The position numbers were made by a program, and so were the translations under genes. A DNA stretch of 64,000 nucleotides. It comes from a virus. The DNA lies in the IMG/VR virus record IMGVR_UViG_3300021960_000054, positions 1 through 64,000 of that record; one strand, 5' to 3'. Below are positions 1-64,000 of the stretch, in pieces (position 1 is the first letter of the stretch; each line of letters begins with the position of its first letter). Below the pieces are notes generated by a model. It was not told the origin of the DNA and made no database searches. It saw only the letters and a program-made list of their open reading frames with translations.

Positions 1-442
1 TTTCCCATAGTTGTTTTGCTTCATCTCCGATTTTACCCATAAACGGACAAGGTGTACCTGCCATCTCCATAGCATCAAAGACACGCTCATCTTGACACAT
101 GTTAGAGACTGCCGCTACTTTCATACCCATATCATAGAGGACTTTTGAGAGTTTAAGACGTTCACAGTTCATATCTCTGACTGCCGACCCGCCTGAGAAA
201 CCTAATACTTGTGTTTGTACTGCTCCGCTAAAAGCAATTGTACATACATCACTATTAGAGTTATTAATTGAAGGCGAAATAGCACTAGGCGGTGGAGATT
301 TCACAGTGGTCTTTGAATTGCTATTGCTATTCACATCACTTCTAGACGTACTATCAGTGACAATAGGATCAGCACTGAAAGACATAGAACTAAACGAAAT
401 CATAACAAATGCAATAACAACAGATGTTATTATTCTTTGCAT
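1..442 (-). CDS. Conserved marine phage secreted/structural protein, runs off the window start
   Basis: Manual translation from ATG at 442: MQRIITSVVIAFVMISFSSMSFSADP...PPPSAISPS...CERLKLSKVLYDMGMKVAAVSNMCQDERVF...GTPCP. Signal peptide present; late promoter TATAAATA at 479-486 (-). Confidence 0.8.
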   Translation of the reverse strand, partial: MQRIITSVVIAFVMISFSSMSFSADPIVTDSTSRSDVNSNSNSKTTVKSPPPSAISPSINNSNSDVCTIAFSGAVQTQVLGFSGGSAVRDMNCERLKLSKVLYDMGMKVAAVSNMCQDERVFDAMEMAGTPCPFMGKIGDEAKQLWE

Positions 443-584
443 TGTTTGTTTCCTTTATTGGTTGAGGTCTTACTCAGTTATTTATAATTTGGGTGTCAAC
501 ATCTTGACATTAAAATCAAATTAGTTTTAACATAAATACTTAAAGCAAATATTATGCACATGTGACAGAGAGGAAGCAAAAGAA

Positions 585-767
585 ATGTTACATGTATTCA
601 TGCTAGTCGTAATGCTTCAAGGAAGCGAACAAAGAACGCAACCTATGTACTTCTACGATATAGACAGATGTTTATATTTTGCAAATCGCATGAATAGACA
701 GCGTGATTATAGTGCAATATGTAAGATAGTGACTGTTGATCCTAGCAAAGTGACGGTATACAAATGA
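585..767 (+). CDS. Small hypothetical protein (hydrophobic N-terminus, 2 Cys)
   Basis: ORF with upstream GAGG RBS; overlaps the next ORF (ATGA). Confidence 0.65.
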   Translation: MLHVFMLVVMLQGSEQRTQPMYFYDIDRCLYFANRMNRQRDYSAICKIVTVDPSKVTVYK

Positions 768-949
768 GCATAGATAATAGAGATAAAGTCATTCATGACA
801 TTAAGATGAGAATTCATAATTTTAAAATGAAGAATAAATGGTTATATGAGAAAGAAAGAAAAGAAAATGACAACAATGAACAATCAACAAGTGAAGACAG
901 AGAGCAAGAAAGACATAACCGAATTGCATCCAAATTGCGGAACTTCTGA
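764..949 (+). CDS. Small hypothetical protein
   Basis: ORF track; translationally coupled to the upstream ORF. Confidence 0.45.
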   Translation: MSIDNRDKVIHDIKMRIHNFKMKNKWLYEKERKENDNNEQSTSEDREQERHNRIASKLRNF

Positions 950-1003
950 CTGTTGCGGACAATGTGAGACTGCAGTTGAACCAATCGTGAAAGAAGAAAA
1001 GCA

Positions 1004-1201
1004 ATGAATACAATATGGCACATAATGCTCACTGCATGTCTAGACACACAAATGATGCAATGCGTATCACAAGACGTACAATGGTTTGATACACAGAAAC
1101 AATGCGAAATTGCATTAAATGAATATACTGAGATTCCGCCTGATGGACCTTTTCAGACAGTAGAATGGCAATGTAAACCACTAGGATCATCATCAACATG
1201 A
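1004..1201 (+). CDS. Small Cys-containing hypothetical protein
   Basis: ORF track; coupled to the downstream Fis-like gene (ATGA). Confidence 0.6.
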   Translation: MNTIWHIMLTACLDTQMMQCVSQDVQWFDTQKQCEIALNEYTEIPPDGPFQTVEWQCKPLGSSST

Positions 1202-1437
1202 GACAGACAGCAAGTTACGCAGAAGAGCAAGACGTATGGTACACAGAACTCAAAAATCTAGCAGAGATGTGGTCAACTTCAGAGACTAAACTATCCACAG
1301 AGTTAGAAGAACTAGAGAAGAGAAGAATAGTCGATGCGATGGCGATTTCGAACAATAACAAATCACACGCGGCAAAACGTCTAGGTATCGGCCGTACTCT
1401 ATTGATACACAAGTTAAAGAAATATAATATTGATTAA
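1198..1437 (+). CDS. Fis-family helix-turn-helix protein (HTH_8)
   Basis: LEELEKRRIVDAM...NNKSHAAKRLGIGRTLLIHKLKKYNI matches the Fis/NtrC C-terminal HTH pattern. Confidence 0.8.
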   Translation: MRQTASYAEEQDVWYTELKNLAEMWSTSETKLSTELEELEKRRIVDAMAISNNNKSHAAKRLGIGRTLLIHKLKKYNID

Positions 1438-1922
1438 CCGTACTTAGGTAGATACGCAAAGGTATAGAACAACCACACTAGAAGAGAAAACACTGCCGTA
1501 CCCGCAGTTAATGCCGCGGCAAGTTGAACCATCTCCATTATATTTTCATGTCTTTCTATTGCCGCTCTTCTTGCCGCAAGTTCTGCTTCGCGTCTTTTCT
1601 CTGCCGCTTGCTTTTGAAATTGTAACCAGTCTTGCCACATGCCAGCACGACCTGTATAAATCATCATCTCTCGGAGTTCATCTTCTTGTGCCTTGAGTTT
1701 TTCAAGTGCCATAAACTCTTCTAAGTCAGATTTGTTTCCGCCTGCGTTATTTACTTTTTTCTGTAAAGAATTTTTTGCATCAAAATAACCTACCAGTTGC
1801 TCACCACAATCGTACAGTTCTTTTCCGTTGCTTATGAATTCTTTTACAGTATTGAACGCCGCAGATGCTAATGCTAATTCTGCTAACATAATGATGATAC
1901 CCCTCTTTCGGTGTTGTATCAT
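1434..1922 (-). CDS. Coiled-coil protein with C-terminal TM helix (likely start MLAEL)
   Basis: ORF track; late promoter TATAAATA at 1966-1973 (-). Confidence 0.75.
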   Translation of the reverse strand: MIQHRKRGIIIMLAELALASAAFNTVKEFISNGKELYDCGEQLVGYFDAKNSLQKKVNNAGGNKSDLEEFMALEKLKAQEDELREMMIYTGRAGMWQDWLQFQKQAAEKRREAELAARRAAIERHENIMEMVQLAAALTAGTAVFSLLVWLFYTFAYLPKYG

Positions 1923-1972
1923 ATATCATGTTGTAAGGGGAAGTTTCAACTCAAGTCGTTATGACTATTTAT

Positions 1973-2005
1973 AAAAAAAGAGGGTTACCATTTCTGATAA
2001 CCCTC
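1973..2005 (-). terminator. Rho-independent terminator downstream of gp32
   Basis: GAGGGTTA-tcagaaatgg-TAACCCTC followed by a T-run on the - strand. Confidence 0.8.
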
Positions 2006-2016
2006 ATCACATCTCT

Positions 2017-2117
2017 GTTATTTCATTTCACATTACCTAAGAATTTTGTTACGCTTGCGTATACAATAGATACTTAGACCAAACTAGTATAAGGCGCATA
2101 ATGTAAAACTGGATAAC
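2017..2117 (-). ncRNA. Candidate structured RNA between the gp32 stop and terminator
   Basis: Nested complementary segments GTTAT/ATAAC, TTTTACATTAT/GTAATGTGAAA, CTAAG/CTTAG and TACG/CGTA. Confidence 0.35.
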
Positions 2118-2137
2118 TCCATTCTCCTATATGTTGT

Positions 2138-3070
2138 TTAATCATCAGCGGCGAGTTTTGAGAAATAAGACATTGCCTCATCATCCTCATCATCGCTAGT
2201 TGATGCTGTTGCAACTTGAGGTGCAGATTTTTCTTCTTCCACCCAAGGTACGCTTTGTTCTGCAGTTGGTGCTGGAGCGACTGGCGCTGGCGCACTAGGT
2301 GCAAAAGTCTCTGGTGTTGTGTTCAAGTTTAAAACCAAATCTAGTTTTGATTTCAGTTCATCATAAGACTTGAAGTTTGATGCTTCTAAGAACGACTGCA
2401 ATTTATACTGCGTCTTCCATAGTGCTTCAATCTTACTATCATCGCCATCAAACAATGATGATACACTATCAAACTCGGATTTATCGTAGTTAGTAAAACC
2501 TTCTACCTTACGAATTTTAAGTTTGAAGTTAGTACCTTTCCATGGATCAAATGGATTGATAGGACTCTCATCTTCGAACTGTGGTTTCATCTGGTCCATA
2601 ATCTTATCAAAGATTTTCTTACCAAACTTGAACAGTTTAACTTGACCCTCATTCTCAGGATGCTTCGGATCAGAAACAATGAGAACATTGGCGATATAAG
2701 AAAGTCTACGCTTCTGCTTTCGTGCAATGTCTTTGTTTGCTTCTGTACCAGAGTTCCATAGAACAGAGTTATACTCTGCTACAGGGTCCTTCTGATTGAG
2801 TGTCGTTAAAGAATTCTCAATGTACCACTTACCAGTAGGACCTTGAAACCCATGATTAAAGATACGAACCCAAGGAAGTTCTTCACCTTCACTCTCAGGA
2901 AGAAAACGAATAACAGCATAACCATTACCTGACTTATCCAGTTCAGGACGCCAGAAGCGGTCATCGTTATTGCTATTGCTGTTGTTTTGGGGAGTGTTTA
3001 CTTTATCTACTTCACCAAGTAAACGTGAAAGATTGTCGTTAGACTTTTTTAGTTGTGCAAAATTTGTCAT
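2138..3070 (-). CDS. 32: T4-like single-stranded DNA-binding protein gp32
   Basis: DDRFWRPELDKSGNGYAVIRFLP, FQGPTGKWYIENSLTT, NYDKSEF and acidic tail MSYFSKLAADD. Confidence 0.97.
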   Translation of the reverse strand: MTNFAQLKKSNDNLSRLLGEVDKVNTPQNNSNSNNDDRFWRPELDKSGNGYAVIRFLPESEGEELPWVRIFNHGFQGPTGKWYIENSLTTLNQKDPVAEYNSVLWNSGTEANKDIARKQKRRLSYIANVLIVSDPKHPENEGQVKLFKFGKKIFDKIMDQMKPQFEDESPINPFDPWKGTNFKLKIRKVEGFTNYDKSEFDSVSSLFDGDDSKIEALWKTQYKLQSFLEASNFKSYDELKSKLDLVLNLNTTPETFAPSAPAPVAPAPTAEQSVPWVEEEKSAPQVATASTSDDEDDEAMSYFSKLAADD

Positions 3071-3132
3071 TTGTATTTACCTCGTATGTACGTTATATTG
3101 CGTTGTATAAGTTTATCTTATCCACATATTCA

Positions 3133-3792
3133 TCATATGCTACTATTTATACGACTTTCATCGTATTTCTGTTGTACAGTATACACTATTGCCTTGTATT
3201 TGTCAACATCAAAATCAAGAAAAGGTCGGTATTTAATTAACTTTCGCCGTTCTTCTTTCCAGAAGAAATCATCACCGAGCATCTTATCCCAATATGACAA
3301 GTAGTTGTTAATAGCATCTAGTATCAACATCGTTTCAATTTTTACATCTCCACGACTATACATCTGTAGTAATATAGGATGTTGTTCATCCTTTACCACA
3401 AAACATTTGTCGAACTTGTTGAAGTCTTCCTCTTCAAGTTCAGAACAAATTTCATCAAGGTCGTCTTTGAGATTTTTAGTTAAACTCTGTAGACGACCTC
3501 TCCAATTATTATATACTTGTAGTGCTTCTTCATAGATAAAAGCACCACCCCATCGATTACCATCGACATGATTGGCAATCAAAAACTTAGGTAGTTCAGT
3601 CTCATTAAACTCTTTTGCTAGACGTTGAAAATTAAACTGGTCAGACCTTTTGTAAAAAGTTTCATCTTTTGTCTTGACTGCGCCTCTAGTTTTTGTTATA
3701 TCATATCTATCTGTTGTAAAATGTAACTTAAAAGCAAGATAGATGTTGAATGCTTCAAATTCATTCATACCCAAGGTTTTCCGCATACCCAT
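3133..3792 (-). CDS. 59: Helicase loader gp59
   Basis: YLAFKLHFTTDRYD N-terminus; position between gp33 and gp32 as in T4. Confidence 0.9.
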   Translation of the reverse strand: MGMRKTLGMNEFEAFNIYLAFKLHFTTDRYDITKTRGAVKTKDETFYKRSDQFNFQRLAKEFNETELPKFLIANHVDGNRWGGAFIYEEALQVYNNWRGRLQSLTKNLKDDLDEICSELEEEDFNKFDKCFVVKDEQHPILLQMYSRGDVKIETMLILDAINNYLSYWDKMLGDDFFWKEERRKLIKYRPFLDFDVDKYKAIVYTVQQKYDESRINSSI

Positions 3793-4361
3793 CCGACTAA
3801 ACTCCTTCTCTCTCCGTTGATTACTGGTTTAACTCTATGCATTATAAATGATGGAAAGAGAATTGTCAATCCTTTTTGTGGCGAAATTGTTTTTATACGA
3901 TTATCACTATCAGGCAATCCATATTCAAACTCAAACTCACCACCTTCATAATCGTCATTCAATAATACTGAGAAAGATATTTTTCTAATCAACCCATGAA
4001 GTTCAACCATACTTACTTCATCTTTAGTATATGGATTTTCTTTTTGGTCGGAGTGCCAATTATAATGTTGTGTTTCACTATACCTTGTATATTGCAATTT
4101 CTCCATCACGCTATGCTGAAAATTCCAACCGGCGCCTTGATTTACTGTGGTCATTGCATCAATAAGTTTTTTATAAATCCATTTTGTATCTTGAGTATTT
4201 TCTATCCAAGAAATATGACTGTCTCTATAATTCTTACGAGCATTCCCATTAAAAGTTTTTGCTTGCTGTGGTTCTAATGCTTCACCAATTGAAGATATTT
4301 TAGTTAACTCTTCATCAGAAAATATTCTCTTATGTAAAAAATATGGTTGTCGTAAAATCAT
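3765..4361 (-). CDS. 2OG-Fe(II) oxygenase (prolyl-4-hydroxylase/PKHD-like)
   Basis: YNWHSD...RKISFSVLLNDDYEGGEF...FPSFIMHRVKPV...RRSLVGW. Confidence 0.92.
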   Translation of the reverse strand: MILRQPYFLHKRIFSDEELTKISSIGEALEPQQAKTFNGNARKNYRDSHISWIENTQDTKWIYKKLIDAMTTVNQGAGWNFQHSVMEKLQYTRYSETQHYNWHSDQKENPYTKDEVSMVELHGLIRKISFSVLLNDDYEGGEFEFEYGLPDSDNRIKTISPQKGLTILFPSFIMHRVKPVINGERRSLVGWVCGKPWV

Positions 4362-4897
4362 TTCAATACTTTCATCATGTTAAATGCAATGGTAACTCTA
4401 TCTTCATCTTCAAAGTGTGGAGGCATCTTATGCATCAACCATCCAGGGAAGATGATACACTTACCTTTCTTTGCATTAATTCTTTCAGGTTGTTCATTAT
4501 ATATTTGTATGCGCGGATCAAAGAACTCTGTCATACCAATATCATCATAATAAAGAACTGCGGACAGCATCTTATCATCACCGTGTCGATGCATCTCATG
4601 TGTACACCCTCTAGGAACATAGTTGACCCATGAGTTATCTAGTACAACAGAAGTATTCATCTGAACACCCATAGTGTAAGCGACATTACCCAATAGTTTG
4701 TTTGTGGTGGGACCAACTTGTAGTCTATCGGGATTATTATAACTGGTGTAGTAGTGAAGAACACCTGATGGTAATCCAACTTCTCTGAACATGTCTAGTT
4801 CTTTTCTAGATGCATCTATGAAATCTTCATCAAATTGTATCTCATAGATGTGTGTAGGAAAAACACTATATGCAGTGAAGTCTAATGCATCAATCAT
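4358..4897 (-). CDS. Putative 2OG-Fe(II) oxygenase (TIGR02466-like, HxH)
   Basis: WVN...HRH...LSAVLY...IFPGWLMH...RVTIAFN. Confidence 0.85.
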   Translation of the reverse strand: MIDALDFTAYSVFPTHIYEIQFDEDFIDASRKELDMFREVGLPSGVLHYYTSYNNPDRLQVGPTTNKLLGNVAYTMGVQMNTSVVLDNSWVNYVPRGCTHEMHRHGDDKMLSAVLYYDDIGMTEFFDPRIQIYNEQPERINAKKGKCIIFPGWLMHKMPPHFEDEDRVTIAFNMMKVLK

Positions 4898-5127
4898 ACA
4901 GGCAACTCCGCAGTGGTCTTAGGAAGATAATGTAAGTCTTGAGCATTAACTGCTACTTTTTCTTTAAGTGTTTTACTCACAAACTTACGAATATCTTCTG
5001 GTTCAAGTTCATGGTTCTCACAATAGATGAGAATTGCATCCATATAATTAACTTGTTTGTCTCGTACTATATCTTCTACTATTTTTGAAAATCTTCTTGG
5101 TGTCATTGGTTCTGGATTTGTAGTCAT
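4894..5127 (-). CDS. 33: Late promoter transcription coactivator gp33
   Basis: FSKIVEDIV...YMDAILIYCE...LKEKV...LHYLPK..LPV. Confidence 0.88.
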   Translation of the reverse strand: MTTNPEPMTPRRFSKIVEDIVRDKQVNYMDAILIYCENHELEPEDIRKFVSKTLKEKVAVNAQDLHYLPKTTAELPV

Positions 5128-5133
5128 ATTATT

Positions 5134-5670
5134 TTAATCCCATCTATAAAAAATGTGGTCACCTATTTGAGCAATATATGTTTTCGTCTTTGCCCAATAA
5201 GGATTTACATAAGTTGCATGATAATGTGTTGACCCCTCAATCATACCATCATAACGACCATCTATTACTCTTGTCGCTAAAAGATATAATCCTGAGTATG
5301 CGTACACATCTCTAATTTCGTCAGACTTACCGTCACAGAACCAACTAAACTGACATTTATTTCTAATTGGAACATCTTTGTCATGTTCTTCTTTCCACCA
5401 CTTAGATGTTGGTCCTTGATAAACCACTTCACATATAGTGTTAGGAAATCTTGAATCCTTAACACGGTTCATAACAACTAATGATACTGCAATCTGACCC
5501 GCTTTGGGTTGTCCCTTTGCTTCAAAGTACATATTTTTTGCGAGACAAGTTGTTTCTGCATCAATAGTAAATGTTTCGGTTGCAACCTCTGCACTTGATC
5601 CGCTTGACTTATAAGCGATTGCAGAAGCAACTAATGCTGTTAACACAATTGTTTTTTTCATCATGTACAC
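5134..5670 (-). CDS. SleB-like cell wall hydrolase (Hydrolase_2)
   Basis: CLAKNMYFEAKG...AVSLVVMNRV.DSRFPNTICEVV...CQFSW...THYHATYVNPYW...IGDHIFY. Confidence 0.93.
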   Translation of the reverse strand: MYMMKKTIVLTALVASAIAYKSSGSSAEVATETFTIDAETTCLAKNMYFEAKGQPKAGQIAVSLVVMNRVKDSRFPNTICEVVYQGPTSKWWKEEHDKDVPIRNKCQFSWFCDGKSDEIRDVYAYSGLYLLATRVIDGRYDGMIEGSTHYHATYVNPYWAKTKTYIAQIGDHIFYRWD

Positions 5671-5688
5671 AGTATACTATAAAAGAAG

Positions 5689-5719
5689 AAAGAAGTCAAG
5701 CAGAAACCACTTGACTTCT
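5689..5719 (-). terminator. Terminator hairpin whose 3' arm contains the -35 of the next promoter
   Basis: GAAGTCAAG-tggtttctg-CTTGACTTC-tttcttctttt; TTGACT-N17-TATACT upstream of the SleB gene. Confidence 0.65.
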
Positions 5720-5732
5720 CATTATTACCACC

Positions 5733-5951
5733 TTAGCGTTGTGAAACGAAAGAATTCATCTCATTTGCTAGTTTGCTGATATCACCGAATGTCGGAAATG
5801 TAGGCATTTCTGGAAACTGAACATCTAGTCCTGCTTCTTTGTCTGCATAGTATTTCTCTTTAATATTGCTGATATCAGTGTGATATTGCTCTGTGAGCAG
5901 TTGTTTAGCACTCTCAATCATAGAGAAGCGCAAATCGAATGGATTACTCAT
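5733..5951 (-). CDS. Small conserved phage protein
   Basis: MSNPFDLRFSMIESAKQLL...; AAGGAG RBS. Confidence 0.75.
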   Translation of the reverse strand: MSNPFDLRFSMIESAKQLLTEQYHTDISNIKEKYYADKEAGLDVQFPEMPTFPTFGDISKLANEMNSFVSQR

Positions 5952-5979
5952 ACTATTTCTCCTTGTGTGTATGTGTGTA

Positions 5980-6345
5980 AAATGTAGGGTGAAGCAATTG
6001 CTTCTTCTGTTTCCAGGCGCCCCTACGACACCCAGAAGATTATGCCGCTAGGCGAATATCTTCATATGCAATGTTATCGTTTGCATTTACTTTGTTTTGA
6101 CTTATTAGGCGGTCATCCCACAGTTCTACTCTTTCCTATTTACGTCAGTCGATCCTATTTCGCCCCCATCATAAGCACACTTCCGTGCCATATCTCTACC
6201 GAGATATCCAGGTTGTGGTTTCACCTTAATAAACTTTGAGACCCAATTTGCAAATGCTTCTAGCATGTTTACCTCTAGTGTGTTTATGGTGGAGGCGGTG
6301 GGTATCGCACCCACGTCCTGCCCGTCATTCAGATTGTATCAACAA
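5980..6345 (-). ncRNA. ssrA: Circularly permuted (two-piece) tmRNA; acceptor piece ~6345-6287, intervening segment 6286-6168, coding piece 6167-~5980; tag ANDNIAYEDIRLAA
   Basis: On the - strand, GGACGTGGGTGCGATACCCACCGCCTCCACCA (T-arm plus CCA) lies upstream of GGGGGCGAAATAGGATCGAC. The acceptor stem GGGGGCG/CGCCTCC has a G3-U wobble. The resume codon GCA at 6084 follows TAAAT and the tag stop is at 6040-6042. Outer ends are approximate. Confidence 0.93.
6126..6266 (-). CDS. 46-aa ORF starting in the tmRNA intervening segment
   Basis: GAGG-taaac-ATG; MLEAFANWVSKFIKVKPQPGYLGRDMARKCAYDGGEIGSTDVNRKE. Confidence 0.45.
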   Translation of the reverse strand: MLEAFANWVSKFIKVKPQPGYLGRDMARKCAYDGGEIGSTDVNRKE

Positions 6346-6352
6346 ACTGTAC

Positions 6353-6385
6353 ATTATATATAACATGCTTTGATGTAAATGTCAA
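6353..6385 (-). promoter_or_regulatory. Sigma70-type promoter for the tmRNA
   Basis: TTGACA-N17-TATATA(TAAT). Confidence 0.75.
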
Positions 6386-6747
6386 GTAGTAATTCCATTA
6401 TTACCAAAAATACTGTTATACTCTAATTCACCTCCATCTGATATAACGCAAGTTACATTTGCTGATGGAAGAAATTCTAATATTGTGACTGTACCTTTGT
6501 CTTTGTTAACTAGAACTTCGACAATACTAGGTAGTGTAGTTTTGTATCTAATCATTCCAACTTCGCCGTACTCATTCGCAAATTCTGCTTTTACTTCGTT
6601 GTATGGTTTCTTAGTACAGACAACAGGTTTTTGTCCTTGTCTATATTCATGTTCTGAATTATCTTGAGCAAATGTGATGCTGGATAAAAATGTTAGACAC
6701 CATACCAATACAATAACATCAAATACCCATGACTTTCTGATATTCAT
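6382..6747 (-). CDS. Secreted hypothetical protein
   Basis: Signal peptide, KPVVC...TCVIS.G pattern. Confidence 0.7.
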   Translation of the reverse strand: MNIRKSWVFDVIVLVWCLTFLSSITFAQDNSEHEYRQGQKPVVCTKKPYNEVKAEFANEYGEVGMIRYKTTLPSIVEVLVNKDKGTVTILEFLPSANVTCVISDGGELEYNSIFGNNGITT

Positions 6748-7375
6748 TTCGAACCTCTCTATAGGACTCTATATAATTGTCCCTCTTCTCTATGAAGAGT
6801 TGTGGTTCGTTACCTTCTACTGCCATTATAATAACGACAGTATCAATTGGTATACCTGTTCTCTCTTCATACATTACTGCATATGCACTACCTTGTTGAA
6901 AGTAGTTGGTAATGTACTCTGCTTGTTTAGGTCTGCTAGAGGTCTTAAAATCAATAATTGAAAGGCGACCATCAAACTCTGCAATACAGTCTACACGACC
7001 GGCAGTCTTCAAGAAGTCTGAATATAGTGATGCTTCTTGAACATGTATATTATTTATCCTGTTTAGATAATCTTGAACTGAAGTAAACATAGACTTCTCT
7101 GCAGGATTAGCAAAAGTAACATCTTTGTTGTTAATGTAGTCTTCTACTTGATAATGAAACTTAGTTCCTCGCGTGGATGCTTGGCGACTAATCTTGTTCG
7201 CCGCTTCTTCACCTACTCGTTTGCGCCACTCTAGAATGCCTGCTTTAGACTTCCATCCTAGTACTGTTGTTACTGATGGATATTTTAATCCCTCAGGTGT
7301 CACATACAAACGCATGTTGTCTTCATTGATTGTTTGTAGTTCATCGATTTCTTTTGGTTCAAGATGTGTAAACAT
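6719..7375 (-). CDS. PD-(D/E)xK exonuclease (Cas4/lambda-exo-like, T4-like exonuclease A)
   Basis: YPSVTTVL...RGTKFH...AGRVDCIAEFDGRLSIIDFKTS...YFQQGSAYA. Confidence 0.92.
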   Translation of the reverse strand: MFTHLEPKEIDELQTINEDNMRLYVTPEGLKYPSVTTVLGWKSKAGILEWRKRVGEEAANKISRQASTRGTKFHYQVEDYINNKDVTFANPAEKSMFTSVQDYLNRINNIHVQEASLYSDFLKTAGRVDCIAEFDGRLSIIDFKTSSRPKQAEYITNYFQQGSAYAVMYEERTGIPIDTVVIIMAVEGNEPQLFIEKRDNYIESYREVRNEYQKVMGI

Positions 7376-7985
7376 GTTCTATCCAGTTGTGGTTGTTTTC
7401 GCGAAAGTATTCATAAAATCTCATTGGGTAAATTTGAATGCCAATATTAATTTTAGGTTGTTCACCAAGATATACGTTAGTATCATGAGTGACCCATGAA
7501 GGAAAGATTGTGAGGTCTCCCACATTATCAATAATATTTAAGTATTCATCTCTGCTAGAGATATGATATCTTGTTTCTGAGTTTGGATCATACCCTCTTA
7601 CATAGATATTAGCACTAAGAAATGAGTAAGTACCAATATCGTGTGGGTGTTTTTTTATTTGTTCACCTTTACGGGTGACATCATACCAAGAATGAATAAA
7701 AACTTTTTCTTTCATATTACCTGTTAGTGTACAATACTTTTGGTAGTTTGTCAAGAGTTTTTTTCGAATATCCGCAATAATTTCATTATCTGGATATCTG
7801 GTGAATATGTTGCAATCAACCGCGTCTTCATTAATTAGAAATTCGTAAAGAACACGCTCATTGAAATCTATCTTAAATAATCCTATACTAAATTCGCGAT
7901 AAGGAATAGAGAAGGAACTTATCTCTGGTTTAGTTTCATATGTAAAGATTTCGTAGTCTTCTGTAAAGTTACTATTAAATATCAT
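7359..7985 (-). CDS. Putative 2OG-Fe(II) oxygenase (HxH type)
   Basis: HSW...HPH...FLSANIY...GDLTIFPSWVTH. Confidence 0.8.
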   Translation of the reverse strand: MIFNSNFTEDYEIFTYETKPEISSFSIPYREFSIGLFKIDFNERVLYEFLINEDAVDCNIFTRYPDNEIIADIRKKLLTNYQKYCTLTGNMKEKVFIHSWYDVTRKGEQIKKHPHDIGTYSFLSANIYVRGYDPNSETRYHISSRDEYLNIIDNVGDLTIFPSWVTHDTNVYLGEQPKINIGIQIYPMRFYEYFRENNHNWIEHVYTS

Positions 7986-8611
7986 CTAGGAATTTCCAAC
8001 GAAACTATATCGTCTAATCTCTCATCATTACCACAAGTTTTTTCGAATATAAACTTCTGACAATTATCTAAGTAGATACATTGAAACACCAATGCAACTC
8101 GCATTTCTTTAGTTGAGGTTGTTGATAGTCCTCTATGTTTTACTTTGGCGTCAAAATATGAAAAGTAATCTTGCATATATGGAGTTTCTTCAACCGAACC
8201 ATCAGCAAATTCAAATTCAGTACCCATATGTTTATGGTGAGGATTAAAACAAGGATAGTAAACAATAGTTCTACAGTTTTCTTCAGCACTGTCGGTGTGC
8301 CAAGGTCCATCCATCTCTTTAGTTTGACCTAAAAGATAACATCGCCCAACTTGAATGTATGGATTGATGTCCAGTTTCTGACAAATTTTTTTCCATATCT
8401 CTTTTACTATAGGGTCCATCTTAGTATAATATAGATTGTTGTGATAATCAGAAACAAAGTATGACCGGTGTGCATACTTACCTTCAGCACCAGCGCCATA
8501 CTGCCACAAAAACTGACGCTGGAAATACTCTGAGAAGAATTTTCTCATCTCCTCAGAGTGTCCCGCATTTTCAAACATCACTTCAGGTAGTTCATTATTA
8601 AGTTTTGTCAT
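7982..8611 (-). CDS. 2OG-Fe(II) oxygenase
   Basis: GPWHTD...TIVYY...GTEF...FDAKVKHRG...RVALVF. Confidence 0.85.
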   Translation of the reverse strand: MTKLNNELPEVMFENAGHSEEMRKFFSEYFQRQFLWQYGAGAEGKYAHRSYFVSDYHNNLYYTKMDPIVKEIWKKICQKLDINPYIQVGRCYLLGQTKEMDGPWHTDSAEENCRTIVYYPCFNPHHKHMGTEFEFADGSVEETPYMQDYFSYFDAKVKHRGLSTTSTKEMRVALVFQCIYLDNCQKFIFEKTCGNDERLDDIVSLEIPR

Positions 8612-8613
8612 TA

Positions 8614-9126
8614 CTAAATCATTTCTATTGCTAGTTCAGTCGTTTCGTTTACTCTACGAGTCCAACCTTTGCCAAATGTATCAAAGGTACTCAAGGATTC
8701 ATAGTAACTCTGTCTCTTAGATTGATAATCTCGGATAGCACCTTCAATACCATTCTCATCAACGTAGTTTGCCACTGCTTTAAGTGTATTAGGACCAATG
8801 CCACCATCCGCCACAGTACCAATCATTCTCTGTAGATATTTGGCGGCACGACCTGTACCAGCATTCACACCAAAATCAAAAACACACAAATCAAGACCAC
8901 TAGGTAAATCATCACCTTTGACGCGATCCCAATAGTTCTTTTTATAGATAGGTGCAACATCTTCAACCGTCAAGTCTTTCATGTTCTTTTCACCACCCCA
9001 CTCCTCATAGACACGTTTGGTGACGCCGAGATTGGTTTCACCTCCAGGGTCTTTTGGATGATTAACATAACCACCCTCATGGTGTAGAATAGTTTCTAAA
9101 CACTTATCATAATTTTTATTTGCCAT
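8614..9126 (-). CDS. Glycoside hydrolase family 108 lysozyme with PG-binding domain
   Basis: HEGGYVNHPKDPGGETNLGVT...FDFGVNAG...DGGIGPNT...FGKGWTRRV. Confidence 0.95.
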   Translation of the reverse strand: MANKNYDKCLETILHHEGGYVNHPKDPGGETNLGVTKRVYEEWGGEKNMKDLTVEDVAPIYKKNYWDRVKGDDLPSGLDLCVFDFGVNAGTGRAAKYLQRMIGTVADGGIGPNTLKAVANYVDENGIEGAIRDYQSKRQSYYESLSTFDTFGKGWTRRVNETTELAIEMI

Positions 9127-9132
9127 CTTAGT

Positions 9133-9294
9133 TTATCCTTTTGTGATGATTGTCCACGCACCATATGCAATAGCAATACCAGCGGCAATCTTTGCTAGTG
9201 GTGATAAGAACAGTACTAGGCAACCTAGAACGATTAGTCCAGCGCCATCCCAACTTGTTCTTTCTTTAATTCTATCTTTAATCCAACTTGTCAT
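9133..9294 (-). CDS. 53-aa two-TM membrane protein (holin candidate)
   Basis: Manual translation MTSWIKDRIKERTSWDGAGLIVLGCLVLFLSPLAKIAAGIAIAYGAWTIITKG; GAGGAG RBS; directly upstream of the lysozyme. Confidence 0.7.
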   Translation of the reverse strand: MTSWIKDRIKERTSWDGAGLIVLGCLVLFLSPLAKIAAGIAIAYGAWTIITKG

Positions 9295-9309
9295 TTTAGT
9301 CTCCTCTTG

Positions 9310-10056
9310 TTAAGCGCATTTCTGCATCTTTTTATCGACACTCTCAAATATACCCTTGTACTCTTTTCGGTTTTTACTTAGTATATATTCACGAACTAGT
9401 CCACTTCTGACAATATCTTCTTCTGTGAAATTAACTGTCTCAAAAGATTTCATAGTTTTTATAATGTCCATAAATTGAATAATACCATTTTGTTCAGTCT
9501 GCTTAACTAAATCGGTTTGCATAAAGTCTCCACAGAATGCAATACGAGAATTTTCACCCACTCTAGTAATGATTGTGTCTAATTCATGAAAGTTTAAGTT
9601 TTGACACTCATCAACAATAATAAAAGCATCTCGTAATGTTATACCTCTAATATATGAAGTTGGTACGAACTCCAATATATCTTGATATTTAGCAAGTTCA
9701 TATGGGTTCTCAATATCAGGAAACAATTCGTCAAATAAAGAATAGTATGGTTCAGTATAAACTGACATTTTTTCTTCCTGCGATCCAGGTAAGAATCCAA
9801 TATCCCTTGTCGGTAACATTGACCTAACGATATAAACTTTTTGCTGGTCCACTCTCCTAGATAGGACTGCTTGCATTGCCAGATATATCATAATGAATGT
9901 TTTACCTGTGCCTGCACATCCATGTAGCATCAAATGTTTTTCGTCATTGAATGCTTCAAATGTTTTTCTTTGATTTTCCGTAATAGGAAGAACCTTCTTC
10001 ATTGAAGTCTTTGTTAAACATTTTGCTTTTACTGCTAGGGATTTAGATTTTGACAT
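9310..10056 (-). CDS. phoH: PhoH-family ATPase
   Basis: HGCAGTGKT, IGFLPG, YIRGITL, IIVDECQN, TRVGENS..FCGD..QTD, DIVRSGLV. Confidence 0.96.
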   Translation of the reverse strand: MSKSKSLAVKAKCLTKTSMKKVLPITENQRKTFEAFNDEKHLMLHGCAGTGKTFIMIYLAMQAVLSRRVDQQKVYIVRSMLPTRDIGFLPGSQEEKMSVYTEPYYSLFDELFPDIENPYELAKYQDILEFVPTSYIRGITLRDAFIIVDECQNLNFHELDTIITRVGENSRIAFCGDFMQTDLVKQTEQNGIIQFMDIIKTMKSFETVNFTEEDIVRSGLVREYILSKNRKEYKGIFESVDKKMQKCA

Positions 10057-10108
10057 GTGTTCTCCTTTATGTAACTGTCATCATAACAAAGAAACATCAC
10101 AGACATAA

Positions 10109-11122
10109 TTAACTAAATGGACATTTACCTCCTGATTTTTTCTGAAATATTTTTCCCAACATTCTATAACCTTTTGATGACCCCCAATTAGCATTAATTG
10201 CGTTTGTTTGAACTCTCTCTTGATAGTTGTCATTATAGTCAATATCACGAACCTCATAAGGCAATTGATGTTTAGGAAAAATATTAAATAAACATAATGG
10301 TTCTTTAAACTGAAGATTTATTTTTGCTCCTTTATGCTTTATCACCATAAACATATTAAAAGTATTATAATAATCTGTTTGAATAATTCCAGGAAGCACT
10401 TCGAAAGGATTCCAACGATAAGGAAGTGGCATCACCATAGTACACATACCAGGAGGAGTTTTAATTCTCCATGGAGATGAAACTTTAATTACCGCTTTGG
10501 AATATTCCTCTGGTAAATCATTAACCATAGTTGAGTATTGATGAGGAGGATGTGTAGTAAGAGTCCACTGGTTGCGTACTTCATTTAATTGATAATGCTT
10601 CCAGTCTCTAACTTCGTCTACATTAAATCCTATACCATACAAATATCGCAACCATTCTGCGCTTGATGATGGATCATCATTCAGATTTTTTAGAGACAGA
10701 TGATCCGCTCCATCTTTACCATCGGCATATGCACTCAGTATCGATGATGTAATTGATGCGGCAGTGGTACCATCTAAACTAGTTTCAATTAAGGCGGCGC
10801 CCCAAAAAGGAACAACATACCCATGTGTTAATATGTCTTGCATACCAGGACACGTTTTAATAGTCTCTCCTGTAGTTCTCCACTCAACGGGATTACCAGT
10901 AGGTAAAAGTTTATTGTGATTACTTTGTGCAGTACGATGATGCATGGGTTCATGCGTTTTAGGTAAATCTCTATACCACTGAGGTATTGCTTTAGAAGCA
11001 GGCACAATAGGTGCCCAATCTGCAAGACCTTCAACCGCAGAATAAAATTCAATCTTTGCGTTTGGATATGACTTCTTTCGCAACCAAGTACCAAAGTCAT
11101 ACATTACATCGCGCACACTCAT
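10109..11122 (-). CDS. Hypothetical protein, paralogue family with 23076 and 35727
   Basis: PASKAIPQWY...TIKTCPG...GYVVP...PWRIKTPPG...LPGIIQTD. Confidence 0.75.
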   Translation of the reverse strand: MSVRDVMYDFGTWLRKKSYPNAKIEFYSAVEGLADWAPIVPASKAIPQWYRDLPKTHEPMHHRTAQSNHNKLLPTGNPVEWRTTGETIKTCPGMQDILTHGYVVPFWGAALIETSLDGTTAASITSSILSAYADGKDGADHLSLKNLNDDPSSSAEWLRYLYGIGFNVDEVRDWKHYQLNEVRNQWTLTTHPPHQYSTMVNDLPEEYSKAVIKVSSPWRIKTPPGMCTMVMPLPYRWNPFEVLPGIIQTDYYNTFNMFMVIKHKGAKINLQFKEPLCLFNIFPKHQLPYEVRDIDYNDNYQERVQTNAINANWGSSKGYRMLGKIFQKKSGGKCPFS

Positions 11123-11424
11123 CGTTTTTTATTTCTATGTTTGTTAAGCACATCTCTGGTCTTTACTTCGGCGTTTGTTTTACTGCGATAACTGTCTAGA
11201 TTAGAACCAGGATTCTTTTCAGCAATTCGTGACATGACTTCTTTGAAACCATCCGACTGCTTATCTTTAATCGAAACACCACCCACAATATTAGGTGCAG
11301 TAACCATTTGGTCTAGTTGTGGATTTGTTTTTTTAAAATCGTCCAGTTCGGATATCTTCATGAAGTGGTCTTCAACTTCTCCGGTTGCGTGATTGATAAA
11401 ACTATATGTTGGCATAATGTACAT
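11119..11424 (-). CDS. FmdB-like small regulatory protein
   Basis: MPTYSF...GEVEDHFMKISE...NP...GFKEVMSRI. Confidence 0.7.
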   Translation of the reverse strand: MYIMPTYSFINHATGEVEDHFMKISELDDFKKTNPQLDQMVTAPNIVGGVSIKDKQSDGFKEVMSRIAEKNPGSNLDSYRSKTNAEVKTRDVLNKHRNKKR

Positions 11425-11992
11425 CTCTATTTAGTGATTGATTGTTGTACCATTGAGGTACATCTCTTTTTTTCCAGTTAGCAAAAGTCTTTTTTGCCTC
11501 ACGATAAAAGTTGCGATAAGCACTGATGCTATCACCTTCTACCATGCATTGTGGGAACTGCTTCATTGCTTGAGGCGGTTCTGTAAAATTAGTATTGGGA
11601 ATATTTGTCGGTACAGTTCTTAGAAGTTCTGACAGAAGCGTATAACTAGCATGGGTCTTTCCGTATCTATAGATGAACTCTTTATGCAACTCAGACCAGA
11701 GGTCGTACAACCACTTATAATGAGAGACAGACTGGCGAACCCAAATAGCAGACGGGTGATTGACATGACACGCTTTATATACAATTTGCTCTGCATTGTC
11801 GTTCTGTAAACGCCATCGTTTTACTTTTCTGTTGTTCTTACTATAATCAGTGTACTCTACGCCGTCAAGCACCCTGTGGGCGGTTGACATGAGTTGTGCA
11901 TACTCAACAAGCATCTTACTGACATGTTTGTCTACATGCCACTCAGCGCACGTTTTAGGGTCATTATGTAGATAGAATATATTCATCATCAC
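11402..11992 (-). CDS. Pyrimidine-dimer DNA glycosylase/endonuclease V-like protein
   Basis: MNIFYL...CAEWHVDKHVSKMLVEYAQLMSTAH...YKACHVNHPSAIWVR...AYRNFY. Confidence 0.85.
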   Translation of the reverse strand: MMMNIFYLHNDPKTCAEWHVDKHVSKMLVEYAQLMSTAHRVLDGVEYTDYSKNNRKVKRWRLQNDNAEQIVYKACHVNHPSAIWVRQSVSHYKWLYDLWSELHKEFIYRYGKTHASYTLLSELLRTVPTNIPNTNFTEPPQAMKQFPQCMVEGDSISAYRNFYREAKKTFANWKKRDVPQWYNNQSLNRDVHYANI

Positions 11993-12047
11993 CTCGTTGT
12001 ATCATTAACTATATTAATATATCATAAAAGAAACACTTTGTCAAGTA

Positions 12048-12317
12048 CTAACTTCTCTCTTCAAGTTTCTTCTGTAGTTTCCTCCAACGCTTAACTGCTT
12101 CTTTTTTCTTACGTTGTTTTGCTTCTGCTGGTTTCTCATAGTACTGTTTTGCTTTTAGTTCTTTGAGTATTCCAGATTTTTGTACTTTCTTCTTAAACAG
12201 ACGCAATGCTTTTTCAACATCGCCGTTGCGTACTGTTACTTCTAGACCCCCATCGCGAGGTCTGTCATCGTTTTTAACGTATCGTCTATTACTGTTGTAG
12301 TTATTTTTATATGCCAT
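12048..12317 (-). CDS. rpsU: Ribosomal protein bS21
   Basis: VTVRNGDVEKALRLFKKKVQKSGILKELKAKQYYEKPAEAKQRKKKEA. Confidence 0.93.
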   Translation of the reverse strand: MAYKNNYNSNRRYVKNDDRPRDGGLEVTVRNGDVEKALRLFKKKVQKSGILKELKAKQYYEKPAEAKQRKKKEAVKRWRKLQKKLEERS

Positions 12318-12329
12318 CTTGATAATGTA

Positions 12330-12959
12330 TCACACTCCTTTACTCATGTCAAGTACTTTTTTTAATCTTGTTACATCTTTACCAAAATTAAACGCAATTG
12401 TAAGTCTACGTTGTGTATAATTCTGTTGTTGCATGGGAACTCTATGAAACATATATCCAGGAAAAAGAACTAACTTTCCAGGTTGCGGTAATACAGTATA
12501 TATTGGTTTTGTAAATTCAGTTCGCTTCTCTTCAATTGTATAATATCTCTGATGAAATGTATATTCATTTGGATTTATAAATTGGGTTGGTGTTAAGTCA
12601 GGAGTGGCATAGTATATTGCACATAAATCATGAGTTCCATGATGGTGACTTTCTTGCCAATGTTCATTTTCATAAAGATTGTACCAAAAATCTTCTACAA
12701 GATACTCATCCGATTTCCATCCAACAGTTTCTAAAAATTCTGTGCCCGCTTGAGTGACCTGCTCAAGTAAGTCTATATTATTTGACATTATCTCATCATT
12801 CAATTCCACGTTATTATATGATGAAGTAACATCGCACTGCCAACTGTTTAAGTCTTTAACTCTATCAACAGTACTGACAACATTAGATACTAATTTTTCA
12901 TTATCAATATTAAGCGTCACTTCACCTATAGGGTGAGCAAATAACGAATTCATAATCAT
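12330..12959 (-). CDS. Putative 2OG-Fe(II) oxygenase (TIGR02466-like)
   Basis: FWYN...QESHHH...CAIYY...PGKLVLFPGYMFHRV...RLTIAFN. Confidence 0.87.
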   Translation of the reverse strand: MIMNSLFAHPIGEVTLNIDNEKLVSNVVSTVDRVKDLNSWQCDVTSSYNNVELNDEIMSNNIDLLEQVTQAGTEFLETVGWKSDEYLVEDFWYNLYENEHWQESHHHGTHDLCAIYYATPDLTPTQFINPNEYTFHQRYYTIEEKRTEFTKPIYTVLPQPGKLVLFPGYMFHRVPMQQQNYTQRRLTIAFNFGKDVTRLKKVLDMSKGV

Positions 12960-12963
12960 ATTA

Positions 12964-13551
12964 TTATTCCAAATCTTCTTTTACTATATCTTTTCTTGTT
13001 AAATCTCTCGCTAAGTAATCATCTTCTGAGATAGGAGCAAAAATACTTCTTTTAATTACTTTGTATTGTCCTCGTTCCACAACATGTTTTGATTGCTCAT
13101 GCCCACCGGTCATCATAATTACTGCAATTCTACCTGCGGCCTCGCTTCTAACTCTTTTAACCCAACCCCTTTCATTTATGACCTTTGTATCCTCATGGTC
13201 AGTAATGAGAACAACATCACCAGGCATAACTTCACAATCAGGACTCCACTTATTTCCCCATTGGTCAAGAAAGTTTCCATCTTTATCAAAATCAACATCA
13301 CATCTAAATTTAAATCCTGCAGGAGGTTGAGGTCTTAAACCTGCGTCTGCTTGCTTTCTTAATATTCTAGAATCCTCAGAAACTAAGATATAGGGAGACG
13401 CCGCAGAGTGTACTTCATGATTGTGCAAATGTCCAACTCTAGTAACTTGACTATCTCCATTAATGTTAGGTTTAACTCTACTACCACCAGTCGTGTATTG
13501 AATTTTCTTATTACCAACAATTCTACGTTGGGTAATATCATAATCGCTCAT
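12964..13551 (-). CDS. Hypothetical protein
   Basis: ORF track; GAGG RBS; late promoter at 13593-13600 (-). Confidence 0.7.
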   Translation of the reverse strand: MSDYDITQRRIVGNKKIQYTTGGSRVKPNINGDSQVTRVGHLHNHEVHSAASPYILVSEDSRILRKQADAGLRPQPPAGFKFRCDVDFDKDGNFLDQWGNKWSPDCEVMPGDVVLITDHEDTKVINERGWVKRVRSEAAGRIAVIMMTGGHEQSKHVVERGQYKVIKRSIFAPISEDDYLARDLTRKDIVKEDLE

Positions 13552-13571
13552 TTTTCATACCTCTCAAAAAA

Positions 13572-13600
13572 TATAAATACTTTCATACAGATTATTTATA
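13572..13600. promoter_or_regulatory. Pair of oppositely oriented T4 late promoters
   Basis: TATAAATA at 13572-13579 (+) and 13593-13600 (-) between divergent genes. Confidence 0.75.
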
Positions 13601-13612
13601 CGAGGAAAAATA

Positions 13613-14320
13613 ATGTCTAAGAAATTTACAGATATTAAAGACGCAATTGTAAAAGAACAAATTGCAGATTTAAATGAAGGTGTTTATGATCCAGGTATTT
13701 TCAAAGCATTCTTCTTAGCAGGCGGACCTGGTTCAGGTAAGTCTTATGTTCAAAAACAAACAACTGGCGGTATGGGTCTCAAAGTAGTTAACTCGGATGA
13801 CATTTATGAGAAGATGTTAAAAGATGCTGGTATGGATACAACACCAGAAGATATCTACTCAGACAAAGGTCAAGAAATTCGCGGACAGGCAAAGAAAGTG
13901 ACAAAAGCAAGACAATCAAATTTTTTAATGGGTCGTCTTGGTGTTGTTATTGATGGTACTGGCAAAGACTTTGAGAAAATTCAAAGACAAGCGGCGTCAC
14001 TAAAGCAACTCGGTTATGATACTTATATGATTTTTGTTAATACTTCAGAAGAAGTTGCACAAGAAAGAAATCAAGCAAGAAAAAGAACACTACCAAGAGA
14101 AGAAGTCAAATCAATGTGGATGGATGTTCAAAAGAACATTGGTGCATTTCAGCGTTTCTTTGGTAGCAAGAACTTTATCATTCTCGACAACAATGGTCCT
14201 AATGATGATATTCTACAAATGGTCTTTAAGAGAGTTCGTAACATGGTCAACACTCCAGTTAAGAACTACATTGCAAAGCAGTGGATTGCTAACGAACTAG
14301 AAAAGAAAAGAAGGAGATAA
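13613..14320 (+). CDS. P-loop kinase (zeta toxin/AAA_33/Pnk-like)
   Basis: FLAGGPGSGKS Walker A, VNSDD, VIDGT, ERNQARKR lid motif. Confidence 0.85.
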   Translation: MSKKFTDIKDAIVKEQIADLNEGVYDPGIFKAFFLAGGPGSGKSYVQKQTTGGMGLKVVNSDDIYEKMLKDAGMDTTPEDIYSDKGQEIRGQAKKVTKARQSNFLMGRLGVVIDGTGKDFEKIQRQAASLKQLGYDTYMIFVNTSEEVAQERNQARKRTLPREEVKSMWMDVQKNIGAFQRFFGSKNFIILDNNGPNDDILQMVFKRVRNMVNTPVKNYIAKQWIANELEKKRRR

Positions 14321-14330
14321 TTCTCCTTCT
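14309..14330. terminator. Hairpin between convergent genes
   Basis: AGAAGGAGA-taat-TCTCCTTCT perfect inverted repeat. Confidence 0.6.
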
Positions 14331-14332
14331 AC

Positions 14333-14530
14333 TTAGTTGTCACCCAACATTATTCTTTTTGCCTCTTCATGGTAACCCATTTGTGATAATGCATGTGCCG
14401 CTCTTGCACGTCCTACAGTCTCACTAATTGTGATTGCAAATACTAAACCCGCAATAAATGCAGTTCTAATCACCTCACATGCTTTGCATGTGTATTCATA
14501 ACTGTTGTGTAATGCTATGCCAATCGACAT
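14333..14530 (-). CDS. Small hypothetical protein
   Basis: AGGAG RBS; GRARAAHALSQMGY. Confidence 0.65.
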   Translation of the reverse strand: MSIGIALHNSYEYTCKACEVIRTAFIAGLVFAITISETVGRARAAHALSQMGYHEEAKRIMLGDN

Positions 14531-14536
14531 TTATTT

Positions 14537-14698
14537 CTATCTCCTGTATTTTATATAATTGTTATAGTACGCAAGCGCATCATCGTCTTGTAGATGTTTT
14601 GTATCATTAGAAAATTCAGTTCTAATAAAACGAATAATGTCCGAGTTTGGATTTGATCCTACTAATGTATTGAATAAATTTTTGAACAAGTTCTTCAT
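14537..14698 (-). CDS. Small hypothetical protein (start MKNLFK)
   Basis: ORF track, internal ATG with AAGG RBS. Confidence 0.55.
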   Translation of the reverse strand: MKNLFKNLFNTLVGSNPNSDIIRFIRTEFSNDTKHLQDDDALAYYNNYIKYRR

Positions 14699-14892
14699 GC
14701 TATTAACCTTAAACGCCCGCACCACTTTTGACTTGACCCCTTGGCACAAGTCATATATACTAGTGTATAGTGTGATGATGTTGTACAGTATTGCACTGCA
14801 CAAATCTATTTATACAAGAGACTATAAAAAAGGTCAATAGTATTGATGTTTTTTTAGAATAACACATGTGACAAAAACGCACAAGTAACATA

Positions 14893-15570
14893 ATGGAGCA
14901 TATAATGAAAGTAAAGTTGATTTCATATTCACAACCACCACTCGGTGACATTGAAGGTTTAGATGATGTACAAGACTTAATCGCTTATTGCGCGAGAGTA
15001 TCAAACCCTAGCGGACAGATGAACTCCGCAACATCTAAAAAACTTCTATCATATCTAGCAAAGCATAGTCATTGGTCACCTTTTGAGATGGTGTCTGCTT
15101 GTTTAGAAATTGAGACTACAAGAGATATCGCAAGACAAATTCTAAGACATCGTTCATTCAGTTTTCAAGAGTTTAGTCAACGGTATGCTAATCCAACAGA
15201 AGATTTAGAGTTTGTAATTAGAGAAGCGAGATTGCAAGATGAAAAAAATAGACAAAACAGCATCGCCACAGAGGATGAAATTCTACAAGAAGCATGGGCG
15301 GCAAGACAAAGAAGTGTTATTGATGAAGCAAATAGTGCTTATCAATGGGCAATCGAAAACGGTATTGCTAAAGAGCAAGCAAGAGCAGTCTTACCAGAAG
15401 GTAATACTATGTCACGTTTGTACATGAATGGTACACTTCGTTCTTGGATGCATTACATTGAACTTCGTGCCGCCAATGGAACACAGTTAGAGCATATTGA
15501 AATTGCGAAAGCATGTGCAGAAGTGATTGCAGGTATATTTCCACTTGCCGAGGACTTAGTAAATGATTAA
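14893..15570 (+). CDS. thyX: Flavin-dependent thymidylate synthase
   Basis: CARVS, HWSPFE, RQILRHRSFSFQEFSQRY, EQARAVLP, GTLRSW, TQLEH. Confidence 0.97.
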   Translation: MEHIMKVKLISYSQPPLGDIEGLDDVQDLIAYCARVSNPSGQMNSATSKKLLSYLAKHSHWSPFEMVSACLEIETTRDIARQILRHRSFSFQEFSQRYANPTEDLEFVIREARLQDEKNRQNSIATEDEILQEAWAARQRSVIDEANSAYQWAIENGIAKEQARAVLPEGNTMSRLYMNGTLRSWMHYIELRAANGTQLEHIEIAKACAEVIAGIFPLAEDLVND

Positions 15571-16111
15571 TCGCATTGGATATACGGGTTCTCCTGGTTC
15601 ATGGGTGGGGGGAAATCAATATGAAGTCTACAAATCAGATACGATTATTAACAATCAAGAACTTCTAATAGAACATCTACTAGAATTTCATCATAATACA
15701 GAGTATAGAACAAGTAATTTTGATACTTATAATATATTCACAGAATGGACTACCGATACAATGTATGATTTGTTTACAAATGTTAAAGATGTGGTTCGCA
15801 CTCATTTACCAAAGGGAAGACTTTGGTTACAAGCATGGGTAAATGTACACAAACAGAATGAGTGTCTAGATTGGCATCATCATCATTTCCCTTTTCATGG
15901 ATACATATCAATCGATCCAAAGAATACAACTACAGAGTTTGCAAAATGGAAAGTAAAGAATAGCGTAGGAAATATATATTTTGGACACGGCGGAAAAGCA
16001 AACGAGCATAAGGTTACAGTTAATGAACCATACGATGACTATCGCATTACAATAGGATTCGATGTGCAGTCGGTTGCAACTCAAGGAAGAAATAAATTTA
16101 TACCGATATGA
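15563..16111 (+). CDS. Putative 2OG-Fe(II) oxygenase
   Basis: QAWVN...WHHH...HGYISI...EHKV...RITIGFD. Confidence 0.8.
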   Translation: MINRIGYTGSPGSWVGGNQYEVYKSDTIINNQELLIEHLLEFHHNTEYRTSNFDTYNIFTEWTTDTMYDLFTNVKDVVRTHLPKGRLWLQAWVNVHKQNECLDWHHHHFPFHGYISIDPKNTTTEFAKWKVKNSVGNIYFGHGGKANEHKVTVNEPYDDYRITIGFDVQSVATQGRNKFIPI

Positions 16112-16727
16112 TAAAGGAAAAAAGATGATTGAAGAAATATTTCCAACACCAATTATGGTCGTGGACTTATCTGAAATGTTAGATATGACAGATGTTCATG
16201 AAAGATGCCTAAAGATTATTAGTCAACCCAACCATGTATGCGAACACGGACTAGTACCAAAAGGAGTGAGTTCGTACAATTCTAACACACCAGTTATTAC
16301 AAATGATAGCATCAAAGATGTGAAAAACATAATTATGATGCAAGTAAGACAACTAGAAAAAGCATTAGCAATTTATCCATTAGAGTTTACTAATAGTTGG
16401 ATTAATATTATGCCAAAAGAAAGTACCATTGGGGCGCATCTACATCCATATTCAGTTATCAGTGGAGCGTTCTATTTGAATGCTGGAGAAGGTGCAGGTG
16501 AATTTGTGATTGAAAATCCTTTATATCATAGTCAAATGATGATGCAATCTCAAGGTAAGTCTGAATACACAAAAGTTTTTCAGTCGATTGAGGCAAAGAC
16601 AGGACGACTAATTCTGTTTCCTAGTTATCTAAAGCACCACGTTAAAGGTAATAACTATGAAGGACGCACAGTCATGAGTTTCAATACCAATTACGATAGA
16701 AGAATTGACCTCAAAGGTTCAATATAA
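16062..16727 (+). CDS. Putative 2OG-Fe(II) oxygenase (TIGR02466-like; likely start MIEEIFPTP)
   Basis: SWIN...HLHPYSVISGAFY...GRLILFPSYLKHHV...RTVMSFN. Confidence 0.9.
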   Translation: MCSRLQLKEEINLYRYDKGKKMIEEIFPTPIMVVDLSEMLDMTDVHERCLKIISQPNHVCEHGLVPKGVSSYNSNTPVITNDSIKDVKNIIMMQVRQLEKALAIYPLEFTNSWINIMPKESTIGAHLHPYSVISGAFYLNAGEGAGEFVIENPLYHSQMMMQSQGKSEYTKVFQSIEAKTGRLILFPSYLKHHVKGNNYEGRTVMSFNTNYDRRIDLKGSI

Positions 16728-16781
16728 ATTAAAAAAAATTATAAGTCGTTGTTTTAACACAACATTTATTTTCACTTTTAT

Positions 16782-16837
16782 GTGGATTTCTCTTGACATT
16801 ACGGTAAACATCTGTTATATTGTATATGTAAGATGAG
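16782..16837 (+). promoter_or_regulatory. Early sigma70 promoter cassette
   Basis: GTGGATTTCTC-TTGACA-N17-TATATT...TAAGATGAG. Confidence 0.85.
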
Positions 16838-16863
16838 ATTGAAACTTAAACGGAGAAAACATT

Positions 16864-17295
16864 ATGGCGTATATTTCACAAGAAACTAAGAAAGAACTTG
16901 CTCCTGCTATTAAAGCGGTTGCTAAGAAGTACGGTGTCAAAGTTACTATCGGTGTTAACCATCACTCTTCTTTAGTTGTTCGCATCAAAGAAGGTGTGCT
17001 TGATTTTATCGGTGCCGCTAATGCTCATAACAAAGTTGTTGCACAGCGCCGTGGTTATGGTGACCAAGAATTTAGTGTGAGTGACAACTTCAGCATTAAT
17101 CCTTACCATGATGAGCGTCATTGGACAGATGTTGGTTTTGAAACTGAAGCAAAGTTTGTTGCTGAAATGGTTGCGGCAATGAAAGGTAACAAGTGGTACG
17201 ACAACAGTGATGCAATGACTGACTACTTCGACACTGCTTATTACCTTGACCTGAATGTTGGTCGTTGGGATACACCTTACGTTTATACTGCTTAA
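16864..17295 (+). CDS. Early hypothetical protein (LPD-type polyvalent-associated domain-like)
   Basis: MAYISQETKKELAPAIK...YDNSDAMTDYFDTAYY; GGAG RBS. Confidence 0.75.
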   Translation: MAYISQETKKELAPAIKAVAKKYGVKVTIGVNHHSSLVVRIKEGVLDFIGAANAHNKVVAQRRGYGDQEFSVSDNFSINPYHDERHWTDVGFETEAKFVAEMVAAMKGNKWYDNSDAMTDYFDTAYYLDLNVGRWDTPYVYTA

Positions 17296-17601
17296 TTGAG
17301 GAGACTATATATTATGAATGCAAAATTAACCGCGGTGCTTAAAGCACTTTCATCAATCGATAACCAGGAAGACTTGAACGTGATTGCTCAAGCATGGAAA
17401 AATCAAATGAACATCATTGCGAAATCTCGCAAGCGTACCGTTGCTAAAGGTATGACCATTGAATGGACCAATCGTGGGTTCACTCAAAAAGGAACTGTTC
17501 AAAAAGTTAACCGTACTACTGTTGATGTTATTGCTACGGGCGCAACTCCGTTCGGTAAGACTGTCACTCGCGTTCCAATGTCGATGATAACTGCAGTTTA
17601 G
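17296..17601 (+). CDS. Early hypothetical protein with SH3-like C-terminus (likely start MNAKL)
   Basis: GTVQKVNRTTVDV motif; GAGGAG RBS. Confidence 0.7.
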   Translation: MRRLYIMNAKLTAVLKALSSIDNQEDLNVIAQAWKNQMNIIAKSRKRTVAKGMTIEWTNRGFTQKGTVQKVNRTTVDVIATGATPFGKTVTRVPMSMITAV

Positions 17602-17748
17602 GAGGAGGTTTTAATGTTACCTGATTAAAAGGTTTTATTTGTTTCTGAAAAGGGGACACCCTATATAGCATTCAGATAATGCAAAACCGTTGCCACTTCG
17701 GTAATAATAGTGGTAAAAGTAAAAAAAGTTATTTACCATAAAAAGTAC

Positions 17749-17777
17749 TTGACTTTAGTAACAACATATAGTATATT
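17749..17777 (+). promoter_or_regulatory. Sigma70 promoter
   Basis: TTGACT-N17-TATATT. Confidence 0.7.
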
Positions 17778-17817
17778 AAAAAACTTCGGAACTACTTAGA
17801 CGCAACAGGAGATTACG

Positions 17818-18042
17818 ATGCGCTACTTGAAGAAACATGAGATGCGGATGGAAGACTTACCATCTTATAATTTTAAAGGGTTTGTATACGCACCCACTAC
17901 ACACGCTGGTCGTGTCTATCATACTGTCTATAGTAACTATAGATATGTGACAGACTTATCAGGTCCCACCAATGCAGTATTTTCTAAAAAGGAATTTATC
18001 GATGTCATCCAAAAAGGATTTAACCGATTCCGTAATCGGTAG
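17818..18042 (+). CDS. Hypothetical protein
   Basis: AGGAG RBS; ORF track. Confidence 0.65.
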   Translation: MRYLKKHEMRMEDLPSYNFKGFVYAPTTHAGRVYHTVYSNYRYVTDLSGPTNAVFSKKEFIDVIQKGFNRFRNR

Positions 18043-18313
18043 TCTAGTTTGCACTTCGGAGGATACGGAGGATGGCGGTGCCATCTTTCACTTCGATGGA
18101 TCGGATTCAGATATGAATGAGATTATTAGAGTTGGTATGCTACAAGTAATTAAGCAGGACAAACTAGAAGTCGCTGACTATCTTGCTCCTAACTTTGATG
18201 ACCTACCAGAAGAAGAACAAATCCAGAATTATTTCTTTGCATTCGCTGTAAAGGAAGGTCTGACAAATCTTCTTAAAGACACTGCCGATAAGCAACAGAT
18301 GAAATTATTTTAA
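17972..18313 (+). CDS. Acidic hypothetical protein
   Basis: ORF track. Confidence 0.65.
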   Translation: MQYFLKRNLSMSSKKDLTDSVIGSLVCTSEDTEDGGAIFHFDGSDSDMNEIIRVGMLQVIKQDKLEVADYLAPNFDDLPEEEQIQNYFFAFAVKEGLTNLLKDTADKQQMKLF

Positions 18314-18330
18314 CTTTTGCCAAAAAAGAT

Positions 18331-18386
18331 GTGGATTTCCCTTGACATTTATCTAATAGTTCGATATAATGTATATACAAGATGAG
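18331..18386 (+). promoter_or_regulatory. Early sigma70 promoter cassette
   Basis: GTGGATTTCCC-TTGACA-N17-TATAAT...CAAGATGAG. Confidence 0.88.
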
Positions 18387-18744
18387 AAATGAGAGAGATT
18401 ATATTATGAAACAAGTTACTGAAACACACATTACTGATTACATTGACTTCATCATGGATGACTATGTTGACTGGTGCGGTCAAGCAAAAATCGGTTCTGA
18501 CCAAATGAAAGAAACTAAGTTCTTTGCAGAAGAAGGTCGCAACTACATTAAGATTGTTCACGCTAAGGTGGGCGGTCAACAAAGCGTTCATTCTTTTATT
18601 GTAAAGAAAGCAACTAAGAAGTTCGTTGAAGGTGATGTACTCATGGCGGCGTCATGGAAAGCACCAGCAACAAACTTTGCGAGAGCGACAGTCTTTGATG
18701 CTGAAAGTCTCAAAGGTCGTGTTCGTTGGTCTGGCGTTTGTTAA
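18382..18744 (+). CDS. Conserved early phage protein
   Basis: GRNYIKIV...SVHSFIV...GDVLMAASWKAPA pattern. Confidence 0.8.
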   Translation: MRNERDYIMKQVTETHITDYIDFIMDDYVDWCGQAKIGSDQMKETKFFAEEGRNYIKIVHAKVGGQQSVHSFIVKKATKKFVEGDVLMAASWKAPATNFARATVFDAESLKGRVRWSGVC

Positions 18745-18765
18745 TTAACTATTGGAGATTATATT

Positions 18766-19065
18766 ATGAAAAAAGTTGCAGTTATTCACACCGCATTTGA
18801 AAAGACACCTCGCACAGTTGCATTTGTTGAGGTTGAAGATACCGTAACAGTTGATGATGCACTTGAGTATGCATATCGTTGGACACAGAATATCATGGAT
18901 AGTTGGTCTAAGAAAGGTCCCTGTGACGGCAATGAATTCGTTACCGTTGTTGGAGACATGTCTGATGGTTATGGACTACGTTCTACTTCGGTTGGTGACC
19001 AGATATTAGTTGGCACTAAGAAGTACACTGTAGCACCTGTGGGGTTTGAGGAAATGGTAACATGA
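18766..19065 (+). CDS. YodL-like protein
   Basis: RSTSVGD motif; GGAG RBS. Confidence 0.65.
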   Translation: MKKVAVIHTAFEKTPRTVAFVEVEDTVTVDDALEYAYRWTQNIMDSWSKKGPCDGNEFVTVVGDMSDGYGLRSTSVGDQILVGTKKYTVAPVGFEEMVT

Positions 19066-19265
19066 TGACACTTGATGAACTAGATGAATTTTTGCTTGAA
19101 CTTGAAACTGACGTTGAAAAGAAAATTGAATGGACACTAACTAATCATGTATCACTTGCAGAAGCAAAGAAATACACCGGTGGCATTCAATTATCAATCA
19201 ACGGTCTGAAAGAAAAGGTCAAAGAACTAAAATTAATTGAAGCATTCAATGATGAAACCGTCTAA
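19062..19265 (+). CDS. Hypothetical protein
   Basis: ORF track; coupled start. Confidence 0.6.
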   Translation: MMTLDELDEFLLELETDVEKKIEWTLTNHVSLAEAKKYTGGIQLSINGLKEKVKELKLIEAFNDETV

Positions 19266-19314
19266 GTGTATGATTATTAATAGAAACTATTTTTCATTAT
19301 TGCCCAAAAAACAC

Positions 19315-19343
19315 TTGACAAAGCACTTATAATAGGGTATAAT
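19315..19343 (+). promoter_or_regulatory. Consensus sigma70 promoter
   Basis: TTGACA-N17-TATAAT. Confidence 0.88.
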
Positions 19344-19349
19344 GTATAC

Positions 19350-19706
19350 ATGATGATGAGAAATGAGGTAGAAAATATGAAGAAAGTTTTAATGATTGCC
19401 GCTCTTGCGTTAACAGCAACAACTGCGAATGCTACTGACCTCAGTCAGTGGAAGATTCCAGCGAACAGTGTTCTTAATGATAGCGTTAATGCAGTAGGTG
19501 CGCCTTTGTGGTTAGAGCATCTTGCAAACGGTATTGATGTTCGAAATGTTCTTGGCGCAGTAGTCGGTACTGTGATTGATCCTCGCGGATATCCAGACAG
19601 TGCTTACCCTGGCGGAAAGCGTCCTAATCTTAATGTTCAACTTGGTAATATGAAAACAGGAAAATGTTACAGCGATCCAAAAGGCAATGGCATCTGGTGT
19701 CCCTAA
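19350..19706 (+). CDS. Secreted hypothetical protein (likely start MKKVLM)
   Basis: Sec signal ending ANA; GAGG RBS. Confidence 0.75.
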   Translation: MMMRNEVENMKKVLMIAALALTATTANATDLSQWKIPANSVLNDSVNAVGAPLWLEHLANGIDVRNVLGAVVGTVIDPRGYPDSAYPGGKRPNLNVQLGNMKTGKCYSDPKGNGIWCP

Positions 19707-19831
19707 TAGGGATATCATTATTGATGAGTGCTTGTACTACAACAGAACTTGCAATTGACATGTATCAGAGTTGTAAGTATAGAGATAAATGTCCAGTTGA
19801 ATTAGTAGGAGATTGGTTAAATGGTAAGTAG
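19664..19831 (+). CDS. Small lipoprotein (55 aa)
   Basis: Manual translation MLQRSKRQWHLVSLIGISLLMSAC-TTTELAIDMYQSCKYRDKCPVELVGDWLNGK; lipobox present. Confidence 0.55.
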   Translation: MLQRSKRQWHLVSLIGISLLMSACTTTELAIDMYQSCKYRDKCPVELVGDWLNGK

Positions 19832-20429
19832 AACTTTAGCAATACTTGCATTAACTAGTAGCACGGCACTAGCGAATTCCCCATGTGATTATGACCAGAC
19901 AGTAGAAACGAACTGGTCACACACAATTGAAAAAACTTCTAACATTGATAAGAAAGTATTTCCTTATGTTGACGATACTCGCAAATGTGTAATGAAGTTT
20001 GATGTTACAATCAATGGTACTGTACATCCAACTTCAGGTAGTTATGTGTTCGGTCCTGATGCGACAGAGAACTACGCATGTGAGCAAGCAACAATCAAAG
20101 GTAAGAAAAGTATCATCGGTAAAGTCTCTCCAGAAATACTTACTGCAAAGACAGAGATGAACTGTGGCGTAAAGAATAAACCACAAGAAGTTGCTAATGT
20201 GCAAATAGCAAAACAATTACCTACACATGAACCAGCACCGAGAGTTACTTCGGAAGTGGTTCGTAGGGAAGTTAGAGTTGTCAATCAACCTCAAGTTATT
20301 GAGCGTAGAATTATTGTGCAACCAAATGTAGTCTATACCAGAAGCGGTAGCAGTTATGTTTCGCATAATCCAGTTGATAATGCTATCAGAGGTGTGGTTA
20401 ACTTAGTATTAGGAAATGGAGCATATTAA
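19821..20429 (+). CDS. Secreted Cys-containing protein
   Basis: Signal peptide ending ALA; AGGAG RBS. Confidence 0.78.
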   Translation: MVSRTLAILALTSSTALANSPCDYDQTVETNWSHTIEKTSNIDKKVFPYVDDTRKCVMKFDVTINGTVHPTSGSYVFGPDATENYACEQATIKGKKSIIGKVSPEILTAKTEMNCGVKNKPQEVANVQIAKQLPTHEPAPRVTSEVVRREVRVVNQPQVIERRIIVQPNVVYTRSGSSYVSHNPVDNAIRGVVNLVLGNGAY

Positions 20430-20431
20430 TT

Positions 20432-20575
20432 ATGAAATATGTGATTGGATTTTTAATTGGTGCTGTTGTAATTTACAACTACCCAGACTTGATTGCAAAC
20501 ATGGACCCTATGGGATGGTTTGTAGATAGTGGTCTTCGTGACCGCGCTGTTGATGTACTAGAAGGAGTGAAATAG
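20432..20575 (+). CDS. Small membrane protein
   Basis: Manual translation MKYVIGFLIGAVVIYNYPDLIANMDP...; GGAG RBS. Confidence 0.6.
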   Translation: MKYVIGFLIGAVVIYNYPDLIANMDPMGWFVDSGLRDRAVDVLEGVK

Positions 20576-21237
20576 TGAAACAGTATAATATGATGATTAT
20601 GGGTGCGGCGTGTCTTTCGATGGCGGCGTGTAGTTCAACTAACGTAGCGACAAAGAACACTGCACCTCCAGGTACAGTTGACGTTGCGTCATACGAATAT
20701 AAAGCGAGTGCGGTGAAAGACAATGTTGCAGTAATTCCTAAATGGTTTACTGAGTTGCCATCAAACGATAAAGCAATCTATGCTGTCGGCACATCAGTAA
20801 CGCCTGACTTACAATTGTCTGTAGACATGGCAGTACTGAATGCAAAGACAACTCTTGCTGACCGTATCAATGGACGTGTTCGCAGTCAGACAAAGAACTT
20901 TATCTCAAAGATTGGTTCTGATGAAACTGACACTGCAATCTTGTCTGAACTTGAAAAGACAACTTCTAATCTTGTAGCAGATGTAGATGTTGCTGGATAC
21001 AAAGTATCAGAAAGTAAGATTGTATCAAGCGGTACACAGTATCGTGCATTCGTTCTACTAGAGTATTCTGATTTGCAAGCAAGTAAAATTCTGATGAACC
21101 GTCTGCGTAAAGACCGTATGTTGTTGTCAAAGATTTCTTCAACGAATGCGTTTAAAGAACTTGATGATAAAGTCAATGATGCAAATGCACAAGTGACTGC
21201 AGAGAATGAAGCAGTCGTAAAGGTGCTTACACAATGA
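20575..21237 (+). CDS. LPP20-like lipoprotein
   Basis: Lipobox MAAC; IPKWF...IYAVG...AVLNAKTTLA. Confidence 0.8.
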   Translation: MKQYNMMIMGAACLSMAACSSTNVATKNTAPPGTVDVASYEYKASAVKDNVAVIPKWFTELPSNDKAIYAVGTSVTPDLQLSVDMAVLNAKTTLADRINGRVRSQTKNFISKIGSDETDTAILSELEKTTSNLVADVDVAGYKVSESKIVSSGTQYRAFVLLEYSDLQASKILMNRLRKDRMLLSKISSTNAFKELDDKVNDANAQVTAENEAVVKVLTQ

Positions 21238-21455
21238 GCAATCAACGACTAGCAAAGTTGCAACGCAAAGCAACATTCAATGACAGCGGTTCCATGTTGC
21301 GTCAAGTTATCAACTTCGCCAAAGAAGCAGAAGAACTGCTAGAGAAGCAAGGTGAAGAAGATGCCGCATTCTACTTTGGTCAATTGAAAGATTGGTTGAT
21401 TGACCATCCGACTAAAGCGTTCAGCGAGAAGACCCACAAAATTCTAGGGTTGTAA
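21234..21455 (+). CDS. Hypothetical protein
   Basis: ORF track; coupled start. Confidence 0.65.
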   Translation: MSNQRLAKLQRKATFNDSGSMLRQVINFAKEAEELLEKQGEEDAAFYFGQLKDWLIDHPTKAFSEKTHKILGL

Positions 21456-21459
21456 GTTT

Positions 21460-21546
21460 GCGCCCGTGGCGGAATAGGTAGACGCAACGGACTTAAAATC
21501 CGTTATCGATTACGGTGTGTGGGTTCGAGTCCCTCCGGGCGCACCA
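21460..21546 (+). tRNA. tRNA-Leu(TAA)
   Basis: GCGCCCG acceptor, ACGGA-ct-TAA-aa-TCCGT, long variable arm, GGTTCGAGT, encoded CCA. Confidence 0.93.
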
Positions 21547-21571
21547 AATATATATTACAAGGAGATGATAA

Positions 21572-21787
21572 ATGTTACACAAGATATCTGATTTATGTGA
21601 TAGAATTGATGCCATAAAGTTTCAAGCGGATAGATTGCGAGAAGCAAAATATGGTCCAAACAAAAGAGACGGCGCAGAAGTACAAGCACTCATTGATGAT
21701 ATTCAAGCGATGTGTTATACTGTTGCGAATGACAAATCGAAATACCAGAGAGTGTCTTACTTAGAAGGTGGACAGTTTCAAGAGTAA
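21572..21787 (+). CDS. Hypothetical protein
   Basis: AAGGAG RBS. Confidence 0.7.
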   Translation: MLHKISDLCDRIDAIKFQADRLREAKYGPNKRDGAEVQALIDDIQAMCYTVANDKSKYQRVSYLEGGQFQE

Positions 21788-21793
21788 AAGTAT

Positions 21794-21870
21794 CTGCCCG
21801 TAGTTCAGTTGGATAGAACAACGGATTTCTAATCCGTAGGCCGTGGGTTCGAATCCTACCGGGCAGGCCA
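21794..21870 (+). tRNA. tRNA-Arg(TCT)
   Basis: CTGCCCG/CGGGCAG acceptor, ACGGA-tt-TCT-aa-TCCGT, GGTTCGAATCC, CCA. Confidence 0.93.
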
Positions 21871-21874
21871 ATTT

Positions 21875-21948
21875 AGGGGAATGGTGTACTGGTATCACGG
21901 TAGTCTCCAAAACTACAGAATGAGGTTCGATTCCTTGTTCCCCTGCCA
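21875..21948 (+). tRNA. tRNA-Trp(CCA)
   Basis: AGGGGAA/TTCCCCT acceptor, GTAGT-ct-CCA-aa-ACTAC, GGTTCGATTCC, CCA. Confidence 0.92.
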
Positions 21949-21966
21949 AATAGATGAGGACGTAAC

Positions 21967-22284
21967 ATGAGTAATGCATACGGAAAAACAAGGTTCGATT
22001 TAGAACATGCGTTGAATGATATTCGCACAACGGCAACGGACATTCAGACTGTTGCGGATATGATGTACGACAGTACTCTTATCTATAATGAAGACCGAAC
22101 CCATACTGTTCTTAGTGGTCTAGCAGAAGTGTTAGAAGCAAAGTGTGAGAAAGCAGATATGATATTCAAAATGCTTTTTGAACTAGACGAATACAATCAT
22201 CAGTATTACAAAGATGCTGATGGAACTTTGCGTTGGCGAGACACAGACCAACCATTAGAGTCCCAACTGTGGGATAAAGTTTAA
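21967..22284 (+). CDS. Hypothetical protein
   Basis: GAGGA RBS. Confidence 0.7.
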   Translation: MSNAYGKTRFDLEHALNDIRTTATDIQTVADMMYDSTLIYNEDRTHTVLSGLAEVLEAKCEKADMIFKMLFELDEYNHQYYKDADGTLRWRDTDQPLESQLWDKV

Positions 22285-22361
22285 CGGAGATTAGCGCAGT
22301 CTGGTAGCGCATCTGCTTTGGGAGCAGAGGGTCGTTGGTTCGAATCCAGCATCTCCGACCA
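22285..22361 (+). tRNA. tRNA-Pro(TGG)
   Basis: CGGAGAT/ATCTCCG acceptor, TCTGC-tt-TGG-ga-GCAGA, GGTTCGAATCC, CCA. Confidence 0.95.
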
Positions 22362-22380
22362 ATATTGAAAAGGAATTAAT

Positions 22381-22518
22381 ATGTCACAATGGCATGGTGG
22401 TAAAGGTTCAGGTCGTAGAAAACAAACAGATGACAAATCATATTCTGAAAACTACGACCGTATATTCGGAAAGAAAAAGAAACCTAATCCCAATGATAAA
22501 AGGAAAGTGAAGGAGTGA
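22381..22518 (+). CDS. Small basic protein (45 aa)
   Basis: Manual translation MSQWHGGKGSGRRKQTDDKSYSENYDRIFGKKKK...; AAGGA RBS. Confidence 0.65.
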   Translation: MSQWHGGKGSGRRKQTDDKSYSENYDRIFGKKKKPNPNDKRKVKE

Positions 22519-22519
22519 T

Positions 22520-23101
22520 ATGAAAGAAGTAAACATACAACATGCGTTTGCAGACTTCTTCGTGCATGAAGAAATTTTTATTAACAATGACGATATCTGT
22601 AAATTCATCTACAAGCAAAAAGAAAAGAGTGAAGGTCCTAGTATCTGGTTTGATGGAACAGAACCTGAACTGGCACAGTTCTATGGTGTTGTGCAAACAT
22701 ATCTAGATGCAATGCATACTAAGTTATCTTTGTATCCTAAACTAAAGCAAAGACTATTTCAAGCATGGGCAAACATCAATATGAATGAATTTATTTCTGT
22801 TCCTCATAGTCACAGTGAAAGAGCATATGCAGTTATCTCTGGAGTATATTATCCAAAGGCAGATGAGAACTGTCATCCAATTGAGTTTGCATCTAACAAT
22901 CGTTCAGTTGAGCATGTGATTTTTCCTGAGGTTGTAGATAAAGAGAATGAATTCAATTGCGGTCACAAACGCATTGTACCTAAGACCGGAACTCTTTTGT
23001 TATTTCCTTCTTGGTTAATACACTATGTTGTACCGGCGGGTACTGCAACAGAAGATAGAATTTCATTAGCATTCAATGCTGACATGGTACCTAAAGATTG
23101 A
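22520..23101 (+). CDS. Putative 2OG-Fe(II) oxygenase (TIGR02466-like)
   Basis: AWANIN...PHSH...ISGVYY...GTLLLFPSWLIHYV...RISLAFN. Confidence 0.9.
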   Translation: MKEVNIQHAFADFFVHEEIFINNDDICKFIYKQKEKSEGPSIWFDGTEPELAQFYGVVQTYLDAMHTKLSLYPKLKQRLFQAWANINMNEFISVPHSHSERAYAVISGVYYPKADENCHPIEFASNNRSVEHVIFPEVVDKENEFNCGHKRIVPKTGTLLLFPSWLIHYVVPAGTATEDRISLAFNADMVPKD

Positions 23102-23777
23102 TATGAACATAGAATTCAAATCATTAGACAAAGATAATTTATATCCTCCTGTGCCTGCGACACAAGTTATTCCGGAGAGATTTAAAAAGATACCGAATAC
23201 AAATACAGAATATGATTTAATGACTGTGAAGAATTGTATGCCTATGATAGAACATCTATCCAATGGTTATGCAATCAGACTGAGACATAGTATCGACATA
23301 AAGCAAAAGTTTCAACCTTATGCAGAAGGGTTCGATGAGCGAAATACATTTACTGTTGGTCAAGTAGGATTAGGTAATCATCCTCATGAGCAATTACCTA
23401 TAACTATAAACGGTAAGAGAAATGATTATATAAAACTTCCTAATCTATGGACTATCAAAACTCCAGATGGATACTCTTCTATGTTCTATTCTGTTTTTGG
23501 TGAAGAGAGATTTAAAATATTCAGTGGTGTTGTTGCCACAGACAAGTATACTCTTCCTGTATTGTTTCCTGGAGTTATTACAACCACAGAAGATTTTACA
23601 ATTGAAGCAGGGACAGCAATTGCTATTGTATTTCCTTTCAAGAGAGATAGTTGGACATCAACCACTACTGAATGGAGTGTCGATAATAAGATACAAGAGA
23701 TGGAAGATATGAGAACCTTTAATGAAAATGCACATCATTATAAAAATTCAGTGCATGTAAAAAGTAAATTTAATTAA
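23076..23777 (+). CDS. Hypothetical protein, paralogue of 10109
   Basis: PPVPA...TVKNCMP...GYAI...WTIKTPDGYS...GVVATD...GTAIA..FPFKR. Confidence 0.78.
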   Translation: MLTWYLKIDMNIEFKSLDKDNLYPPVPATQVIPERFKKIPNTNTEYDLMTVKNCMPMIEHLSNGYAIRLRHSIDIKQKFQPYAEGFDERNTFTVGQVGLGNHPHEQLPITINGKRNDYIKLPNLWTIKTPDGYSSMFYSVFGEERFKIFSGVVATDKYTLPVLFPGVITTTEDFTIEAGTAIAIVFPFKRDSWTSTTTEWSVDNKIQEMEDMRTFNENAHHYKNSVHVKSKFN

Positions 23778-23826
23778 AAAAAATTACAAGTCATTGAAAT
23801 GCAACGATAAAAAGTTGCATTTTTTT

Positions 23827-23882
23827 GTGGATTTCTCTTGACATTAGTGTAAAAGTAGGGTATATTATATAAGTAAGATGAG
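23827..23882 (+). promoter_or_regulatory. Early sigma70 promoter cassette
   Basis: GTGGATTTCTC-TTGACA-N17-TATATT...TAAGATGAG. Confidence 0.85.
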
Positions 23883-24164
23883 TTGAAAGAGAGAGAAAAA
23901 AAAATGATGTTTATTGATGCTGTTGAAAACAAAATGATTGCTGTTTACAAAGACGTTGGTGAGTGTGTCGGTCACGCTAAGACCGCTAAGATGCTGAAAT
24001 ACATTCTTCAAACTCACAAGATTGAGAACGAGACTTTCTACTACGGAAGCACTATGGACTTCGCTGATGAAGTAGGGTTCGCCCACTACGATGATGCTAA
24101 GAAGATTGTTGATGAGTGTTTCGATATGATTAAATGTGAAATGGTTGCTGAGGAGTTAGCATAA
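23883..24164 (+). CDS. Early hypothetical protein (likely start MMFID)
   Basis: ORF track; behind promoter. Confidence 0.7.
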   Translation: MKEREKKMMFIDAVENKMIAVYKDVGECVGHAKTAKMLKYILQTHKIENETFYYGSTMDFADEVGFAHYDDAKKIVDECFDMIKCEMVAEELA

Positions 24165-24382
24165 TGCAGATTTTAGAAATCAAAGAAATTGTTGCTGAAG
24201 AAGTTAATGATATGTTCCGTGATATGATTGAGACTGGTCAAGGCATCGGTAGCAGTGATATTACTGCTTGTATGAATGCTTGTGTTCCTGCGGTGAATGG
24301 TCGCTTCGATATTGACCTTCCTTTGTTGTGTCACTTGATACATGATGCAATCGGTAAGTTAGAAGAAGAGGTAATGGCATAA
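24164..24382 (+). CDS. Hypothetical protein
   Basis: GAGGAG RBS; coupled. Confidence 0.7.
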   Translation: MQILEIKEIVAEEVNDMFRDMIETGQGIGSSDITACMNACVPAVNGRFDIDLPLLCHLIHDAIGKLEEEVMA

Positions 24383-24591
24383 TGATTGATTGTTTTGTAA
24401 ATGGCAGTGTGAAGTTGTCGAAAGGAACTACCTTGAAAGAATTCATGGAGTTCATGTGGGACTTGAAAAGTTTTGATGGTCTTAATGTTGTTGACAAGTG
24501 GGTAGGGTTTGGCGCACTGCCAGATATCAAACTTGTTCTAGAGAATGGTCATCAGATTAGTTGTAAGCGATTATGGCAAGAGAGAGTGTAA
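24382..24591 (+). CDS. Hypothetical protein
   Basis: GAGG RBS; coupled. Confidence 0.65.
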   Translation: MIDCFVNGSVKLSKGTTLKEFMEFMWDLKSFDGLNVVDKWVGFGALPDIKLVLENGHQISCKRLWQERV

Positions 24592-24836
24592 TGAATCCTA
24601 TGAGAGATTTTGTTGTTGGTGAGTGGGTAGTACTGAAAGGTATTTCTCGCCACGGCAAGCAACGCATTGACCAACACGGTAAAGAGTGGGAAGTTCGTGA
24701 TGTAGGAACATTCAACGGCATTCGCTGTATCAGTGTTCTAAGTGAAAGTAAGACTTTCAAACTGGCGCCAGGACATAAAATACGCGACATGCGTTGGATA
24801 CATATTAAAGATGATCCAAACTTTGAGGTGATTTAA
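24573..24836 (+). CDS. Hypothetical protein
   Basis: ORF track. Confidence 0.65.
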   Translation: MARESVMNPMRDFVVGEWVVLKGISRHGKQRIDQHGKEWEVRDVGTFNGIRCISVLSESKTFKLAPGHKIRDMRWIHIKDDPNFEVI

Positions 24837-24837
24837 A

Positions 24838-25140
24838 ATGATTAGTTATACAAAAGAATTTAATGATATAAAGTTCACACCATTCTTAGATGGTGTGCAA
24901 GCACTTATTGACTATGGTGCATATGAACTATCTGTTGTTAGACATTCTAGTTCATACGGTAGTGACAAAGGACTCTACGAGATTGGTGTCTTTGATAAAC
25001 TAGCAGGTATGGTTTCTCTTCCTGGTATCACTCTTGCCGAAGATACTATCAAAGGATACTTGACAGAAGAAGATGTTTCTGCTATAATGAAGAAAATGGA
25101 GACACTAACAACTAATGAAGGAGTGCAAATTGCAATCTAA
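24838..25140 (+). CDS. Conserved phage hypothetical protein
   Basis: YELSVV...SYG..KGLYEIGV...GYLTEEDV. Confidence 0.72.
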   Translation: MISYTKEFNDIKFTPFLDGVQALIDYGAYELSVVRHSSSYGSDKGLYEIGVFDKLAGMVSLPGITLAEDTIKGYLTEEDVSAIMKKMETLTTNEGVQIAI

Positions 25141-25384
25141 ATATGTTTTGATGATTGATCCCACACCAAGAGGTTGGGCATACGGGTTTCCGAAAGCATT
25201 ACCACAACATGCGGTTGGTGGTTCCGGTACAGACTTATTCGTGTTAGAAAGTTTTAATCTAACAATGTGGGTTACCGCTCATGGGTATCCAAAAAACCAG
25301 TTTCAGCATTATCGTTTGTTTGTACAAGAAGTTGATGATATTGATGAACAGTACAAAGCAACTGGAACTTATTTAAGAGAGTGA
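25115..25384 (+). CDS. Hypothetical protein
   Basis: IDP..GWAYGFPK motif. Confidence 0.68.
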   Translation: MKECKLQSKYVLMIDPTPRGWAYGFPKALPQHAVGGSGTDLFVLESFNLTMWVTAHGYPKNQFQHYRLFVQEVDDIDEQYKATGTYLRE

Positions 25385-25390
25385 TGAACA

Positions 25391-25660
25391 ATGGTTTGGA
25401 TTAAAAAGTATCACAACGACAAGCGCGATTACATTATTAAAACTCATGAGATTGAGATTCCAAATACTGTGATTGAAGAGAAAGCACCTGAGTATGATTT
25501 GCATAAGAAGTATGAAGTTGTACTCATGCAAGACCAAAACGAACTGACAGGTCAAGTCTCATACTTCTGGTTCGAAGAACAGAAGCAAAAAGTAATCTCA
25601 CCGAGATTTAATAATCAACAAATAGCAATGCATTGGATGAAAGAAAATGATAGACAATAG
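25391..25660 (+). CDS. Hypothetical protein
   Basis: ORF track. Confidence 0.62.
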   Translation: MVWIKKYHNDKRDYIIKTHEIEIPNTVIEEKAPEYDLHKKYEVVLMQDQNELTGQVSYFWFEEQKQKVISPRFNNQQIAMHWMKENDRQ

Positions 25661-25931
25661 ACCACGCGGTATTCCGTCTTCAGCAAAGAAGCATATGAAT
25701 AAAGCATTCGAAGAGATTGAACAATACGCAGTTAACTATACAGACACAGAGCATCTTATTGCTCAACTTCTCATTCGTATGGGTGATTGGTTTGAAGATC
25801 CCGATCCGTATTACGATGAATGGTTCGCACAAGCAAATCAAGAAAGTCTTGAGATGATGTTCAATGCAATGCAGAGATGTAATCGTGACAACTTCTCATC
25901 AAGAGCAAAGTCTCATGCCTCTGTCGATTGA
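25647..25931 (+). CDS. Hypothetical protein
   Basis: ORF track. Confidence 0.62.
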   Translation: MIDNRPRGIPSSAKKHMNKAFEEIEQYAVNYTDTEHLIAQLLIRMGDWFEDPDPYYDEWFAQANQESLEMMFNAMQRCNRDNFSSRAKSHASVD

Positions 25932-26118
25932 TATCAAAGAACGCTTGTTTAGACAAGTCGTATCTTGTGTTCATAACGATGAGCAATATCATTATGTTTG
26001 CCCACGCTGTAGTTCATGGGAATACAAAACAGAACTCATTTCAGAGTTTACTTGTATTCAATGTGAGTTCGTGACGCAAGACATACATTACACAAAACTC
26101 TTGTCTTCAAAACGCTAA
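25864..26118 (+). CDS. Zn-ribbon protein (likely start MPLSID)
   Basis: CPRC...CIQC. Confidence 0.6.
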   Translation: MQCRDVIVTTSHQEQSLMPLSIDIKERLFRQVVSCVHNDEQYHYVCPRCSSWEYKTELISEFTCIQCEFVTQDIHYTKLLSSKR

Positions 26119-26129
26119 AGGAAAAAACT

Positions 26130-26459
26130 ATGATTAAACTTATATCTGAAACAGACGATGCACATAAAGCATACACTGCAGTAGAACGAATTGAGATGAC
26201 GGTATCTTCAGATGCATCAGTCGATGAAATGTTAGATGTGTATAAACAATTTCTCAATGCGTGTGGATATCATGTAGATGGTTATTTCGAACAGGTAAAC
26301 GATGAAGAAGAAGTAGAGAGTGATTTTTGTCCTGTCGTGCTTGACTTCACAAAGAAAGAACAAGAAGTATCATGGGAAGTCCCTGCGGATCAGACTTTGT
26401 ATGAAAGTCATGAAGCATTCATGAAACGTAAAGCGAGAGAAGAAGACAATGACAACTAA
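26130..26459 (+). CDS. Hypothetical protein
   Basis: AAGGA RBS; FLNACGY motif. Confidence 0.7.
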   Translation: MIKLISETDDAHKAYTAVERIEMTVSSDASVDEMLDVYKQFLNACGYHVDGYFEQVNDEEEVESDFCPVVLDFTKKEQEVSWEVPADQTLYESHEAFMKRKAREEDNDN

Positions 26460-26676
26460 GAAATTAGAATTGAAGTTTGCTGATACATTCTTTGATAGTC
26501 TAGATGACAGTGATATGACTGAAGAAGAAAAGCAAGAACTCATCAACGAGATTGGTCTCATGTTCGAAAGCGGTGAACTCATGTCTAGCGCACATGAACT
26601 TGAAGAAGATGAGATTCCAGATGAAGTTCGTGACGCATATGAAGAGTATGTACAGAACAATAAGTCATGGCACTAA
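26449..26676 (+). CDS. Acidic hypothetical protein
   Basis: ORF track. Confidence 0.65.
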   Translation: MTTKKLELKFADTFFDSLDDSDMTEEEKQELINEIGLMFESGELMSSAHELEEDEIPDEVRDAYEEYVQNNKSWH

Positions 26677-26677
26677 C

Positions 26678-26863
26678 ATGAGCGTAACACTTGCTAAAGT
26701 GAGAGTGTATGATGAAGATACATTTCATAGAACAGGCGAAACAAAGATAGTGTACATGTACGTTAATCATGAAGGACTACAAATCAGCGATGCATTCGAT
26801 ACAGTGAATGATGCTCGTTTGTGGTATTCAGAAATGATGAAAGACTATCCGTATAGTAAATGA
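26678..26863 (+). CDS. Hypothetical protein (start MSVTLAK)
   Basis: 3' part of ORF 26552-26863, non-overlapping start. Confidence 0.55.
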   Translation: MSVTLAKVRVYDEDTFHRTGETKIVYMYVNHEGLQISDAFDTVNDARLWYSEMMKDYPYSK

Positions 26864-26879
26864 AGAAGAGCGAAGTTCA

Positions 26880-27233
26880 ATGTCTACTGCATTAGTCAAA
26901 GTAGAAAAACATCCAATCACAAATTATCTAGGACCGCAGTTCGTACTTGTCGATGAGAAAATTGTATTCGATACGCGAGAAGCAGTCAAGACACATCTAC
27001 CTGAAATCTGCGGTAGAGTGTTAGCAAGAGCATGGATAGACAAAGCATTCTATGCACAACTAGAAAAGAACACACTAGAAACATTCAATACTCTAGGTGT
27101 ATACTTACCTTCTGATATGTTTATCGAATTCAAGAAAGGTAAGACAAGAGCATCTATCATCGTCTACGAACAAACAGGAAGATTAAAAGTCCGCGTCTGT
27201 TCTTTAGAGATGACGTTAATAGCAAGAAGATAG
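26880..27233 (+). CDS. Protein resembling the NHLP (nitrile hydratase alpha-like) leader domain
   Basis: GRVLARAWIDKAFYAQLEKNTLETFNTLGVYLPSDMFIEF. Confidence 0.6.
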   Translation: MSTALVKVEKHPITNYLGPQFVLVDEKIVFDTREAVKTHLPEICGRVLARAWIDKAFYAQLEKNTLETFNTLGVYLPSDMFIEFKKGKTRASIIVYEQTGRLKVRVCSLEMTLIARR

Positions 27234-27252
27234 AACTAAGAAAGCAGAACAA

Positions 27253-27663
27253 ATGAAACAACATCCCAGAGCAAATCTAACAGGCGGTTATGTAAAAGCA
27301 GGATACGAGAATGTAAAGATAAGTGAAGTGAAAGATTACTTTCTCATTCATGGTAAGAACAATTCTAATCCTGATGTATACAGAAGTCTTGCAGAAGTGG
27401 AACAGTATATCAACAGTCTTACTTCAGAGAAACATAAGTCACGCATAGTGATTGTGCCTTTCTCTGTTAGTGAAGAAACTTTCGACAGAGAGATATATGA
27501 TATTATACACTTTGTATATGATAGATTACAACCTGAAGAATACACTAAGTGGAAGATGGGTGAATCCTCAATCTTACATTGGGGTATTATTCAACGCTAT
27601 AAAGAACGCTATTACAGTGACAGAGAAGAAGCACTGAACCGCCGTGCGATGCGCCGACTTTAA
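27253..27663 (+). CDS. Hypothetical protein
   Basis: ORF track. Confidence 0.65.
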   Translation: MKQHPRANLTGGYVKAGYENVKISEVKDYFLIHGKNNSNPDVYRSLAEVEQYINSLTSEKHKSRIVIVPFSVSEETFDREIYDIIHFVYDRLQPEEYTKWKMGESSILHWGIIQRYKERYYSDREEALNRRAMRRL

Positions 27664-27844
27664 AAACGTAATTTTTACTCCGGAAAAATTTTTGGAAACA
27701 GCATAGGGGGTAGTGCGTTTTCAGTTTTCGTGCAGTCGAATGTTTGCCGTACTCTGAGTCCGTTGGAACGTGCCGGCGCTAAGAGCGAGACTTAACCCCT
27801 CCGCACTCACAAAAATATTGCATATGTAGGGGGGTGTACCCTTC

Positions 27845-27873
27845 AGTATATCACAGTGAGTAACAGTTGTCAA
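27845..27873 (-). promoter_or_regulatory. Sigma70 promoter pointing into non-coding DNA
   Basis: TTGACA-N17-TATACT. Confidence 0.75.
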
Positions 27874-27875
27874 GT

Positions 27876-27935
27876 AAAAAATAAAAAAAAGCGACACCCT
27901 ACAACCCTTTGTCAGTAAGGGTTACAGGGCATCGC
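27876..27935 (-). terminator. Long hairpin terminator
   Basis: GCGATGCCCT...AACCCTT-actgaca-AAGGGTT...AGGGTGTCGC followed by TTTTTTTTATTTTTT. Confidence 0.8.
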
Positions 27936-27979
27936 CGAGACAACGTAGGGAGAAAGGGAGAGAAAAACCCTACTAGTCT

Positions 27980-28228
27980 CTAACTTGCAGTCGCGTCTAC
28001 TCGTTCTACGCCACACAGTTTGTAACCGGTGACCTTGCGACCGTCTTTGAGTGGGATCACACCATAGGGTGTCTTTGTTTTAATTTCCCACATATACGTT
28101 GAGATGCGGTACATGTTCACGCCTGCTATCTCACACTGTTGTTTGAACTCATCTATAGTAGCAGTATAGTTATCTGCTTCTTTCAGTACGTTCAGTACTT
28201 TTTCATATTGACCCATTGCTTTTGCCAT
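27980..28228 (-). CDS. Small winged-helix-like hypothetical protein
   Basis: AAGGAG RBS; YRISTYMWEIK...KDGRKVTGY. Confidence 0.7.
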   Translation of the reverse strand: MAKAMGQYEKVLNVLKEADNYTATIDEFKQQCEIAGVNMYRISTYMWEIKTKTPYGVIPLKDGRKVTGYKLCGVERVDATAS

Positions 28229-28231
28229 TAT

Positions 28232-28414
28232 CTACTCCTTATCATATGTAACGAATGCTACACCAATCATTGCGAAACCTGCTAATGCGAACAGCAGTAC
28301 TTCAGTGAGTGACAGTGCGTTCTCCATACACTTGCCATCACAGTCGCTACCTACAGCGCCTAGTACTAATAGAAATCCGGTGATGCCTAATGCACCCGCG
28401 ATTATATTACGCAT
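28232..28414 (-). CDS. Two-TM membrane protein
   Basis: Two hydrophobic helices flanking DCDGKC. Confidence 0.68.
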   Translation of the reverse strand: MRNIIAGALGITGFLLVLGAVGSDCDGKCMENALSLTEVLLFALAGFAMIGVAFVTYDKE

Positions 28415-28578
28415 ACTGACGTACCTCTACTAAGTTCATTGCGTTAACACCAAATGTGCCGTCTGCGAGAATAGCATCACACTGCTCTTCTGTCAGCGCG
28501 GTAACTATCTGCGTTTCACCATTCAATTTAAATTCAATTTCAAACATATTCACTCACTTTCATTCTCATTATATACAC

Positions 28579-28607
28579 AGTATATCACAGTCTTATACAG
28601 ATGTCAA
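28579..28607 (-). promoter_or_regulatory. Sigma70 promoter
   Basis: TTGACA-N17-TATACT. Confidence 0.78.
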
Positions 28608-28615
28608 GCACTAAT

Positions 28616-28816
28616 TTACACTTTTGCCATATAATATTCATTCCACGCATCGTCACACACACTGGTAATGATATCACCAGGGATGAAATCAGGTAACTGA
28701 TTGTCAACAATACTATAGAACTCATTAATCGTCTGACACTCACTAACCATAGTCTCAGTTATAACGTCATAGACACGCTCTTCGCAGTCCATTGCCCATG
28801 CTTTTACAGCACCCAT
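28616..28816 (-). CDS. Early hypothetical protein (start MGAVKAWAMD)
   Basis: AGAAAGG RBS; internal ATG of ORF 28616-28888. Confidence 0.7.
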   Translation of the reverse strand: MGAVKAWAMDCEERVYDVITETMVSECQTINEFYSIVDNQLPDFIPGDIITSVCDDAWNEYYMAKV

Positions 28817-28839
28817 AATAGAACCTTTCTGTAAGTAGA

Positions 28840-28920
28840 GAGACATGCAGTTAAATCTAGCATCGCGCCAGTTGTGTCGGTGACACATGCAGTTAAATCT
28901 AGCGATGTTCCAGTTGTCTC
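28840..28920 (-). repeat. Tandem 42-bp-period repeat with cross-pairing ends in a 5' leader
   Basis: ACATGCAGTTAAATCTAGC at 28843-28861 and 28885-28903, each followed after 6 nt by CCAGTTGT(G/C)TCG. Confidence 0.9.
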
Positions 28921-28947
28921 GTTATCGTTAATCTTTATCATGTATAC

Positions 28948-28976
28948 ATTATAGCAAAGACAATGGCAATTGTCAA
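28948..28976 (-). promoter_or_regulatory. Consensus sigma70 promoter
   Basis: TTGACA-N17-TATAAT. Confidence 0.88.
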
Positions 28977-29316
28977 GCATTATTTTCACTTTTTTTCACT
29001 TTTTTTTAAAATAGTTGGTAAGTGTTGTATTTTTGCAACAGTGTAAGTTACTGTTTTTGTGTGGTTCTTTTCCCTTGACAACGGCGCTCGTATGTGCGAA
29101 AAAGCAACTTACTATTTCTAAACGTATTTAATACTGTTTATTCGCCCTTTTCGATAGTCACTGTATACACAACGATACACAAAACTATGCTAAACTTACC
29201 GATAATTCATGCTAATTCACAGTCTTTCACTCTATATGAATACTATGTGAACTAGTTAAACAGTATGTGAATAAGACCGATATAAGGTAATGTTACTTCT
29301 ATTGTTTGAGTGATTA

Positions 29317-29541
29317 TCATACCCATTCTACTTCTATACCAAAGACTGGACTAGTTTCTTGCTTCTGTGTGATGTGATTGAACCCGCTATTGAAGTAAGT
29401 AGTCATATTGATTACTGTCTTATCTTTATAGTCTTCTTTCAGCATTGCGAAACATGCTTGTACTGCTTCGTTCTTCTTATCACCTGTGATTGGATGTGTC
29501 GTATAGTTTACGTCATTCATTGTGATTGTTTCTACAGTCAT
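29317..29541 (-). CDS. Hypothetical protein
   Basis: ORF track; coupled. Confidence 0.65.
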   Translation of the reverse strand: MTVETITMNDVNYTTHPITGDKKNEAVQACFAMLKEDYKDKTVINMTTYFNSGFNHITQKQETSPVFGIEVEWV

Positions 29542-29702
29542 TATTTTACCTTCTTATACATTGTTGCGATTTTCATGATTGTGTATGCGAGAAGTGATAT
29601 TATCGTTGCCGCGCTTTCATTGAATACATCATACATTACGAATGCGAGTGAAAGCGCAACGATGAGTGGTATTGCTTCTTGCTGTATGTCTTCTCTGTTC
29701 AT
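29541..29702 (-). CDS. Small two-TM membrane protein (start MNREDIQQ)
   Basis: ATGA overlap with the HNH gene. Confidence 0.55.
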   Translation of the reverse strand: MNREDIQQEAIPLIVALSLAFVMYDVFNESAATIISLLAYTIMKIATMYKKVK

Positions 29703-30118
29703 GCGACTTTCTTTATGAATACATGAGGTAACGATAAGTAGTCTCGATTGTCTCTCGTCTTTAGACGATGACAGCAAGCGCACAGTGTTTGCAGATTGCT
29801 CTCTTCATTGTTGTCGTGATTACCATCAATGTGGTCGACTTCTAACTGCCATTCAGGATCAATGATTGTTGTTGTGCATTTACCGTGACCTAGACGATTA
29901 TCGATGTTTTCACAATACGTCTTGCGATGCTGTTTGTATACCCAACCACCAATGGCGTAATTCATAGCGTGATGCTTGGTGCAGACGTAACCCTCTTCAA
30001 CACCGAATTCTTCACGAACCCATGTTGATTTGCGCCATTTTGGATTAGCAGTTGTGCTTGTATTTTGTGCGTTTTTACCGCAATTGGGAACTTGACATTT
30101 GGGACGATTGGTAACCAT
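29699..30118 (-). CDS. HNH endonuclease
   Basis: LEVDHIDGNHDNNEESNLQTLCACCHRLKT; N-terminal Cys cluster. Confidence 0.9.
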   Translation of the reverse strand: MVTNRPKCQVPNCGKNAQNTSTTANPKWRKSTWVREEFGVEEGYVCTKHHAMNYAIGGWVYKQHRKTYCENIDNRLGHGKCTTTIIDPEWQLEVDHIDGNHDNNEESNLQTLCACCHRLKTRDNRDYLSLPHVFIKKVA

Positions 30119-30139
30119 TTGAAACCTCTCTATTACAAT

Positions 30140-30183
30140 TCATCTTACTTATATAATATAACAGAACTTTACATAAATGTCAA
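30140..30183 (-). promoter_or_regulatory. Early promoter with TAAGATGA leader
   Basis: TTGACA-N17-TATATT...TAAGATGAA. Confidence 0.78.
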
Positions 30184-30262
30184 GTAAAAAGAAGCATAAA
30201 AATCATAATAATTGCGAAACAAATGGATATGACTATAAGCATCCATAAGTATTCGAACTCAT

Positions 30263-30475
30263 TCATTGCTCTTGTGATTGCTCTTCTGCTTGATGTTTCC
30301 AGTGCTTTATGAACTCGTATGACCCATCTCGCATCTTTTGAATGTGTACATAACCGTGTTCTTCTAATGTCTCTGTATAACGCTCTAATGCGTCTTTAGT
30401 AGATTGCCATTTACCGAAACGCCATGCGCTGAAAAGCATTGCTGTTGCTAATATTGTGTGAATATACGGGTCCAT
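30263..30475 (-). CDS. Small membrane-anchored protein
   Basis: AAGGAG RBS; N-terminal TM. Confidence 0.68.
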   Translation of the reverse strand: MDPYIHTILATAMLFSAWRFGKWQSTKDALERYTETLEEHGYVHIQKMRDGSYEFIKHWKHQAEEQSQEQ

Positions 30476-30493
30476 AAATTCTCCTTATTGGTA

Positions 30494-31033
30494 TTATTTA
30501 TATTTTACTACTATATTCATTACAAGTCGCCTAGAAGCATCTACCGGACTGCTAGAAGCATGATTAAGAAGACTACTGAAGTGTATTGCATTATTCATTG
30601 TAGGTGGTATTTCGAAATTCTCACCTGTCTCAGGAAAGAAGAACGTATTACCGTCTGCCGCGTTGATATAGTATAGAATGCTATGAAACTTGTCTGCATC
30701 AGGCGCATCTGTATTAACATCGGTGTGCATTGCATGAAATGGTAATGCTGAAGTTGCTCTTATTCGCGGAAACAGCATATTTACCTTCGCACGGATTACC
30801 TCACAATCAGGAATGTCAAGTGCAGTGAGTATTGCATCTACCCACTTGACGCCTGGTTGATACATAAGACTATTGCCGGATTGAATAACTCTTGTAAATT
30901 GTGGACTATCATCACCAATGTAGTCATCTACAGTATTCTCTGAATATGACCAAAGAAAATCGGTGCGAGATACCGCTTCAAGTATCTCGCTATGTAATGC
31001 TTCACTGAGTACATTATCAAAAGTTTTAAACAT
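30494..31033 (-). CDS. 2OG-Fe(II) oxygenase
   Basis: RAKVN...HTD...SILYYINAADGNT...NHASS...RLVMN. Confidence 0.88.
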   Translation of the reverse strand: MFKTFDNVLSEALHSEILEAVSRTDFLWSYSENTVDDYIGDDSPQFTRVIQSGNSLMYQPGVKWVDAILTALDIPDCEVIRAKVNMLFPRIRATSALPFHAMHTDVNTDAPDADKFHSILYYINAADGNTFFFPETGENFEIPPTMNNAIHFSSLLNHASSSPVDASRRLVMNIVVKYK

Positions 31034-31035
31034 TA

Positions 31036-31239
31036 CTACACCGTTGGGTCTGGATTGTTTTTCGCGTCTTGTACTGCTTTGCGCTGATTAGCACACCATT
31101 TAGCAAGTTCAGACATCTTTTTTCTTGCTCTTGTACCTGCAGACTTATTACCTTTTTCGTGAAATGTCTGTAGTTCTAATTTAGTCTCTCTTACGAGGTC
31201 ATCTAGTTCAAATACTGCATCTTGCCAGTCATTACTCAT
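31036..31239 (-). CDS. Histone H1-like Hc1-family protein (start MSNDW)
   Basis: FHEKGNKSAGTRARKKMSELAK...RKAVQDAKN; start approximate. Confidence 0.75.
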   Translation of the reverse strand: MSNDWQDAVFELDDLVRETKLELQTFHEKGNKSAGTRARKKMSELAKWCANQRKAVQDAKNNPDPTV

Positions 31240-31699
31240 CTTCATCATCCTTTTTAGTAAATTGATTAGGTTGTACATCAGTCAGTAGCGTTGGAAATGC
31301 TTTGCGTACAATCTCTCTTGTGATGTTTGGATACATCTCTTCCAACTTTTTATCTTTAGCGGCGCACACTAAATCTGCTTCAGTATAGTGAATACCTTCT
31401 AAGATTTGCACGAAAACCATCTCTTTTTTCATGCGAGGTAGTGGGTCTGTCTTGGCGCATCTTGCCAAGCGTCTACTCTCAGTATATAATGAGGCGCTAG
31501 AAAGACCAATCGGTTCTCTAGGGTCTCTTTTAAACGGTGGCGCCCCTTCGGGCAGGTCTAGTTCGATGTTCTTATCAAACGCTAGTGCTAAAACTGTTCT
31601 TAGCGGTCGTAGGTTGTATGATTGTAACAGTCGAATACGCTCTGCTTTGGTTTGAGCATCATTTACTTCTGTCAAAATTTCTGGAATATTTCTTCTCAT
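31232..31699 (-). CDS. Conserved T4-like hypothetical protein
   Basis: LPEGAPPFK...SLYTESRRL...KKEMVFVQILEGIH..EA. Confidence 0.8.
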   Translation of the reverse strand: MRRNIPEILTEVNDAQTKAERIRLLQSYNLRPLRTVLALAFDKNIELDLPEGAPPFKRDPREPIGLSSASLYTESRRLARCAKTDPLPRMKKEMVFVQILEGIHYTEADLVCAAKDKKLEEMYPNITREIVRKAFPTLLTDVQPNQFTKKDDEDE

Positions 31700-31728
31700 T
31701 GTTAATTCACCTTTATTGAATGTTGTTG

Positions 31729-32349
31729 CTAATCTATATTTATACGCTTCAGCACATCGACATTACCTGCTATACTAATGCGTGTGATGCCTTCTTGTGT
31801 GAATGGAAATACTTGATGCTCTAACCAAGAAGGAAAGATTAGCATCTCTTTTGCTGATGGTACAAAATCAATTGCTTTATCGCTCAAAGCATGGTCTTCG
31901 CCATATCTAAATCTAATTACTCCTGCTGTTGGTGAAGTACCTTCTTGCGTTGGGTGCTTCGCTTCTAACTCATAGTCAATAGGATTATCAATGTATATTA
32001 CAAACGATAGGTCTCCTGTATGAAAGTGTGGCGGGTTCCATTCAAATGCTTTCTGAAAGTTAACCCATATACCTGTTATTTTAGATGTGTGTACATAATG
32101 AGGATAGTTATGATAAGGTTGTTGGTCCATCTTAGTCATATACAAACCACATCTCTCTAAGATTTCATTTTCTGTCTCAGCATCTATACTCAGCGCACGT
32201 TCATCTACTATGTTACCTGCTAATGATTGATTGTACTTTTCTGTTGCAACATTTATCGAAAATTGCAATCTCTCTAAACACTCATCGGTGATTTCTGTTT
32301 TAAACAGAGTTGGACCAAAGCGGTGTAATGTTCCATAGTCTTCAATCAT
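31729..32349 (-). CDS. Putative 2OG-Fe(II) oxygenase
   Basis: WVNFQKAFEWNPPHFHTGDLSFVIY...IFPSWLEHQVFPF...RISIAGN. Confidence 0.9.
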   Translation of the reverse strand: MIEDYGTLHRFGPTLFKTEITDECLERLQFSINVATEKYNQSLAGNIVDERALSIDAETENEILERCGLYMTKMDQQPYHNYPHYVHTSKITGIWVNFQKAFEWNPPHFHTGDLSFVIYIDNPIDYELEAKHPTQEGTSPTAGVIRFRYGEDHALSDKAIDFVPSAKEMLIFPSWLEHQVFPFTQEGITRISIAGNVDVLKRINID

Positions 32350-33929
32350 TTTTCATTTCCATATATCTCGTTACCAATAACAAAAATATCACTAGGTACT
32401 AATTGCATATACTCTTTCATCTGCGCTTCATCATATACGATTGGAAAACCTTGAGCATTGAGTGATGTGTTAACTATTGCAGGAGTACCTGTCAGTTCAT
32501 ATACTCGTTTTACTAAATCATACAACCAACCATCATCTTCATTGACTGTTTGATATCTAACACTGTTATCAACATGTACTACTCCTTGTAGTGCTTTTCT
32601 GTTTTTTACTTGTGCAGTATGTAGCATGTAAGGAGACTTCGTTTTTGTATCTAGGTAGTTCTCCAGTTCTTCTTCTAAGATGATGATGCCATATGGACGC
32701 CACCACTCTCTACTTTTGATTTTTCGTATGTTCATCAACTTAGGAACATTAATCTGATCCGTTCGATAGAATATAGACCTTCGACCTAATGCTCTAGGTC
32801 CTATCTCTGATGAACTTTGAAAGTTACAAACTATGTTACTGTGAGAAATATAGTCTGCCATAATGTCTATAGTTTCACTAGACGGCGTATATAAAGTTTC
32901 ATCTGTGTACTGACCCGTAGGAAAACTTAATATAAGGTCATTCATGCTTGCTATCTCATGCATCATACCAAGAGACAGTCCTTCATCACCCACGCATGGA
33001 GGAATCATCACATTAGGAAACTCTTTAGACAATCTCTCATTAAAACATACGTTGTGTGCAACACCTCCGCTGTATGTGAAGCGTTCATTCTTATCAAAAT
33101 GCTCTTTACAGAATTCTATCATGTAATCGAAAAGAACCTCTTGCCATGTGTGTATCCAATCAATCGCATCAAAGTTTGGCGTGATGCCTATGCTGTCTTG
33201 GGTGCATTCACTAATAAATTCAGGTTTCTTTAAATATTGATGCTGTTCGAACAAAACTCTATTATACATCTGTGCGGTAACTTCTTTGAATGAAAACTTT
33301 CGCAGATATTTTGCATAACTCTCATTAAATTCTCCATAGGACATAAGTCCCATTAACTTACCAACTTGGTCGATTGTTCCTCCAGGTCTAGCGACAGGAT
33401 TACTGATAAACAATAGTGATGCAAGAGCATATAGTCTACCAATACTGAACATCTCTGTTGACACATGTTCTACGGTCTTTTTGTCTCCGTCAAATACACT
33501 GATATGTTCATGGTAATCTCCATGACCATCGATAACTAGTGCCTTCTGTGTATCACCAAATAACCAATCTGCACATCTTCTGTGTGCATAGTGATGTAAT
33601 ACACGATAGTATTTCTTTGCTCTAACAGGAAGAAACGGAAATGCTTCTTCTATTAAATCTTGCGATACCTCTCGCACAGGACCGTCAGTAAACTTCCAGT
33701 CCCAGTCAACGCCTTTAGGTTGTAACATGTCAAATGCAAATACATCTAAGTTCTGCCAATCAATATTGAGAACTTTTAAATCATTTGCAATCTTAGCAAA
33801 TTCATAGTGTTCATACGCATACTTTTTTACTTGCTTAACTCTCTCTAGCAATATATACTTAACTTCAGTACCATCATAGTATGTCGCATTTGCATCATGA
33901 CCTTGCACATGTAACGTCAGTATTTTCAT
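32346..33929 (-). CDS. Carbamoyltransferase (NodU/CmcH/TobZ family)
   Basis: GHDANA, LERV, HHYAH, VIDGHGD, GKLMGL, SGGVAHNV, GDEGLSLG, EIGPRALGRRS, KSREWWRP, HVDNSVRYQTV, NTSLN. Confidence 0.95.
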   Translation of the reverse strand: MKILTLHVQGHDANATYYDGTEVKYILLERVKQVKKYAYEHYEFAKIANDLKVLNIDWQNLDVFAFDMLQPKGVDWDWKFTDGPVREVSQDLIEEAFPFLPVRAKKYYRVLHHYAHRRCADWLFGDTQKALVIDGHGDYHEHISVFDGDKKTVEHVSTEMFSIGRLYALASLLFISNPVARPGGTIDQVGKLMGLMSYGEFNESYAKYLRKFSFKEVTAQMYNRVLFEQHQYLKKPEFISECTQDSIGITPNFDAIDWIHTWQEVLFDYMIEFCKEHFDKNERFTYSGGVAHNVCFNERLSKEFPNVMIPPCVGDEGLSLGMMHEIASMNDLILSFPTGQYTDETLYTPSSETIDIMADYISHSNIVCNFQSSSEIGPRALGRRSIFYRTDQINVPKLMNIRKIKSREWWRPYGIIILEEELENYLDTKTKSPYMLHTAQVKNRKALQGVVHVDNSVRYQTVNEDDGWLYDLVKRVYELTGTPAIVNTSLNAQGFPIVYDEAQMKEYMQLVPSDIFVIGNEIYGNEK

Positions 33930-34762
33930 TAAAATTCCTCAATGCTCTCAATCAGCAAATTCATTCGCTTTGAGATAAACAAGTCAAGCAACTTACGCTT
34001 GCTACCTTGCATAGCACTGTTTAGTTGTTCTAAGATAGTCGCTTGCATGTCTTTAGGCGTCTGCTTTAAGTCTACAAGGATAGTGTTCTCTTTAAAACGC
34101 TCATAGTCTACAGGTGGGTTCTGTATAAATTCAATCATCTTCTTCTTACTCATAGGTTTCTGTCGACCGCCTGTGACGAATACATCACCCGGAGATAGAA
34201 TGTTTGGTACTCCATCGCCTCTATCACCTTTAAGAATATGTTCAAGTAGGTAACCTTTAGGGTCATTGCACTTGAGAAACTTCTTTAAGATAGGAGAGAA
34301 TTGCTCGACATTACTATACTCTTGCAACTGTTGAAAGTCTTTGTCGCCTGATAGAATGAGAATGGGATCGCCACCCAAGTCGCGCCCATGCTCATGGCAG
34401 ATTGTACCGATGATATCATCTGCTTCTGCATGTTCTACTTGCAATACTTTGTAAGGAGCGTTCTCGCGTATCTCATCACGCACTTCATTTAGTGCAGTGA
34501 AGATTTCATTCCAATCATACGAGGACTTCTCACGGTCATCTTTGCGTGATGCTTTATAGTGTGGGAAGATTTGCTTGCGCCAATAGTTCTTGTCATCACA
34601 ACAAATAATCAAATCACCATATTTCTTACTAAACTTCTGTTTATACATTCGTAATGAATTGAAAATCATATGACGCACAAGATTAGGATCAACTTTTGTT
34701 GCTCCTTGTAATTGCATCATCAAATTAGATATCATCACTTGGTTCAAATCGACTAAAATCAT
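33929..34762 (-). CDS. rnh: T4-like RNase H (5'-3' exonuclease)
   Basis: ILVDLNQ, YWRK..FPHYKASR, EADDII, SGDKDF.QL, GDRGDGVPN. Confidence 0.96.
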   Translation of the reverse strand: MILVDLNQVMISNLMMQLQGATKVDPNLVRHMIFNSLRMYKQKFSKKYGDLIICCDDKNYWRKQIFPHYKASRKDDREKSSYDWNEIFTALNEVRDEIRENAPYKVLQVEHAEADDIIGTICHEHGRDLGGDPILILSGDKDFQQLQEYSNVEQFSPILKKFLKCNDPKGYLLEHILKGDRGDGVPNILSPGDVFVTGGRQKPMSKKKMIEFIQNPPVDYERFKENTILVDLKQTPKDMQATILEQLNSAMQGSKRKLLDLFISKRMNLLIESIEEF

Positions 34763-34822
34763 AGTATATCTCTCTTCATTGTTAATACTTATTATCGCAC
34801 ATTTTCATGTGTTTGTCAAGCA

Positions 34823-35215
34823 TTAATCCTCATAATCTTCATTTAATTCATCCATCATTAACTGCAATCCAACCTGAGAGATTTCTCCTGCTCTGTTTTT
34901 AATGACTTTAAACTTGCAATATTTGTCTACTAGGTCTTGAAAATCATGATGCACTCTTCCGTGTCTCATAAGACAACTACGCAATGCCTCTAATGCAAAT
35001 GCGTAATCTTTAAGAAACTCAGGGTCTTGTACATCAACTCCATTCGCTACCATTTCTTTAGCACCTGCCATAAGAATACTTTCTGCGAGGAAATTGCTCA
35101 CTTCAGTCGCTTTTGTCCTTTGCATATCTTCGATTAGATTTGCAGTTGCTTCTGCTTCAAGGTTAGCGGTTCGACTGTTCACCTTCGGGAATTGAATGAC
35201 ATTATCCTCCGACAT
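34823..35215 (-). CDS. Hypothetical protein
   Basis: DNVIQFP N-terminus; GAGG RBS. Confidence 0.75.
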   Translation of the reverse strand: MSEDNVIQFPKVNSRTANLEAEATANLIEDMQRTKATEVSNFLAESILMAGAKEMVANGVDVQDPEFLKDYAFALEALRSCLMRHGRVHHDFQDLVDKYCKFKVIKNRAGEISQVGLQLMMDELNEDYED

Positions 35216-35726
35216 ATTTGTATTTACCTCTCACTAGAACTGTACGGGTCTTGGTTTGCTTCTCATATTCTAGATTGCGCTTGTCCACTAGAATACCTAT
35301 GCGTCTGCTTATTGTGATGCCTACATTCTTAGGTAGATATTCCGTAATGTCATCCATCTCCATTAACATATTACGAACCTCTTTAATAACAACTCTCTTC
35401 TTAGCATGTTTTAGACTATCTACCGCCTTAAAGATTTGTTTGTCTATAGTAGTATGTATATCTCGGCGTTTTGGTTTCCTAGGAGATGAATTAGGCATCA
35501 CCCATTGAGTATTTTCGCTTTCATAGACTTTAGTACCATCTGGATACAGTCGGTGCGCCTTGTCTATAGTGTGCATCATATACACTTTAGTACCATCTTC
35601 GCGAACTTTGAGAAGCACTTGTTCCATCTTAGGACCAACGTATTTACCATGTTCTTCATAATGGTCTTTTAGTCGTTGATCCAACCAAGATGGTGCATCA
35701 TCGGTTACCTTTTTACTCTTTGCCAA
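35202..35726 (-). CDS. Hypothetical protein with possible C-terminal winged helix
   Basis: ORF track (TTG start, GGAG RBS). Confidence 0.68.
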   Translation of the reverse strand: MAKSKKVTDDAPSWLDQRLKDHYEEHGKYVGPKMEQVLLKVREDGTKVYMMHTIDKAHRLYPDGTKVYESENTQWVMPNSSPRKPKRRDIHTTIDKQIFKAVDSLKHAKKRVVIKEVRNMLMEMDDITEYLPKNVGITISRRIGILVDKRNLEYEKQTKTRTVLVRGKYKYVGG

Positions 35727-36506
35727 TTACTTCTCCGTATCGTATGTCTTGTCTCGTAGAAACTGTTTTGGTCTGCGATATCTTACTCTATTAATAATTT
35801 CATCAAAGTTAAACTTTCTGATATTAAGCGGTGTGTGAACATTTCTATGTGAATATTCAGAGACACGTTTCACATCGTCATGAGACATAGTATGCAATCT
35901 GACGCTCTCTCCATTAGGAGTATTGATGCGAACATACATTACAGTCTCACCTTTTTCAAAGATTAGTCCATCATCTAAATTCATCTTGTCTTTAGTTTCT
36001 TTAGGAACATGAAATCCAAAATGCAGTGGTCTCTGCCAAGCATGAATATCAAAACGTCCATTCATATATCTAATCTCTTCGCGGGTACCGTGTAATATGG
36101 GTGGAAGAGTTTCAATAATAGTGTTAGGAGTATCAGACACAAACATGTTGTTTAAGAATAATTGAACTGCAGTAGAGTCCACAGCATCTTCATATACAAT
36201 ACTCATAAGACTACTTACATCTGCAGTTAAAGACGGCATAGGCGAATAAATCACCTTACCATCTATAACATTCAGACAAATATCAAATGGCATTGTAATA
36301 GCAAACACATTCTTGTAGAAATTATTGAATGCTGGACAGTATCGAACATCACCTTGCGCGAGTTTTGGACCAGACACTTTTTTGGGTCTGTCTGTAACGG
36401 TTTCGCGCCAATTGCTATCTCTCAGAGAACTAGTCCAACAAGTCCAACCAACATCAATATGTTTTGGTTTAAACAACCTTATCACCATATTGTTCAAGAT
36501 ATGCAA
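35727..36506 (-). CDS. Hypothetical protein, distant paralogue of 10109/23076
   Basis: YCPAF...VFAITMPFD...GRFDIHAWQRP...KGE. Confidence 0.72.
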   Translation of the reverse strand: MHILNNMVIRLFKPKHIDVGWTCWTSSLRDSNWRETVTDRPKKVSGPKLAQGDVRYCPAFNNFYKNVFAITMPFDICLNVIDGKVIYSPMPSLTADVSSLMSIVYEDAVDSTAVQLFLNNMFVSDTPNTIIETLPPILHGTREEIRYMNGRFDIHAWQRPLHFGFHVPKETKDKMNLDDGLIFEKGETVMYVRINTPNGESVRLHTMSHDDVKRVSEYSHRNVHTPLNIRKFNFDEIINRVRYRRPKQFLRDKTYDTEK

Positions 36507-36798
36507 TCTTCACACTGTCAACGCGAAAACTACGCCAAGCATCCTTATCTAAGTCCCAACATTTAACAACCTCTTTGTTAGTTGGTTTGGATGCTTTAGT
36601 CTCTTTTGCAAACTCTACATGCGGCATGAACTTCTCGCTCAATGTGCATTTCATTTGACGCTCTGTGCCGTCTTTCTTTGTGAATGTAACTTTACAGATA
36701 CCATCACGCAAGTCATTAATCAATTCATCATACATATACTTATTCTCCTTCAAGTTTTCGTTTGAGTTCATTATACCCTCCAATGTACTCATTGTCAA
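36469..36798 (-). CDS. WYL_2/SH3-fold protein (T4 a-gt.4-like)
   Basis: VTFTKKDGTERQMKCTL...WDLDKDAWRSFRVDSV. Confidence 0.85.
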   Translation of the reverse strand: MTMSTLEGIMNSNENLKENKYMYDELINDLRDGICKVTFTKKDGTERQMKCTLSEKFMPHVEFAKETKASKPTNKEVVKCWDLDKDAWRSFRVDSVKIAYLEQYGDKVV

Positions 36799-36970
36799 TA
36801 GTAATTATAGGAAAAGTTCGCGCTGTGGGGAATTTCGCCACTACATCATCTCGCGTAAATTCTTCACCTAGTGTTACTGCAGTATACTCTAGACCTTTTT
36901 GGTTGAGTAATTGTTTTGCCATATCACAATACGGACACTGTGGTTTAGTCCATACACCTATATTCATCAT
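36740..36970 (-). CDS. nrdC: Glutaredoxin
   Basis: CPYC, RTFPII, IGGYNEL. Confidence 0.93.
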   Translation of the reverse strand: MMNIGVWTKPQCPYCDMAKQLLNQKGLEYTAVTLGEEFTRDDVVAKFPTARTFPIITIDNEYIGGYNELKRKLEGE

Positions 36971-37674
36971 GCCGCTCCTTTATTCTCAATAATCTTAATT
37001 CGATTTATATATGTCTCGCGCACTTCATTGTACTTATTCGCTTCGTGCTTATTAACATATGCATCTAAGTCCACACAGTCCTTAACCTGTATGCCAAATT
37101 TTTCTTCTTTATCCATTGTCACCCATGTCTTCACTACATTCTGCCGGCGGTCCATAAATGTATATAGATAACACTCTGCGCCTCTAATGTATTTTTTACT
37201 CAACAACTTTAGAAAGAAGTTTGAGCGAGTACCAACAACACCAACATATTCACTATTCTTATAGAACTCTTCGTCTAGTTTGAATTTATCATATGTTGGT
37301 ACCATGGCAACCGCATATCCAATTGCACTTTTAGTTATATCTTCCTTAACTGATAGTTTGTTCAACTCTTTCAGAAAGTCGGACATCTCAGACAAAGGAC
37401 GCCTCTCATGAATAACTGAAAAGTACTTAATAACATCTAGTGCTTTAAGGCGATGTTCTTCGGTTACTTCTGGACCTACGAACTTAGTCACAAACTGAAT
37501 GACTTTATCTTTTGTTGAACGATACCCTGGAGTATCACCAGCATAACCTGTATTAGAGTTACCTTTGAACTCTCCATCTTGTTCGATGATTGCTACCGAG
37601 CAAGATACAATATCAATTAATTTATATAGATTGTTGTCCGTAGTCATTGTCCATAAACCCTTGTTCGTTTTCAA
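36967..37674 (-). CDS. Hypothetical protein with OB-fold-like C-terminus
   Basis: SEYVGVVG...VNKHE...ETYINRIK. Confidence 0.72.
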   Translation of the reverse strand: MKTNKGLWTMTTDNNLYKLIDIVSCSVAIIEQDGEFKGNSNTGYAGDTPGYRSTKDKVIQFVTKFVGPEVTEEHRLKALDVIKYFSVIHERRPLSEMSDFLKELNKLSVKEDITKSAIGYAVAMVPTYDKFKLDEEFYKNSEYVGVVGTRSNFFLKLLSKKYIRGAECYLYTFMDRRQNVVKTWVTMDKEEKFGIQVKDCVDLDAYVNKHEANKYNEVRETYINRIKIIENKGAA

Positions 37675-37816
37675 TCATCTCTTGTGCTTCTGGCATGTCT
37701 TGTTCAGGATACGGATCGCAATCACACCCACCACAATCAATGCATGTAAAACAAGAATAGCAAGAGAACTCATCTGCCGCATAGTTGTTGCCTTTACATT
37801 TAGCACATGTGTACAT
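37622..37816 (-). CDS. Small Cys-rich protein
   Basis: CAKC...CYSCFTCIDCGGCDC. Confidence 0.6.
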   Translation of the reverse strand: MYTCAKCKGNNYAADEFSCYSCFTCIDCGGCDCDPYPEQDMPEAQEMIENEQGFMDNDYGQQSI

Positions 37817-37818
37817 AA

Positions 37819-38010
37819 TTAATACCCCATCTCGACTTCGCGTTGATATTGAAACTTCGCCGCCTCTTCTTCAATCCACTCTTCAAACAGAGCAATCTCA
37901 CCTGCTAAACGGTCGCGTTCAGTATTGACTTTTGCTTTCAATTTCTTGTCAGCGATAGTAACAACTACCTCGTCAAGAAGTTCTTTCATTTTGATATCAT
38001 CTACAGACAT
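37819..38010 (-). CDS. Hypothetical protein
   Basis: GAGGAG RBS; upstream TTGACA-N17-TATATT promoter. Confidence 0.68.
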   Translation of the reverse strand: MSVDDIKMKELLDEVVVTIADKKLKAKVNTERDRLAGEIALFEEWIEEEAAKFQYQREVEMGY

Positions 38011-38073
38011 TATATATTCTCCTCATTACAGTTATTAATATAACACAATCTATATTGAATGTCAAGCACTTTC

Positions 38074-38340
38074 TCACTGAAATGCGATTAAAGATAACAA
38101 CAGAGAGTTTAGTGCGAATCCAATTGCATTAGATACAATATAGAGTGCATCTTTAGCATAGATTGCTCGTACTAGGAACAAGAACAGTCCTAACCATACT
38201 AGTAGTATGAAGTTCAGTGGTGGTAGATTGGTTGACCAACCCATCAGTACTGAAATTGATGTTGGAGCAGTCGCTCCGTGTATTAGGATCATTCCGATCC
38301 ACCCACATATTTCTGGGATTTTATTTTTCACATTATTCAT
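38074..38340 (-). CDS. Three-TM PQ-loop/SemiSWEET-like membrane protein
   Basis: 88 aa, three TM; GWIG..LI...P, then D.LYIVSNAIG pattern; own promoter and AAGGAG RBS. Confidence 0.6.
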   Translation of the reverse strand: MNNVKNKIPEICGWIGMILIHGATAPTSISVLMGWSTNLPPLNFILLVWLGLFLFLVRAIYAKDALYIVSNAIGFALNSLLLSLIAFQ

Positions 38341-38485
38341 AATATAACTCCTTTTCTTATTGTATTATAGTAACACACTTTTTTAGAGTTGTCAAGTAAA
38401 ATCTGCAATAAATGCCATAATACCCATTATAAAAACAACTATAATAAACAGTTGTGCAATCCGGCAGGCGATGTAGTCACTCATT

Positions 38486-38686
38486 CTAAATCTCCTCGAC
38501 AGTAATACGGTATTTCTTACCATTCATATCGCACAGGTCGATAGTCTTTTTGGTAGAAACAAAGTAACCCTTAGTAGGATGTAAGTCCCATTTGATAGGG
38601 TCAATCAATCCGATAATATTATCGGGATCATACTTCAATAGTGCTTTACGAACTACATCAGCGATTTTATCACAGTAAGCAATCAT
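38486..38686 (-). CDS. Early hypothetical protein
   Basis: AAGGAG RBS behind promoter cassette. Confidence 0.7.
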   Translation of the reverse strand: MIAYCDKIADVVRKALLKYDPDNIIGLIDPIKWDLHPTKGYFVSTKKTIDLCDMNGKKYRITVEEI

Positions 38687-38701
38687 AATATATCTCCTTT
38701 T

Positions 38702-38757
38702 CTCATCTTACATAGTCATTATAACGTATCAATTGGCAAATGTCAAGGGAAATCCAC
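38702..38757 (-). promoter_or_regulatory. Early sigma70 promoter cassette
   Basis: GTGGATTTCCC-TTGACA-N17-TATAAT...TAAGATGAG. Confidence 0.88.
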
Positions 38758-38809
38758 AAAAAAAACGGCAAAAATGCCGCTTTTCTTTAGATACTGGGTG
38801 TGTAGGGGT

Positions 38810-39151
38810 TTATTCTGCTACTGTCATATTGTGATTTCTTTGTGATATTGGTGAAACGCCTCTTGGACTCTGCTCCGCAACCACTGTTGCTGGTTCTGGT
38901 AGAGTATAAGTACACTTAAACTCATTATTAGACCAATCCCATTGGTTTCCAGTGTCAGCATTCCATTCTAGTTCTACAGACTTTTGTTTGAAACTGTCTT
39001 CTGCATCGATATATCCAATCATAATACTCTCGTTTGCAATGTTCTCAGTGAAACGACTAGGAACTTGACGCACTTCAGCGGGAAATATCTTACCGTCTGA
39101 TATTCTCTCTAAGTCTACAATTCTATTATTCATTTCTGTTGATAGTGTCAT
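38810..39151 (-). CDS. Hypothetical protein
   Basis: ORF track. Confidence 0.68.
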   Translation of the reverse strand: MTLSTEMNNRIVDLERISDGKIFPAEVRQVPSRFTENIANESIMIGYIDAEDSFKQKSVELEWNADTGNQWDWSNNEFKCTYTLPEPATVVAEQSPRGVSPISQRNHNMTVAE

Positions 39152-39159
39152 GAAACTAT

Positions 39160-39624
39160 TTATCCTCTATCGATATATTTATCGTCATATGGTTCTTCTG
39201 GTGCGGCACTAAATCCAATACCCCTCTCTGTGAGTACTTTATAGTTTAATTTATGCGCTTCTTGTATATCATCTTTTGACTGACCTTTGTAAGGTACTGC
39301 ATAACATTGTGCAATCATCATGTCGTTGATTGAATTACCCATGCTATCGACTAACTCACCAAGTATACGTCCAAACTTACCTTTGTCATCTTTATATGTT
39401 CTTAGCGTAAATACATGTCCCACTGGAAATCTATCTTCGATAAACTTTGTTGCTAGTTTACCGTAGTGCTTTTCTTCTAAATCTCTTGTGCGACTTTCTG
39501 GTGTATCGATACCATGCAATCGTACACGCTGTTTGCGTAACCATACACCGAATCCTAAATCAATGTCGATATCTACTGTGTCGCCATCGACTACTCGTAA
39601 CATTGTTGCTCTGTACTCATGCAT
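39160..39624 (-). CDS. Thermonuclease (SNase) family protein
   Basis: RVVDGDTVD, RVRLHGIDTPESR, GKFGRILG. Confidence 0.93.
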   Translation of the reverse strand: MHEYRATMLRVVDGDTVDIDIDLGFGVWLRKQRVRLHGIDTPESRTRDLEEKHYGKLATKFIEDRFPVGHVFTLRTYKDDKGKFGRILGELVDSMGNSINDMMIAQCYAVPYKGQSKDDIQEAHKLNYKVLTERGIGFSAAPEEPYDDKYIDRG

Positions 39625-39626
39625 TA

Positions 39627-39827
39627 CTATTTACTCCCACCGATGTATCCCCCGATGACGCCAATCAACCCTGTTACTGACATTTTCATAAGTGTAATAA
39701 CACTCTCATCAACTGGTCTGTTTTCTTCTAGTGCTACCCAATAGTCACCGATAATGATAACTCCTAGTAGTAATAGTACGCCACCTGTAATCAGTAGCAC
39801 TACAACATCTTTAAAATTCTTAATCAT
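39627..39827 (-). CDS. Two-TM membrane protein
   Basis: Two hydrophobic helices; GLIGVIGGYIGG. Confidence 0.7.
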   Translation of the reverse strand: MIKNFKDVVVLLITGGVLLLLGVIIIGDYWVALEENRPVDESVITLMKMSVTGLIGVIGGYIGGSK

Positions 39828-40861
39828 TTCTCCACCTTTTTCGTTTCTTCGATAACCTCATGATGTAAGATTCCCGAATTCTTCTCTTTGAAGTATTTTC
39901 TTTTTTTAAACTTCTCCCACAACTCACGTTCATCTTCTGTTACAATAAGTTTGACTTCTTCGACTTCGTTGCTTTGCACCTCTTCTTCAACTCGGTCACC
40001 TTCGGTCGCACTCTCACTACTTTCTTCAGTCTCGGTACTTTCTTCCGGTAACTTGACTTCATGTGCGTCTACCTCTGTAAAGTTTGCGATATTATCATTG
40101 TCAACTTTTACTTTACGATAGTCTCTTATTGATTGGTTCGCGGCAATAAGTAGTAATACCGCTAATGGATCAAATACAAATATCAAAAGTAAAATAACGT
40201 AACGTACTGCTTCGTCAAAGTGGTCTTTTGCTTCATCACCATAGATGAGTTCAGCAATATACTTGAGTGGTCCAACTTCTGCTTCAATTGCAAGTTGTTC
40301 TTTACTTAACTCTAATTTCTTACTATTTAGTTCTGCTATATTATCACTTGCTTCTTTAATGATACTATTCAGTGATGCACGTTCTTCTTTTTGTGTCTCT
40401 CGTACTGCAATTGCGCCATCTTTACCTCTGATACGGTCATAGTCAATCAGTGTTTGTACTGACTTATCTAGTTGTTCAATAACTGTATCAGCATCAACGA
40501 TACGCTTGTTTTGTCTATCAATCTGCTTTTCGATTTGTGTGATTTCAAGTGTATTGTCACCTGCGCTGATGGTTTGGTCTAAGTGTGCTTTTGATAGAAA
40601 TCCAAAGATTCCCATTGATGTTATAAATACTAATACTACAACAGCAATCGTTAGATACGACTTCAACAGTACTGGAGTTCTCTTCCAGTTGTTATATAAC
40701 CACGATGCTGTAACAAGTTTTGATACTTCTAAAACACCACCCATCAATAATACAGGTATCTTCGCGGCACTAAAAATAGCGGCGAGTCCTAGTAATGAGT
40801 AAAGTGCCGCAACTGCAGATATGCTAATTGCGGACAATAAAGTCAGTAATGCTAATATCAT
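39824..40861 (-). CDS. Membrane protein with coiled coil (DUF4407-like architecture)
   Basis: 3 N-terminal TM, GIFGFLSKAH, coiled coil, EVGPLKYIAE, IFVFDPLA. Confidence 0.8.
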   Translation of the reverse strand: MILALLTLLSAISISAVAALYSLLGLAAIFSAAKIPVLLMGGVLEVSKLVTASWLYNNWKRTPVLLKSYLTIAVVVLVFITSMGIFGFLSKAHLDQTISAGDNTLEITQIEKQIDRQNKRIVDADTVIEQLDKSVQTLIDYDRIRGKDGAIAVRETQKEERASLNSIIKEASDNIAELNSKKLELSKEQLAIEAEVGPLKYIAELIYGDEAKDHFDEAVRYVILLLIFVFDPLAVLLLIAANQSIRDYRKVKVDNDNIANFTEVDAHEVKLPEESTETEESSESATEGDRVEEEVQSNEVEEVKLIVTEDERELWEKFKKRKYFKEKNSGILHHEVIEETKKVEK

Positions 40862-41418
40862 AGGCGTTCTATTCCTGCTTTACAGATATAATAAGCATCA
40901 ACAATATCAGTCACGGGTGAATCCAAAGTGTCTTGTCCTAGTATATCTTTCAACTGATAGTATTTATATTCATTCAGGAATGCTTCATACATTTTATCTT
41001 TGTTGGCGTTTCCCTTACCACTAGCAAACTTCTTTACTTCAGATGGGGATATTGTTGTATAAGGAAGATTATTTTTGTACAGACGCATCTTCATTGCACC
41101 CGCATTCTCACCAATATGAAACACACGACCTTTTGCGCCCATAGCATAATCTTCGATAGTGATATGTTGAATTGCATCTAGTCCAAATGAGGTATCATAC
41201 TTACTTAAACACTCAATGACCCATGATGCAATATTGTCATAGCGTTCTTCTGGACAGTTCCATGGTTTATGTAGGTCACCATAGATATTGTTCCATGTGC
41301 CCTCATACTTCTTTTTGGTTGTAAGATAATAGAACTTACATAAGATAAAACTACATTTCTCATCCGGCGAAATGCAAATCGCCGGACTACTTAATGAATA
41401 GTCTATGCCCACATACAT
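40858..41418 (-). CDS. RuvC-like nuclease
   Basis: GIDYS, IEDYA, IGENAG, KKFASGKGNANK, DIVDAY. Confidence 0.85.
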   Translation of the reverse strand: MYVGIDYSLSSPAICISPDEKCSFILCKFYYLTTKKKYEGTWNNIYGDLHKPWNCPEERYDNIASWVIECLSKYDTSFGLDAIQHITIEDYAMGAKGRVFHIGENAGAMKMRLYKNNLPYTTISPSEVKKFASGKGNANKDKMYEAFLNEYKYYQLKDILGQDTLDSPVTDIVDAYYICKAGIERL

Positions 41419-41835
41419 TTATTTATTGAACTGTAAACGATATTTTCTACCGTTATGCATAAACGTAACAATAGAATGACTATAGACTGTTACAGCATCT
41501 TCTTGATACCTAGTTTCAATATTACACACACGCCTTGTGCTTGCGCCTGCATTCTTATCGTTTGCGATAATAGCACCTGTCAATGCACCGATGCCAGTAG
41601 CGGCGTTCTTACCACCACCTTTTCCAATTTGATTACCAATGACACCACCGATAATTCCACCTAGGATCATATCTCCGGTTGTGTCATTGCGAACTACTTG
41701 ATTGGTACACACTTCGACTGAATATGGTGTTTTATTGATTACTGTTTTTTCAACATCTCTTACATCTAAGATTTCACCTGCATAAGCACTCGTTGCAAAC
41801 ATTGCAATGATTGAACTAATCAAAATATACTTCAT
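41419..41835 (-). CDS. Glycine-zipper 2TM secreted protein (YcfJ-like)
   Basis: GGIIGGVIGNQIGKGGGKNAATGIGALTGA. Confidence 0.88.
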   Translation of the reverse strand: MKYILISSIIAMFATSAYAGEILDVRDVEKTVINKTPYSVEVCTNQVVRNDTTGDMILGGIIGGVIGNQIGKGGGKNAATGIGALTGAIIANDKNAGASTRRVCNIETRYQEDAVTVYSHSIVTFMHNGRKYRLQFNK

Positions 41836-42230
41836 TATAAATCTCCTTGTTTACGATTTTCACTGAACCAGGCGTCAAATGCTCCACCTGGATAACGCTT
41901 TTCTAATTTACGCACGTTCTCTTCTAAAACATCTTGAGGGTCTAAATCCAATGCGCTACATGCATTAACCCAATACCAAAGGATATCCCCCAACTCTCGT
42001 TTGAGGTGAAAAATGGTATCATCATCCAGATTCTTTCCTTGGAACACACACTTTTTGACGATTTCACTAAATTCACCTCCTTCACTAGATAATCCAATAC
42101 TTGCCGTTAGTAGTGTACTAATATTACATTTGTGGTCTAACTCTTGTAATTTTCTTTCCAACTGTGTCAAGTTTTTACTTTCTTGACTAGTTACTTCACT
42201 CACAAATTCACGATATTCATTCAATTTCAT
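41835..42230 (-). CDS. mazG: MazG-like nucleoside triphosphate pyrophosphohydrolase
   Basis: GLSSEGGEFSEIVKK...ELGDILWY...NVRKLEKRYP. Confidence 0.9.
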   Translation of the reverse strand: MKLNEYREFVSEVTSQESKNLTQLERKLQELDHKCNISTLLTASIGLSSEGGEFSEIVKKCVFQGKNLDDDTIFHLKRELGDILWYWVNACSALDLDPQDVLEENVRKLEKRYPGGAFDAWFSENRKQGDL

Positions 42231-42235
42231 TTTAA

Positions 42236-42379
42236 TTATTCCTCTTCATAATCTTCTGTTTCAACTTCTGCGCCACAAAAGGGACACAACGTAACTTGAT
42301 AATAATCCTCATCCATGTTGTGTGCTAATCTAAATTCAGCATCACAGTCTATACATGCATATGTTTTCGGTCTCGCCAT
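42236..42379 (-). CDS. Small Zn-ribbon protein (47 aa)
   Basis: Manual translation MARPKTYACIDCDAEF...CPFCGAEVETEDYEEE; GGAG RBS. Confidence 0.7.
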   Translation of the reverse strand: MARPKTYACIDCDAEFRLAHNMDEDYYQVTLCPFCGAEVETEDYEEE

Positions 42380-42388
42380 TTTTGCTCC

Positions 42389-43489
42389 CTATAAAGTAAA
42401 TCCAGCAAAACTGTCTTTCTCAACATCTTGCTTAATACCTCCAATGACATAGGATTCGATTTCAGTTTCTTGAGGGGCATTTTGAAGACCTGAACTATTT
42501 AACCAATGAAGAGTCCATGGTAGTGGGTTGTCTCCTGGTTTGATATCATAGATTGCGTTCAGTCCAATTGCTTTCATACGCTTGTTTGCTACCCATTCAA
42601 CATAGTCTGATAATAGTTTCTCATTGAGACCAATCATCGCTCCATCTTTGAATAGATACTTCGCCCACTCTTTTTCTTCATCTACTGCTTGACGATACAT
42701 GTCATACATGAATTCTTGTTCTTCATTAATAACATCAAGCATTTCTTTGTCATTTTCGTTATTCTTGTAATTCTTAATAATATGTTGACTAATAGCAAGG
42801 TGTTGACTTTCATCTCTCGCAATGAATGAGATAATCTTTGCGCTACCTTCCATTTGCTTCAACTCTCCAAATGCAAAAGTACACGCAAATGAAACATAGA
42901 AGCGAATACCTTCTAAGATATTTACTGTAACTAATGCTCTCCATAATTTGCGTTTTAATTCTTTTGTGGTACCTTCACCATTCAATTCATATCGTTTTGC
43001 ATAATCAATGAAATCATCATAACACTTTGTAATACTATCTGCACGTTTCATAATTTTTTCATCATCAACAACTGTGTCGAAAACCTCTGATGGGTTTGCA
43101 TACAAGTTCTTAATCATGTATGTATAACTACGACTGTGAATAGTCTCCATGAAGTCCCATGCAATAATACAACCTTCTAGTTCTGGTAGAGAACAGTAAG
43201 GCATAAATGCTAACGCAGGTCCTCTACCTTGAACACTATCAAGCAAAATCTGATACTTTAGATTAGATGTGAAGATGTGCTTTTGTTCAGGACGCAATTC
43301 ATTATAATCATTGCGGTCTTTCTGCAATGAAATTTCTTCTGGACGCCAAAAGAAACCAAGTTGCTTCTGTGTCAGTTTATCAAAGACAGGATACTTGAAT
43401 TCATCATATCTTTGCATACCTTGGTCCTCACCAAAGAACATTGGTTGTTTTTTGAAATCTACTTTGTTTTTGTTAAATACACTTGTCAT
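42389..43489 (-). CDS. nrdB: Ribonucleotide reductase class Ia beta subunit
   Basis: FFWRPEEI, LDSVQGR, ETIHSRSY, LEGIRFYVSF, RDESQH, APQETEIESY. Confidence 0.98.
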   Translation of the reverse strand: MTSVFNKNKVDFKKQPMFFGEDQGMQRYDEFKYPVFDKLTQKQLGFFWRPEEISLQKDRNDYNELRPEQKHIFTSNLKYQILLDSVQGRGPALAFMPYCSLPELEGCIIAWDFMETIHSRSYTYMIKNLYANPSEVFDTVVDDEKIMKRADSITKCYDDFIDYAKRYELNGEGTTKELKRKLWRALVTVNILEGIRFYVSFACTFAFGELKQMEGSAKIISFIARDESQHLAISQHIIKNYKNNENDKEMLDVINEEQEFMYDMYRQAVDEEKEWAKYLFKDGAMIGLNEKLLSDYVEWVANKRMKAIGLNAIYDIKPGDNPLPWTLHWLNSSGLQNAPQETEIESYVIGGIKQDVEKDSFAGFTL

Positions 43490-43500
43490 TACTTTTTTCC

Positions 43501-45807
43501 TTAAATTGCACAGGCATCACATGCTTCATCTTCACCGAAATACTCTGGTGGGTTATCGAACTTTTTCGTTGTTTCTTCTACTACAGTTTCTTCATCATCA
43601 TCTTTCTTACCATCATAAGTGTTTTGATAGTAAGCAGTCTTCCATCCATACTTATAGGTTGTAAGTAGGTCTTGCGCCATTACTGAGATTGGCACTTCAT
43701 TATTCTCGTAGTTTTCTGGATTGTACGACCAGTTACCACTGATTGCTTGGTCAAAATACTTCTGCATCATCGCAACGACTTTGATATACCCTTCGTTGCT
43801 TTTCATATCCCATAATAGAGTGTATGAATTCTTTAGCGTAGTATACTGTGGAACAATCTGTTTAAGAGTCCCCTTTTTGCTTTTCTTAACGGACAGGTAT
43901 GCTCTAGGAGGTTCGATTCCATTAGTTTCTCCTGACACAACGGAACTGCTCTCTGATGGCATCTGTGCGGACAGAGTTGAGTTGCGGAGTCCGTATGCTT
44001 TGATGTCTGCTCTAAGATTATCCCAATCACGACTTAACTTTCTGTTGCAAATTTCATCGACCTCTTTCTTGTATGTGTCAATAGGTAGAATACCATCTGC
44101 ATACTTAGTTCGGTCGTAATACTCACATTTACCTTTTTCTTGAGCAAGTTTATTAGATGCTCTCAGCAAGAAATACTGAAAACTCTCAGATAGTTCATCT
44201 ACAAGTTCCCATGCTTTAGGGTCATCATATTTGACTTTGTTCTTTGCTAGGTAATGTGCTAGACCTATATATCCAACTCCTAAAGACCGTCTTGCTCTAG
44301 TTGATTTCTCAGCGGCAATGACAGGATACTTCTGATAGTCAATAATCTCATCTAGTGAGCGAACTGCTAAGTCACACAAATCTTCTAACTCATCTGTATG
44401 CTTCAACTGACCAATGTTGATTGCAGATAGAATACACAAAGCAATCTCAGCATCCTCATCATCGATATGCTGAATAGGTGTAGTTGGTAGTGTAATCTCT
44501 TGACACAGATTACTCATATACACACGGTCTTTGAATGAACTATGAGTATTACAGTGGTCGATGTTCATAAGATAGATACGACCGGTCTCTGCACGTTCTT
44601 TGAGTAGATTAATCATCAACTCTCTAGCAGGTACAGTCTTCTTAGGTACAGAATATGCTCTCTCATACTTGAGATACATCTCATCAAACTCAGGTGTACC
44701 GAATGCTTCATATAGACCAGGAGCATCATGCGGCGAGAACAAAGTAATGTTTTCGCTCTTCAAAAAACGCTCATAGAATAACTTACTCAACTGAATTGAA
44801 TAGTCAAGTTTGCGAACACGATTATCTTCAGAACCTTTGTTGTTCTTTAGTACAAGAATATCTTCAATCTCTTTGTGCCAGATAGGAAAGTGAGTAGTAG
44901 CAGACCCACCGCGCACACCATTCTGTGTACAACATCTTACTGTCGCTTCGAACTTTTTGAGGAAAGGAATGACACCAGTATGTTGTACTTCACCTCCACG
45001 AATTTTAGAATTGATTCCACGAATTCTGCCAGCATTAATACCAATGCCCGCCCGTTGTGAAACATAGTATCCAATAGCACTATCAGAATTAAAAATGGAA
45101 TCAAGAGTGTCATCAACGTCCACAAGAACACAAGATGCAAACTGACGTATAGGGGTCCTGACACCTGACATAACAGGCGTTGGAATATTGATTTTGAATA
45201 GTGAGATTGCGTTGTAGTATCTTCTGACATATGATAGTCTTGTCTCCTTAGGATATTGTGCGAATAAAGTTGCGGCGATGAGCAAATACATAAACTGAGG
45301 TGTCTCATAGATATCACCGTTGCTTCTGTCTTGTACTAAGTACTTGTCAACCACTTGCTGTAATCCAGCATAAGTGAAGTTTAAGTCGCGCTGATGATAA
45401 ATCATAGCATCTAGTTTAGACCACTCATCTTCATCGTAGTATGATAGTAATTCCTTATCATACACACCACGGTCGATGTTATGTTTCACATGCTCTAAAA
45501 GAGGAGGATATTCATATTCACCAAACACATTTTTGCGTAATCCGTACAGCAACAATCGCGCCGCAACATATTCATAGTTGGGTGCTTCTAATGAAATCAA
45601 GTCGGAAGCAGATTTCACAAGAATTTTTTGAATGTCTTTAGTTTCAATCCCATCAAAGAACTGAATACCCGAATTCATCTCTACCTGTGACGCGGACACG
45701 CCATGTAAACCATCACATGCTTCTTGTGTAATTTTCTGAATTTTTCTAATATCTAATGTTTCTTTCCGACCATCATTTTTGATGACATGAATACTTGGTT
45801 GATCCAT
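43501..45807 (-). CDS. nrdA: Ribonucleotide reductase class Ia alpha subunit with ATP cone
   Basis: PTPVMSG, QFASC, SNLCQEI, LCILSA, MPSESSS, DQAISGN, C-terminal CDACAI. Confidence 0.98.
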   Translation of the reverse strand: MDQPSIHVIKNDGRKETLDIRKIQKITQEACDGLHGVSASQVEMNSGIQFFDGIETKDIQKILVKSASDLISLEAPNYEYVAARLLLYGLRKNVFGEYEYPPLLEHVKHNIDRGVYDKELLSYYDEDEWSKLDAMIYHQRDLNFTYAGLQQVVDKYLVQDRSNGDIYETPQFMYLLIAATLFAQYPKETRLSYVRRYYNAISLFKINIPTPVMSGVRTPIRQFASCVLVDVDDTLDSIFNSDSAIGYYVSQRAGIGINAGRIRGINSKIRGGEVQHTGVIPFLKKFEATVRCCTQNGVRGGSATTHFPIWHKEIEDILVLKNNKGSEDNRVRKLDYSIQLSKLFYERFLKSENITLFSPHDAPGLYEAFGTPEFDEMYLKYERAYSVPKKTVPARELMINLLKERAETGRIYLMNIDHCNTHSSFKDRVYMSNLCQEITLPTTPIQHIDDEDAEIALCILSAINIGQLKHTDELEDLCDLAVRSLDEIIDYQKYPVIAAEKSTRARRSLGVGYIGLAHYLAKNKVKYDDPKAWELVDELSESFQYFLLRASNKLAQEKGKCEYYDRTKYADGILPIDTYKKEVDEICNRKLSRDWDNLRADIKAYGLRNSTLSAQMPSESSSVVSGETNGIEPPRAYLSVKKSKKGTLKQIVPQYTTLKNSYTLLWDMKSNEGYIKVVAMMQKYFDQAISGNWSYNPENYENNEVPISVMAQDLLTTYKYGWKTAYYQNTYDGKKDDDEETVVEETTKKFDNPPEYFGEDEACDACAI

Positions 45808-45823
45808 TTCTGCTCCTGTTTCT

Positions 45824-46333
45824 TTAATTGTTTTTATTTGGTAATACGAAAAATAAGTAATCTAAATCGTAAGTTGCCGCAACATTTGGGTGTGTTACTT
45901 TCCACCATGCGTCATTTGATAGAACTGAAATACGTCCTGGATAACTTGCAATAATATCTGAAGGTTCACATTCAGTATATGCTATAATCTCTCCACCCCA
46001 ATCCTTTGACCATGATTTAGCAAAACACACTAATACCTGTAAAGCATCATTATAACCTCTCATAGGAACAGGATATGCATCATGCGTATACTTAATTTTA
46101 CTCACATATGTTGGTTTTATATCTAAATAGCGTCTAAGTTTGGGGTCACTTTCACCTAGAAGTTGTATAACATCTTTTGCTAATTCTTCTGCGTCTATTG
46201 TATCAAATGATTCCATCTCTTCAATTTGCTGTTGCTGAATTACCAAATCATACACACTCAAATCTGGTTCTACATCTTTGATAAAACTTATAGGTTGTTC
46301 TTTTCGCCTTAATTCTAATTCGCTTGTTGGCAT
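45824..46333 (-). CDS. Degenerate 2OG-Fe(II) oxygenase-like protein
   Basis: WSKDWGGEII...YPGRI retained but metal-ligand His residues not evident. Confidence 0.65.
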   Translation of the reverse strand: MPTSELELRRKEQPISFIKDVEPDLSVYDLVIQQQQIEEMESFDTIDAEELAKDVIQLLGESDPKLRRYLDIKPTYVSKIKYTHDAYPVPMRGYNDALQVLVCFAKSWSKDWGGEIIAYTECEPSDIIASYPGRISVLSNDAWWKVTHPNVAATYDLDYLFFVLPNKNN

Positions 46334-46334
46334 T

Positions 46335-46844
46335 CTATTCTCCTAATTTATACGCAATCGTATGACGGTATCCATTATATAAATGGTTATAAGAAGATGC
46401 TCTATGAACTATGTTGCCATCAAAGAAAACTGCGCGACCGGCAAAAGGCGTTATCGCATAACACGCATCTTTATTGTCATCATAGAAAATAGTCTCACCA
46501 CCATACTTTACATCATAATTTAAATTTAAATATATTAAACAGGTTGTGTGACATCCATCAATATGCGGAAAACTAGGTTCGTTTGGTTTCCATGCATTGA
46601 TATATGCTCTTACGATTTTTAATTCTAAACCTGTTAGTGTTTTTGCTTGCGATAGAATTCTTTCATCTAGAAATCCACGCATCTCATCATTTAGTTCTGC
46701 GGTCATACCGCTCAAATATTTTTCCTCATTGTAAATATCATATTCTATAATATTCCAACGCAATTCTTTACACTGATTAGTAAAAAAGTGGCATCTTTCT
46801 GCTTGTATAAAATGGTCTACAATATCTATTCGCATTTCTTCCAT
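46335..46844 (-). CDS. 2OG-Fe(II) oxygenase (prolyl hydroxylase-like)
   Basis: RAYIN...PHID...YLN...YGGETIFY...GRAVFFDG..VHRA...RHTIAYK. Confidence 0.92.
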   Translation of the reverse strand: MEEMRIDIVDHFIQAERCHFFTNQCKELRWNIIEYDIYNEEKYLSGMTAELNDEMRGFLDERILSQAKTLTGLELKIVRAYINAWKPNEPSFPHIDGCHTTCLIYLNLNYDVKYGGETIFYDDNKDACYAITPFAGRAVFFDGNIVHRASSYNHLYNGYRHTIAYKLGE

Positions 46845-47839
46845 TCACCAAACCTCATTCTTGCACTTAGACCTCTATGTGTGTTTTTACTTATAATGTC
46901 CATAATGTCTAACTTGCTTTTTCCTGCTATAATCATATCATTAATGTCTTTTTCGCCGATAGTCTCAGGCCATATCACAATAGTATCGTCATTGTCGATG
47001 TGTTTCCACATTCTTTTAACAATTTCTGGATTGCGTGGTTCATTATCATACACAAAAACATAGTCATTGTATGCATAATCAAGTTTATCTAAACCGCTTG
47101 CATCTGCGCCTGCCATTGCAATACTATTATCTATAAACATGGAATCGATTGGACCCTCTACAACGTAAACTTTTTCGGAAAGATTAACTTTGTCTAACCC
47201 ATATAGTTTAGGTGCAGTCTCATCAAGCATAATAGTGATATACTTTGGTTTCTCTTTACCGAATGCACGACCTTGAAATCCTATCAGTTTACCCGTCTTG
47301 TCATAGAATGGTATGATAAGTCTAGGGTGGTCTTGGTCTACATTAGTAAACTTATTTGGTATTATTCGGTTGACGAATGTGCAGAACTTGTTGACTAGAT
47401 ATAGTTCTTCCCATCGCTCTTCTGGTATCTTTCTCATCTCCATATACTTGCGTACTGGATGCTCTAAAGATAGTCTAGAAACGGTTTTAACGGTGTCTAG
47501 GAGGGTTGTTTGTTTGATTACGACTGACTTATACTCAGGTTCATCAAACATAGTACGAGAGGTCTCACCATTCTTATATCTTGCAAGAATGTATTGTTTA
47601 TAGACTTCAGCATCTACTCTTTCAAGTAATTTACCGAATGTAGTGGACAGTCCGCAGTTGTGGCATCTATACAACATCATATCTTTGACGCGATAGAAGT
47701 ACCCTCTTGCTTTTGTCTTTTTCTTCGTGGAATCACCACAAACAGGGCAAGAAAAATTATAAAGATAATCTTTCTTCTTCTTGAAATTCCTCAGTTTGTG
47801 GGAAATCGAATGAATATAATCTAGGTCTGTCATTAACAT
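46826..47839 (-). CDS. 61: DNA primase gp61
   Basis: CPVCGDS...CHNCG Zn finger, RLIIPF, GFQGR, VEGPIDS, YDNEPRN, KDINDM. Confidence 0.97.
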   Translation of the reverse strand: MLMTDLDYIHSISHKLRNFKKKKDYLYNFSCPVCGDSTKKKTKARGYFYRVKDMMLYRCHNCGLSTTFGKLLERVDAEVYKQYILARYKNGETSRTMFDEPEYKSVVIKQTTLLDTVKTVSRLSLEHPVRKYMEMRKIPEERWEELYLVNKFCTFVNRIIPNKFTNVDQDHPRLIIPFYDKTGKLIGFQGRAFGKEKPKYITIMLDETAPKLYGLDKVNLSEKVYVVEGPIDSMFIDNSIAMAGADASGLDKLDYAYNDYVFVYDNEPRNPEIVKRMWKHIDNDDTIVIWPETIGEKDINDMIIAGKSKLDIMDIISKNTHRGLSARMRFGEWKKCE

Positions 47840-47890
47840 AATACATAATATACTCTAAAAAGGTTACAAAGTCAAGTAAAAAATTATCTT

Positions 47891-48313
47891 TTACCCAAAT
47901 AATTTCAATACTGGCATGGCAGATATGAGATAACCAACGACCATCGCGCCGCCAATCATAATCCAGCGCCATTGCTCTAGTCTGTTTAGTCTATCGCTCA
48001 CAGCAATATGGTGTGCTTGTTGCTCTTCGCGTAACTTTTTAATTTCATCCATGATGAGTGAGTGTGATTTTTCGATTTCGGTTGACATTTCTTGTTTTTG
48101 CTTCTCTATTCTCTCATGAATGATTTCTACATTGTGACCCAAATGTTTATCTGTAGTCTCAATTTTATTTTCTTGCACTGCTATCATACGGTTAATTGAG
48201 GTCGCTACTTCCGACAACTTCTCTATGGTTAAATCGAGTTTGCCGATAACCAAGTTAAGTTGTGTAATATCTCTCTTTATGAGTTCAATTTCGGTGCGTA
48301 CTTCTTCTGACAT
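47891..48313 (-). CDS. Coiled-coil protein with C-terminal TM
   Basis: LEQWRWIMIGGA..VGY. Confidence 0.75.
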   Translation of the reverse strand: MSEEVRTEIELIKRDITQLNLVIGKLDLTIEKLSEVATSINRMIAVQENKIETTDKHLGHNVEIIHERIEKQKQEMSTEIEKSHSLIMDEIKKLREEQQAHHIAVSDRLNRLEQWRWIMIGGAMVVGYLISAMPVLKLFG

Positions 48314-48314
48314 A

Positions 48315-48590
48315 TCATTTCTCTAAACTATTTATTCTTTCTTCTAACTCATCAATCTTTTTAGTTATACGAGGATATCTTTTTCTCCAGATATCATCTG
48401 GTTCTTGTAACCAAGTCCAACCCCATCGATTAACGAGATAATCTAATGCTTCATCAAACTTTGAGTATGCCCATAGTCCCATACGGGTATCGCGAAACCA
48501 TGCAAGAAACGCGGCACCTAATAAAGCACCAGCGATTGCTGTGTAAATCCACAACGTATCGCTGAACATTTTAGAGATTAACTCTCCCAT
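48315..48590 (-). CDS. Membrane protein
   Basis: TM WIYTAIAGALLGAAFLAW. Confidence 0.72.
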   Translation of the reverse strand: MGELISKMFSDTLWIYTAIAGALLGAAFLAWFRDTRMGLWAYSKFDEALDYLVNRWGWTWLQEPDDIWRKRYPRITKKIDELEERINSLEK

Positions 48591-49084
48591 GTTCTCGGTG
48601 CTGATGATTTAATTGCAAAGCGTCCAAATAGACGAACTGCATAGTATGCGGCATACTTCTTCCATGATGCTACGAGTGGTTCAGTCTCACCCATTGCTTG
48701 CAAGAAAACACAATCTGCAATCTTACGACATGCTTCTAAGTCTGATGCACTAATCTCACCGCGTCTTGCGTTGATACGCTCATACATGATATCATGAATA
48801 ACTGCAGGTCGTGCAACATCAAACGGTGCAATGAATGCCCAACATGCTCTAGGAACTGATGCCAAGTCTGTAACGTATCCAAGAGGTACTGTAATCTTAC
48901 CTGATGATGTGATTTTGATATCAACTTTACATTCTTTTAATTTCGCAATCTCACTATCTAATAGTGCCGCGGCATGAAATGTAAGAGGTTTTTCAAGTCT
49001 CCATTTGTTAGGTCGTTTAAATGCTCCTACGAGCAGTCCATTCCATTTTTTATTTGACATTCTCTTCCTCTTTCTGTGGTTCAT
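48578..49084 (-). CDS. DUF1353-like protein (likely start MSNKKW)
   Basis: VPLGYVTDLASVPR...AVIHDIMY...AD.VF..AM...AVRLFG. Confidence 0.85.
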   Translation of the reverse strand: MNHRKRKRMSNKKWNGLLVGAFKRPNKWRLEKPLTFHAAALLDSEIAKLKECKVDIKITSSGKITVPLGYVTDLASVPRACWAFIAPFDVARPAVIHDIMYERINARRGEISASDLEACRKIADCVFLQAMGETEPLVASWKKYAAYYAVRLFGRFAIKSSAPRTWES

Positions 49085-49424
49085 AATACTTGCGATATTG
49101 TATAATTATTTCTTTTTGTGTCGCAAGATACCCTTTTATATCTGCTATATTTAGTGCTAGTGCTTCGTACCCATCTGTTGTCATTGCAAATAGAGCAATA
49201 GGTTTACCTTGCTTCTCTAAATCTGCGAATACTGCTTCTGCATTTTCTCTTGTGACAACAACCCACTCAACTTTTTTCATGTCAAGCGGTTCTGGATTAG
49301 GTAAGTTCAGTCTAGGTTTCTCTACTGCTACCTTCTGTGTCTCAATTGTTTTAACACTAGGTAGAAAACTGCAACCAGTTAATGCTACGAGTAATAGACT
49401 ACTTAGTAAGATTTTCAATTTCAT
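49050..49424 (-). CDS. Lipoprotein, o-spanin (Rz1-like) candidate
   Basis: Lipobox LTGC, Pro-rich segment, adjacent to an i-spanin-like gene. Confidence 0.75.
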   Translation of the reverse strand: MKLKILLSSLLLVALTGCSFLPSVKTIETQKVAVEKPRLNLPNPEPLDMKKVEWVVVTRENAEAVFADLEKQGKPIALFAMTTDGYEALALNIADIKGYLATQKEIIIQYRKYYEPQKEEENVK

Positions 49425-49770
49425 CTAATACACCCATGGACCCTTTATTAATAATTCTTTCAATTAGTTTTGGTTTCTCTACTGCAAGAAAATTCAAATC
49501 ATGCTTCGCAAGTTTCTTTTGCAACTCATCTTTTGCTTTGTTTACTTCGTTAATTTTATCGTTAAGAGCAACATTTGACTGAAGTATCTTTTCGTAGGAT
49601 TCTTTTGTCTGTGCTATTACTGCTTTTTGTTCTTCTACTGCAGTCTCAAGTTTTGCTTGATTGAGTACAAGTATTTCATTTTCATGTTGTAACTTCTTAA
49701 CATAGTAAATGGCGCCAGAGGCGCCAACTAGTGCTACAATAATGAATACTATTTTAATCTGTGTAAACAT
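49399..49770 (-). CDS. i-spanin (Rz-like) candidate
   Basis: N-terminal TM plus long coiled coil, KPKLIERIIN. Confidence 0.75.
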   Translation of the reverse strand: MFTQIKIVFIIVALVGASGAIYYVKKLQHENEILVLNQAKLETAVEEQKAVIAQTKESYEKILQSNVALNDKINEVNKAKDELQKKLAKHDLNFLAVEKPKLIERIINKGSMGVLDEIENLTK

Positions 49771-49771
49771 A

Positions 49772-50233
49772 CTACTCCTGTATATTAAATTTTAAGTTTG
49801 CGTGGTCAGGATATGTTACCGCAATACTACCTTCTGGACAGTCATAGTCAATATAAGCAATCAATGTTGCTATACCTTGTGCCACTGGTTGGTCGGTTTC
49901 TATTGACATTTTATAAGCAAATGTATCCACTTTATCGCTTGCCGGTCCCATAAATTTACCAATACTGCTTGACGCCGGATGAACAATGTCTTCGCTATCT
50001 CTTACAGTGAGTGTAAAGTCTGTAACTGTGCAGTCATCTCTGTGTTTCTCTCTTGCAACAGTTACTTTATAGTCACCATCGTATGGCACTACACTAAAAT
50101 GCTCAGGTGCCCATGTAAGAATGTCTTTATTTTCAAATTTATCCCATACAGTATAACCACCACCAAGCATTGCTAATGTTGCTGTTACAACACCAATACC
50201 TTTTGTTATATTTTCAACATCAAAACTCAACAT
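49772..50233 (-). CDS. Membrane-anchored hypothetical protein
   Basis: N-terminal TM, periplasmic beta domain with 2 Cys. Confidence 0.7.
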   Translation of the reverse strand: MLSFDVENITKGIGVVTATLAMLGGGYTVWDKFENKDILTWAPEHFSVVPYDGDYKVTVAREKHRDDCTVTDFTLTVRDSEDIVHPASSSIGKFMGPASDKVDTFAYKMSIETDQPVAQGIATLIAYIDYDCPEGSIAVTYPDHANLKFNIQE

Positions 50234-50987
50234 CGATCCATTCCTTTAGTGATGAAACTTTTTCTGTTCTTACTGGTCTTTGAAGTTTTTTCCAACGACC
50301 ACCACCATTAGGATTATATCGAATTGCTTTTTGATTACCTGTATCTGCACATTGTAGAATAATCATACCATCTGGATTTCTTCGTGCAAAGTTATAGATA
50401 CTTGCTTCCGCGTCATCTTCGGTGTTTAAGTATTTGTTCCAGCGTTCAAACTTCTTTTTACCTTTAGCAAAACGTCTGAATACTTCTGGTGTTACTTTAA
50501 ATAATGCAGTCTTGCGCTTCTTCTTACGAACTACAACAGTACTACTATCATCTCCAGTACCTGCTACTGCAGGACCGGTCGCATTTGCCGCGGCAACTTC
50601 CCAATGCTTTCGAATTTCTGCTTCTGCTAGATAGAACCCAGGACGATGCTCTGCCATGTCTAATTTTTCTAGCAATACACTATCGGTCTCAAAAAACTCT
50701 TCTTCTTTAACTAACTTCTCTCTTACAAGTAGTAGTGCCGCGGCGTAGTTTGCAAGACGCGACTTGACGAAAGGAACTTTCTCTAAAAGTCCTCGTAGAC
50801 GAAATACTAATCTGTGTAGGAGAGTGTATGCACTTTCTTGCTCATTACGAACAAACTTACGCATTGAAATAAGTTGTTCACCCTTTTCGTTAATAATGCC
50901 TAAACGATACGCTTCAGTATCTTCATACTTCATCGTGAATAGTCTTAACATTCTTAGGGCAATTAGATTGTCTACTAATTTACTCAT
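50220..50987 (-). CDS. Conserved T4-like hypothetical (probable head-associated) protein
   Basis: AYRLGIINEKG...AYTLLHRLVFRLR...YAAALLLVRE. Confidence 0.8.
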   Translation of the reverse strand: MSKLVDNLIALRMLRLFTMKYEDTEAYRLGIINEKGEQLISMRKFVRNEQESAYTLLHRLVFRLRGLLEKVPFVKSRLANYAAALLLVREKLVKEEEFFETDSVLLEKLDMAEHRPGFYLAEAEIRKHWEVAAANATGPAVAGTGDDSSTVVVRKKKRKTALFKVTPEVFRRFAKGKKKFERWNKYLNTEDDAEASIYNFARRNPDGMIILQCADTGNQKAIRYNPNGGGRWKKLQRPVRTEKVSSLKEWIDVEF

Positions 50988-51350
50988 TTATAACTCTCTT
51001 AACTCCTGTACTATATCTTGGTCTAATGTAATATCTATGTGTTCTTTATCAGTCATATAGTTCAGAAACACAAGAAATGTTTTCAGACAAGACAACATAT
51101 CAGTTTCTACTTTTAAAAAAAGCATTTTCTTTGTTGCTTCAGGACCAAAGACATTATATAAAACTACCATATGATTAATTACTAGTCTGCTTCGAATTTG
51201 TCCTGTGTCCAGATACTTCTTAAAAAGTCTCTTTATATATTTAATACGCTTCAGGTCTTCTTGAAACTCTTCAAGGTCCATGCAATGTGGATTATTATAT
51301 GCTTTCATTGCATAGACCAAGAAGTTTTTATCTGTCAATTCATTGTTCAT
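50988..51350 (-). CDS. Conserved T4-like hypothetical protein
   Basis: NFLVYAMKAYNNPHC..EEFQEDLKRIKYIKRL...NHMVVLYNVFG...LKTFLVFL. Confidence 0.85.
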   Translation of the reverse strand: MNNELTDKNFLVYAMKAYNNPHCMDLEEFQEDLKRIKYIKRLFKKYLDTGQIRSRLVINHMVVLYNVFGPEATKKMLFLKVETDMLSCLKTFLVFLNYMTDKEHIDITLDQDIVQELREL

Positions 51351-51374
51351 TATATAGTAATTTATAACGAATAA

Positions 51375-52466
51375 TTATACGATTTTTGCGTATACTTTAG
51401 TGGTCCCAAATGGAGTTTTTTCATACTCAATCTGAAGATTTAAACCTTCAGCAGGATTTTCACTATCAAGCGCATCAATCGCAGTACTAACACTTTTACC
51501 TGTAATACCACCATACTGTGTCAGAGGAGTAGACGCGGTGCCTTTATCTTCTGTCATAGCAGGAATATCAAAAGTTAAACCAAGAGTTGCTAGTTTACCT
51601 TGAAGTTGTACTAACGCACCTTTAGGGTTGACATATTCGCGAATACCAACAGCACCAACAAGAGCATTTAGTTGTTGTAAACTATCAGGATTCTTAATAT
51701 CATTGAGTGCTAAGTCAGTACCATCACCTGTTGGAACTTGCGAGTAACCATCTTCCAACAAGTCGGTGATTGTCTCAACAACATTTCTACCACTAGAGTT
51801 AAACGTAATGATATCCATGCTTTCTTCAAGTGAATTTACTTCTTCAACTTCAACAGTTTCGCGCACTCTCCCGCTGATAACATCAGATACAGTTTGGTCA
51901 ATTGTTCTGCTTTCATTCTGACGTTTCAGAACTGCGGCAACTTGCTTATGATTAGATAAACCTTTTGCAAGTTTCTCAATTGCTCTAACTGCACCACTCA
52001 TGTTACCACCAGCATAGCGTTTGTCTGATGCGATACCAATTGCTTGTTTAACTTGCATTGGTGTGTATGACTTCTCATCAACTTCTACGCTTTCAGATTT
52101 TTCTTTTTCGCGGTCTGCTTTCATCTTTGCTTTTTCAGCATCGATACCTGCTTGTGCTTTCTTCAAACGCTCACGGTCTTGTTGCTTTTTCTTAATCTTA
52201 GCAAGTTTAGCATCTGCGGCGTCTGCACGTCCAGCAGTAGATACACGAACATTACCTTGTTTGTTCACTACTGCTTTCTTTGCTAGATTGAATGCACCTT
52301 TACCTACTTTGGCAACGCCTTTGGCAATGCCACTGACGATACCTTCTTCTAGTTCATTAAGTTCCTCATCGCTGAGAGTTTCAAGAAACTTATCGAAATC
52401 CTCTTCGTTCAAACTCAAGAAGGAATCAAAAGTTTGTTCGGTGAGGTTTTGTTTAAATGATTTCAT
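51375..52466 (-). CDS. Probable internal head protein
   Basis: N-terminus MKSFKQNLTE resembles the T4 capsid-targeting sequence; several LxE sites. Confidence 0.72.
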   Translation of the reverse strand: MKSFKQNLTEQTFDSFLSLNEEDFDKFLETLSDEELNELEEGIVSGIAKGVAKVGKGAFNLAKKAVVNKQGNVRVSTAGRADAADAKLAKIKKKQQDRERLKKAQAGIDAEKAKMKADREKEKSESVEVDEKSYTPMQVKQAIGIASDKRYAGGNMSGAVRAIEKLAKGLSNHKQVAAVLKRQNESRTIDQTVSDVISGRVRETVEVEEVNSLEESMDIITFNSSGRNVVETITDLLEDGYSQVPTGDGTDLALNDIKNPDSLQQLNALVGAVGIREYVNPKGALVQLQGKLATLGLTFDIPAMTEDKGTASTPLTQYGGITGKSVSTAIDALDSENPAEGLNLQIEYEKTPFGTTKVYAKIV

Positions 52467-52478
52467 TGAAACCTCCTA

Positions 52479-52943
52479 TTATGCTATTGTGCAACCATTG
52501 TTTGACAGAATTTGCCAATTTGAACCATTAAAGATTAGAGTGGCGCTATCACCAGCATCTTCCATTGTGATGCTTGTACCATTCAAAAAGTTTGCTGGAT
52601 CGATTTGTACATCGCCACCATCAACAATTAAAGTCAGAATTTTAATCTGTCCTTGCACACCATCAGCAAGTGTTAGTGCATTAACACCATCTGTTGTAGC
52701 AGTTGATGTGATGTTGCTCATTGCTGATGTGACATTAATAGCGAGAGTTGCACCAGCGGCACTTACTGCCTCTGCTGTTGCATCAAATGCAAGAAATCCG
52801 TCTACTTTTACATTACCAGCAATGTTCTCCAGAAAGTTCTGGACTGTTAGTTTTTTGTTCGTACCACCTTGTACAATGTGAAACAAGTCAGCGGATGCAC
52901 CACTGCTTGCGGCGGTTAGTTCACTAATTTTTTGGTCTGCCAT
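52479..52943 (-). CDS. Virion structural protein (fibre/decoration-like)
   Basis: MADQKISELTAA...NKKLTV; TLADGVQGQIK...GDSATLIFNGSNW. Confidence 0.75.
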   Translation of the reverse strand: MADQKISELTAASSGASADLFHIVQGGTNKKLTVQNFLENIAGNVKVDGFLAFDATAEAVSAAGATLAINVTSAMSNITSTATTDGVNALTLADGVQGQIKILTLIVDGGDVQIDPANFLNGTSITMEDAGDSATLIFNGSNWQILSNNGCTIA

Positions 52944-53036
52944 GTTAGTCTCCTATTTGCAGTTATTATTCACACTAATGCTTTGTTACAAACATTAGCA
53001 AATCTAGGTGGGCGCAACTAAATGGCGCCCATTAAT

Positions 53037-53585
53037 TTATGCACTAATTGTAAGTGTATCTGTTACACCAGCGATAGCAAGGGATGCGTTAACTGCTTCT
53101 TGGTCAGCAATATTACCACCTTGCGGTAAAATGCTCTGGTCAGCAATTGACAATACATCATCTTCTGCAAGTGCGGCAGATGCGGCACCAAACGTAGCAC
53201 GGAATGTCAACTTGTTAGTTGATGAACCGGACTGATAAGTTGCAGTAGTTGTTGCTGATGCACCACCACCTGCTTGGTCGTTAGCAATTTCAAGAGTTGG
53301 TGAACCTGTTACGGTGACCTTCTCGTTATATACTACAGTAACGTCAATATTACCGCCAGCGGCATGACTGTATGCTGTTGATTTGAAGATTACAGATGTG
53401 ATATCTGCAATATTCAATTTAGTAGAACCAGACAATTGTCCAATTGCTACTAATACTTCTTCTAGACCCGTATTTGGATCACGATAGACCCATCCGCGAC
53501 TATCTGCGAATGTGTCTCTTTTCTGTGCTGTGGTTAACCATTTAGGTTTCGCCTCATTTGCGTCTGTTGCGCCCCAAGATGCCAT
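53037..53585 (-). CDS. Virion structural protein (Ig-like decoration candidate)
   Basis: MASWG...KPKWL...GWV...EVLVAI; YNEKVTVTGSP...ATYQSGSSTNKLTF; late promoter at 53632-53639. Confidence 0.78.
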   Translation of the reverse strand: MASWGATDANEAKPKWLTTAQKRDTFADSRGWVYRDPNTGLEEVLVAIGQLSGSTKLNIADITSVIFKSTAYSHAAGGNIDVTVVYNEKVTVTGSPTLEIANDQAGGGASATTTATYQSGSSTNKLTFRATFGAASAALAEDDVLSIADQSILPQGGNIADQEAVNASLAIAGVTDTLTISA

Positions 53586-53608
53586 TTTAACTCTCCTATT
53601 TGTTTATG

Positions 53609-54130
53609 TTAGAAACCAAGTTTCTTTAGACTATTTATAGTATTTTTTGCGCTAGTATGATGAATACCTATACCACCTTGCGCTTCCCATTCTCTAATGT
53701 TTTTGATGTAATCATCAATTAAGATGTTTGCTACACCATCACTCATAGCATATTTTTGTTTGTCTTCTCGTTTTACTAGATTGATACGCTGTTTAGGTAT
53801 CATTAAATGTCTTTTAATCCAAGAATTCTTTCCGTCTTTACAATTCTTATCCCAGTTTGCATATGCAGATAGAATGTATGGATGACTAGATTTGACGTAC
53901 CGAAACAACTCGGCACCATCTGTCATCCACTGAAGATTATGCCAGAAGTCACTTTTCTTTTCTACTTGTGCTTTGATTTTACCCTTTGCACCGTGGTTCA
54001 GGTCAGGTGACGTAAAGTCTTCACCGGTTGTGTCTTTAATACCTCTAATGAAATCACAAAGAACTCCATCCATATCTAGATATATCTTCTGTTGACCTTT
54101 TGCTTCGAACTGTAGTAATGATAATGTCAT
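53609..54130 (-). CDS. HAD-family 5'(3')-deoxyribonucleotidase-like phosphatase
   Basis: IYLDMDGVLCDF, ILSA, GK..W, ILIDD..KNI.EW...GGIGI. Confidence 0.92.
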   Translation of the reverse strand: MTLSLLQFEAKGQQKIYLDMDGVLCDFIRGIKDTTGEDFTSPDLNHGAKGKIKAQVEKKSDFWHNLQWMTDGAELFRYVKSSHPYILSAYANWDKNCKDGKNSWIKRHLMIPKQRINLVKREDKQKYAMSDGVANILIDDYIKNIREWEAQGGIGIHHTSAKNTINSLKKLGF

Positions 54131-54382
54131 CTAGTAATCATCTTCCTCTTTAGGTTTATCTTTAATATTATGTGTGACTTTCATTGTAGTCTCTCTGTTG
54201 TTATTGTCGAACTTCAATTCCATGCGATTTGTTATCTCATGGTCAGGTGTCTCTTTTAACTTCAACTCTAGTATAACAGATTTGTCACAAAAGTCAAGTC
54301 CTAAATCACGAACTTTCTTAATAAAGTTAAACCACAAATCTTCTACTTTAGGAACATCGTCCCTTGTAAATTGCTTTGCCAT
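54131..54382 (-). CDS. Hypothetical protein
   Basis: ORF track. Confidence 0.65.
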   Translation of the reverse strand: MAKQFTRDDVPKVEDLWFNFIKKVRDLGLDFCDKSVILELKLKETPDHEITNRMELKFDNNNRETTMKVTHNIKDKPKEEDDY

Positions 54383-54406
54383 AACACTAACTGAAAGTGA
54401 CTGATA

Positions 54407-54628
54407 CTAATCAGTCTCTTTATCTGCTTTCCAATTTGCGTCAATATAATTATAGAATGCTTTTTTATCAGCGGAAGATAACTCCGAAGGTGACTTAACA
54501 CCACGCTTTGATAGTTCTTTAGCAAAGAACTTCTGATATGCACTCTGGTCTTCAGTCTTAACACCTTCGACTTCTTCTCTTGTTCTCTCTTTAAGATTGA
54601 ACGGATTATTAACTCCTAAACCAAACAT
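54407..54628 (-). CDS. Small conserved T4-like protein
   Basis: YQKFF...GVKSPSELS..DKKAFYNYID..W. Confidence 0.75.
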   Translation of the reverse strand: MFGLGVNNPFNLKERTREEVEGVKTEDQSAYQKFFAKELSKRGVKSPSELSSADKKAFYNYIDANWKADKETD

Positions 54629-55209
54629 TATTTTTCTCCTTTAGGTTTTTCGCCGCGCTCTTTCTTAGAGATTGCGATTGCCGCTTGTTGTGCGGCACTT
54701 ACTGCTTCTTCTTTATGGTCAATGTTCGCATATAGACTTTTCATATCTTCATGCGTTGCTGATAATTTATTTTGCATCCACTCAGGAAACTCACCGCCAC
54801 TTGAAAGATGCTCTTTCATTTTACCAGCGGCATATGACATAAACTCTAACTGTTGCATTGCCATTGAACCCTCATCAGGTGATGCTGGTTCGTCTTGTTC
54901 GTTTACGCTTTCACCGCGCACTTGTTTAGCAAGGTCTGCGTCTGCTTTACCCCATGTACCAGAAGATTTAGTGACAAATGAATTAACTCGCGCCATACCC
55001 CATTGTTGTGGAGTGGTTCCTGGACGATGACCACCTTTCCATGCGGCAACTCCTCGTTTGTATACTTGCTTCAATACACCAAGAGGCATACCAGACTTAT
55101 CTGCTTTTGCTTTTAGTCCTGCGTCTGCGCTTTCTGTCAATTCTTCAGAATACACTTCTTGCAGAATTTGTGACATTGTTTTTCTATAGTTTGTCATCTT
55201 TGTTCCCAT
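54628..55209 (-). CDS. Probable internal head protein (DUF5824-like domain)
   Basis: GLKAKADKSG...LKQVYKRGVAAWKGGHRPG..PQQWGMARVNSF; EGSMA..QL...PEWMQNKL. Confidence 0.78.
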   Translation of the reverse strand: MGTKMTNYRKTMSQILQEVYSEELTESADAGLKAKADKSGMPLGVLKQVYKRGVAAWKGGHRPGTTPQQWGMARVNSFVTKSSGTWGKADADLAKQVRGESVNEQDEPASPDEGSMAMQQLEFMSYAAGKMKEHLSSGGEFPEWMQNKLSATHEDMKSLYANIDHKEEAVSAAQQAAIAISKKERGEKPKGEK

Positions 55210-55466
55210 ATCTTGATTACAAGATTTCCTTTACCTTTTATAATTCTATGATATTCCATCTCTGGAATTTTATAAATTTTTCCTTTTTCTAGTTTTTTAG
55301 CAATTTTGTTGTCTAACTGTAACAACCAATCTTCGCCTTCTAGAATAGTTATCTCTCTATAGTATTTATCCCTATGCCAAACCAAAGTATCAGGATCAAC
55401 ATCCTCATCAAATGTTCGTATATCATCTACTTGTTTGTAGGGTTTACCAGAAATAGTTCCCGCCAC
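55194..55466 (-). CDS. Small cupin-like protein
   Basis: LVWHRD...W.LQLD...IP..EYHRIIKG. Confidence 0.75.
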   Translation of the reverse strand: MAGTISGKPYKQVDDIRTFDEDVDPDTLVWHRDKYYREITILEGEDWLLQLDNKIAKKLEKGKIYKIPEMEYHRIIKGKGNLVIKIWEQR

Positions 55467-58047
55467 CAGATAGTCCTAACTGCTTCGCATAGTAAGGCAT
55501 ACGGCATGCCCAATATCCAGGTTTAGTTTTATCTTTCTTTGTGCTACACTGATGTCTTGCGGCGAATGACTTTCTCGCTTCAGGATCATTCAGTTTTATT
55601 TTCAGACCGGTGGTGTCACCCCACGAAACTTTTTTAATGTTTCCACTTGATGGGTCTTTTACATATACATAATACTTTTTAGGTCCACCCGCTTTAGGTT
55701 TGTTTAACTCAGGTTGCTCTTCTTCCATCATAGGACAATCAAGAGGCACATGTTGTCCTTCATATAATGCATGTGAACCAATGTCGGATTCAAGCAACTC
55801 AATGTCGAAACTATCTAAGAGGTCTCGGTTAAGGGTTTTCTTCCACTCATTAAATTGCTCATAGTACATCTCAGAACCAATGCGATATTCATTAGTCTCA
55901 ATCAACTGTGAGATTGGTTCATAACTTTCTTTTTTAGATTTCATTGCTTGAAGGCGCTTCATTTCTAATTTACGCATAGTTGGAAGTAAACGAATAGACA
56001 ATCTATCAATAACTTTCTTCTTACTCGCAATGAACTTTTCAATTTGTTGCTTTTGCGCCATACCTAATGTGCTATATGGTTTACCTTTAGTAAATCTCTT
56101 ACGCAACTTATTTCTTGCATGTCGCCTTGCTCTCTTCTTTAACTTTTCAGGAGAAGACATACGCTTCAATGCAATCATTCGTTTACGTTGAATACGCTTA
56201 GACATTCGGCGCATCATCATTGACCGTTTCATACGTTGCGCTGGTGTTAATACTTCATCCATATTAATCCACTGATAGTCAGCGGCAAGCATTTCGTCAT
56301 CATCAGGAATCTCATTAGAGTCCACATCAACGCCATCATCTTCATCTTGGTCATTGGGAATTCCATCACCATCTTTATCTGGATATACATCTGCAAAATC
56401 TTCGATTTCGTCATAAGCATCGAATAAATCTGCGATTTGCTTTTCTAAACTCTCATCATCAACTTCATCAGGATCAGGAATATCAAGTTCTTTATCTTCA
56501 TCACTCTCTTCTAAAAATAAGTCAATGTTCCACTCTTCGCGCAACTCATCTTCTTCGTAGTGAGATAAACGACTATCATGCTCAGTAACATCTTTCGCCA
56601 TTGTGCGATACCACAATTTAATTTGCGGGTCTAATAGTCTCTTACCAACAGTAAATTTTCTAGCATCTCTGAACATCTTTTGAAGACGCTGTTGAACTTC
56701 TTGCTTGTTTGAACCAGCAACTAGCATCTTACCGACACCTTCAACTTCGACTTCAAAAGCAACTTCTGCTTGCTCTGTAAGACCTAAGTGTTCTTTGAAT
56801 GATTTGCGGGTTTTCTCTACTTCTTTAGATACTTTATCTAAGACTTCTTTTGCATTCTTCCCATCAATACCTAAAATAGGTGCTTCACCATCGCCCAAAA
56901 TCCAGTCTCCTGATGGGTCGTCTGGTGTTGTTCCTTGGACTGCTCCGCCTTGTTCTGGATAGTCTGCAATTGCTGGTACTGTTTTATGTGATGCTTCGCC
57001 GAACATCGCTTTGAACTTCTTAGTGTGCGTTGAAGGTTTTGTCTTTGCTGTCGCATCTCCAGGTGCTGGTTTGTAAGCACTTGGGTCGTCATCTGATTTT
57101 TCTGCGCCCTTCTTGAAATGTGCATCTCTGGTAGATTTGGTAGACTTGGACTTGAGTCCTGCAAAGTATTTTGCTGGTTGTGTACCGTCTTTATCGGCGA
57201 TATCTTTATCTTGTCTAACTTCGGTGTCATCGTCTTTCGCTGATTTCTTTTCTGTAAGGTCGGATATCCACTTTGTATGTACATTACCATCTGCTCCTTT
57301 GCAGTACAGGAAGTTTGTTCCTTGTTCTACGATTTCAAATTCTTCATTTAAATTTAAGTCTACTACAATATCACCAACATTAAAAATGTCGCCTACTAGA
57401 TATGCTTCTCTGAATGCAATACGCTCAAATTCCACATCTTCTTTAATTGAAAATACTTTACGAATTTCGTTATAAATTGCTTTCTTGTCTGCATCAGATA
57501 GTTTAGATGCTAATGCACCAGCAAACTTCTTATAGTTACCTTGCTTCGCATAGTCGCGCAATAGAGTACCAGAGATACCCTCAACACCTTTTGCATTAGG
57601 GTCGCGCTTGCCTGCAGACTTTGATGAGATGGAATTAAAGTTAAATTCTTTTCCGTTGTATTTTTTGATGAGATTGACCATCTCACCTTCGCGGTCGTCA
57701 CCAAATACTAATGTGATATCTGTATAACCGTCCGCTTCTAATTCTTTTGCAATCTCAATGATTGTTCTTGCTCTAGATGATTTAACTGCAGAACCAAATG
57801 CCTTCTTTGCATACTTGACTTTATCTTTGTATGACAGAGGGTCTTTCTTATTGTTCTGAGTATGTGATAGATAAATTCGTGCGTCTGCACCAGATGCTTT
57901 CGCTTCTTTTGTTACTGCATTCGCGAGTTTTTCATGTCCTGCTGTAGGAGGATTCATGCGACCAAAAGAAAATACAACTTTCTTTTCTTTTGCTTCCTTC
58001 AGTTTTTGCTGAAGGTCTGTAAACTTTAATGTCATTTTTTCACCCAA
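55444..58047 (-). CDS. Multidomain protein with N-terminal HxGH nucleotidyltransferase (phage cytidyltransferase/NMNAT-like)
   Basis: FSFGRMNPPTAGHEKL, KDPLS, FGDDR, SAGKRD, ISGTLLR; C-terminal KKYYVYVK...KKVSWGD...RKSFAARHQC...YWAC domain. Confidence 0.88.
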   Translation of the reverse strand: MGEKMTLKFTDLQQKLKEAKEKKVVFSFGRMNPPTAGHEKLANAVTKEAKASGADARIYLSHTQNNKKDPLSYKDKVKYAKKAFGSAVKSSRARTIIEIAKELEADGYTDITLVFGDDREGEMVNLIKKYNGKEFNFNSISSKSAGKRDPNAKGVEGISGTLLRDYAKQGNYKKFAGALASKLSDADKKAIYNEIRKVFSIKEDVEFERIAFREAYLVGDIFNVGDIVVDLNLNEEFEIVEQGTNFLYCKGADGNVHTKWISDLTEKKSAKDDDTEVRQDKDIADKDGTQPAKYFAGLKSKSTKSTRDAHFKKGAEKSDDDPSAYKPAPGDATAKTKPSTHTKKFKAMFGEASHKTVPAIADYPEQGGAVQGTTPDDPSGDWILGDGEAPILGIDGKNAKEVLDKVSKEVEKTRKSFKEHLGLTEQAEVAFEVEVEGVGKMLVAGSNKQEVQQRLQKMFRDARKFTVGKRLLDPQIKLWYRTMAKDVTEHDSRLSHYEEDELREEWNIDLFLEESDEDKELDIPDPDEVDDESLEKQIADLFDAYDEIEDFADVYPDKDGDGIPNDQDEDDGVDVDSNEIPDDDEMLAADYQWINMDEVLTPAQRMKRSMMMRRMSKRIQRKRMIALKRMSSPEKLKKRARRHARNKLRKRFTKGKPYSTLGMAQKQQIEKFIASKKKVIDRLSIRLLPTMRKLEMKRLQAMKSKKESYEPISQLIETNEYRIGSEMYYEQFNEWKKTLNRDLLDSFDIELLESDIGSHALYEGQHVPLDCPMMEEEQPELNKPKAGGPKKYYVYVKDPSSGNIKKVSWGDTTGLKIKLNDPEARKSFAARHQCSTKKDKTKPGYWACRMPYYAKQLGLSGGGNYFW

Positions 58048-59273
58048 TTTTTTGCGGCAGTGAAGTTAGCACGACTGAACTCTAAACGGTTCACTAGTTT
58101 AACTGCATTACCTTTAATTCTGTCAACTGCCACAAAACCTTCTGGTTCGGTGGTCTTTAGTCCATTATCTGTTCTCAGAAAAGTACCGATTGATTTTACT
58201 TTCGATAGTTTCTGCACCAATACATTTTTAGCGTCCATTATATAAGTGTATAACAAAGTTGCGTTTTGCAAGTCTTTCTCTTGCTGATGAATTTTTTTCA
58301 ATCCTTCAAGTTTAATCTCATTATATTTTTGTTTACCTGCATCAGACTTCACACTTTCAATCTTCTTGTCTAACTTAGTAGTCCAATAGTTCTTAAAGTC
58401 AGAGACCATTTGATTACTATCAGGCAAGTCATCTGCACCCCTAAAATAAGAGTTTAGATGAACTTTAAAATTAGTTTCGATAGCAAATTGGTTCTTCTCA
58501 TCAAAGTTCGCAGACATCTTATCCAAGTAGGATGAGACATTAGGTAGCAAACTTTCAATCCGTTCGATATAACCATTGAGATTTTCGGTTTCATCTTTAG
58601 TCATTGTGACTGTGCCTGAAACATCTTTATATGAGGCATCATCGAACCAGACCGTCTTCTGCTTTCTCAACTTACTTATATTTATATTAAACGATGCTTT
58701 CATCGTTTCTAGTGTCTTACCTTTATATTCTGTATGAAAGATAATACCCATCTTTGTACTTTGTACGAACTTACCAAGAGGTCCACTCTTAGGAATAGCA
58801 TAGACAATAGTGTTAGGTTGAAACGTGATATAATCTTCACCATCAATAGTCTTAGTTGACAAATCAGATTTAGTGTACATCATGTCACCTTGAATGACAC
58901 CTTTGATACCTAACTTAGATAGTTCTTTTAATGCAACTTCTAATTTCTCTACTAGTCCACCTGTGTGGTTTTTCTTAATATCTGCAGATGTGTAGTTTAG
59001 TTTAGGGTTTTTATTAAAGACTGATTTAGTAGCAACAAAGAACTTACCATTCTCAGGATTAACACCACAGAAAATAGCAGGTGCGCCATCCCACTTTGTG
59101 GTGATGTTAACACCGGTGCGAACACTTGAACTAAGCATGTCACGAACACCTTTAAGGAATTCGACTGCGTTCTTTGCGCCATCGGCACCGTCTGTGATAA
59201 TAGTTTCCTCAATATGCGTCAAGTGCGTATTGCGGTTCTCAGTTAACTCTGTATGTGCTTTAAATCTAATCAT
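58032..59273 (-). CDS. Conserved protein with covalent-nucleotidyltransferase (ligase-like) motifs (DUF6267-like)
   Basis: NTHLTHIE, TTKWDGAPA (KxDG), QGD, PEGFVA, VKLVNRLEFS. Confidence 0.8.
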   Translation of the reverse strand: MIRFKAHTELTENRNTHLTHIEETIITDGADGAKNAVEFLKGVRDMLSSSVRTGVNITTKWDGAPAIFCGVNPENGKFFVATKSVFNKNPKLNYTSADIKKNHTGGLVEKLEVALKELSKLGIKGVIQGDMMYTKSDLSTKTIDGEDYITFQPNTIVYAIPKSGPLGKFVQSTKMGIIFHTEYKGKTLETMKASFNINISKLRKQKTVWFDDASYKDVSGTVTMTKDETENLNGYIERIESLLPNVSSYLDKMSANFDEKNQFAIETNFKVHLNSYFRGADDLPDSNQMVSDFKNYWTTKLDKKIESVKSDAGKQKYNEIKLEGLKKIHQQEKDLQNATLLYTYIMDAKNVLVQKLSKVKSIGTFLRTDNGLKTTEPEGFVAVDRIKGNAVKLVNRLEFSRANFTAAKNWVKK

Positions 59274-59363
59274 GCTATTATTATACCATATCTTTCCTAT
59301 TTGTCAAGTGTTTTTTACCACTTTTTATATAATACTTTAGTAGTGTGACATATTTATCACACT

Positions 59364-60560
59364 TTATCCTAATAACTTCTTACCGGTCGCCGCTTTGGAC
59401 ACATAATCAAGCAAAAAATGAGTTGGTGCTACTCCGCCTTGTTTATTTCTAATATTTAGTTTGAAATCAAAGTACTGATTTGAGAATTTCATATCAATAC
59501 GTTTTGCGGTACCATTTGTAATACCACCGTAGTACAATGTAAATTTAGAAGCACTTACGTTAGAGTATGCTTTATTCTCATTCACTCCAACCCACCAGCA
59601 ATATGCTTTCTCGCCACCTTGTCCGTGAACCATCCAGTAGTTCGCTCCAATAGCACTCTGAAGCAGTGATGTTAATAGGGGTTTGTCGATTTCATTAGTT
59701 ACATCTATGATATGTGAATTTGTTCCTGTTGCTTTCTTACCAGTTCCATATAGATTGAATACTGCACAGAATGTTGCATTGTCAATACCTAATGCTCTAA
59801 GAAGTTTTACTCCCATTTCATTAGTGATAATTCCATTCTTAACTTCTACTTCCGTAAATGGTTTACCAGGACCTTTCACACCAGTATTAACAAATGTCAG
59901 TGTGCTTGAAAATTTTGCAGATAGATATGTCTCAGTTCTATTGGCGTGAAAACAAGTGATATCTGTTAGTTTCTTTCCAACGTCAGCGGCATTACCAGGA
60001 CCAATCATTACTTTACCACCATTCATGATGAACGGACGACTTTCATTGGCGCCACCCATTTGCTTAATAGATTGAATTGGAGATGGGTTCTGTTTACAGA
60101 CAGCGGCAAGAAGTTCATCTGCAAGTTTATTCATCATTGCTGGTTTCTTACCATTTGCTTTATCGACTAATGCGTTTGATAAGTCGCGCTCAAACTTGAG
60201 TCCTAAATTTTCTTTCTTACCACCTGCAGGTTGTCCACCAAACTCTTCAGTTTTTGTAAGTTTTGTCACAGGAATTGTTACTGTTCTTGCTTGTCCTGTA
60301 TAATGACCTTTCAACTGAATGGTATTACCTTTTTGTCCAGCAAACGAAAGCATTAGATTTGCGAGTTCAGTAACTTTACTTGGCATCACTCCAGGAGTTC
60401 TCAATGTCTCATCATTATTGATTATAATTCCGGTTGCTTCGAATGTACCATCTTCTGTATGAAATGTAGAAGATTTGCCATCAAGTTGCATTACTTTGTT
60501 CGCCAGAAGTTCTGGTCGATACGCATATTTTGCAATGTCAGGTACGTTTAATGTTGCCAT
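59364..60560 (-). CDS. Hypothetical protein, possible PD-(D/E)xK-like nuclease (start MATLNV)
   Basis: KTEEFGG...GLKFE...LTDI...YLSAK; GAAGGA upstream. Confidence 0.65.
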   Translation of the reverse strand: MATLNVPDIAKYAYRPELLANKVMQLDGKSSTFHTEDGTFEATGIIINNDETLRTPGVMPSKVTELANLMLSFAGQKGNTIQLKGHYTGQARTVTIPVTKLTKTEEFGGQPAGGKKENLGLKFERDLSNALVDKANGKKPAMMNKLADELLAAVCKQNPSPIQSIKQMGGANESRPFIMNGGKVMIGPGNAADVGKKLTDITCFHANRTETYLSAKFSSTLTFVNTGVKGPGKPFTEVEVKNGIITNEMGVKLLRALGIDNATFCAVFNLYGTGKKATGTNSHIIDVTNEIDKPLLTSLLQSAIGANYWMVHGQGGEKAYCWWVGVNENKAYSNVSASKFTLYYGGITNGTAKRIDMKFSNQYFDFKLNIRNKQGGVAPTHFLLDYVSKAATGKKLLG

Positions 60561-60585
60561 ACTCTTATTTATCCTTCTCCAAGAG

Positions 60586-61008
60586 TTAGATGTTTTTTGT
60601 CTCTTGCATCCAATATGCTTTGGCAAGATTTACTTGCAATCTATATGCTTCTTTTTCCCAAGGTAGTTCATAATATGGACAGTCTGCAGAAACGGAAGAT
60701 GTCTTCCAACGAGTAGCACTTTCGCAGTCCATCTCTTTTTGAACATACTGCTTAACGTGAACCATTTCGTGTGCTAGAGTGACCATCAAATCGCGAATGT
60801 CTAAATGATTTGCTAGTTCTATTTCATAATCTCTAATACTCTCAGTTAACATACAATAACCAACAGCATCACCAGTCATCTTTTTAATATGGATTTCAAT
60901 TTCTATATTTCGAATTCTTGGCATAAGTTTCTTAATGAAGAAATAACATGCGTCAGAAACGAGGTCGCGCTTAGTTTTGTTACCGCCTTGAACATGTACA
61001 CAATGCAT
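60586..61008 (-). CDS. Zincin-like metallopeptidase
   Basis: TLAHEMVHVKQY...PWEKEAY. Confidence 0.85.
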   Translation of the reverse strand: MHCVHVQGGNKTKRDLVSDACYFFIKKLMPRIRNIEIEIHIKKMTGDAVGYCMLTESIRDYEIELANHLDIRDLMVTLAHEMVHVKQYVQKEMDCESATRWKTSSVSADCPYYELPWEKEAYRLQVNLAKAYWMQETKNI

Positions 61009-61117
61009 AAAACTACCTCTCTATTCTTTATTATAGACATAGTATAGCAAATATAAATCGATTTGTCAAGTACTGTTGTGGAAAAACAACAATATTTAAT
61101 CGTTATATATCAAGTAT

Positions 61118-61330
61118 TTATGCGTTTTTTAGAAAAAAAGTTGGGACTCGGTCTTCACCAAAACCACTTCCGGCGTTTAGTTGCTCACAACATCGCTTAC
61201 TTATTCCCCTACACGCAAACAATTGAATATCATCACCGTACTTATGGTCATGTACATACCAACAGTTGTCTTCGCCGTTGTGGAATAACTTATATCTTGA
61301 AGGTTGAGAAGTCTTTGTATTTCTTGTCAT
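61118..61330 (-). CDS. Hypothetical protein
   Basis: LNAGSGFG...PTFF motif. Confidence 0.62.
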   Translation of the reverse strand: MTRNTKTSQPSRYKLFHNGEDNCWYVHDHKYGDDIQLFACRGISKRCCEQLNAGSGFGEDRVPTFFLKNA

Positions 61331-62717
61331 TGCGTTGCTCTTTCAGTTTATCAAATCCGTTCTGTTCTACTACCTGTACGGTATCAGGTGCTTTCGGTTT
61401 CATGTTCTCTACTAGGTCTTCTTGTGCAGATTCCTCTACATCATATAATTGCATTTTTGCTCTATCGATACCCAATACAAAACGCTTGTATTTTGTAGGG
61501 TCATTGTATCGATTTTTCAATTGCTTCACTAAAATTTGATTATGCTGTTCTAGTTCTTCATTTGAAATTAATGCAAACATGAAATCACAAGTTGCTGGTA
61601 GTCCGAAACTTTCTGAGGTATCTTCAAGTCCAATATCAGTACTTGAGAATCCTTGTCTGGTAGTCTGTGTCGCAGAGATAATAGGAACATTATGCTCTAC
61701 TGCTAGACCTCGCAGTTCTTCTGCGATTGATTTGATAATAGTGTAGGAGTTCTGAGATGCTCCTGCTTTGAAACGCTGAGATGCACAGATGTTTAGATAG
61801 TCAATAAAGATAGCATCAGGTTTGAAACTCTTCTTTAATGCTAGTTCATTTATCAATGCATCAAAATGACCTTTATGTGCGGTCGCTGTTGGATACTCTT
61901 TAACAATCAGTTTACCATGTGTCTCTCTTTGCAGTGACGCAAGTTTCTTGTCAAACATACTTTTAGGAAGTTCTTCAAGTGTTTGAATATCCATATTCAA
62001 AAGATTAGCATCAATACGTTCTGCAATACGCTCTTCTGCCATCTCCATAGTAATGTACAAAACATTCTTATTGTGCATCATATAGTTTGCGGCAAGATGG
62101 CACATAAATAAGGATTTCCCAACGCCAGTTCCTGCTAGTGCTACATTAAGTGTTTTGCTTGGTAGACCACCTTTTGTAATCAAGTCAAAGTACTTGAGAT
62201 TGAAAGGTATCTTTTCTTCTTTTGTGTGATAGAAATCAAATCGGTCATTCGATTGTTCGAAATAATCATGACCAACATTTGGGTCAAACGACACTGAGAG
62301 AGCATCAGATAATAGAGATGGAAGAGCATCAGGAGTTCTATTCTTATCTCTTCCCTCTATTATCTGAATGCCGTCTGCAATGGCATTGTAGATTGCTTTA
62401 TCTTTACAAAACTTTTCAGTGGCATCTGTCATCCACTGCAAGTCTGCAGATTGTTCATTTAGTGAATTGATAATTTCAACTGCTTTATTGAATTCAGGTT
62501 CAGGAACATTATGTGCTTCATTCAGCGTAATAATTAATTGCTCAGAAGATGGAAGTTTATTATACTTCGCAAGTGCTTCTGAGATTGCTGTGAATACAAT
62601 TTTTTCTGAACTATCATGAAAGTATTCTGCTTTCAGGAACGGTAGTACCTTACGAACATACTCTTCTTGGTTTAAGAGGTTCGATAGAATAGTTCTTTCA
62701 ATCCGTGCCGTTTGCAT
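61290..62717 (-). CDS. 41: Replicative DNA helicase gp41
   Basis: GHDYF, AGTGVGKS, YITMEMAEERIAERIDAN, IDYLNI, SATQTTR, TSESFGLP, KNRY. Confidence 0.97.
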   Translation of the reverse strand: MQTARIERTILSNLLNQEEYVRKVLPFLKAEYFHDSSEKIVFTAISEALAKYNKLPSSEQLIITLNEAHNVPEPEFNKAVEIINSLNEQSADLQWMTDATEKFCKDKAIYNAIADGIQIIEGRDKNRTPDALPSLLSDALSVSFDPNVGHDYFEQSNDRFDFYHTKEEKIPFNLKYFDLITKGGLPSKTLNVALAGTGVGKSLFMCHLAANYMMHNKNVLYITMEMAEERIAERIDANLLNMDIQTLEELPKSMFDKKLASLQRETHGKLIVKEYPTATAHKGHFDALINELALKKSFKPDAIFIDYLNICASQRFKAGASQNSYTIIKSIAEELRGLAVEHNVPIISATQTTRQGFSSTDIGLEDTSESFGLPATCDFMFALISNEELEQHNQILVKQLKNRYNDPTKYKRFVLGIDRAKMQLYDVEESAQEDLVENMKPKAPDTVQVVEQNGFDKLKEQRNDKKYKDFSTFKI

Positions 62718-63006
62718 ATATCATTTCACCTTCTTCTAGTTTTTCTTGAATTTGTTCTACAATAATATCACCCACAATAGAAGTGAAATCATCTTCGACT
62801 TCAACTCCTTCAGGTATTTTAATCAACTCATATTTAAATCGCATTGCTCTATGACCAGTTTCATCTGGTTCTGCGAACTGAATACGACCTACACGATATA
62901 GAACACCTGCATACTTACCTTCATCAATTTTAGTTGCAATGTGTTTATCGCTTTCAACGTAACTAAACTTCACCGCCATACTTAAACTTTCCTTTTGCAA
63001 ATTCAT
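62698..63006 (-). CDS. gp40-like protein (head vertex assembly chaperone position)
   Basis: Lies between uvsX and gp41 as in T4; sequence support is modest. Confidence 0.55.
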
Positions 63007-63985
63007 CTAATTGTGTCATCACTTCTTCAGTAAAGTACTTCTCGGGATTATCTAAAATCTGCTTACCATACATCTTAGACCCATCTGGTAGTTCGATACG
63101 AGTTGCTACTTTCTTGAAGATACCTGCTTCTTCAGCAAGTTCTAATAGACCATAGTAGCGTGATAGACCACCCTTGTAGCGTAGTGACACATCAACTAGA
63201 GAATTCTCTTTAGTCAAGCGTGACTTGTTTAATCGACAGTGAATGATGTTACCAATGACTTCTGTACCATCTTTCTCTTTCTTCTTAGATAAGAATACAA
63301 TTGTTGATGCGGCGTACTGAAGACCTGACCCACCACCCATGACTTTCTGTGGGAACATAGTACCCATCTGGTCGTATGTGTGATTAGTAACAATCATTGG
63401 TACTTTTGCTTTACCTAATTTCAATGTCAGAACACGAAATGCCGCTTTAGTTAACTGCGCCCTTGTCATGTCTCTAGTCTCTTTACCATCTGCAGTATCT
63501 TCAATTTCTTTTGTTGTTGATAACATACCAAGACTATCAAGTACAAACATCAGAGGTTTACGGTCTGCTTCTGATTGTTCGATGTACTTGTCAAGAATTT
63601 TAATGCCTTGTGTGCGAAACTCTTGTACAGTAGTCACAGGCATCATGACGATACGATTTGTATCGATACCTCGTTCTTCAATCATGTCTTTAGTCAATGC
63701 ACTTTCAGTTTCAAAGTATACGACACCCGCATCAGGATTCGTATCTAAGAAGTACTTGACTAGACCGAGGGCGAAAAAGGTCTTTCCAGTTGCGGATTCA
63801 CCAGCGATTGCTGTAATCTTGTTAGCAGGCAGACCACCATAGATACTACCACTCAGTAGTGCGTTAAAGATGTAAGACCCGGTGTCGATGAAAGTTGAAA
63901 CGTCTCCCGCTTCTACTCCGTCAGCAACAATGCCAGCATACTCATTCTTACTTTCTTTAACGATATCTTTTAAAAAATCATTCAT
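62963..63985 (-). CDS. uvsX: RecA-like recombinase UvsX
   Basis: [43 protein letters not shown]. Confidence 0.97.
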
Positions 63986-64000
63986 TTATTGTTCCTCATT

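Follow-up and report, generated by a model that had tools for sequence, protein, structure and literature searches.

We consider it likely that the intervening segment of the two-piece tmRNA gene in the window (the whole 64,000-nt stretch of marine phage DNA analyzed here) holds a real small-protein gene, and that the stop-less state of this gene is a tolerated by-product of tight packing rather than a selected sensor. The two-piece tmRNA gene is a textbook stable-RNA gene, and its spacer is regarded as waste. If phages routinely use this spacer as an expression slot, annotation misses a class of real genes, one in the cultured phage Melnitz included, and a single transcript must choose between the roles of messenger and RNA precursor. 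In such loci, the way in which translation, RNase P processing and trans-translation act on one another could be tested in a natural setting.

The tmRNA gene lies on the minus strand and is of the permuted alpha type. ARAGORN places a permuted tmRNA at 5949-6381(-) with the tag ANDNIAYEDIRLAA*, and two Rfam models match it well above their cut-offs (RF04321 at 6040-6348 with 111.7 bits, cut-off 47; RF01849 with 109.7 bits, cut-off 50). The acceptor piece (6287-6348, corresponding to positions 1-64 of the RF04321 model) comprises the T arm and the 3' acceptor strand and ends in CCA at 6287 (...CCTCCACCA). It lies upstream of the coding piece (5996-6167), as in other two-piece tmRNAs. The two pieces share a 7-bp acceptor stem with the G3:U70 pair, formed by CGCCTCC-A-CCA at 6298-6287 and GGGGGCG at 6167-6161, and the tag frame (6084-6040) ends in a hydrophobic degron. 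From this tRNA-like structure, RNase P would be expected to cut between 6168 and 6167, in front of the first base of the acceptor stem, where the coding piece begins with a G. The intervening segment (6168-6286, minus strand) fills the space from this 5' G back to the CCA end and, by analogy with known two-piece tmRNAs, would be removed on maturation.

The segment is 119 nt long, and its ends (ATAAACACACT/AGTGTGCTTAT) form 10 of 11 pairs; L183, a near-identical contig, has a perfect pair in place of the single A.C mismatch. Within this closing stem, which is present in the MFE fold, the 5' arm (TAAACACACT, 6277-6286) pairs at 9 of 10 positions with the 3' arm (AGTGTGCTTA, 6172-6181), and an unpaired TGAT follows at 6171-6168. 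This organization is widespread. Among the matches listed, the ends of 113 segments of at least 60 nt pair at a mean of 10.7 of 12 positions, versus 8.4 with shuffled partners, and 107 of the 113 have a 4-nt unpaired tail.

Just past the 5' arm, the Shine-Dalgarno (SD) core GAGG (6272-6275) stands 5 nt ahead of an ATG at 6266 that opens a 46-codon ORF (6126-6266, minus strand; record P0020 of the public protein collection; MLEAFANWVSKFIKVKPQPGYLGRDMARKCAYDGGEIGSTDVNRKE). The segment itself contains no stop in this frame, and the ORF ends at a TAG (6128-6126) within the coding piece, 39 nt beyond the predicted RNase P site (+39). Its N-terminus is amphipathic, with a helical hydrophobic moment of 1.96 compared to a shuffle mean of 0.76, a value reached by 0.04% of 5000 shuffles. 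Codons 1-27 (6186-6266) make up a conserved core, consisting of the amphipathic helix followed by a PGYLG motif. The description given in the first-pass annotation (paired segment ends, GAGG-N5-ATG, 46 codons with an amphipathic N-terminus, and a frame that stays open until the coding piece) is thus borne out in full. A longer frame of 62 codons from a GTG at 6314, called as P0022, begins in the structured acceptor arm and has no SD sequence; we rejected this start because the SD-ATG is what the relatives keep. An AlphaFold prediction on alignment A2 was poor (mean pLDDT 59), with only helix 2-14 moderately confident.

Taken alone, the ORF could have arisen by chance. When the segment was shuffled with its dinucleotide composition preserved, 124 of 2000 shuffles gave an ATG-ORF of equal cover, and 95 of those also crossed the RNase P site. 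The significance of the ORF therefore rests on comparative evidence. One such piece of evidence is the distribution of SD cores, which occur at -17 to -4 of the start in 20 of 35 ORF-bearing segments, compared to 18 of 158 other ATGs in those segments (among the matches listed). The variant seen in the window was found in at least two contigs (the window and L183), so it is neither an assembly error nor obviously deleterious.

We propose that the promoter of the tmRNA gene itself would drive transcription of the ORF within the tmRNA precursor, and that ribosomes would load at the GAGG-N5-ATG immediately behind the 5' arm of the stem. This precursor would thus act as a messenger before maturation or in competition with it. 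The cassette in the window appears to be a shortened copy that is missing the native C-terminal part and the stop (...HRVHSVKYEDLCK*) still found in the closest relatives. As a consequence of this loss, and of an AAG in place of a TAG in the 3' arm, translation would continue through the RNase P site to +39. After the RNase P cut, the excised segment, as a message that lacks a stop, would become a trans-translation substrate. That a cut at 6168/6167 would leave the ORF without a stop, as had been suggested earlier, is what the established biochemistry of tmRNA and RNase P predicts.

We assign the ORF to a peptide family defined here as family B: peptides of 26-62 aa with an amphipathic N-terminal helix, a charged linker and a P-x-Y-L-S/G-G motif. 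Y21 and L22 are invariant in alignments A1-A3, and the window ORF has both the helix and the invariant Y-L followed by S/G-G. Its record P0020 matches the family profile with E = 1.9e-8, the profile having been built with the window ORF included; independent support comes from relatives such as P0006 (E = 1.1e-10, HMMER). A profile search with family B returned 49 matches of 29-79 aa, and an exhaustive HMMER search 23 representatives. One match, the 726-aa repeat protein P0050, looks spurious. Many of the 32 + 15 family B sequences carry the translated acceptor arm as a head (GAVPTASTINTLE...) or the coding piece as a tail (YDGGEIGST...). Among the matches listed, family B was found only in stem-closed intervening segments of two-piece tmRNA genes from aquatic T4-like phages. 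In all 18 family B loci, the window with its SD-preceded ATG included, the ORF starts at segment position 16-20, directly behind the 5' arm of the stem.

The core of the window ORF is under purifying selection. Compared with L196, all 27 core residues are identical and the 7 nucleotide differences are all synonymous, giving an NG86 pN/pS of 0.05, versus 1.31 and 2.14 in the out-of-frame controls. The other groups of segment ORFs had pN/pS values of 0.28 (A), 0.38 (A2), 0.27 (L082 group), 0.31 (Melnitz group), 0.28 (C), 0.42 (D), 0.12 (E) and 0.16 (F). Of ten groups examined, eight had their substitutions mainly at synonymous sites (pN/pS 0.05-0.31), with little contrast in D and B_L097 and a low frame+1 control in the L082, Melnitz and D groups. 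Conservation of the RBS-ATG and of the reading frame in homologous loci, by which the first-pass annotation had suggested its proposal be judged, was thus observed. These comparisons support the view that the window ORF is a conserved and selected member of a peptide family living in tmRNA intervening segments.

Could the conservation instead reflect the structure of the precursor RNA or its processing signals, with the frame untranslated? We find this hardly credible. The closing stem is indeed kept by covariation, and a 7-bp hairpin that overlaps the YLG codons is retained in L196 via wobble pairs. However, other subfamilies lack this hairpin yet retain the YL, and the window segment is no more stable than its shuffles (z = -1.08), a lack of unusual structure that fits the expectation for a messenger. 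The bias toward synonymous changes, the enrichment of SD cores before the starts and the excess of sense over antisense ORFs (34 versus 4 among the matches listed) also argue against it, as does the 24-nt insertion in the Melnitz group, which is in frame.

Long coding segments are a viral trait. In 34 of the 39 AT-rich, non-redundant viral-contig segments that are at least 90 nt long, a sense ATG-ORF takes up 70% or more of the length, compared to 4 of 39 in antisense and a mean of 2.3 (maximum 7) in 200 shuffles (among the matches listed). Segments of at least 90 nt occurred in 83 of the 168 unique viral-contig tmRNA genes among the matches listed, while 94 of the 96 bacterial tmRNA genes listed as found with the same 20-mer had segments of only 3-71 nt. 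The segments of bacterial two-piece tmRNAs are thus short, unlike the 119 nt of the window. Judging from the alignments, the segment behaves as a slot for exchangeable cassettes, with different small genes on different tmRNA backbones. For example, L220 is 100% and 99% identical to the window in the two tmRNA pieces and 63% in the segment, and L196 is 92% identical in the segment and 77% and 68% in the tmRNA pieces.

Two-piece tmRNA genes have been described in Alphaproteobacteria and in aquatic T4-like phages, such as the ssrA of the OM43 phage Melnitz (PMC9004378). Like the window gene, Melnitz ssrA consists of a CCA acceptor piece, an intervening segment and a coding piece with an ANDN...LAA tag. 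Melnitz was the sole match in the phage genome collection. Its ssrA segment carries a 54-codon family B ORF, although no CDS is marked within ssrA in the Melnitz records. In the literature covered, the intervening segment is treated as a discarded spacer (PMC9004378), whereas here it probably codes. It is known that tmRNA genes tolerate inserts, including in the intervening sequence; the cargo described comprises group I introns that bear homing endonuclease genes, together with a tRNA-Ala gene and a repetitive element located in intervening sequences, and small protein genes are not mentioned there in the available part of the survey (PMC11915505). A coding frame in a piece of stable-RNA precursor that is cut out with no splicing step has a parallel in the 23S rRNA IVS of Coxiella burnetii, which encodes S23p, a protein that is probably not made according to the accessible part of that study (PMC4990558). 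The host RNA and the processing enzyme are different, however, and the slot described here holds many unrelated small genes under purifying selection. Our literature searches, which covered mostly journals available without subscription, returned no paper that describes a tmRNA intervening segment with a protein gene inside it.

The position of the stop is not conserved in the family B loci. Among the matches listed, 7 of 18 loci read through to +39 (window, L183, L097, L220, L001, L126 and L213) and the other 11 have a stop inside the segment (L196, L041, L042, L082, L145, L205, L218, L016, L147, L157 and L279). Over all families, the 71 last ORFs among the matches listed divide into 28 that cross the RNase P site, 19 that end at a TGA at -4 and 24 that stop earlier. 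If these are real genes, roughly 40% of those listed end inside the mature tmRNA, and RNase P would make natural stop-less messages from them. Stop positions were mixed in 3 of 26 listed ORF clusters, a count that takes in a few doubtful ORFs from GC-richer segments; among the matches listed, stop states were mixed in family B, in its window subfamily and in family G.

The first-pass annotation had read the layout as a self-substrate feedback loop. The precursor would yield the full peptide and, after the cut, the product would be tagged by its own tmRNA, so that a selected stop-free ORF would tie the peptide dose to tmRNA maturation or rescue capacity. Of this proposal, the conserved gene and the predicted stop-less product of the cut stood up, but a conserved and selected stop-free device did not, and we regard such a circuit as unlikely. 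The layout it needs is present in the window, and the shortened non-stop product would keep the whole conserved core. The layout is also constant in several lineages among the matches listed: in the two sister subfamilies, L097-type members are stop-less in 10 of 10 clusters (as are P0054 and P0058) and Melnitz-type members in 6 of 6, and the crossing of the site is invariable in A2 (3/3), E (4/4) and family A. All 7 of 7 family A members have their stop at +10, although they have diverged deeply (pS 0.73). In these L097-type, Melnitz-type and family A lineages, the stop-less layout may have a selected role. A precedent for the logic is the mRNA of arfA, an E. coli rescue factor, which lacks a stop codon and, as far as the available text goes, is repressed by trans-translation (PMC10107115). 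As with arfA, the window would have a small peptide whose message is stripped of its stop by RNA processing and thereby becomes a tmRNA substrate, as predicted from the anatomy. The stop-less arfA mRNA is produced by RNase III cleavage, whereas in the window the cutting enzyme would be RNase P, acting on a tRNA-like structure. There is also no sequence relationship to ArfA (no Pfam match to it; hhalign probability 0.09% against the E. coli protein), and the stop-less state is not conserved in the window peptide's own subfamily.

Indeed, the nearest relatives of the ORF among the matches listed (L196, P0018, P0021, P0035, P0046 and P0049) end with their own stop (...YEDLCK*). A stop of their own is present in all listed relatives with the GYLGRDMA motif (P0018, P0021, P0035, P0046, P0049 and P0064), the window's own records excepted, and the L082 group, L042 and L016 also stop inside the segment. 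Listed clusters without a stop of their own use the three frames about equally, which is what would be predicted if translation simply ran to the first stop that comes along. At 6180-6182 in the 3' arm of the stem, the window has an in-frame AAG; among the matches listed, 15 of 30 arms of this type have a TAG there, and AAG was found only in the window and L183. The run across the RNase P site therefore looks like a recent accident of packing: the gene in the window is real, and its stop-less state appears accidental.

It is also possible, but improbable, that the window copy is a decaying remnant which has been non-functional since it lost its C-terminus and stop and is merely still open. Compared with L196, the window lacks 14 codons of the native C-terminus and a second gene (family F). 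The sole other copy among the matches listed, in L183, is just 1 nt apart, too little to gauge selection after the shortening. However, nothing in the SD sequence, the ATG or the 27 core codons is disrupted, with 7 of 7 differences from L196 being synonymous, and other family B members are naturally as short and end right after the YLG (29 aa in L082, 27 aa in L042 and 26 aa in P0060). We therefore prefer a functional small gene whose open end is tolerated.

Searches for a function gave no assignment. The window ORF had no Pfam match at E up to 0.1, and among 19 family members searched at E up to 10 nothing was credible; PF03889 (ArfA) did not appear, and the matches to PF04528 (2 of 19 members, E = 0.024) and PF25220 (1 of 19) look like chance. 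PHROGs gave one match for one protein (E = 0.08). In PDB sequence searches only chance matches came up (calcium-channel peptides and Fab chains), with no ArfA chain among them, and the best score in the ESM Atlas was 0.86, below lead level; sulfotransferase rows were disregarded. We give little credence to the idea that family B peptides are phage modulators of ribosome rescue, either as a partner or antagonist of tmRNA-SmpB or as an unrelated Arf-like back-up, with their dose in the stop-less lineages set by tmRNA maturation. If it were true, the peptides of the window, L097 and Melnitz types would, after the RNase P cut, be tagged and destroyed while trans-translation works and accumulate when it fails.

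Six metatranscriptome runs match part of the stretch. The four we examined were all assembled contigs, which are unable to show ends, strand or level. Most of the pieces match just the conserved 6146-6181 and then continue into unlike sequence, and so stem from other tmRNAs. A 210-nt contig (X16, record 14) covers 6186-6316 and spans the junction between CCA and segment. Its match ends exactly where the window and L196 diverge; the contig is L196-like and could be DNA carry-over.

Neither a glutamine riboswitch, which is present downstream of the Melnitz tmRNA, in the window nor an SmpB gene in the 72 kb of the phage record was found; as this record is about 40% complete, the lack of SmpB is uninformative. 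Downstream of the tmRNA, a 72-codon ORF in the same orientation (5733-5951, minus strand; no Pfam match) is probably part of the same transcription unit, and is followed by a terminator-like hairpin of 14 pairs with a T run (5690-5720, minus strand). Upstream lies a promoter-like site on the minus strand (6357-6385), with TTGACA at 6385-6380 and TATATA at 6362-6357 separated by 17 nt, which may be the tmRNA promoter. A consensus promoter scan omitted this site, the second hexamer being without the final T. On the Rfam alpha_tmRNA model, this promoter-like region aligns with the 5' leader.

The source IMG/VR record comprises 72,046 nt at an estimated completeness of about 40%. The window has a G+C content of 36–41%, its neighbours are T4-like, and it carries a cluster of four tRNA genes at 21460–22361 on the plus strand (Leu-TAA, Arg-TCT, Trp-CCA and Pro-TGG). 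ARAGORN places the permuted tmRNA gene at 5949–6381 on the minus strand, with the tag ANDNIAYEDIRLAA followed by a stop. Its Rfam scores (tmRNA_permuted 111.7 bits, alpha_tmRNA 109.7 bits) place it clearly within the permuted alpha type. Reading along the minus strand, the acceptor piece finishes with CCTCCACCA at 6287, the intervening segment occupies 119 nt (6286–6168) and the coding piece starts with GGGGGCG at 6167. The segment is closed by pairing of TAAACACACT with AGTGTGCTTA, with one A.C mismatch and TGAT left unpaired. The SD sequence GAGG and, 5 nt further on, an ATG at 6266 open a 46-codon ORF that ends at a TAG (6128–6126), 39 nt inside the coding piece. On re-reading, what the first-pass annotation had stated about segment, stem, GAGG-ATG and ORF proved correct throughout, and the amphipathic N-terminus it proposed was borne out by computation. 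A promoter-like TTGACA-N17-TATATA can be read from the sequence at 6385–6357 (minus strand), although it is absent from the promoter scan listing. On the 3' side of the tmRNA, a 72-codon ORF in the same orientation (5733–5951, minus strand; no family match) is followed by a strong terminator-like hairpin at 5690–5720 (minus strand). Promoter, tmRNA with nested gene, 72-codon ORF and terminator seem to make up a single compact unit.

By itself the window ORF is unremarkable, because dinucleotide shuffling of the segment produced an ATG-ORF of equal coverage in 124 of 2000 trials. Folding of the segment is not stronger than that of shuffled versions (z = -1.08), which fits a messenger.

IMG/VR loci were gathered with two exact stretches of the window tmRNA (at least 120 entries each) and with the neighbouring PD-(D/E)XK nuclease protein, for which 80 loci were kept among the matches listed, 12 of them with a detected tmRNA. 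The sole match to the window tmRNA in the phage genome collection was the ssrA of OM43 phage Melnitz. Bacterial loci came from genomes sharing the same 20-mer (120 loci among the matches listed). Our detector called a gene where four features coincided: the 5' motif of the coding piece, a 7-bp acceptor stem with perfect pairing, the terminal CCA and a T arm. In the window and 299 loci among the matches listed, this identified 189 tmRNA genes, 168 of them unique, and in the 120 bacterial loci, likewise among the matches listed, 96. Window positions 6146–6181 are the sole stretch shared with many metatranscriptome contigs (runs X15, X16, X18 and X20), whose flanks diverge on both sides; the sequences point to a highly diverse set of related tmRNA genes in samples from estuaries, the sea and salt marshes.

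Among these listed matches, the intervening segment measured 3–71 nt in 94 of the 96 bacterial genes, whereas it reached at least 90 nt in 83 of the 168 unique genes on viral contigs. The longer class contained 58 non-redundant segments among the matches listed, 39 AT-rich (G+C < 0.37) and 19 GC-richer. An ATG-ORF on the tmRNA strand filled at least 70% of the segment in 34 of the 39 AT-rich cases, compared with 4 on the antisense strand and a mean of 2.3 (maximum 7) in 200 dinucleotide shuffles. No such excess was found in the 19 GC-richer segments (4 sense, 4 antisense, 2.3 in shuffles). On this sequence evidence, the intervening segment codes in phages, while in bacteria it is a short spacer. 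The only long segments among the 96 listed bacterial genes, 116 nt in L417 and 174 nt in L412, may be either prophage-borne or chance cases; an ORF spans 72% of the L417 segment.

Of 35 ORF starts, 20 have an SD core ahead of them, as against 18 of 158 other ATGs in the same segments. Covariation supports the closing stem: across 113 segments an average of 10.7 of its 12 positions are paired, versus 8.4 with shuffled partners, and 107 of the 113 have an unpaired 4-nt tail. In family C and some family A segments (two of the segment ORF families; e.g. L032, L043, L058 and L078), the SD lies inside the 5' arm of the stem (AAAGGAGATT, pairing with AATCTCTTTT) and would therefore be sequestered once the stem forms; the window SD, in contrast, sits just outside.

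The ORFs could be grouped into roughly 26 clusters among the matches listed. Judged by Nei-Gojobori pN/pS over codons outside the 3' arm, they are under purifying selection: 0.28 for family A (7 sequences), 0.38 for A2, 0.28 for C (10 sequences), 0.42 for D, 0.12 for E, 0.16 for F, 0.27 for the L082 group and 0.31 for the Melnitz group, with out-of-frame controls mostly near 1. The value of 0.69 for L097/L220 comes from an uninformative single pair with only 7 differences. Between the window and L196, a related locus, the first 27 residues are identical and all 7 nucleotide differences are synonymous (pN/pS 0.05; controls 1.31 and 2.14). The frame is thus conserved in relatives; the window gene is real and the original observation is confirmed.

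The window ORF belongs to family B. In the alignment of this family, a hydrophobic/aromatic helix at the N-terminus leads through a charged linker to an invariant Y-L, after which comes S/G-G. A 7-bp hairpin (AUAUCUC GGUA GAGAUAU, 6188–6209, minus strand) lies over the conserved Y-L-G codons; L196 has two differences within it, both retaining pairing through G.U pairs, and the hairpin was not found in other subfamilies. A profile search of a 5.8-billion-protein collection gave 49 matches of 29–79 aa, and searching 1.84 billion representatives exhaustively with HMMER yielded 23, of which one, the repeat protein P0050, looks spurious. Many of the 47 sequences examined betray their location in a tmRNA segment, either by a head such as GAVPTASTINTLE, a translated acceptor arm, or by a tail such as YDGGEIGSTD, a translated coding piece. 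The peptide matched no Pfam, PHROG or PDB family, and sequence comparison showed no likeness to ArfA.

In phage Melnitz (MZ577097.1), the annotated ssrA contains a family B ORF of 54 codons (L001:1392-1556, plus strand) that, like the window ORF, continues across the inferred RNase P site. No CDS is annotated within ssrA in the Melnitz records; the small gene in the tmRNA segment is unannotated even in a cultured phage, one that lends itself to experimental work. The paper on Melnitz covers its two-piece ssrA and the glutamine riboswitch downstream, and in the portion consulted describes no segment ORF (PMC9004378). The terms 'intervening' and 'ORF' do not occur in 'Ends of the line for tmRNA-SmpB' (PMC4131195), and our full-text search of openly accessible papers turned up no account of protein-coding genes inside the intervening segment of a tmRNA. 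Conceptually nearest, as far as the available portions of the sources go, are the stop-less arfA mRNA (PMC10107115), ORF-bearing intervening sequences of 23S rRNA (PMC4990558) and other cargo of tmRNA genes, namely homing endonucleases of introns and, within an intervening sequence, a tRNA-Ala (PMC11915505).

Some segments hold two-gene mini-operons. The 388-nt segment of L196, which includes L196:2678-2800 (minus strand), contains a family B gene and then a family F membrane-protein gene with a GTGA overlap; in L016 (499 nt), an ORF of 120 codons comes after the family B gene. Cassettes move between tmRNA backbones. The tmRNA pieces of L220 match those of the window at 100% and 99% identity, around a segment of only 63% identity and a different family B subtype, while L196 shares a 92% identical segment start within tmRNA pieces of just 77% and 68% identity. 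Recombination inside cassettes is suggested by two mosaic proteins, P0051 (family A N-terminus, MDEVILWEFRK, and family B C-terminus, ..IPKYLSGKRGMME) and P0046 (L097-like N-terminus, window-type C-terminus).

Transcription from the promoter-like site would put the 5' end of the precursor about 85 nt ahead of the ATG, and ribosomes could load as soon as the SD is exposed, ahead of transcription of the coding piece, which is needed to complete the acceptor stem. A ribosome on codons 34–46 would cover the 5' strand of this stem, so that translation and RNase P recognition would be mutually exclusive on each molecule. After cleavage, the excised stem-closed RNA would, by its anatomy, lack a stop codon. 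Ribosomes stalled on stop-less RNA give rise to a tagged peptide by trans-translation, and the excised RNA would be expected to act in this way.

The first-pass annotation had read this layout as a self-substrate feedback loop. As a consequence of the anatomy the loop is legitimate; as a selected function in the window it is not supported, and we consider it unlikely that the stop-free ORF is a selected sensor or device. Among the matches listed, the closest relatives of the window ORF have their own stop: L196 and the proteins P0018, P0021, P0035, P0046 and P0049 read ...GYLGRDMA(K/Q)HRVH..KYEDLCK before a stop, and P0064 ends in ...GYLGRDMAKK; the stop-less form was confined to the window's own records (P0020 and P0022) and a near-identical contig (L183). 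The window segment lacks about 265 nt of that of L196 and is therefore a shortened cassette, and such cassettes swap between backbones. An in-frame AAG stands at its segment position -15..-13; in 15 of 30 arms of the same type this position is occupied by TAG, the stop used by the L082 group, family F and others. Family B itself is mixed (7 loci read through to +39 and 11 stop inside the segment, among the matches listed), as are three clusters. Across all families, 28 of the 71 last ORFs among the matches listed run through the site. Another 19 terminate with the TGA in the conserved TGAT, a single base short of the site, and in the remaining 24 the stop lies earlier, 10–19 nt upstream with one at 35 nt. 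Clusters without their own stop use three frames (TGA -4, TAG +10, later) about equally, as expected if translation merely ends at the first available stop of the tmRNA. In favour of a device, however, all L097-type members are stop-less in the same frame (10/10 fetched, plus P0054 and P0058), as are all Melnitz-type members (6/6), and family A retains its stop at +10 in 7/7 members despite deep divergence (pS 0.73). The conserved core would also survive in a truncated product. The constancy in these three groups indicates that the layout is at least stably tolerated.

Follow-up and report, generated by a model that had tools for sequence, protein, structure and literature searches.

Comparative evidence for a conserved structured RNA module, predicted to fold as a swapped twin in an early mRNA leader of an uncultivated marine T4-like phage

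The DNA studied here, called the window throughout, is a 64,000-nt stretch (positions 1 to 64,000) of IMG/VR virus record IMGVR_UViG_3300021960_000054 and forms part of a 72-kb viral contig (G000) rated about 40% complete. The 72-kb record carries genes for ribonucleotide reductase, a DnaB-type helicase, a UvsX-like recombinase and RegA, and its nearest named phages are Pelagibacter phage HTVC008M and its kin, with a DUF6267 protein about 48% identical; the source is an uncultivated marine T4-like phage. The RegA homologue (PF01818, E 3e-47) lies outside the window, at 68066-68428 of G000, so this phage possesses a T4-type gene for post-transcriptional control. The locus of interest is on the minus strand of the window, where an early promoter is followed by a repeat-containing leader and the gene for a protein of 66 amino acids. 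Its parts are as follows, with the pairing statistics taken from alignment A3 of the homologues described below.

28948..28976, minus strand: sigma70-type early promoter (-35 TTGACA at 28976-28971, 17-nt spacer with TG, -10 TATAAT at 28953-28948; 12/12)
28915..28920, minus strand: P1 5' strand GAGACA, pairing with 28845-28840 (both-side changes in 7/9 P1 pairs)
28910..28914, minus strand: junction segment ACUGG of unit 1 (invariant in 13/13 dimers and 19/19 monomers)
28902..28907, minus strand: P2 5' strand CAUCGC, formerly "loop 1", pairing with 28866-28861
28888..28901, minus strand: conserved segment UAG-AUUUAA-CUG-CA of unit 1 (UAG, UUAAC and UG invariant; length change of 0-1 nt in mid-segment)
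28873..28887, minus strand: central hairpin UGUGUC-ACC-GACACA, the P3 of the dimer (both-side changes in 6/6 pairs; 96.0% of cells paired)
28868..28872, minus strand: junction segment ACUGG of unit 2 (invariant across dimers)
28861..28866, minus strand: P2 3' strand GCGAUG, formerly "loop 2" (from covariation)
28846..28859, minus strand: conserved segment UAG-AUUUAA-CUG-CA of unit 2 (from sequence and dimer alignment)
28840..28845, minus strand: P1 3' strand UGUCUC (from sequence and covariation)
28616..28830, minus strand: Shine-Dalgarno sequence AGAAAGG (28830-28824) and 66-aa gene (ATG 28816-28814; stop codon ending at 28616)

Judged from the promoter spacing, transcription would start near A28941. 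A first-pass annotation, made from the letters of the window, had placed a structured leader between a consensus sigma70 promoter and the ribosome binding site of the gene starting at 28816, and both flanking signals are indeed there: the promoter scores 12 of 12, with a TG just ahead of its -10 element, and the Shine-Dalgarno sequence is present. P1 ends at 28840 and the ATG lies 24 nt further on, at 28816. RNA beginning at A28941 would start with AUG, and a frame of 45 codons spans the whole element into the next gene (28804-28941, minus strand); it is open in the L044 type too and closed in the L023, L012 and L045 types. This frame is probably a by-product of the 42-nt repeat, which equals 14 codons. 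A leader peptide was considered and rejected: the frame left open in the window is interrupted by a stop in 5 of 13 distinct elements, four of which are stopped in all frames. The dimer elements are 89-94 nt long, and the element is non-coding.

Read directly from the window sequence, minus strand 28920-28840 consists of two 42-nt units, letter for letter as first annotated. Both have the layout ACAACTGG-N6-GCTAGATTTAACTGCATGT, which can also be given as ACAACUGG followed by six variable letters and GCUAGAUUUAACUGCAUGU. The 33-nt unit pattern matches twice in the 64-kb window and nowhere outside the element; 100 shuffles gave an expectation of 0 matches. Neither the outer pairing of GAGACA with TGTCTC nor the central pairing in TGTGTC-acc-GACACA contains a mismatch, and the supposedly variable loops are mutually complementary: CAUCGC (28907-28902) pairs with GCGAUG (28866-28861), a pairing that covaries in relatives. 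The two units agree perfectly at 27 of 42 positions, and the palindromic words CTAG and TTAA lie inside the repeat. These features would also suit a functionless recent tandem duplication, or a DNA operator made of direct and inverted repeats, a reading on which the homologues bear directly.

One relative, L012, was found via its neighbouring gene and has the same arrangement with different stems. Pattern scans supplied the others: a first scan of viral contigs returned 27 loci, 7 of them genuine by eye, while all 7 loci of a second scan and all 28 of a scan of metagenomes were genuine. Relatives contain two to three units, whose number and order vary. A covariance model (R1) gave 43 matches in 46 sources, one of them in the window; run on the whole 72-kb record, it gave one match on the element and an extra one at 13633-13690 of G000 with an E-value of 0.87. 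Six other viral records, searched whole with R1, hold one true copy each. A further R1 match, in record G004 (24444-24517, E 0.006), was discarded as lying inside an ORF.

Covariation was assessed in two alignments. In A1, a MAFFT alignment of 13 distinct dimer elements, both-side changes occur in 6 of 9 pairs of P1, 4 of 6 pairs of the central hairpin and 4 of 5 pairs of the inter-loop helix P2, the last being paired in 100% of cells; RNAalifold, applied to A1, independently places the inter-repeat helix inside P1. A3 contains 17 distinct rows from viral and metagenome contigs, with distant types added. Because its rows were fitted to the model, A3 leans towards it; A1 was not so fitted, yet it agrees. 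Over the helices P1, P2 and P3, both-side changes are seen in 18 of the 21 pairs of A3, including 5 of 6 in P2 (95.8% of cells paired), and 93.1% of all cells are paired, compared with 72.0% in shuffles and 26-46% in controls with slid partners. On each of five measures, all 500 shuffles fell short of the observed value. P1 is 7-9 bp long in most relatives. The window and L065 have the same two P2 strands in swapped order, and the L017 type, whose unit 1 is without CUAG, keeps an 8-bp inter-unit helix.

The three helices are thus kept through both-side changes in homologues that are 60-100% identical, and the orientation of the element relative to promoter and gene is constant in all relatives. 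A DNA-binding site would have no need of covarying stems. The duplication or operator reading is therefore close to refuted. Covariation in homologues is also the test by which the first annotator would have had its proposal judged, and it speaks against a simple recent duplication. The element is a conserved structured RNA, and we regard the existence and the predicted fold of this RNA as near certain.

The fold differs in one respect from what was originally proposed. The compensatory outer and central stems, the location on the transcribed strand as a structured 5' leader, the pseudo-twofold symmetry and the presentation of two identical conserved segments all hold up, the stems covarying in homologues and the two units carrying the same invariant letters. 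The proposed four-way junction with two CUGG/CUAG hairpins is not supported: the letters of these hairpins never vary, so there is no covariation evidence for them, and their "loops" pair together instead (4 of 5 pairs with both-side changes, 100% of cells paired). The best description of the window element is a pair of three-way junctions (or of elaborate internal loops) sharing one swapped P2, with pseudo-twofold symmetry and two identical sets of invariant junction letters. Thermodynamics contributes little to this picture. The folding energy of the window element is unremarkable (z -0.25 for 136 nt, z -1.78 for 84 nt), as it is in two of four variant elements, and support for the structure comes from the homologues. 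Rod and cruciform differ by about 2 kcal/mol or less, so nearest-neighbour energy cannot choose between junctions with a shared P2 and a rod or cruciform.

Comparison of sequences further indicates that the repeat unit is a short form of a wider module, P1-ACUGGA-P2-UAG-P3-ACUGAA-P1', organized as a three-way junction. In the divergent contig L049 the segment after UAG holds a small extra hairpin. A scan of viral contigs for the long form returned 26 loci, against our estimate of 1-2 expected, and 22 of the 26 were genuine by eye. A typical monomer consists of P1, ACUGGA, a P2 hairpin with a stable tetraloop, the P3 arm UAGG-N-UUAAGAR-N'-C, ACUGAA and P1'. In a readily obtained alignment of 19 monomers (A6), both-side changes occur in 7 of 7 pairs of P1 and 3 of 4 pairs of P2; the variable inner pair of P3 is GC in 7, UA in 7, AU in 4 and CG in 1 and thus paired in 100% of rows; and the covariation score is 0.661, compared with 0.199 in shuffles, none of 500 shuffles reaching it. 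The core of the module comprises about 15 invariant junction letters, with helices free to vary, and the RNAs of module and dimer type range from 54 to 94 nt in length.

In monomers the U of UAG pairs with the A that follows ACUGG and so closes a local P2, and the letter before UAG varies within P2. Hence the "CUAG" of the window is a P2 letter plus UAG, and CUGG/CUAG hairpins are not a conserved feature; the reading of CUAG as a hairpin partner is not supported by these monomers or by the L017 type mentioned above. Both window units contain ACUGG, UAG and ACUG-CA in this order with a covarying helix on each side. The segment UAG-AUUUAA-CUG-CA is a short form of the module's P3 arm plus junction, and the central hairpin occupies the place of the monomer P1 and closes the second module. 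A model built on monomers only (R2) also detects the dimer-type relatives of L037 and L049, and its single match in the 72-kb record falls on the element (28879-28923, E 0.078, 14.5 bits). Shared letters, shared topology and this weak R2 match are what ties the monomers to the window form.

The module is used in several arrangements. It stands in tandem in L089 and L100, with tandem copies also in L048; L096 contains three nested modules separated by 8-9-bp helices, and beside its long forms a short-form monomer on the same contig; in L094 and L107 the modules are circularly permuted and open at P2; L090 has a long-form swapped dimer with the topology seen in the window; and L097 has three modules within 1.4 kb, with still other P3 arms.

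Searches of known families and genomes returned nothing that resembles this RNA. Rfam 15 covariance models (gathering score, or E <= 10) had 0 matches in window positions 27500-30500 and none on the elements of 7 homologous dimer loci or 5 monomer loci, in agreement with the first impression that no known family was involved. Megablast and blastn of the region against named phages gave nothing on the element, all 14 weak matches falling on the A-rich promoter part, and R1 had no match in the complete genomes of Pelagibacter phage HTVC008M, Methylophilales phage Melnitz and phage C48C1 (0/3). A blastn search with one monomer against named phages (43 records) yielded only a 27-nt chance match in a tail gene of a Staphylococcus phage. 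The two-unit pattern, which is strict, had three hits when one genome per prokaryote species was scanned, all of them chance hits in coding-like sequence. No such motif is named in the literature that we searched for the motif letters and for surveys of structured phage RNAs. We thus found no description of this RNA in Rfam 15, the three named relatives, the named phage records searched by BLAST or the literature searched. A 2023 survey lists 8,495 unnamed candidate structured RNAs from IMG/VR, and its main text names no such motif (PMC10690425). That catalogue shares its data source and its type of evidence (covariation, at least three IMG/VR sites) with the RNA described here, and the module may be listed among its unnamed DNAVirus_X entries (PMC10690425).

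A sigma70-like promoter lies within 80 nt upstream of 38 of the 39 dimer-type elements for which 70 nt or more of preceding sequence is available, compared with 24 of 1522 control tiles of the window. The sole exception is the second element of a tandem pair. The element lies at least 28 nt downstream of the -10 element, and in L058 the promoter and element are duplicated as a whole. The module at large is less strictly placed: of 25 sites, 10 have a promoter upstream and 8 have a start codon no more than 35 nt away, and some modules follow directly on a stop codon, with a U-run or the next promoter after them (L088, L110). The downstream genes of the module at large are diverse or absent. Such differing contexts point to a general factor and not to one gene.

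This placement could be that of an antitermination-type cis element in the manner of lambda nut or HK022 put, whose nascent RNA, by itself or together with a phage or Nus factor, would bind RNA polymerase shortly after the early promoter and so alter elongation or termination further downstream. Proximity to a promoter in nearly all dimer elements, monomers located behind promoters or between a stop codon and a U-run or next promoter, and the lack of a tie to any single gene all suit such a role. The lambda sites nutL and nutR are comparably placed, behind promoters or just after a stop codon. The transcription unit in the window is short, however, and the next gene has its own promoter (11/12, 28607-28579), so that read-through is not obviously needed. 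In addition, no N-like or Q-like protein was identified, and the Rfam search revealed no sequence relation to known nut or put RNAs. We consider an antitermination role distinctly unlikely.

For the dimer type the downstream gene is less variable. One family of very acidic four-helix proteins of 59-72 aa accounts for the next gene in 8 of 9 two-unit types. The 66-aa protein in the window is likewise very acidic and, in its fold model (pLDDT 87), has four helices; it has no fold match in the PDB (best E 2.7), no Pfam or PHROGs family and no tblastn match in named phages, and all 40 clusters related to it are unnamed. A distant member of this family is preceded by a plain short leader. As a very acidic protein is a poor candidate for binding RNA, autoregulation is unlikely.

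Nor does the leader look like a self-contained switch. There is no terminator between the element and the 66-aa gene, the nearest being at 27936-27890. Pairing of the leader with the start region gave duplex z-scores from -2.6 to +1.2 in 10 types, a signal that is not consistent. In its MFE fold the leader is closed by a helix that joins its 5' end to the start codon; this helix was likewise dropped, 10 types giving no consistent signal. Lacking an expression platform, the element is more readily seen as a site for a factor than as a switch complete in itself. A riboswitch-like aptamer with two candidate ligand sites, tuning early genes to a host metabolite or signal, would account for the invariant junction letters, the covarying helices, the pseudo-twofold symmetry and the tandem arrangements. 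Some pseudo-symmetric riboswitches bind two ligands, and in the c-di-AMP riboswitches of the ydaO class two similar halves arose by internal duplication and two junctions are related by twofold symmetry. Like them, the window RNA has two similar halves with twofold-related junctions, each potentially one site; it is much smaller (about 81 nt), its half exists as a monomer, and it has neither a model match nor an expression platform. Against an aptamer stand also the absence of alternative pairing that would hide the ribosome site, the small downstream genes without assigned role (diverse or absent for the module at large), and the modules that follow stop codons. We therefore rate the riboswitch reading as improbable; riboswitch and dimeric-protein site, both put forward in the first-pass annotation, are possible roles for the element.

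Nor do the T4-type translational operators provide a close parallel, although they, as protein-binding sites, are likewise RNA elements on early or middle mRNAs of T4-type phages and the 72-kb record itself encodes RegA. As presented in the relevant passages of PMC3014915, the gene 32 pseudoknot, the gene 43 hairpin and the RegA sites overlap or abut the start codon, RegA sites being unstructured. The element described here, in contrast, ends 24 nt before the ATG and also occurs far from start codons: from the aligned block to the start codon there are 16-20 nt in most dimer types, and in other copies the start codon is 36 to 146 nt away or absent. The loop of the gene 43 operator contains UAAC (again according to those passages of PMC3014915), and the conserved segment in the window contains UUAAC.

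With fold and family established by the homologues, we infer a function as follows. The invariant junction letters would form a putative binding surface for a trans-acting factor, with the helices serving only as scaffold. The factor would most likely be a protein that many phage-host pairs share, supplied either by the host or by phages in which it is widespread. Once bound, it would act on early transcripts during or after transcription, influencing how they are translated, how stable they are or whether they are read through. Its target in the window would be the mRNA encoding the 66-aa acidic protein, and the twin form would give a dimer, or two molecules of the factor, a pair of sites. 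Invariant letters on an exchangeable scaffold, in many contexts and copy arrangements, argue for a widely available partner or for an RNA that is itself active. Our preferred prediction, to which we assign a probability of roughly 0.4, is that the element is a platform on early transcripts to which a trans-acting factor binds, and the nature of the partner and its effect are guesses. It counts against the platform that small self-cleaving ribozymes are just as typically circularly permuted, present in tandem and found in varied contexts. The weight left over by our several estimates of function belongs to something that we have not thought of.

Should the RNA itself be active, the ACUGGA/UAG/ACUGAA junction could represent a new class of autonomous functional RNA, for example a new small self-cleaving ribozyme, a candidate to which we give a rather small share of the probability. 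On such a view, a module behind early promoters and between genes would cut and insulate phage transcripts, and the window would hold a domain-swapped twin. Widened to include a universal RNase site, the proposal is that transcripts are trimmed just 3' of the P1 5' strand, leaving an mRNA that starts at CUGG with a folded 5' end, and the window element would be a natural twin; this broader candidate, too, we judge unlikely, if worth keeping in view. It draws on the small core of about 15 invariant junction letters with free helices, on the finding that any helix can be open (L094, L107), on the tandem copies in L089, L100 and L048, and on the lack of both a fixed gene partner and an expression platform. 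In hammerhead ribozymes of types I, II and III and in twister, permutation, tandem copies and occurrence in phage intergenic regions are typical. The module shares with the small three-way-junction ribozymes its few invariant letters, freely covarying helices, circular permutation, tandem copies and frequent presence in intergenic phage DNA, and differs from them in its junction letters, ACUGGA / UAG / ACUGAA. Swapped dimers and nested stacks are, to our knowledge, not known in classes of the hammerhead or twister type, and nested stacks of three modules, as in L096, would be unusual for ribozymes. The Rfam ribozyme families gave no match.

RNA libraries bear on the same question. Four metatranscriptome runs contain the stretch as contigs. 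Two contigs from different studies end, with no loose end, at 28912 and 28913, where the CUGG of unit 1 has its 5' boundary, 28 nt inside the predicted transcript. These stops are a weak hint: they may mark a processed 5' end, or coverage may be lost so near the transcript start, and contigs cannot prove ends. At the equivalent place in unit 2 (28871/28872), by contrast, no contig ends and one crosses. Two other contigs cover the whole element and extend past the predicted start, so they may derive from DNA or read-through.

The first-pass annotation also raised the idea of a decoy RNA. Like pseudo-ToxI, it would imitate the RNA of a type III antitoxin and so neutralise an endoribonuclease toxin of the host at an early stage of infection. 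Type III antitoxin RNAs (ToxI, CptI, TenpI), as outlined in the sections of PMC12283969 devoted to them, are 34-45-nt tandem direct repeats behind a promoter; in the window too, tandem direct repeats stand behind a promoter, and a phage version would be a counter-defence (PMC12283969). In the window and its relatives a strong early promoter is followed by two to three tandem repeats, each about 42 nt long and variable in number and order, which matches this description. The repeats differ in how they fold, since each repeat of the ToxI class forms its own pseudoknot (same sections of PMC12283969), whereas those of the window RNA pair mutually. They are not autonomous: P1 and P2 form between repeats and covary, the repeats being complementary where they differ. 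No A-rich cleavage stretch was identified in the RNA, the same module exists as single copies, no toxin gene lies downstream, and no terminator follows the repeats, although a phage mimic would need neither. PF13958 (ToxN) has no match in the 72-kb record, nor has it one in control genomes, and no cellular genome carries the two-unit pattern beyond the three chance hits. There was no Rfam match, and we take the ToxI family to be present in that database. With three of four tested defining features lacking, we regard a decoy of this kind as very improbable.

We also considered a target in trans, a perfect 12-nt complement of the conserved segment in the mRNA of a cytidylyltransferase-like gene (57779-57790), and rejected it, the complement being absent from the homologous gene of a relative that carries the element itself. 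On the plus strand at 57770-57795, CTAGAT-GATTTAACTGCA, antisense within the same gene, resembles the conserved segment of the element, probably by chance, because the relative G004 has not conserved it.

Roles are known for few of the conserved structured RNAs in tailed phages, and control of early transcripts outside T4 is poorly understood. The comparative support for the small phage RNA module defined here is very strong, and its habit is unusual in that one junction occurs singly, in tandem arrays, nested, in circularly permuted form and as a swapped twin. Should it be bound by a common factor, it would represent a new layer of early gene control common to many marine and other phages; if the RNA acts alone, it would found a new class of ribozyme or sensor and offer a compact part for RNA engineering.

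The surroundings of the element contain further features. Three near-perfect sigma70 promoters lie within 1.1 kb on the minus strand, at 28976-28948 (12/12), 28607-28579 (11/12) and 27873-27845 (11/12), and each precedes one or a few tiny genes. A very strong intrinsic terminator with a 20-bp stem followed by a T-run (27890-27936, minus strand) closes the small-gene cluster that starts at the element, and the next promoter comes directly after it. Upstream of the element's promoter, at 29065-29155 (minus strand), a block of some 90 non-coding nt, GAAAAGGGCGAA...CGAGCGCC..TGTCAAG, has been conserved by L012, L053, L045 and partly L058, relatives that are otherwise different. It shows no convincing consensus fold on either strand and no Rfam match, and no RNA-library contig covers 29040-29150.

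An A-rich stretch with part of the -35 region (28972-29007) recurs in run contigs, joined to other downstream sequences, and fits a shuffled promoter cassette of the PeSL kind. PeSL cassettes of T4-like phages, in the account given of them in PMC4122927, consist of a simple hairpin upstream of an early promoter. In both cases regulatory cassettes recur at early promoters where T4-like genomes are variable (same account); the element differs in lying downstream of the promoter, in being transcribed and in having invariant junction letters. In L049, a G+C-rich palindromic stem-loop with the flanks ...ACTTAG and CTAAGT..ATTGATTATAAAGG occurs on the minus strand at about 1330-1400, at about 620-700 and near 1800, and is repeated ahead of each cassette of promoter plus module, with similar stem-loops in L097 and L089; it looks like a second mobile intergenic element accompanying the module. 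Among the small early genes of the window there is also an HNH endonuclease gene (29699-30118, minus strand; 139 aa), whose 3' end overlaps the ORF at 29541-29783 and which may be a free-standing homing endonuclease.
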